A model generated the notes under the pieces. It saw only the letters and a list, made by a program, of their open reading frames with translations, was not told where the DNA came from and made no database searches. A stretch of 20,000 nt of DNA. It comes from an uncultured virus (IMG/VR IMGVR_UViG_3300037461_001375) (lineage: Duplodnaviria > Heunggongvirae > Uroviricota > Caudoviricetes). The stretch lies in IMG/VR virus record IMGVR_UViG_3300037461_001375; one strand, written 5' to 3'. A program made the translations under genes and the position numbers. Positions within the stretch are counted from its first letter, which is position 1, and the number at the start of each line of letters is the position of its first letter. Positions 1 to 20,000 of this stretch are shown one piece after another.

Positions 1-34
1 GCGGACGAACGGCATGGTCACGAGCACAAGTCAT
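1..34 (-). CDS. Partial 5' end of the next tail-tip gene (MTCARDHAVRP...), by synteny possibly an NlpC/P60-family tail peptidase
   Basis: ATG at 34..32 overlaps the hub stop (ATGA) and the frame is open to the window edge. The product is guessed only from the usual DUF2460-DUF2163-NlpC/P60 order. Confidence 0.4.
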   Translation of the reverse strand, partial: MTCARDHAVRP

Positions 35-1698
35 ACGATCGCAACCATAGAATCGTTGGGTGGCGTCAGAGGAAAACCACGAAAGTTTGCAGAGTTGTTA
101 AATTTAGAACCACAGGTTTCCAAACGTTTGTCACAACCCGGATAAAAGTATACCAGAGTTCCATGTTCCGGTTTTGACGGCAGAGGAGAAGCAAGCGTTA
201 CTCGGCCAGCGTCGCTTGATTTTATGGGTCGGCGCAGACCACGCATAAATCCATCACCAATTTCAATGTAGCCCAACGTGAAGAAATCTGCGCGAGAAGG
301 AAAGCCAACAAACTGTGTACTTGGATACAAAACAGTTTGTGTGCTTGAAAAAGTTATTCGCTTTGTCCTGACGTGGGATTCACGAGCAACCCCACACCCA
401 GTGCCGTACAATTCCCAGCCACAACCTGCCCGATACAAATTTCGAGGCGTAGGGGCTTCCAAAAGAGCCAGAACGCTTTTCACTTCCAGCTCTAGCCTAC
501 CGGGACTTGATTCAACAGTATTTACAAAACCGGAAAACCTTTTAAGCGTTCCAGTCATCGGAAGTATTGGGCCGTGTGTTCCAACTTGAGAAATATCAAA
601 AATAACAGGAGACGGAGTTTCCCCTTCTGGAGCAGGCCAAGCAGGATTCGGAGGAGAGAACGCTCTGTATAGGTCTACGGTTGCATTCTCTAAGTAGTGG
701 CCTTTGGCTGCCGCCATGTAGGAAATACCAAGGGATGAAATTGTATCCTCTAGCGTTGGATACATAATCATTTGAAGCGAAGAAACTTCAAGTCCTGTCT
801 TTTCCGAAATCACTGAGCGTTCGACTGGAATGGAAGATTTTACAGAAAACACGATTCCTGTGCGAGCAGCATAATGGCGAAGGATAGTGGTTTGAGACAG
901 AGGATATGGATACACAGCAACATGAGCCATTCGTCCAACAGCTCTGAGGCTTCCAGAGCCACCAAGCTCAAATGTTGGATCCGTATCTAGTAAATGTTCT
1001 TCAATGCCAGAAACTGACTGACAAAGTTCGCCATCCAAGTACAGAGACAGGGTGTATCCATCCCAAGTACAAACGATATGGTGCCAAACACCAGAAGTAG
1101 CCTTAGCAATATTTCCGATCACCTTGTGTGTGGCCGCAAGAGTATCTGCCACAGAAAAATGAAAGCCCCCGTCACTCAGAGGGTCAGTATCCCACCATAG
1201 CTGGAAAAAGCCATTCGTGTTTCTGAGTAACAAGTTATCCAAAGCGCCACTTGGTGCTGAGTTGGCATAGAACCAACACTCATAGGAAAACGCACGAAGA
1301 ACTCTGAATTTTTGTTCTTGTCCTAGAGTGAACGAAGTATTCGGAGAAAGCTTAAAATTCCCGTCAAAGTCAATGCTTGTCTCGGAGGAGTAATCACCAT
1401 CCGAAATTGGGGAGGTTGCTGAATGTTGAATCGTTCCAACTACACTTAGGTTGATTCCTCCCGGTAGCTCATCTGTAGCCCAATCATCAACGTCAGGAAC
1501 CTTGCTCAAGGGATAGTAAGCTATTGGGTGATCCCCGATAATCACATCACGATAGTTTTGACGAATACTGACGTCTCCGGATACGAGCAAAATTTCTTGC
1601 CCTGAAACCAACAAAATGCGATACAAGTCCGCCATGAAGAAATCATTGTAGTCGGATCCTGTAAGTAAGGAAACAAGTTTTCTTGAAGCTAACTTCAT
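31..1698 (-). CDS. Baseplate hub / tail-tip protein (DUF2163 + BR0599-like C-terminus; lambda gpL / GTA hub-like) with an inserted LamG-like domain
   Basis: N-terminal MKLAS..FMADLYRILLVSG, internal TGLEVSSL and P-R-N-L-Y..CGWELYGTGC, C-terminal GCDKRLETCGSKFNNSANFRGFP (typical four-Cys BR0599 tail). Start moved from 1737 to the ATG at 1698, which overlaps the upstream stop (ATGA). Confidence 0.9.
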   Translation of the reverse strand: MKLASRKLVSLLTGSDYNDFFMADLYRILLVSGQEILLVSGDVSIRQNYRDVIIGDHPIAYYPLSKVPDVDDWATDELPGGINLSVVGTIQHSATSPISDGDYSSETSIDFDGNFKLSPNTSFTLGQEQKFRVLRAFSYECWFYANSAPSGALDNLLLRNTNGFFQLWWDTDPLSDGGFHFSVADTLAATHKVIGNIAKATSGVWHHIVCTWDGYTLSLYLDGELCQSVSGIEEHLLDTDPTFELGGSGSLRAVGRMAHVAVYPYPLSQTTILRHYAARTGIVFSVKSSIPVERSVISEKTGLEVSSLQMIMYPTLEDTISSLGISYMAAAKGHYLENATVDLYRAFSPPNPAWPAPEGETPSPVIFDISQVGTHGPILPMTGTLKRFSGFVNTVESSPGRLELEVKSVLALLEAPTPRNLYRAGCGWELYGTGCGVARESHVRTKRITFSSTQTVLYPSTQFVGFPSRADFFTLGYIEIGDGFMRGLRRPIKSSDAGRVTLASPLPSKPEHGTLVYFYPGCDKRLETCGSKFNNSANFRGFPLTPPNDSMVAIV

Positions 1699-2336
1699 GG
1701 CTTGACCGAGATGAGCTTTATTTCGCCAGAGCGCCAAACTTTTGGAAGTAGTTGTGTCACAGTGTATTCGTTTTCGTCGAATCGCACACGGTAGTAGAAG
1801 TCACAGCTTACAGTGATTAGTCCTACGGGGGAGGAAGTAAACGTTATGATTCCATTATTTTCCGTCCAGTTTGTGTTTACAACAGGACCAGTGCCGGGAT
1901 CTACTTTAACAACCAAGCCACCAGCTCCGGGGGTTCCACCATCCTTTATCTCGTAGATTGGCTCGACATTGAGCGAGCCCATTGTTCTTACGATTTGGAA
2001 CTGAGGATTTGTTCCAGAGCCATCCCATGTAGCGATAGGCTGATCAGTCAAAGTTTTATCATGAGTATCTTGAAATAAAAAAGTTTCAAATGAGCCCTTG
2101 TGCAGAGTGTAAAAGCCCAAGATCGCATCAAGCTGACGCCCGAGAGTCGCGTCATCATACAGTACGGGGAAGCGAACCGTGAAGTGCCATACCGGGAAAA
2201 CAACTTCGGCGATTCTCGATTCCCGAAACGAAGATGCACGATGCACCTTGGTTGAGAATTCTGGATACTTTGAGTTGCTCCAAGAAAATTTATTCTCAAG
2301 AGAAACTCCAACAGGTGGAAACACACGATCGCTCAT
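1695..2336 (-). CDS. Distal tail protein (DUF2460 / TIGR02217-like)
   Basis: PEFSTKV..SSFRESR, LGFY..HKGSFETFLFQD and DFYYRVRFDE motifs. Lies directly after the tape measure with an ATGA overlap. Confidence 0.88.
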   Translation of the reverse strand: MSDRVFPPVGVSLENKFSWSNSKYPEFSTKVHRASSFRESRIAEVVFPVWHFTVRFPVLYDDATLGRQLDAILGFYTLHKGSFETFLFQDTHDKTLTDQPIATWDGSGTNPQFQIVRTMGSLNVEPIYEIKDGGTPGAGGLVVKVDPGTGPVVNTNWTENNGIITFTSSPVGLITVSCDFYYRVRFDENEYTVTQLLPKVWRSGEIKLISVKP

Positions 2337-5300
2337 CTTGTTTTTCCAGCAAAATTCCGTGCATCAGGATTAAACTTTCTGTATTGATTCCTAGATGCAC
2401 GAATAATTGCAGATCCATTTTGATTGACAAACTTCTTTACATCCTTGGAGTCCCAAGCTTGAATTATCACAGTCGAAGGTCCAGACTCAGAACGTTGGGT
2501 ATCGTATACATCAAACTCAGGTCGAACGACTGACTTTTCCGTAATCAGTCGACGAAGACCACTGGAGATTTGAGGAGGCAGAACCATCTCGCCCTTGTGG
2601 GCCATGAGCAGAGTGTCCGATTCCAGAAAAGCCCCTCGTCGAGCTAGAGGTGCAGCACTGAAGGAGGAAATCGCAGCAGATACAGCTCCGGCTGCCGCTA
2701 TTGCAAGCGCAGGACCAACATAGGGAATACCAGCAACCGCAGAGGCAGCTTGAGCAATGGCAGCCGACCGTGCAGCTAAAGCTAACGTTATGAAGGCTGT
2801 TGCCAACGCTGCAACGGCAGCAGCAGTAGCCAACAAAACTGGGACTAAAATTGGAATGGTAGCAGTCATAACCGCAGTGAACGCAAGCATCAGAGGCAAG
2901 GCTACTAGGAGGCCCAAAGCCATCAGTGAAAAACCAACTCCTGCCGTAATCGCTGCGAATCCAACAACAAGAGATACGGCAGCAAGGGCTGCCATTTTTG
3001 GAATCAGTGTAAGTGATGTGGTCAAACCAGCAGTAAGCTTTGCAGCCTCTCCAGTTACAAAGGCGACCACTTCGGACATTTTTGCCCCGATAGAAGTTGC
3101 GGCCTCCTCGGCGGCGATTCCCTGACGCACGCCAGAACCAGCGGCCGTAGCAGAGGACTTCGCGCCTTCCCCTGCTACAGTAATGCCAGTTTCGGCAGCC
3201 TTAAAGCCAAACAGAGAAGCAAGCATTTCGCTTTGAGCCAAAGCAGAAATTGCTTGGATCTTCAGCCATCCTATGGCTGCCTGTATGGCTAACTGAGCCA
3301 TGGTGTTTATCCAAGACAAAACTAAGTTCTTCCCTAAGTTTCGGAAGGCATCTTCGAGTGTTAGAGTTCCTGTGATTATCCCTTCGACAGATTGATTAAA
3401 GGTACTCGTTATCGCCGAACTTGTTGCGTCAAAAAGAGAACCAAAGCCTTCAAGGGTAGAGCTAAAATTTTGTAGAGCATCACGTTGGTCTATCCAAGAT
3501 TGACGAGTATCCGCACCAACATTCTTGTTCGCAAAGCTATCCTGAATAGCTTTGTTGTAAGCATCGGTATCGCTTTTAAGCTTTTGAAGACCGTCACCCG
3601 ATTGTCCAAAAACGTCTAAGCTGTAAGCAAGTGACTTGTTTAAGTTTTTCGTTATGTCTTCAAGCTTTTCGTAGCCCTCTTCTTCTTCAATAAGCTTTAA
3701 CTGAACACGTAAAAACTTTAACGAAGTTTCCAAATCTCGAATCTGATCAGCCGTTAGCTTGGCACGATACTGTTTGTCCCTCAAAGCTTTTTCAAACTCG
3801 CCAATAACGGCCCCAACTCGTTCTGAAGTCTTTTCATAAACGTTTAAGCCGTAGCCTATTTCACTCAGCCCTCTAGAGAGTTGATCTGTAGCATTGTCAA
3901 ACGCTCTGAAAGAAGCAGCCCAAGCTTTTACTTGTGCGTCATCAACACCACGAATTTTAGACAGAGCAAGTACGGCATCGGAATATGCAGAAGCCTTTGC
4001 TTCGTTTACATCAAAAATTTCGCCCAGTAAAGTTTGTCGAACTTCAACTTCTCTCAAAGCTTCGTTCAGTCGCTCAAAAACTCTAACGTCTTCCTTGACC
4101 TCAGATTTAAGCTCTTTCTTCGCTTCCTTCAGAGATTCAATTTGATTTGACAAAGCCAAGAATCGTGCTTGAGCATCCTTGACTGCACTGTCACTTAGGT
4201 CTACTAAATTTTCTTCGTAGATTCTCAACTCTTCCGTAACATTACTTAGTTGTTGCTGAAGAGCTTCAAGCTGATTTGTAGCGGGGATGTACGATACTTT
4301 GGAGCCAGCCAATCGACCCTGTTCTTTTGCCGTCAGATTAAGCTGAGTTCTAACGCTATCGAGAGAAGAAGAATATTCATCGCCAGAAACAACCAGAACG
4401 TCCAGCGATCTTCGTAAAGCTTCAACACGAATTCTAGCTGCCCCAGCAGTGTCACCAAATTTAGCCTGAATTAGAGCTGCCTTCGAAAATTCCTTTGACA
4501 GATCTCTAAGAGCATTAGCCGCATCTTGGCTTTGAAGAATATCATTTATGGCTGTGATTATGCCACCAAGTTCAGGATCCTGTAACGCTGCACTCAGGTT
4601 CTCTTCAGACGCTGCAAGTTTATCAATGAGAGTACGACCTGCGGAAGCTAGAGCACCCTCAAGGTCAAAATCTTTTATTACTGATGCTTGGTTTGCGATA
4701 ACTTCAAGCTCTCTACGATACTCACCAAGCGCAACAAGTCCACCTTCGCTCAACTCAAAAGCAGATTCTAAGCTTTGTTTGATCTTACGCGAGCCTCCGG
4801 TAATTTCGTCTACCACGTCAGGCATTATGGATGACATGACGGAAAGAAAAGTTTCTGGGCCGAGCGTAAAAATATCTATGGAAGACAAATTTAGATTTTC
4901 AAGAAAAGATTGCCCCCGACCCATATTCTCAGATAGCTGCTCTAGCGAAGCACTGCCACGAGAAGCGGCCACGCTAAAGTTTTCGTAACCATTAGCTACA
5001 GCATAAAGTTGAAGTTTTAAGTCATAAAGTTGTTCGATTTGGAACTTAGTGTCGGAAGCAAACTGCGAACCAAAAACTATGTGGCGTGCTGCGGTTCTGA
5101 GAAATCGAGTTAGATAGCTGTCATTTTCGTTCACAGCCATACCAAACTCAGCAGCGGCAATTCGTGATCTAACAAGACGCTCTGCAAGTTGCCCAGTTCC
5201 AGTTGTGATTGCAGCAAAAATTGCAGCAAGGCCGGCAAAAACGGCAATGGTCGATAAAACTGCGGCAATACCTGCTGCAATGACAGTAAGACCTGTGGCA

Positions 5301-6625
5301 ACAGCCGCAGCGGCAGCAGCAACGCCACCCATGACAACAACCATAACAGCAAAAGCAGCCGCAAGGATTCCAACTAAAACTGCGAGTGGTAATATTTTTG
5401 CAAAAGATACAGCAAACTTTTTAATAAAACCTTCAGACTGTATTGCAGATTGTTGCATGTCACCGAAAGCAACCAACAGGTCTCGGATACTGTCAACAAT
5501 GGAAGTTAATATCGGAAGGATTTCCAATCCTAGAATAACTTTAAGGCGCTTAAAAGCATTCGACAAACGGGTAACTGAGTTGGTAAATGTTTTGAACTGT
5601 AAATCGGATTCACGAAGTAAGTCTTTTTCAGACTTAATCGCGTCTTCGGCATTTTTAATGTTTTCTCGAAGTTTGTCCATGGCACCTGCTGTATTAAGCA
5701 GAGCCATACGAACACGAACGTTTGTGAAAACGCCACCAAGAGCTTGAAGCGTTGGAAGTGCGCCACTGGCCCGGTGTTGTAAGTTATCCAATCCCTCCAG
5801 AAAATCGATAAAGCCTTTGCTTGGGTCTGAAGCAAAAATTTTCTTAAAAGATTCCCCGGTATCATAGCCAGCAGTCTTAGCGAACAGTTCCAGTTTTGCT
5901 GAAGACTTTGATACTGCCTGAGAAATTTCAGCAAAAACCGACGACATTGCCGAACCACCGGCTTCGACAAGAACACCGGTTTCCGACATTGTTGCAGCTA
6001 GGGCTAAAACAGTGGAGTCTGTAATGCCCACCTGCGAGGCCGCAGCGCCCATCCGAAGCGCCATTCTTAAAATGTCGCGCTCGGTCGTTGCTGTAGTGTT
6101 TCCTAAACGGACGATGGCCGAAGCCAACCGAGGAGTGGATTCCTCCGTACGCCTAAGAACAGTGGTTAGCTTAGCCAACGCTGTTCCGGCTTCCGTTGCG
6201 GAAATGTTTGTAGCTACACCAAAACGAATCATCGTTTCGGTGAGCTTTGGAATGAAGGCTGCCTTTACGTCCAACTGACCAAGAACCGCTGCAACCCCTG
6301 TAATTTCTCGGTTGCTTACTGGCAGATCAGTTGAAAGCCGTAAAAGTTCTCCACGAAATGCTTCGAGGCCAGACTCAGAAAACGAGTCTGCGGTTGTTTT
6401 CTTTACGCGAGCAAATTGTTGCTCAAATCTAGCAGCTTCTGAAACACTGCTCTTTAGCGCAAACGCAATACCAGCAATCGAAGCTGTGCCAGCTACTGCA
6501 ACCTTTCCCAATGGAGTTTCAAGGGCTTTTTTGAAGCTGGTGCCGACTTTCTCAAGCACCTTGAAAATATTTTCAGCTCGTAGGCTTAGCTTGAGAAGTA
6601 ATCCACCAGTAGCTAGAACGCTCAT
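2333..6625 (-). CDS. Tail tape measure protein (TP901-family core)
   Basis: 1430 aa, Ala-rich and helical. N-terminal FEQQFARVKKT..LGQL..LGNTTATTERDI..EAGGSAMS core, coiled-coil middle, two long hydrophobic stretches, C-terminal AHKGEMVLP..IQAWDSKDV. Follows the chaperone genes. Confidence 0.96.
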   Translation of the reverse strand: MSVLATGGLLLKLSLRAENIFKVLEKVGTSFKKALETPLGKVAVAGTASIAGIAFALKSSVSEAARFEQQFARVKKTTADSFSESGLEAFRGELLRLSTDLPVSNREITGVAAVLGQLDVKAAFIPKLTETMIRFGVATNISATEAGTALAKLTTVLRRTEESTPRLASAIVRLGNTTATTERDILRMALRMGAAASQVGITDSTVLALAATMSETGVLVEAGGSAMSSVFAEISQAVSKSSAKLELFAKTAGYDTGESFKKIFASDPSKGFIDFLEGLDNLQHRASGALPTLQALGGVFTNVRVRMALLNTAGAMDKLRENIKNAEDAIKSEKDLLRESDLQFKTFTNSVTRLSNAFKRLKVILGLEILPILTSIVDSIRDLLVAFGDMQQSAIQSEGFIKKFAVSFAKILPLAVLVGILAAAFAVMVVVMGGVAAAAAAVATGLTVIAAGIAAVLSTIAVFAGLAAIFAAITTGTGQLAERLVRSRIAAAEFGMAVNENDSYLTRFLRTAARHIVFGSQFASDTKFQIEQLYDLKLQLYAVANGYENFSVAASRGSASLEQLSENMGRGQSFLENLNLSSIDIFTLGPETFLSVMSSIMPDVVDEITGGSRKIKQSLESAFELSEGGLVALGEYRRELEVIANQASVIKDFDLEGALASAGRTLIDKLAASEENLSAALQDPELGGIITAINDILQSQDAANALRDLSKEFSKAALIQAKFGDTAGAARIRVEALRRSLDVLVVSGDEYSSSLDSVRTQLNLTAKEQGRLAGSKVSYIPATNQLEALQQQLSNVTEELRIYEENLVDLSDSAVKDAQARFLALSNQIESLKEAKKELKSEVKEDVRVFERLNEALREVEVRQTLLGEIFDVNEAKASAYSDAVLALSKIRGVDDAQVKAWAASFRAFDNATDQLSRGLSEIGYGLNVYEKTSERVGAVIGEFEKALRDKQYRAKLTADQIRDLETSLKFLRVQLKLIEEEEGYEKLEDITKNLNKSLAYSLDVFGQSGDGLQKLKSDTDAYNKAIQDSFANKNVGADTRQSWIDQRDALQNFSSTLEGFGSLFDATSSAITSTFNQSVEGIITGTLTLEDAFRNLGKNLVLSWINTMAQLAIQAAIGWLKIQAISALAQSEMLASLFGFKAAETGITVAGEGAKSSATAAGSGVRQGIAAEEAATSIGAKMSEVVAFVTGEAAKLTAGLTTSLTLIPKMAALAAVSLVVGFAAITAGVGFSLMALGLLVALPLMLAFTAVMTATIPILVPVLLATAAAVAALATAFITLALAARSAAIAQAASAVAGIPYVGPALAIAAAGAVSAAISSFSAAPLARRGAFLESDTLLMAHKGEMVLPPQISSGLRRLITEKSVVRPEFDVYDTQRSESGPSTVIIQAWDSKDVKKFVNQNGSAIIRASRNQYRKFNPDARNFAGKTR

Positions 6626-6634
6626 TTAGCACAC

Positions 6635-7003
6635 TCACAAATTTTGCATCGCTTGTTTTCGTCGTTTGTAATCCAAACGAGCTTTGAGCGTATCAATCTT
6701 TGACACATTCTCCTGTGCAGTGGGTTGGGGTTTCCATTGTCGTAGAAGTTTCTTCGGAGACATGCCCTTCTTGACGTGTGGTGATATGATTGTGGCGCAA
6801 ATTAGGGCCCTATCGTGTATCCGATGATCTTCACGCCAGTTGAAGCCCTCTAGCATATCTGAAAGCTCCCCAGGCGTTAAGCGATAAAACTCCCAAGGTT
6901 TCAATGCAAGTGGACCATAGGCAGCAGATTTTGCTTTTTCTATCCACGCTGCAAAGGTTTGGGGGAGACTCAGGTTTGAGTCTCCCCCTTCGGAGGGATC
7001 ACG
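6635..7003 (-). CDS. Tail assembly chaperone C-terminal extension (gpT-equivalent), probably made only as a recoded fusion with 6970..7335
   Basis: The frame is open from 7003 to the stop at 6635, well upstream of the TTG at 6904, which has no Shine-Dalgarno. It is the -1 frame relative to the chaperone. Encodes TFAAWIEKAKSAAYGPLALKPWEFYRLTPGEL, typical of chaperone extensions. Confidence 0.85.
   Translation of the reverse strand, partial: RDPSEGGDSNLSLPQTFAAWIEKAKSAAYGPLALKPWEFYRLTPGELSDMLEGFNWREDHRIHDRALICATIISPHVKKGMSPKKLLRQWKPQPTAQENVSKIDTLKARLDYKRRKQAMQNL
6961..6988 (-). promoter_or_regulatory. Translational recoding signal: G-GGG-GAG slippery run and TGA stop inside a perfect 12-bp hairpin
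   Basis: Minus strand GGGGGAGACTCA-AACC-TGAGTCTCCCCC. The slippery heptamer is 6988..6982 and the stop is 6972..6970. Confidence 0.8.
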
Positions 7004-7335
7004 TCAGATTCCTCACTGTCAGCTTGCTGCACCCGAATCACACCGGAGGAGTTCAGGGCTCGCGAAACAGGCTCCATGAGACCTTCGAGAGATCCGCCCT
7101 TCTCAATGAAGGTTTCGATAAGGTCCCCAACCCGTTCGGGAGTAAGCCTTTTATCCTCCCAACGAAGACCAGCCCAAAGAAGGCCGCGAATGGTGAGGAA
7201 ACCAACGCGGCCTTCTTCAAAAATTTGAGCTGGACCGATCCCGAGGTGTTGTTCGAGATCGGCCAGCGCATTGATGGAAAATCTGAGATTTCGAGGCTTG
7301 TCAAGCAAGTCGAAAGGTACTGCTGGAGATGGCAT
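6970..7335 (-). CDS. Tail assembly chaperone (gpG-equivalent)
   Basis: LDKPRNLRFSINALADLEQHLG..IRGLLWAGLRWEDKRLT motif. Located between the tail tube and the tape measure. AGAGGAG RBS upstream. Confidence 0.9.
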   Translation of the reverse strand: MPSPAVPFDLLDKPRNLRFSINALADLEQHLGIGPAQIFEEGRVGFLTIRGLLWAGLRWEDKRLTPERVGDLIETFIEKGGSLEGLMEPVSRALNSSGVIRVQQADSEESDVIPPKGETQT

Positions 7336-7364
7336 CTGTGTGCTCCTCTAAGTTTTGTTAGATG

Positions 7365-7832
7365 TTAGTAAGACGGATTGTCACCCGAAGCCAGCGTGCC
7401 CTTGGTCAGAGCGCCTACGCCAAGAATCTCGATGCTGATGATTGCGGCGTCGTCGTTAGGACCACCAAGCTCCCACGAAGTGATGATTCCCAAGCCTTCA
7501 AACTTTTCATGCGTGCTCGTTGTTCCAAGCTTGCCTTCAGGAACAAAACGCATATACAAAGTATTGGGAGAAGTGGTTGGGAGAATCTTGGTATACAGGA
7601 GATCTTGAGCCGTATCGCTGTGAATATACAAAGCTTCAGCAGACGCAGACCATTGAGCCAGACCCAAAATGTTATCCTTCCACCCGTCACTCGTGTGGCT
7701 GGAAGCATCGATGGTATCACGTTCAATAGTCAGAGTGACATCTCGAAGCTCTGCAATGTGAGAATAGGGGGCAACCCCATCCGAATCCACATACAGCATC
7801 GCTCGATACCCAGGAATTGCACTCGTAGCCAT
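7365..7832 (-). CDS. Major tail tube protein (TP901-1/GTA-like family)
   Basis: IAELRDVTLTIERDTIDASSHTSDGWKDNILGLAQWSASAE..FEGLGIITSWELGGPNDDAAIISIEILGVGAL. GGGAGG RBS upstream. Confidence 0.93.
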   Translation of the reverse strand: MATSAIPGYRAMLYVDSDGVAPYSHIAELRDVTLTIERDTIDASSHTSDGWKDNILGLAQWSASAEALYIHSDTAQDLLYTKILPTTSPNTLYMRFVPEGKLGTTSTHEKFEGLGIITSWELGGPNDDAAIISIEILGVGALTKGTLASGDNPSY

Positions 7833-7856
7833 TATTACAATCCTCCCGATTAAAAA

Positions 7857-8234
7857 TTACAGACGAGGGGCCAGAACCCAAAACTTCAAATCGGTAGTTC
7901 CACCAGCCCCAATGTCGATGTTGACTGTTCCGTCACTCTGATTGAAAGCCGCTGCGGCAAACGGCCCTGCAATGTACCTCCCACTGATAGGTACGGTGAT
8001 TATCAGATCGCCTGTGCGTCCGTAAGAATCGGCTACGGATTTAACGGTAAAAGCTCGTGTGGCGCCAGCGTTGGTATTGAAAGCCAGCAGCATAATCTTG
8101 CCACTGGTGTTAACAAAATAGTTTCCGTTGGTCTCATCAGAAGATGTTTGACCAGTCTCGCCCAACGTAATATTTAGAGCCCCACCAACGCCAGCGAGAG
8201 GAACGTTAGTAATAGGAATATTTGTACGCGGCAT
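7857..8234 (-). CDS. Probable small virion structural protein (beta-rich), function unknown
   Basis: 125 aa rich in Gly/Thr/Asn with a beta-strand pattern. AGGAG RBS. Co-oriented within the morphogenesis operon. Confidence 0.7.
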   Translation of the reverse strand: MPRTNIPITNVPLAGVGGALNITLGETGQTSSDETNGNYFVNTSGKIMLLAFNTNAGATRAFTVKSVADSYGRTGDLIITVPISGRYIAGPFAAAAFNQSDGTVNIDIGAGGTTDLKFWVLAPRL

Positions 8235-8237
8235 GGA

Positions 8238-8480
8238 TCACTCCTGAGATTTGTCGAATGAAAATTCAGATTGAACGCTAGGGCTCTCTTCAGGAGGCTC
8301 AGGATTGGGCTCTTCAGGAACAAAACCTTCAGGAATCAAGTTACCTGCTGCTACGTATTCTTCAGCTTCCTTTACATCAAAGAGGTAGAAGCAACCTTTG
8401 GAAAAAGTTTGTGAGGCGCCTCCAAACAAAATTCGAGTAAAGGCCTCTTTGCATTCGTAGCGTTTGATTTCTTCAGCCAT
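8238..8480 (-). CDS. Hypothetical protein (80 aa, acidic Pro/Glu-rich tail)
   Basis: GGGAGG RBS, fills the operon gap. No family recognised. Confidence 0.75.
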   Translation of the reverse strand: MAEEIKRYECKEAFTRILFGGASQTFSKGCFYLFDVKEAEEYVAAGNLIPEGFVPEEPNPEPPEESPSVQSEFSFDKSQE

Positions 8481-8529
8481 TTATGGTCCTCCCATAGTAT
8501 CCGAGTTGAAGGGTAAACAGAAGAGCGAA

Positions 8530-8943
8530 TTACAAAGGGTCATCGGCAGCTAAGACACGGAAACGCATAGATATGTGCCGAAGATCTCCAGAGCTGCCTT
8601 GAAGTTGTTCTGAGAACTCCAGTCGAATTTCGAACTTGTAGTTATCCTGAGTTAAAACTTGTTTATCCAACAAGGTGCAAACTCGGGCACTGATTTGATC
8701 GAGAAGATCCCAAGATTCTGCGGCATCCCATGCGCTGATATACACCGTAACATACTCGATAGTTCCTGTGGACTCCCGAGTCAGCATCGGAGATGTGGAC
8801 ATCCTCTCAATTTCAAGCAGAGGATAGGGTGTATTCTGAGCACCCTGATTCAAAACGCGACTTTGCACCAAGGACATCAAATTGGAGTCTGACGTCAACT
8901 TGGAAAATATTGCCACTTGTAGTGGTTTGTAGGCTTTTCCCAT
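8530..8943 (-). CDS. Tail terminator / tail completion protein (DUF3168, SPP1 gp17-like)
   Basis: LQVAIFSKLTSDSNLMSLVQSRV..TPYPLL..RHISMRFR pattern. Last neck gene. Start placed at ATG 8943; the ORF track starts at 8976. Confidence 0.85.
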   Translation of the reverse strand: MGKAYKPLQVAIFSKLTSDSNLMSLVQSRVLNQGAQNTPYPLLEIERMSTSPMLTRESTGTIEYVTVYISAWDAAESWDLLDQISARVCTLLDKQVLTQDNYKFEIRLEFSEQLQGSSGDLRHISMRFRVLAADDPL

Positions 8944-8953
8944 TTCAGTCACT

Positions 8954-9472
8954 TCAGAAAGTTCTGGGACCACCAACTCTGCGATAGTTTTTGTAAAGAG
9001 TAGTTCGTGCTAAATTGTTTAGATGCTCAGAACTTGTATACATTTCGGCTGCTGGACGAAAAAAGGGTTTAGCTACAGTTCCAAATTTGAAAATATGCTC
9101 AGCCAAATCTTCCGGCGTCCAATTATGGTCATCGGCCCAGTTGGAAATTGCGCCAATAGGAGGCCAGTGTGGTCGACCTCCAAACTCTACAGGCAAGGCG
9201 TAGGGCGCAGTTACAGCTACTATCTTTCCGCCGTAGGCAACCTCTTTACCAGAAGCTGGAATGTCGGTTACGACGATGCTGTCCCGAAGTTGTCCAGTCC
9301 ATACCGGACAGCGATTACGCGCTTCTTCAGCGATAGCTTCAGCCGTCTCTGCAACAAACGTTTTATGTGTGGCAAGCACAATTAGATCAATAACTCTTCG
9401 AAGTCTACGTAAAAAGTTATCTAGGCTTCTAACATTTTGATACGTATTCAATATGAAGAGAGATCGAGCCAT
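8954..9472 (-). CDS. HK97 gp10-like neck/tail component
   Basis: EARNRCPVWTGQLRDSI..APYALPVEFGGRPHWPP..GTVAKPFFRPA signature. ATG at 9472 overlaps the upstream TAA (TAATG). Confidence 0.9.
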   Translation of the reverse strand: MARSLFILNTYQNVRSLDNFLRRLRRVIDLIVLATHKTFVAETAEAIAEEARNRCPVWTGQLRDSIVVTDIPASGKEVAYGGKIVAVTAPYALPVEFGGRPHWPPIGAISNWADDHNWTPEDLAEHIFKFGTVAKPFFRPAAEMYTSSEHLNNLARTTLYKNYRRVGGPRTF

Positions 9473-9804
9473 TATCGAGTATCCTCGGAGCAAACCGCTT
9501 TAGCAATCTTGTTTGGAAGCTTGATTAAACTTTTAATGCACCAAACACGATCATCGGGAGTTCTGAGCTTGTAGGAAGCCTCGATAGACCTTGGGTGTTC
9601 TTCAACAAAAATATGCGACAGCTCGCCACTTTCGACAGCTCCAGCCATAAAAACTTCAGTAGGAGCTGTTATTGGAATACGATAGCCTCTTTGTGTTTCA
9701 GAGGCCTCCGCGTAAGACATAGTGAAGCCACCCATGCCATCCGATCGGGAGGATGGAATCAAAATGCCAATTTGTTGGCGTAAAAGAGTTCGTGCGCCAC
9801 TCAT
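9472..9804 (-). CDS. Head closure / head-tail joining protein (SPP1 gp16-like)
   Basis: LRQQIGI..SDGMGGF motif, ~110 aa, follows the adaptor. Start placed at ATG 9804 (ATGA overlap). Confidence 0.8.
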   Translation of the reverse strand: MSGARTLLRQQIGILIPSSRSDGMGGFTMSYAEASETQRGYRIPITAPTEVFMAGAVESGELSHIFVEEHPRSIEASYKLRTPDDRVWCIKSLIKLPNKIAKAVCSEDTR

Positions 9805-10430
9805 ATAACGCTCGCGTAGGAAGACCGAATCAGATGCGAAACTTTGGTCAGAACCCAAGCTGGAACCGACTTTTCGATGTACTCTTCTCTGAAAGCGTTG
9901 GAGAGAACAACAGCTTCTAGGTGAACCGATAGACCTCGCCTATGCCAATAGGCAGCCAAGTCTTTTACAGCGTCTAGGAAAGCAGGATCCGCAGTACCAA
10001 TAACTGTTTGCGTAACTGCATACGTGATCGTAACGATTGAATACTCGGATTCTCGCCAAGAAAACCAAGGAGCCGGAGGGCTTTGTGGGGGAAAGAGAGT
10101 CCCCGCATCTGGAGTTAGGATGATAACGCCTTCGTTTGAGCTAATCAGATCAACGTTAAGAGTAGTCTCAGTTGTTCCCCCGAAAAGTCGGCCAACTGAA
10201 GACGTAATCGAAGAAACCGGACGATAGGTGAGTGTAAGCTCGTCGCCAAGCTGCACTCGCGTAAACGTATCCACCTTAGAGCTAACACCAGCTAGATCAT
10301 ACCGACAACGCCGAGCCAAATATGATTCGGCAGCATCCAATGCCGACTGAATCGAAACGTCTTCCGACGTATCCGAAGATGGCAAATCCAGTCTAGCCTT
10401 TGCGTCGTTGAGCGTCACAAGAAAAGACAT
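9801..10430 (-). CDS. Head-tail adaptor (HK97 gp6 / SPP1 gp15-like, long form)
   Basis: LVTLNDAKARL..DVSIQSALDAAESYLARRC..LTYRPVSSITS..AVKDLAAYWH pattern. First gene after the head genes. Confidence 0.85.
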   Translation of the reverse strand: MSFLVTLNDAKARLDLPSSDTSEDVSIQSALDAAESYLARRCRYDLAGVSSKVDTFTRVQLGDELTLTYRPVSSITSSVGRLFGGTTETTLNVDLISSNEGVIILTPDAGTLFPPQSPPAPWFSWRESEYSIVTITYAVTQTVIGTADPAFLDAVKDLAAYWHRRGLSVHLEAVVLSNAFREEYIEKSVPAWVLTKVSHLIRSSYASVI

Positions 10431-10452
10431 TTAACTTTTGCCCTCTTACGGA

Positions 10453-10486
10453 AGAAGGGTGGCGGGAACGACCCAGCCACCCTTCT
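10453..10486 (-). terminator. Probable intrinsic terminator/attenuator after the head genes
   Basis: Minus strand AGAAGGGTGGC-T-GGG-TCGTT-CCC-GCCACCCTTCT: 11-bp perfect outer stem plus 3 bp inner stem, in an intergenic gap. The U-tract is weak (TTCTT), consistent with read-through. Confidence 0.7.
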
Positions 10487-10509
10487 AACCCAGTCGATAC
10501 GATTTCCTA

Positions 10510-11169
10510 TTAGCCAACAGCCAAAACAGAAACCGTAGTTGTGGTAGCCCAATCGACCGAACCACTGTTATCCAGAGTGACCAGACCGGAAGCCCCAATC
10601 GTAGCTACACCATCCCAAGCAATGGCTGCACCCGTAGACGTTGTGTAAACATGCACGGATACAAATACGGGAGTGAATGCGAACACGAAGTGGAGATTTC
10701 CGAGGGCAACCTCAGTGGCGTCAGGAACCCGGGAGCTTTTCGCCAACTGAAGCCCACCGGCTACAGCACCCCCATAGGTTTTTGTGTAAGCCAACTCGTT
10801 GTTGGTTCCAGCCAAGGTTTCGGCACAAGTGATTTCTACAGGGCCCGGACCATCAACCTTGAGCAAAATTTCATTTGCACCAATGTCGATGGCCGTAACG
10901 GGCTCAGTTCCACTTGCATTGATTGCCGCAATGAGAGCATTCGTTGCGTTTGCGGGAGTATCATCGGCGTGGCCGGTTACAGCAATTCGGCCAGCCGTAA
11001 CTCCATTCTCTGCCCGATCGAACTCATAAACATTAGAGCCAATCGTAACAGTTTGTGCATCAGCAACGTTTGCGGCAACCCGAAGGACGTTGACGGCATG
11101 AACCCCCTTTTCAATGGGGGACTTGCCTCCAGAACCAATCAGCACCGCACGCTTAGTATCTCGTGCCAT
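10510..11169 (-). CDS. Probable capsid decoration / head accessory protein
   Basis: 219 aa rich in Ala/Gly/Thr/Val, directly after the major capsid and before the terminator. GAGAGGAG RBS. Function inferred from position. Confidence 0.65.
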   Translation of the reverse strand: MARDTKRAVLIGSGGKSPIEKGVHAVNVLRVAANVADAQTVTIGSNVYEFDRAENGVTAGRIAVTGHADDTPANATNALIAAINASGTEPVTAIDIGANEILLKVDGPGPVEITCAETLAGTNNELAYTKTYGGAVAGGLQLAKSSRVPDATEVALGNLHFVFAFTPVFVSVHVYTTSTGAAIAWDGVATIGASGLVTLDNSGSVDWATTTTVSVLAVG

Positions 11170-11195
11170 ATCGTTCTCCTCTCAAAGACTCACGG

Positions 11196-12212
11196 TTACA
11201 CCGTGATGTCTACGTTAGAGGCCAGAACTGCTTCACCTTCCGGATTGGCATACTTGACGTCGAATCGAAGGGTGGGCAGGAAACTGGTGACGCCCTCTCG
11301 CGGATCACGGTAGCGCTCTACTCGGACGCGCCGATGGTAGCCAAAAACGATGTTGGAGGGATTGCAGAGCAAGCAGAACTGCGAGTAATCGATCGGCGAT
11401 CCGTTGACAGTGCTGGTGCCACTCATCAGAGGAACCGAAACAATGGGAACGCCACGGAACGCGAGCCGTGCCTGCAAGTTAGCAACAAGAGCCTGATCAC
11501 CGAGACCAGTACCACGCTGAGCCAGAGACTTCTGGTATCCGTCAGCAACTGCAACCGGAACATAGAGTCGAAGCTGATCGTAGTTTCGACGAAACTTAGA
11601 CGGGAGAGCCTCGATCATCGTAGCGAAGAGATCATCGTAAGCCGTAATGGTTGTTGCGTCGACCTTCTGAGCCGCAGCAAAACTATCCTGTGCTTGAGCG
11701 ATGATACCATTGAGCGAATCCAAGTACACCATTTCGGCAGTATTGGCATCGCCAACGCCGGGCGTCCTGCTCGTGTCTCCCTTGATGGCAAGCTCTTCGA
11801 TGTCGCGCCCAACTGCTTGTGCCAACATCCGAGCAAGACGATCCGCCAGACCACCACGCTCGATGTTGTCCTCAAACAGCTCGTCCGATACCTGCATTTC
11901 GCCCTTGAACAATACGGTCGAGAGCGTCATCAAGCCGGTAGCAGGCTTAACCCGATCTCCTTCAACAACTCGCGTTGCTTCCACACCAACCCGAAGAACA
12001 CGGTCATTCAGGCTGAGGCGAGGAACCTCAAACTTCGGAGAATTCGAAGTTTCGATCCTAGACTCACGAGCGATTACCTGTTCGTCGATTGCGATCTGCA
12101 AAAACTGACGAGCCTGTTCATTAGATAGAATACCACCAGCAGTTCCCGTTTGGGCGGGATCGATGTCTGCGGTAGTGAACGCTGCCTTTTCCAGCCACTG
12201 AACCAGTCGCAT
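11196..12212 (-). CDS. Major capsid protein (HK97 fold, PBSX XkdG-like)
   Basis: GGILSNEQARQFLQ..VSDELFEDNIE..VGRDIEELAIKGDT..NPSNIVFGYHRRVRVE..LRFD. AGGAGG RBS. Confidence 0.96.
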   Translation of the reverse strand: MRLVQWLEKAAFTTADIDPAQTGTAGGILSNEQARQFLQIAIDEQVIARESRIETSNSPKFEVPRLSLNDRVLRVGVEATRVVEGDRVKPATGLMTLSTVLFKGEMQVSDELFEDNIERGGLADRLARMLAQAVGRDIEELAIKGDTSRTPGVGDANTAEMVYLDSLNGIIAQAQDSFAAAQKVDATTITAYDDLFATMIEALPSKFRRNYDQLRLYVPVAVADGYQKSLAQRGTGLGDQALVANLQARLAFRGVPIVSVPLMSGTSTVNGSPIDYSQFCLLCNPSNIVFGYHRRVRVERYRDPREGVTSFLPTLRFDVKYANPEGEAVLASNVDITV

Positions 12213-12237
12213 TTTTTCCTCCTAAAGTTTAGCTTGA

Positions 12238-12831
12238 TTAAGAAAGAAGGCTTTCAAAAAGCCCGTTTCCCATATCTCGGGACTTTGAAGTGCTCTTCAG
12301 CACCGGTTCAACCGGCTGTCGCGACTGAGGAACTTCCTTCTTGCCGTCCTCTTCAACCGACTTTTCGTTCTTAAAAACTTCCATCAGGCCTGCAACCACA
12401 GCCTTCGCAATGCCCTCTTCCGTGAGCGGAGGGGTGGAAGGCTCAGCAGGGGCTGCCGGAGGCGCTTCGGGAGCCTTGGCTGCCGGAGCAGGGTCTGCCG
12501 CAGGCTTGTCTTCCGCAGCAGGAGTATCTTCCTTCTTGACGTACTGAAACTTAACTGCGTCGCTGATCCCAAGAAGATCTACAACGTCATTCAGGTCCTT
12601 GGTAATCTGCTCGTCGTTCAACGTCGAATTGCTCTTGTGGATAGCCCGAACAACCCGGTCAACCAACGAAGCAAAGTTCTCGATATTCACTCGAAGCTCG
12701 TCGTCCCCGGCTGCCTTGAGGAAGAAAAAGGGCTTCCCAGTAGCCGGATTCAACACGCCATCCACCCTCTGAACCGAAAGGTTCCGGATGTCCGTGTCGG
12801 GCTTCTCTGCCGTGAAGCTGAAAAGAGACAT
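12238..12831 (-). CDS. Probable capsid scaffolding protein with an N-terminal XkdF-like motif
   Basis: Immediately before the capsid gene. Helical segment, Ala/Pro/Glu linker and C-terminal LFESLLS. N-terminal IRNLSVQRVDGVLNPATGKPFFFLK. AGGAGG RBS. Confidence 0.75.
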   Translation of the reverse strand: MSLFSFTAEKPDTDIRNLSVQRVDGVLNPATGKPFFFLKAAGDDELRVNIENFASLVDRVVRAIHKSNSTLNDEQITKDLNDVVDLLGISDAVKFQYVKKEDTPAAEDKPAADPAPAAKAPEAPPAAPAEPSTPPLTEEGIAKAVVAGLMEVFKNEKSVEEDGKKEVPQSRQPVEPVLKSTSKSRDMGNGLFESLLS

Positions 12832-12842
12832 ACAGTATCCTC

Positions 12843-13178
12843 CTAAAATTTGTGTTTATTCAGTGGCACTAAACGGTGCTCGTCGTTTATCGTAATTTCG
12901 CTCTTCTTAGTCTGTTCTACATCTTTCGAATGGGAAAAGCAATCGTTTTGAATGTCAAAAATGGAAGTTGGAATAATTCCTACGTGTAAGCGAAAATCCG
13001 TGTGTCCACAGCGAGAGCACTTCACCTCAAAGTTAAGTTTGCCAACAGGTAGCCACCGAAAAAACAAACGGCGACACTTTCGGCAACGGATGTCTACAAG
13101 TAGGCGCTTTATATCACCTACTTGCTTCAAAGCCGTAAGGATTTGATCCTCAGATAGGTTGGAAAGGTCAAGCGGCAT
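12843..13178 (-). CDS. Mu Com-like zinc-ribbon protein
   Basis: DIRCRKCRRLFFR..FEVKCSRCG matches the Com IRCxxCxxLL..IEIxCPRC pattern. Start placed at ATG 13178, overlapping the end of the protease gene; the ORF track starts at TTG 13208. Confidence 0.8.
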   Translation of the reverse strand: MPLDLSNLSEDQILTALKQVGDIKRLLVDIRCRKCRRLFFRWLPVGKLNFEVKCSRCGHTDFRLHVGIIPTSIFDIQNDCFSHSKDVEQTKKSEITINDEHRLVPLNKHKF

Positions 13179-14937
13179 CTCTCGATTCCCGAAGGATCCG
13201 TTCGCCAAAACCTTGCAAGCTGTAGCCCTTTACAATCCCATTCCGAATCAACTTCCACGAGTTCTCATCCCACACGACGCCGAGAAGCCAGTCTCCGTGC
13301 TTGATGCTCTGAGACCCTCCGGTTACGTCCTTAACAGTCCACTCAGGCCCTCGATAGATGTAGGACTCAACGACCGTCCCATTGCCTCCGGAAGCATTCG
13401 AGTGAAATAGACCAATTTGTCTGCTGTTTGAATTGTATTCCCAAACAGTCTTCTCAAGTTCGCTCTTTGAAATGAAGTCCCGATGCTTGTCCGGAGTTTC
13501 GGCGTGGTAAGCCACACCCAGAGTGAACCGGCGATCGTCTTCGGACTTTTCAACAATGTCGTAGTCCGGAATCCGATTGCCCTCCACCAATACATCGACT
13601 TTGGTTAGCTTCCCTCCAACGTTGGCAATGACGTTTTCAAATTTTTCATCAGCCCAGCTCTTGAGATTGCCCTGATCCGACTGAACGTTGGAAACAATCG
13701 CGAACCAGCCAAATTCGGAATCCTTCATCAGATCAAGGAATGCCGATGTTGCTTCAGACTTGATGGTGAAGGATGCGTAGTTGGGAGTTGCGAATCGAAG
13801 CTGCCATTCACCATCAAAAAAAGTTTCAAATCGGGAGAAGAAGGATAGGGGGGCATAGTTGCCCTTTGTCTTCCTAACAAAACTTCTTTCCGACGTCATC
13901 CAAAACGAAGGGGCCAAATCCTTTTGAATGCAAGCCGAAATACCACTTGTCAGGAATTTAGCATCGCATTGAAAAGGCAAGTGATAATGCTTTCCCGTTC
14001 CAAATCTAAGAAAACAACTTGGTTCTGACTTCTCGATCAGCTCGTTTGGATTCATGGAGCACTGAGAGTTTGAGATGTCAGAGAAGATGGCTTGCACTCT
14101 AAAAGATTGGGGTTCTGATCCGCACTCAAACTCTTCGAGTGGATTCCAATAGTTTGTGGCAGAATTTGCTTCTTGAATGCTCTTTGTAAGCCACTCGGTA
14201 GCGGCTTCGAGATCAGAGGCTACAGACTTGGGAATGTCCACAGACCAAATCTCCCAAGCCTTTCCCATGTGCTTCAAGTTCAGAGTCACACCATCTTTCG
14301 TTACAAGGCTCGCTTTTTCCATGCAACCGGATTCTGATTCCTCCTCTTCCTCCTCTTCCTCCTCGTCAGACATTTTTGCCTTCTTCTTTTTTCGATTCGG
14401 AGGGGAATCAGACTTCAGAAACGTGAATCGGTCTTCGTGTGTTTCCCATCGAGGAAGAGAAAGATCGGGGGGTTGCTCTTCCTCAACGGAAGCGGAGACT
14501 TCCGCAAGTAAATCTTGAGGCATCCCACAAAACACACAGTTGGGATCCACGTCCTTGCTTACCGTATTCAAGTGGCAGACAGAACAAACTACCGTTGTTC
14601 CTGCCTTCTTGATGAGGAACTGTTCGGCTTTTTCAAGTTTTTCCTTGGTGGCACCCGATCTTAGGATCGGAGGAACGGGGCGCTTGGGATTCACAGAACG
14701 AAAAGCGCGAAGAATCCTTTGCTTTACGCTAGCCATGCCACCCGAAGGAATCTGAACTCGGTTCCCTCTGAAGCCTCCCGGACTCAGCGCAGCTAGAGCC
14801 ATGCCAACTTGCCTTGTCGTTACACCACTTGTTGGCGTGCTCCAAAGCCTGAGCTTCCAAGTAGAAGGTTGGTTGGGATCAGGAACGTAAGCGTAAGCTC
14901 GGGACGGAAATTTCAATCCATTTTCAGTTTTTGTCAT
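13168..14937 (-). CDS. Multidomain protein with a C-terminal XkdF-type prohead serine protease
   Basis: aa ~464-580: KSEDDRRFTLGVAY..PDKHRDF..IGLFH..VVESYI..GDWLLGVVW..WKLIRNGIVKGYSLQG (candidate His512 and Ser573). About 460 aa of extra N-terminal domains. Lies between portal and capsid. Confidence 0.9.
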   Translation of the reverse strand: MTKTENGLKFPSRAYAYVPDPNQPSTWKLRLWSTPTSGVTTRQVGMALAALSPGGFRGNRVQIPSGGMASVKQRILRAFRSVNPKRPVPPILRSGATKEKLEKAEQFLIKKAGTTVVCSVCHLNTVSKDVDPNCVFCGMPQDLLAEVSASVEEEQPPDLSLPRWETHEDRFTFLKSDSPPNRKKKKAKMSDEEEEEEEEESESGCMEKASLVTKDGVTLNLKHMGKAWEIWSVDIPKSVASDLEAATEWLTKSIQEANSATNYWNPLEEFECGSEPQSFRVQAIFSDISNSQCSMNPNELIEKSEPSCFLRFGTGKHYHLPFQCDAKFLTSGISACIQKDLAPSFWMTSERSFVRKTKGNYAPLSFFSRFETFFDGEWQLRFATPNYASFTIKSEATSAFLDLMKDSEFGWFAIVSNVQSDQGNLKSWADEKFENVIANVGGKLTKVDVLVEGNRIPDYDIVEKSEDDRRFTLGVAYHAETPDKHRDFISKSELEKTVWEYNSNSRQIGLFHSNASGGNGTVVESYIYRGPEWTVKDVTGGSQSIKHGDWLLGVVWDENSWKLIRNGIVKGYSLQGFGERILRESRDAA

Positions 14938-14950
14938 TCTTCACAGCCTT

Positions 14951-16504
14951 TTACCCCTTAGTAACACCATTTGGTCGCTCTGAGGGCGAAGAATTCGCAG
15001 AAGACGGGCGCTCTGTAGACATTTGTGTTTCCTGAGCTACTCCCGGAAGTGACACGCCTGCCGGTGAGGGTCGCAACAGATCGCCAGAGCTTTCAGTTTC
15101 TCTCGTTCTGACATCTCCTGTAATAGGTCTTCCTGCGATAAACAAACGATTGGCGTTTTCGTCGTCTCTGGCTTCCATACCCATGAGCTGAGAGGCTTCA
15201 GAAGGAGTCAAGTATCCGTTTTGGACTCCTCGTGTTGCAATCGAAAGGTTTAGGTCAACCAATTCGAAATCGACATCGAGGAGTTCCCATCGAACGCCTT
15301 CTTGAAGCTGCAAGCCTCTTGGCCCGAAAAGCGTTTGACGCAATCGGTCCTCGATTACGGTTTGCATTGGTTCGATGGCACCAAACCGATAGGCTCGAAG
15401 CATCTCACGAGCGGCGGATCCACCAAGGCTTCCTAGCTCAGCCAATCCAATTCTGTAAGGGGGAACGCTGTGCGACATCAAAACTTGCTTCACAAGCGCC
15501 GCATCACGTTCTTGGAACTGCCCTTCACGTTCGCCCTCTAAGCGGGAAAGTGATTCAATGCCAATGACTACATCAGGGGTTCCACTCACCATTATAGTTT
15601 TGTGGCCTTTTCCCTTCGAAGCCTTCAACTGCCCTTCTATGGCTTGCCGAATGTCGTCAGCCACCGCTTGGTCTTCGGCACGAATAGCGATCAGTCTGTC
15701 GGCCATGCCTCCGCTAGCAAACCAAGAAATGTTGTATTCTCGAATTGCTGCCATCTCAGCTTGGGACGGAACAGAACAAATCCAAGACGGGAGGCCATAA
15801 AACTTAGTTCTTGGACTGTAAATTTTGAAAAATAGAACTTCCGTAGCCTGCTGCGCCGGTTCCTTGTTTGGACCTGTTCGCGTTTCGTCGAAAGGTTCGC
15901 CCGAGATGGAGTCTATCTCAGTTTCGTCACCAAATCGTTTGAAGAAAATTCTTCGGTCCCCGACAATTTGAAGAAAAAGCTTTCCGTCTTTGGAAACTCT
16001 CAAAGTGTGTGCGGGAAGGGGGTAGATTGCTCCGATGGTCCCCGATTGGTCTCGAACTACTTCCCATGCTGCCCAACCAATGGCTCGCATTTCCCAGATG
16101 GCTTGTCGCAGCAATTCGTTAAACGTTAAATCTGGAGTAATGTTTTGTAATGTCTGAGAAAGATTGTACTGCTGTGAACTCAAAGTTTCAGAGTCCGTCT
16201 GTACTGGGCCACCCTGAACTGCCGTAAGCTTCCATCCTCGTCCGGTTGCGTCGGCAGCAACTGCCTCTAGGCAGGCGCCATGCACAGGATTTTCTTCTGC
16301 CAATCGGAGAAGCCACTCAGGGTTCAAAGGTGGTTCAACAAAAGATCCAGAGCTGTAGTATTGTGCAAAAGGATCTTCAAACGAAAGCTGTCGACTAGCA
16401 ATACTTGCATTCTCAGGTTCTTGTTTAATAAGTCGAACGAGAGAAGAAGCCGTCAAACCTTCTCGAATAGTCTCAGTATTGGCCTTTATCATATCATTCA
16501 TCAT
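14951..16504 (-). CDS. Portal protein (PBSX XkdE-like family)
   Basis: VEPPLNPEWL..HGACL..FYGLPSW..HSVPPYRIG..LGGS..IEPMQ..LTPSEA motifs. Follows the large terminase. Confidence 0.95.
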   Translation of the reverse strand: MMNDMIKANTETIREGLTASSLVRLIKQEPENASIASRQLSFEDPFAQYYSSGSFVEPPLNPEWLLRLAEENPVHGACLEAVAADATGRGWKLTAVQGGPVQTDSETLSSQQYNLSQTLQNITPDLTFNELLRQAIWEMRAIGWAAWEVVRDQSGTIGAIYPLPAHTLRVSKDGKLFLQIVGDRRIFFKRFGDETEIDSISGEPFDETRTGPNKEPAQQATEVLFFKIYSPRTKFYGLPSWICSVPSQAEMAAIREYNISWFASGGMADRLIAIRAEDQAVADDIRQAIEGQLKASKGKGHKTIMVSGTPDVVIGIESLSRLEGEREGQFQERDAALVKQVLMSHSVPPYRIGLAELGSLGGSAAREMLRAYRFGAIEPMQTVIEDRLRQTLFGPRGLQLQEGVRWELLDVDFELVDLNLSIATRGVQNGYLTPSEASQLMGMEARDDENANRLFIAGRPITGDVRTRETESSGDLLRPSPAGVSLPGVAQETQMSTERPSSANSSPSERPNGVTKG

Positions 16505-17945
16505 AAGCCCACGGTTCGAGTTGACGGATTTGAAGTTTCATTCTCCGTTCTTCTGTCTGAGGGAGTATGTGCAAAACGGATGTGTTTGCTGCCGACCGTC
16601 TAAAAAGTTTCCTACCACGCCAAGCAAGCGCTCCAGCGACGAAAGTATCGGGAGGGTGCCCCGACCCGAATATGTCGTCATTCAAGCAGTACTTGTGTTC
16701 TCTATACATGTAGTCAATTCTGGGTGCAATGAGTTCTCTGTTTTCCAGCGCAGCGATGTACTCGGAGAAAAGATCGAGCCGGTTCCTGCCAACCAGAAGC
16801 TCACCGTGGCACTTGTGCTCTAAAAGATCGTTGATAACGTTTCCCAAGCCGGTAGCATCGTGAACTAGTGCCCCTCCATATTTTTCCAGACGAGCATTGA
16901 CTTTGTTCACCATGACGGGCCATGGAAGACGGGCGCAGCGTTCAAACGCAACCAAACGCCAAGGGGTATCAATCTTGTACGTAACGATGACGGTCCAGTC
17001 TTGTTCTTTGGCCCAGTCAACTCCGGTTACGTAGTTGCCCATCTCATCGGGAGTTTCGATTACCAAACAAAAATTTTCTCGACCTTCGTAGTTTCCGATT
17101 GTCGGGTCAAAGGACCACTCAACAGCTTCCTGTTGAATCGCGCGCCCTTCTGCCGAAGGTTCTTGGAGTTCATATTCTGTGTCCCACATGTTGGCTGGGA
17201 CACGCTTGCGTGCAGCTTTGATGTCATTCGGAGAGAGCCACCCTCCGGCCATCGACTCCCTGTAGCACCATTGGTACAGGGGGATTCCTCTTTCGTGCGA
17301 TCTTTTAAGTAGAGCCGTCATGGTTCCATCCGGATACTGGTGGGTGGACGACATGACGGTTTGAGCAGGGACGCCGTTCTTGGACATCGGCTGCCCCAGA
17401 GCCGCATCCAGAATCGGCAGCTTCATTTCGTCGCACTCATCCAGCCGGAGTCTCACAGGGTGGGGACCACGAACCGAGGTCGAAGACGCAAGCAGAGCTT
17501 CGATTGATGCACCGTTGACTAGGACGGTGCGCATTTTTGTTGGATCTTCGGAGAGGAGGTATCTCGGTGCTGCCGGGAAGTTCCAAAGGTCCTGCATGTA
17601 CCTGTGAACGTTTTGCGATTGAGCCCCAGACCCCCCGAGGATAGTGGCAGAAGCCCCCAACGCCACCGCCTCCGTGAGCCCCAGTGTCGCGAGGAGAAAA
17701 CTTTTCCCCCCGAGGCCCCGGCTCGCAATCCAAATCGTGTCCGAGTGTCTGCAAAAATACGCATCGGAGAAAGCCTCGAATGGTGCTCTATGCTGGGGGC
17801 AAATGCGAATACGGGGAATTTGCACACCCCAGACGCACGCTACAAATTCCCACAGCTCATCGTCAGTTTCCGGCCATCTTTCGATGACAACGGACTCTGC
17901 TTCGCTAGCTGAGGTACTTCCAATAGAGGACATTGCCATTTTCAA
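16494..17945 (-). CDS. terL: Terminase large subunit
   Basis: Walker A-like ASRGLGGKS, Walker B LRLDECDE, coupling motif SST, RNase H-like nuclease GVDWAKEQDWT..DATGLG..HPPDT. Exact start uncertain (TTG 17945, ATG 17939 or ATG 17933). Confidence 0.96.
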   Translation of the reverse strand: MKMAMSSIGSTSASEAESVVIERWPETDDELWEFVACVWGVQIPRIRICPQHRAPFEAFSDAYFCRHSDTIWIASRGLGGKSFLLATLGLTEAVALGASATILGGSGAQSQNVHRYMQDLWNFPAAPRYLLSEDPTKMRTVLVNGASIEALLASSTSVRGPHPVRLRLDECDEMKLPILDAALGQPMSKNGVPAQTVMSSTHQYPDGTMTALLKRSHERGIPLYQWCYRESMAGGWLSPNDIKAARKRVPANMWDTEYELQEPSAEGRAIQQEAVEWSFDPTIGNYEGRENFCLVIETPDEMGNYVTGVDWAKEQDWTVIVTYKIDTPWRLVAFERCARLPWPVMVNKVNARLEKYGGALVHDATGLGNVINDLLEHKCHGELLVGRNRLDLFSEYIAALENRELIAPRIDYMYREHKYCLNDDIFGSGHPPDTFVAGALAWRGRKLFRRSAANTSVLHILPQTEERRMKLQIRQLEPWAYDE

Positions 17946-18093
17946 CTTTCGAATAGTTCCAAAGTCTCACCCAGTGGTCTTTGTGACGGTATGCTTTGAA
18001 AATTTCACCAAATTTGTCTTGAACTTCAACGGTAAGGCCATGAACCGGGAGTTTTTCGGCTGGGTCATACAATGTGTTCGGCTTTTCCATCAT
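17905..18093 (-). CDS. Small hypothetical protein between terS and terL
   Basis: 62 aa. ATGA overlap with the terS stop; fills the operon gap. Confidence 0.65.
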   Translation of the reverse strand: MMEKPNTLYDPAEKLPVHGLTVEVQDKFGEIFKAYRHKDHWVRLWNYSKVENGNVLYWKYLS

Positions 18094-18617
18094 TGAACCT
18101 TAATCGGAGGGGGGATTTCAGACAAGTCGATAACTTTTTCTTCCTGACCGTGAAGTTTTCTAACATTTCGTAAATTTTCAATGTATTTTGCTTCCCCTCC
18201 CCCCAAAACCAGAACTCCAATTCCGGAAGGTTGGGTCGCACCATTCCCATTCCCATTCATTCCGGATTTGTTAGCCATCCGAATGTCAACCTCATCTCCC
18301 CAGCTTTCCACCGTCCCCGGTTTCCCGTGCCGGTATTCCATGACCATTCGGATAGCTTCCAATGCAATATCTGGCCTCTCATCCGTTTCTTTCAGAATGA
18401 TTTTCGTCAGCCGTATAACCGCAGCTCTCTCCACCGGTTCCAGCAAATCCCGTAAAGCTTTCCGTGCCTGTAGCCTAGACATCCGGTCCATGGAGAGCTT
18501 TTGCAGCTCTCCAGTTTCCGGATTCCTAACCATCAGTTCGGAGGAGGCCTTCTTCGGTCTTCCCGCTCCCGGTCTCCTACCCCCCTTCCCGGAGGGTACT
18601 TTTACCAATCCACTCAT
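18090..18617 (-). CDS. Probable terminase small subunit
   Basis: N-terminal GGRRPGAGRPKK DNA-binding motif, helical core ending in MEYRHGKP. Upstream of terL. Confidence 0.75.
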   Translation of the reverse strand: MSGLVKVPSGKGGRRPGAGRPKKASSELMVRNPETGELQKLSMDRMSRLQARKALRDLLEPVERAAVIRLTKIILKETDERPDIALEAIRMVMEYRHGKPGTVESWGDEVDIRMANKSGMNGNGNGATQPSGIGVLVLGGGEAKYIENLRNVRKLHGQEEKVIDLSEIPPPIKVQ

Positions 18618-19141
18618 CCGTCTCTATCCGTCCTAAGCCACGCATGGACGCATCCCGACGTGTAGGCTGTGACCTTAACACTCAACTCCTCACAGCAAGC
18701 TCTGATTTCAACGTTTCCCGTCTCCGTCAGGTCTGTGCCTTCTTGCACGTCAGGGCACAGGTAGCTCTCAGCACAAGACCTACAGTAAACTTTAGCCGTG
18801 GCTGTCCCGGTAATCAGCACAGTCACCGTCTTGTACCCCGACGCACCCGCCAGTCGACGAGTCAGCTCGCACGGTGGGCTGGGACACGCACAGACACTGC
18901 CAAAATACCCCCCACCCTTGCCCGAGGTCGGCGTTGCCGTCGGCGTGGAGGTTGGCGTGGCAGTCGGTGTAGAGGTCGGGGTGAAGGTTGGAGTTACCGT
19001 TGGCGTGGCAGTCGGTGTGTCGGTCGGTGTGTCAGTTGGGGTTGCTGTGGGGGTTTCGGTCGGTGTGTCATCCCCAAGGATCGGGAGAGGGGGGATGCTC
19101 AGAAGCCCGGCCACAAGCATTACTTTTACCAGCTTTCGCAT
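18614..19141 (-). CDS. Putative exported protein: signal peptide, (TPT)n linker, Cys-rich beta domain
   Basis: MRKLVKVMLVAGLLSIPPLPILG followed by ~48 aa of TPTx repeats, then a domain with 9 Cys. GGAGG RBS. ATGA overlap with terS. Confidence 0.85.
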   Translation of the reverse strand: MRKLVKVMLVAGLLSIPPLPILGDDTPTETPTATPTDTPTDTPTATPTVTPTFTPTSTPTATPTSTPTATPTSGKGGGYFGSVCACPSPPCELTRRLAGASGYKTVTVLITGTATAKVYCRSCAESYLCPDVQEGTDLTETGNVEIRACCEELSVKVTAYTSGCVHAWLRTDRDG

Positions 19142-19145
19142 GTTT

Positions 19146-19202
19146 CCTCCATTTTGGGGGTTTATAGCAAGCTAATCCTATACCAACAACCGCCTTTTTC
19201 AA
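19146..19202 (-). promoter_or_regulatory. Candidate sigma70-type promoter(s) and RBS for the morphogenesis operon
   Basis: TTGAAA(19202-19197)-N16-TAGGAT(19180-19175), and an overlapping TTGTTG(19189-19184)-N17-TATAAA(19166-19161) with a TG extension. GGAGG at 19150-19146. Confidence 0.45.
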
Positions 19203-19353
19203 AGGATTTTATGGCTAAATATCGGGAAGGTTGAGGGGGTTCTACGGCTAAACTTTCCGACGGCCTGCATTGGGGGGTTGGTTGGGGTGGGTGATGGCAA
19301 AAAGTTCTGCCAAAAAAATTTTCCGGCCTTTAATGGTCCACCGTAAAAAGTTT

Positions 19354-19467
19354 CCGCTAAACGTTAAAAAAGGCCGCTAAACGTTAAAAAAGGCCGCTAA
19401 ACGTTAAAAAATTCCGCCAAAAAAATTGAAAAAAATTCCGCCAAAAAAATTGAAAAAAATTCCGCTA
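19354..19467. repeat. A-tract tandem repeats: 3 x 20 bp, then 2 x 24 bp
   Basis: CCGCTAAACGTTAAAAAA(GG/TT) at 19354, 19374 and 19394; CCGCCAAAAAAATTGAAAAAAATT at 19414 and 19438; partial CCGCTA at 19462. Confidence 0.97.
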
Positions 19468-19542
19468 TAGAAGGGGTGGGCTACATCTAGAAGGACCATC
19501 GCGTGCGATGGATTCGCGGGTCGGCCGGAAACGTGTCTCACG

Positions 19543-19703
19543 GTACATTTTTGTGCGCCGACCGTCATGTATGTGACGCAGCGACCCCCCGGAACGACAA
19601 AAAATGTCACCAGCCCGGCCAAAAATGTACGATTGACAAACATTTTTGAACACGGTGACAAATTTTGTCGTACATTTTTGGACACGGTGACAAAGTTTGT
19701 CAC
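19543..19703. repeat. ACATTTTTG boxes in both orientations plus two GTGACAAA-N-TTTGTC palindromes
   Basis: GTACATTTTTG at 19543 and 19670, inverted copy at 19620-19630. ~30-bp direct repeat at 19640 and 19672. Perfect GTGACAAA-G-TTTGTCAC at 19687-19703. Confidence 0.9.
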
Positions 19704-19707
19704 GCCG

Positions 19708-19795
19708 TGAGACACGGTTGAGACACGAATGAGACACGTGAGACACGTGAGACAGGCTGTGAGACACGGCTGAGACACGTGAGACACGTGTCTCA
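19708..19795. repeat. Iteron-like TGAGACA(CG) array ending in a 16-bp palindrome
   Basis: Eight direct copies at 19708, 19719, 19730, 19739, 19748, 19760, 19771 and 19780; TGAGACACGTGTCTCA at 19780-19795. Confidence 0.97.
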
Positions 19796-19800
19796 TACGG

Positions 19801-20000
19801 GCCACGGGCCACCCTGCCACGGGCCACGGGCCACCCTGCCACGGGCCACCCTGCTACGGGCCACGGGCCACCCTGCCACGGGCCACGGGCCACCCTGCCA
19901 CGGGCCACCCTGCTACGGGCCACGGGCCACCCTGCTACGGGCCACGGGCCACCCTGCCACGGGCCACCCTGCCACGGGCCACCCTGCTACGGGCCACGGG
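19801..20000. repeat. GC-rich 7/8-mer satellite-like array (continues past the window edge)
   Basis: 27 full units of GCCACGG, GCCACCCT or GCTACGG, with an exact 59-bp higher-order duplication. Confidence 0.98.

Follow-up and report, generated by a model that had tools for sequence, protein, structure and literature searches.

The junction between the tail assembly chaperone gene G and its -1-frame extension T, located on the minus strand of the window (the whole stretch of 20,000 nucleotides analysed here), very probably gives rise to a G-T fusion protein by -1 ribosomal frameshifting at one or both of two adjacent sequence motifs, C CCU CCG and G GGG GAG. No canonical X XXY YYZ heptamer was found in register within the 31-nt overlap of the two reading frames in the window, which instead carries these two in-register non-canonical motifs side by side, upstream of and within a stable hairpin that spans the stop codon of G.

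Genetic organization of the G/T region

The genes of this region are all encoded on the minus strand and are arranged in the order major tail gene, G, T and tape measure gene:

7365..7832, minus strand: major tail (tube) gene, 155 aa, assigned by PHROG and Pfam matches
6970..7335, minus strand: G, tail assembly chaperone gene, 121 aa, from ATG 7335 to TGA 6972-6970 in the ORF list
6635..7003, minus strand: T, the -1-frame extension, from the three-frame translation
2333..6625, minus strand: tape measure gene, 1430 aa, assigned by PHROG and Pfam matches

Two overlapping ORFs, G and T, lie between the major tail and tape measure genes, as is characteristic of G/GT-type gene pairs, and share the 31 nt from 7003 to 6973. 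Three-frame translation revealed that T is open from CGT 7003 to the stop codon at 6637-6635 and is immediately preceded by a -1-frame TGA (7006-7004). T contains no start codon at its own 5' end; the first ATG, GTG or TTG is TTG 6904, which is situated downstream of the conserved F..W motif. Upstream of the conserved region of T, the -1 frame of the window retains the G-G-D motif of the family.

Profile searches matched G to phrog_2115 (tail protein; E 1.3e-18) and phrog_183 (tail chaperone; E 2e-4) and T to phrog_7377 (E 2e-11). The respective Pfam matches, to Phage_TAC_11 for G (22.2 bits, cut-off 27.8) and to Phage_TAC_6 for T (18.3 bits, cut-off 23.4), were sub-threshold. The tape measure gene matched several tape measure PHROGs (best E 4.7e-56) and Pfam PhageMin_Tail (54 bits), and the major tail gene matched phrog_1407 (E 8.9e-20) and Pfam Phage_tail_2 (45 bits). 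Additionally, T aligns with the -1 extensions of its relatives through the conserved F..W and LTP.E motifs, and the corresponding region of a relative, Bacillus phage Silence, is annotated as joined tape measure chaperone. The closest relative of G among 5.8 billion proteins was 67% identical. A sequence search of the PDB with the G profile returned no meaningful match to a solved structure (best E 0.15). The proposal that this region encodes a G/GT-type chaperone pair with a -1 extension is supported by the gene order, the frame and the homologous junctions described below and, less clearly, by the PHROG and sub-threshold Pfam matches.

A stable hairpin spans the stop codon of G

The sequence elements relevant to the junction are:

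6991..6997, minus strand: C CCU CCG, in-register candidate slip site B (P-site codon CCU, A-site codon CCG), with a gap of 2 nt before the stem
6982..6988, minus strand: G GGG GAG, in-register candidate slip site A (P-site codon GGG, A-site codon GAG), contained in the 5' arm
6961..6988, minus strand: hairpin with 5' arm 6988-6977, loop AACC 6976-6973 and 3' arm 6972-6961
6973..6975, minus strand: ACC, the last sense codon of G and proposed take-off codon of a ribosomal hop
6971..6973, minus strand: T-frame CTG that overlaps the stop codon of G (CTGA), aligned with the ATG (ATGA) of some relatives and preceded at 8 nt by the SD-like GGGGGAG
6970..6972, minus strand: TGA, stop codon of G, forming bases 1-3 of the 3' arm according to the sequence and the ORF list
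6956..6958, minus strand: ACC in the T frame, proposed landing codon of the hop and codon of the Thr in T-F-x-x-W according to the sequence and its translation

The letters, the coordinates and the minus-strand reading AAG GGG GAG ACT CAA ACC TGA are all as first described, and a pairing check confirmed the perfect 12-bp stem whose arms are 100% complementary over 12 nt and lie 4 nt apart; the TGA, the G-run and the last sense codon of G are all part of this structure. The hairpin exceeds chance expectation: it folds at -25.3 kcal/mol (z = -6.2), with none of 200 dinucleotide shuffles being as stable, and yields z = -5.4 in a 111-nt context; its inner 8 bp alone fold at -11.4 kcal/mol. As the hairpin is present as a single, unchanged copy in the nearest virus record, G001, it does not represent a dispersed repeat. 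A search of IMG/VR for exact matches to the 28-nt hairpin gave none. A pseudoknot was rejected because the loop comprises only 4 nt.

The window as a whole contains 13 inverted repeats of at least 10 nt within 60 nt. A second perfect 12-nt inverted pair is located inside G itself.

The segment 6955-7003 is without variant or indel in two other DNA assemblies and in one bridging RNA-library contig, a comparison of contigs in which minor variants and transcript ends are invisible; the only differences in the two other DNA and two RNA-library assemblies concern 6589-6630 and 6872. One of the RNA runs has no contig across 6932-6980, a gap that carries no weight either way, and the comparison as a whole is uninformative on covariation and on length heterogeneity of the G-run.

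Conservation of the hairpin among homologous junctions

The junction was compared with those of related metagenomic contigs. The census took in 80 of 151 and 80 of 116 relatives found and resulted in a set of 104 unique homologous junctions, 100 of which possess a -1 extension that covers at least 80 aa or runs off the contig. A stem-loop over the G stop codon is common among them, and the relatives that combine such a stem with a canonical heptamer have a G-rich 5' arm and a CUCC-rich 3' arm. The 52 nt preceding the conserved W codon of T showed z < -2 in 19 of 67 loci, compared with 3 of 67 and 1 of 67 for the two control stretches (Wilcoxon p 4.6e-5 and 2.1e-4). The original prediction had named stem covariation and codon duplication in homologous loci as checks. 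Covariation was found in an alignment of 14 sequences, in which five of the 10 pairs of the consensus stem carry compensatory changes. The duplication is not shared, since the two-codon match occurs in the window only and a single match in 14 of the 104 junctions, near the 16% baseline.

With the conserved W codon of T as anchor, the window and its two closest relatives, L013 (G 67% identical) and L014, align without gaps. L013 contains the canonical heptamer A AAA AAC, followed after 6 nt by a stem with a G7 run in the 5' arm that is aligned to the G5 run of the window and thereby places G GGG GGG at the position of the window's G-run. Likewise, L014 contains C CCA AAC, followed after 6 nt by a stem beginning GGGGCGGAGAC, and its G stop codon (TAG) shares the anchored column with that of the window (TGA). 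The window reads GTG ATC where L014 has CCA AAC; to judge from this alignment, the canonical heptamer is lost from the window at that position. Since the stem follows a canonical heptamer by 6 nt in both closest relatives, the hairpin of the window can be interpreted as an inherited 3' stimulator. The original prediction had regarded the hairpin as a self-sequestering peculiarity of this phage; its positional homology to the 3' stems of the relatives makes such an explanation unnecessary.

Slip motifs in the window and in homologous junctions

Canonical heptamers (G GGA AAC, A AAA AAC, C CCA AAC or C CCU UUN) are present in register in 84 of the 104 junctions, and in 36 of 54 cases the MFE spacer after a canonical site measures 0 to 2. 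Among the 20 junctions without a canonical heptamer, seven have C CCU N, a motif also present in the window, as the sole candidate. Within the overlaps of the 104 junctions CCCT is in register 30 times versus 7 + 8 times out of register, with upstream counts of 10/57/3, and GGGGGAR is in register 8 times versus 0 + 2; as the loci are related and non-independent, these register counts overstate the number of independent events. The heptamer C CCU CCG itself is in register in L024 and L086. In L083, L085, L086 and L091, C CCU NNN is followed by hairpins of -21.4 to -22.6 kcal/mol; three of these four belong to the seven relatives with C CCU N only, L086 being the exception. The motif GGGGGAR was found in seven relatives and is the sole screened motif in L031, L126, L128 and L174. 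The exact heptamer G GGG GAG is in register in L031 (10-nt overlap) and L126 (22-nt overlap), where the G-run is likewise partly included in the 5' arm of a stem whose loop holds the stop codon.

The two motifs of the window differ in their downstream structure. The 48 nt after C CCU CCG fold at -25.3 kcal/mol with an MFE spacer of 2, whereas the 48 nt after G GGG GAG fold at only -3.9 kcal/mol. Folding placed the next hairpin about 30 nt away, and the only alternative pairing of a freed 3' arm is a long-range 5-bp contact with GGGAG near 6894. SD-like stimulators work at a distance of 10-14 nt upstream of a slip site, and no SD-like sequence was detected at this distance from G GGG GAG in the window. 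The codon usage revealed no rare codon at either slip site.

The original prediction considered the G-run as the only slip motif, which overlooked C CCU CCG 2 nt upstream of the stem. As a slip site, G GGG GAG itself is credible: it combines five G and a following A in register, with GGG in the P site and a GAR codon in the A site, it is the sole screened motif of L031 and L126, and the related GGGGGAA is described as a known class of chaperone slip sites (PMC10885494; PMC5506516). According to the PRFect study, GGGGGAA occurs across about a thousand annotated SEA-PHAGES chaperone frameshifts, with re-pairing via G-U (PMC10885494), and corynephage phi16 is predicted to use it as well (PMC5506516). 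One limited literature search did not yield the GAG-ending variant GGGGGAG as a named slip site; an experimental precedent for C CCU CCG was likewise not found in a limited search. Two further -1 slips, one at ACC with TGA occupying the A site and one at CAA ACC, were dismissed, as a reading of the sequence indicated poor re-pairing.

Proposed mechanism and alternative explanations

The model that we propose is a programmed -1 slip within the 16-nt segment C CCU CCG AAG GGG GAG (6997-6982), which would generate a G-T fusion of 233 aa, the size originally claimed and recovered by counting from the three-frame translation. The hairpin would act as the inherited 3' stimulatory stem-loop of the family and C CCU CCG as the main slip site; with slightly less than even confidence, C CCU CCG plus the hairpin may be taken as the main route to the fusion. 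The location of C CCU CCG 2 nt before the stem places the hairpin as an ordinary 3' stimulator for this motif. When CCU and CCG occupy the P and A sites, respectively, the start of the stem would fall near position +9 (counted from the first base of the P site), and the basal five G-C pairs of the stem would be located at the mRNA entrance and have to be unwound by the ribosome, a geometry that we infer from the position of the ribosomal helicase. The P-site tRNA-Pro would shift from CCU to CCC, a better match, and the A-site tRNA-Pro from CCG to UCC, giving G-U, G-C and a wobble mismatch. Any ribosome passing C CCU CCG would then reach G GGG GAG as a second, unstimulated slip site of the GGGGGAR class. 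Against C CCU CCG it has to be considered that it does not conform to X XXY YYZ, that the A-site tRNA would re-pair poorly at positions one and three, and that the spacer of 2 nt is shorter than the 5-9 nt quoted as usual (PMC5009743), so that the outer 2-3 stem pairs must already be open. The motif G GGG GAG re-pairs better, has the class precedent and may be the real or main site.

A -1 slip only at G GGG GAG (6988-6982) is a tentative alternative of appreciable but clearly less than even probability. Here, tRNA-Gly would move from GGG to GGG and tRNA-Glu from GAG to GGA with a central G-U pair. The register bias of GGGGGAR, its role as sole screened motif in four relatives, the similar position of the G-runs in L031 and L126, the aligned G GGG GGG of L013 and the GGGGGAA sites of SEA-PHAGES and corynephage phi16 (PMC10885494; PMC5506516) all agree with this explanation. 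The hairpin cannot stimulate such a slip because its 5' arm is then inside the ribosome, and the weak fold that remains downstream (-3.9 kcal/mol) differs from the structures of -12.8 to -18.8 kcal/mol following the motif in other GGGGGAR relatives. The strongest short-loop hairpin of the window would thus be left without a role in recoding and would have to represent an inherited relic or serve in pausing of upstream ribosomes, in masking of the SD-like G-run or in RNA stability; moreover, the site has GAG in place of the GAA of the named class.

The original prediction had also put forward an ACC-to-ACC hop, a very improbable event in the light of the homologous junctions. Peptidyl-tRNA-Thr would leave ACC 6975-6973 with TGA in the A site and land on ACC 6958-6956, 2 nt past the stem, and the hairpin re-forming around the take-off codon would drive the hop; 17 nt would be skipped and a product of 227 aa formed, again the size originally claimed. 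The geometry is coherent, a few per cent of product would suffice, and the stop codon directly follows the take-off codon. A repeat search confirmed that both ACC codons belong to copies of CAAACCT, at 6978-6972 and 6961-6955 (17 nt from start to start). This 7-nt direct repeat is somewhat unusual. Two-codon matches in the -1 frame are rare and occur at 0.86% of window positions and in one of the 104 unique junctions, that of the window; matches of a single codon, in the -1 frame and no more than 11 codons away, are found at 16% of window positions. Shorter forms of the repeat are fairly common, with 8 copies of AAACCT on the minus strand of the window and a third AAACCTT at 6901-6895. Low-level stop-hops between matched codons are described for synthetic constructs and a short hop is proposed for the terminase of Streptomyces phage Hau3 (PMC5009743); with respect to bypassing in tail assembly chaperone genes, a literature search gave only a general review. 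Comparative support is lacking: the recurrence of the last sense codon in the 14 junctions does not exceed chance, is absent from L013 and L014, and the 17 nt are not an insertion relative to either of them. Both ACC codons encode residues kept in relatives, namely the C-terminal Thr of G, which the window shares with L014, L001 and L128 (ACG in these three), and the Thr of T-F-x-x-W, for which L013 has the same ACC T-F codon pair at the landing position. Furthermore, no basic KKYK-like stretch is present 25-30 residues before take-off (G residues 91-96 are SRALNS), no SD-like sequence precedes the landing site in this C-rich region, the ribosome would cover the entire 5' arm (-13 to -2) at the moment of take-off, and upstream of the landing site the -1 frame is open and keeps the G-G-D motif. 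That part or all of the fusion results from a 17-nt hop over the TGA and the 3' arm is hence scarcely to be expected; if true, tail chaperone genes would thereby gain their first natural bypass, in effect a minimal version of that in T4 gene 60.

Production of a separate T protein by termination-reinitiation at CTG 6973-6971, the hairpin masking the start until a G-translating ribosome opens it (coupling), is equally improbable for the window. Some relatives do appear to follow this strategy: the T ORF starts with an ATG overlapping the G stop codon (ATGA) in L068, L072, L074, L081 and L076, an ATGA overlap is also present in L051, and L068, L072, L074 and L081 have a GGAGG ahead of the start and a -1 frame that is closed immediately upstream of it. 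The ATG of these relatives and the CTG of the window are equidistant from the conserved W and are both followed by Ser, and in L074 a 17-pair hairpin places the SD within the 5' arm and the ATG within the loop. As a bacterial start codon CTG is very weak, which counts against reinitiation. Unlike in the ATGA relatives, the -1 frame of the window is open for 10 codons upstream of the CTG and includes two slip motifs and G-G-D, and the canonical frameshift heptamers in most of the family likewise argue against it. Least probable of all is that the hairpin serves as a transcription terminator or acts in RNA processing or stability without any link to recoding; it is GC-rich and very stable, and the window holds other strong inverted repeats, including the one within G. 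No T-run follows the hairpin on either strand, a terminator scan did not report it, no Rfam match was obtained, one RNA-library contig bridges it from 6648 to 7183 (as a contig only, with DNA carry-over possible), and its position relative to slip sites is conserved in relatives. Transcriptional slippage was rejected, as the five-G run is short and a nascent hairpin would act only after the stop codon has been transcribed.

Comparison with known recoding systems

Frameshifting in G/GT gene pairs is among the best known recoding events, and its predictors still depend on X XXY YYZ. About one fifth of the junctions of the present family are without such a heptamer, and these exceptions comprise three recurring solutions: C CCU N with a strong hairpin after it, the G GGG GAR motif, and an ATGA overlap with T as a gene of its own. 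The window combines the first two motifs side by side, adjoining a very stable hairpin. It therefore offers a compact test case for the questions whether a P-site tetramer with a close strong stem can replace a heptamer, whether tandem weak sites are additive, and what becomes of a stimulatory stem once the slip site moves into it. With respect to genome annotation, the 233-aa fusion deserves to be annotated although standard motif searches miss it.

The hop may be set beside the bypass of T4 gene 60, with which the window has in common the matched codons ACC 6975-6973 and ACC 6958-6956 and the TGA (6972-6970) after the take-off codon. It differs from gene 60 by a gap of 17 nt instead of the 50 nt given for the T4 system (PMC5009743), and by the absence of an evident nascent-peptide signal, of an SD-like element ahead of the landing site and of conservation in relatives; a nascent-peptide requirement for bypass is described there for gene 60 only (PMC5009743).

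The site very likely represents the usual -1 recoding of tail chaperone genes in a non-canonical variant, which according to the sequence has no textbook heptamer and an unusually strong hairpin. In phage lambda, the G/GT tail assembly chaperone is reported to be produced by a -1 frameshift at G GGA AAG (PMC5009743). The window resembles this system in the order major tail gene, G, -1-frame T and tape measure gene, in a short product and a rarer C-terminally extended fusion (predicted here), and in a slip, likewise predicted here, near the end of G. It differs in having no X XXY YYZ in the 31-nt overlap and a hairpin of -25 kcal/mol over the G stop codon; the family matches of the window are to phrog_2115 and phrog_183 and, below threshold, to Phage_TAC_11 and Phage_TAC_6. 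The GGGGGAA ('fivetwo') sites of actinobacteriophages and corynephages, as described in PMC10885494 and PMC5506516, share with the window five G followed by A in register, the shift of tRNA-Glu to GGA via G-U and the same gene pair. In contrast to them, the window has GAG instead of GAA, the run forms a hairpin 5' arm with no structure downstream, and a second motif is located 2 nt upstream.

Among bacterial -1 sites with a 3' stem-loop, dnaX and IS elements are examples. The window has in common with such sites a stable stem-loop whose lower helix would be partly opened during decoding of the slip site (PMC5009743), and it is distinguished from them by the non-canonical motif and the spacer of only 2 nt. 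Close counterparts are found, for example, in L001, L011, L013, L014, L023, L036 and L063, which have homologous G and T, a stem at the same place relative to the F..W motif of T and the stop codon in or next to the loop, whereas their heptamers, G GGA AAC, C CCA AAC or A AAA AAC, precede the core stem by about 6 nt.

Organization of the G/T region

The window, a virus record, encodes an entire head and tail module on its minus strand, in which the tail tube gene (Phage_tail_2, 45 bits) is followed by the chaperone gene G, its -1-frame extension T and the tape measure gene (1430 aa), with distal tail and hub genes of GTA-like type (DUF2460, Phage_BR0599) beyond the latter. G matched phrog_2115 (E 1.3e-18) and the tail chaperone family phrog_183 (E 2e-4) of the PHROG collection, and T matched phrog_7377; in Pfam, the matches to the chaperone families Phage_TAC_11 and Phage_TAC_6 fell short of the cut-offs. 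Position, frame relation and the homology shared with relatives mark G and T as a G/GT-type chaperone pair, although one that is no clean Pfam member. The junction comprises the following features:

7335 to 6970, minus strand: G, from ATG 7335 to TGA 6972-6970, 121 aa, ending in AAG GGG GAG ACT CAA ACC TGA
7003 to 6635, minus strand: open T frame, -1 relative to G, with a -1-frame TGA (7006-7004) directly before it
6988-6977 and 6972-6961, minus strand: hairpin with a perfect 12-bp stem, arms GGGGGAGACTCA and TGAGTCTCCCCC, loop AACC

Since the -1-frame TGA bounds the open frame, a slip must fall within the 31-nt overlap.

Elsewhere in the module, the tail tip genes (31-2336, minus strand) are GTA-like, with DUF2460 followed by a hub protein that combines Phage_phiJL001_Gp84_N and Phage_BR0599 and carries an inserted Laminin_G_3 lectin-like domain (residues 137-285). 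In a 589-aa ORF (13168-14937, minus strand), an N-terminal phrog_19463 part is joined to a serine protease domain of the XkdF-like S78 type at the C-terminus (residues 461-581; Pfam Peptidase_S78_2, 75 bits); weaker PHROG matches of this ORF are labelled methyltransferase or RNA ligase. Sixteen public wetland metagenome runs are listed over 6700-7400, 11 of them recorded as RNA libraries, and G and T are covered by RNA-library contigs, a coverage that may stem from DNA carry-over and is no proof of expression.

Candidate recoding sites in related G/T junctions

Homologous junction loci were drawn from IMG/VR, GTDB genomes and JGI/ENA metagenomes, the relatives being mutually related metagenomic contigs; the closest G protein in a large protein collection was 67% identical and every other at most 48%. 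The set comprised 104 junctions, window included, no two of them identical over the 90 nt that surround the G stop. In 100 of them the -1 extension is 80 aa or longer or runs off the contig, and in 84 an in-register X XXY YYZ heptamer lies within the overlap, which indicates that this family uses ordinary -1 frameshifting. The heptamers of the first 70 junctions included G GGA AAC (26), A AAA AAC (9), C CCA AAC (7) and C CCU UUG (5).

No canonical heptamer was detected in the other 20 junctions, the window among them. Seven contain C CCU N alone (L016, L024, L039, L045, L083, L085 and L091), four G GGG GAR alone (L031, L126, L128 and L174), six an ATG over the G stop and two none of these, and the window combines C CCU N with G GGG GAR. 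The overlap of L031 spans 10 nt, with G GGG GAG as its sole screened motif.

The hairpin as a probable inherited stimulator

The sequence, stem, loop, CAAACCT repeats and coordinates described in the original prediction proved exact. The hairpin has a predicted stability of -25.3 kcal/mol (z -6.2; equalled by 0 of 200 shuffles), the inner 8 bp alone folding with -11.4 kcal/mol. It is present in a single copy in the nearest virus record, G001, and is thus not a dispersed repeat.

The window contains 13 inverted repeats of at least 10 nt within 60 nt, one of them another perfect 12-nt pair, located within G (7165-7225, minus strand; 17 nt between the arms 7217-7206 and 7188-7177). This repeat extends to about 20 pairs (-38.3 kcal/mol, z -8.3) and spans codons of the conserved EEGRV...IRGLLWAG region; relatives do not share it (z +1.0 in L013; z < -2 at the same place in only 4 of 70 loci). 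An inverted-repeat cluster at the structural module edge (19619-19799), with a perfect 14-nt pair (19619-19632 and 19668-19681) and repeated TGAGACACGTG palindromic units, could represent an operator or a regulatory region, and a 14-nt inverted repeat in the head-tail module (10453-10486; 93% complementary, 6-nt loop), between the ORFs 11169-10510 and 10430-9801, may be an intergenic hairpin or terminator.

Junctions were anchored on the W codon conserved in the F..W motif where the T domain begins, and the window then aligned without gaps to its relatives L013 (67%) and L014 (47%). L013 has A AAA AAC, 6 nt and a stem whose 5' arm carries a G7 run aligned exactly with the G5 of the window and whose 3' arm is likewise C-rich. 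L014 has C CCA AAC, 6 nt and a stem beginning GGGGCGGAGAC; its G protein ends in K-G-A-E-T-T, compared with K-G-E-T-Q-T in the window, and both stop codons fall in one column. Eleven further loci (L001, L011, L018, L020, L021, L023, L025, L027, L036, L063 and L064) share a heptamer, 6 nt and a GCGGAGG...CCUCCGC stem whose loop contains or adjoins the G stop. The consensus stem of a 14-sequence alignment contains 10 pairs, five of them with compensatory changes. A helix of at least 8 pairs enclosing or touching the G stop was found in 38 of 70 junctions (93-nt fold; a count without shuffle control). In the controlled test, 19 of 67 loci had z < -2 in the 52 nt that precede the W codon, compared with three in stretches 115 nt upstream and one in stretches 60 nt downstream (Wilcoxon p 4.6e-5 and 2.1e-4). 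Many members of the G/T family, not all, have the stem, and the alignments present the window hairpin as a stronger form of this shared feature, which is placed just 3' of the slip site in relatives.

Candidate slip sites in the window

The canonical heptamer is lost in the window, which reads GTG ATC at the position of CCA AAC in L014. The overlap retains two in-register non-canonical motifs separated by 2 nt: C CCU CCG (6997-6991), not noticed in the original prediction, and G GGG GAG (6988-6982). Within the overlaps of these related contigs, GGGGGAR occurs eight times in register versus 0+2 in the other registers, and CCCT 30 times versus 7+8; the CCCT counts in the 150 nt upstream are 10/57/3.

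The two window motifs are distinguished by the hairpin. Downstream of C CCU CCG the stem starts at 2 nt (-25.3 kcal/mol), spacers of 0-2 nt follow 36 of 54 canonical sites in minimum free energy folds of the family, and in L083, L085, L086 and L091 C CCU NNN precedes hairpins of -21.4 to -22.6 kcal/mol. Nothing folds downstream of G GGG GAG (-3.9 kcal/mol), because the 5' arm lies inside the ribosome, unlike in other GGGGGAR relatives, in which a structure of -12.8 to -18.8 kcal/mol follows the motif. With CCU in the P site and CCG in the A site, the stem would begin at about +9; 2-3 outer pairs would already be open and the G5:C5 block would lie at the position where the ribosome unwinds its mRNA. 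This placement of the hairpin tentatively favours C CCU CCG with the hairpin as the putative main route.

A slip at G GGG GAG, as an alternative or second site, is a less favoured possibility, to which the in-register excess of GGGGGAR lends weight, as does the GGGGGAA class described for annotated actinobacteriophage chaperone genes (PMC10885494) and corynephage phi16 (PMC5506516). The data do not decide between the motifs, and either yields the 233-aa fusion; -1 frameshifting at one or both is predicted with good confidence. The slip site inside the hairpin, as originally proposed, is one of two readings, the other being a hairpin that acts as a conventional inherited 3' stimulator.

Alternative routes to the T product

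The original prediction also offered a 17-nt hop between matched ACC codons, from 6975-6973 to 6958-6956. Its geometry is suggestive: CAAACCT occurs twice (6978-6972 and 6961-6955), a stop follows the take-off codon, the landing codon lies 2 nt past the stem, and few places match two codons in the -1 frame (0.86% of window positions; 1 of 104 junctions). No other observation speaks for a hop. The last codon alone is matched in 14 of 104, against a chance level of 16%, and the match is missing from L013 and L014, relative to which the 17 nt are no insertion. Each ACC codon specifies a residue that relatives retain for coding reasons, in one case the C-terminal Thr of G and in the other the Thr of T-F, a pair that L013 writes as ACC TTY. 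Neither a basic stretch 25-30 residues upstream of take-off nor an SD-like element before the landing codon was found, and the -1 frame stays open ahead of the landing site, where it retains the family's G-G-D motif. A hop is accordingly highly improbable, while the -1 frameshift site of the G/GT kind also put forward in the original prediction is upheld by gene order, frame and relatives. A third AAACCTT lies at 6895-6901 (minus strand), 59 nt past the second copy, in the T sequence TTG AAA CCT TGG, and AAACCT occurs eight times on the minus strand of the window.

Separate initiation of T has precedents among the relatives. In L068, L072, L074 and L081 an ATG of T, preceded by GGAGG, overlaps the G stop (ATGA) and the -1 frame is closed just upstream, so that T looks to be translated separately by coupling in these loci and not fused; the overlap also occurs in L076 and L051. 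L074 retains a 17-pair hairpin, with the SD in the 5' arm and the ATG in the loop. The window has CTGA at the aligned position and an SD-like G-run 8 nt upstream, which makes a coupled start at CTG conceivable, yet this explanation is weak and very unlikely to account for T. A role of the hairpin as terminator or processing element is unlikely, as it lacks a T-run and one RNA-library contig bridges it; it was not listed by the terminator scan and had no match in Rfam.

A possible non-heptamer slip class

In the seven junctions with C CCU N alone and in the window, the Pro codon is always CCT with C before it, and L086 combines C CCU CCG and a strong hairpin with a canonical heptamer. These junctions, with hairpins of -21 to -22 kcal/mol in L083, L085 and L091, point to a possible class of P-site tetramer slips, which would escape standard heptamer searches. 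The window site is a non-canonical form of a familiar recoding event, and its main value is to offer a compact case on which slip sites without a heptamer can be tested.
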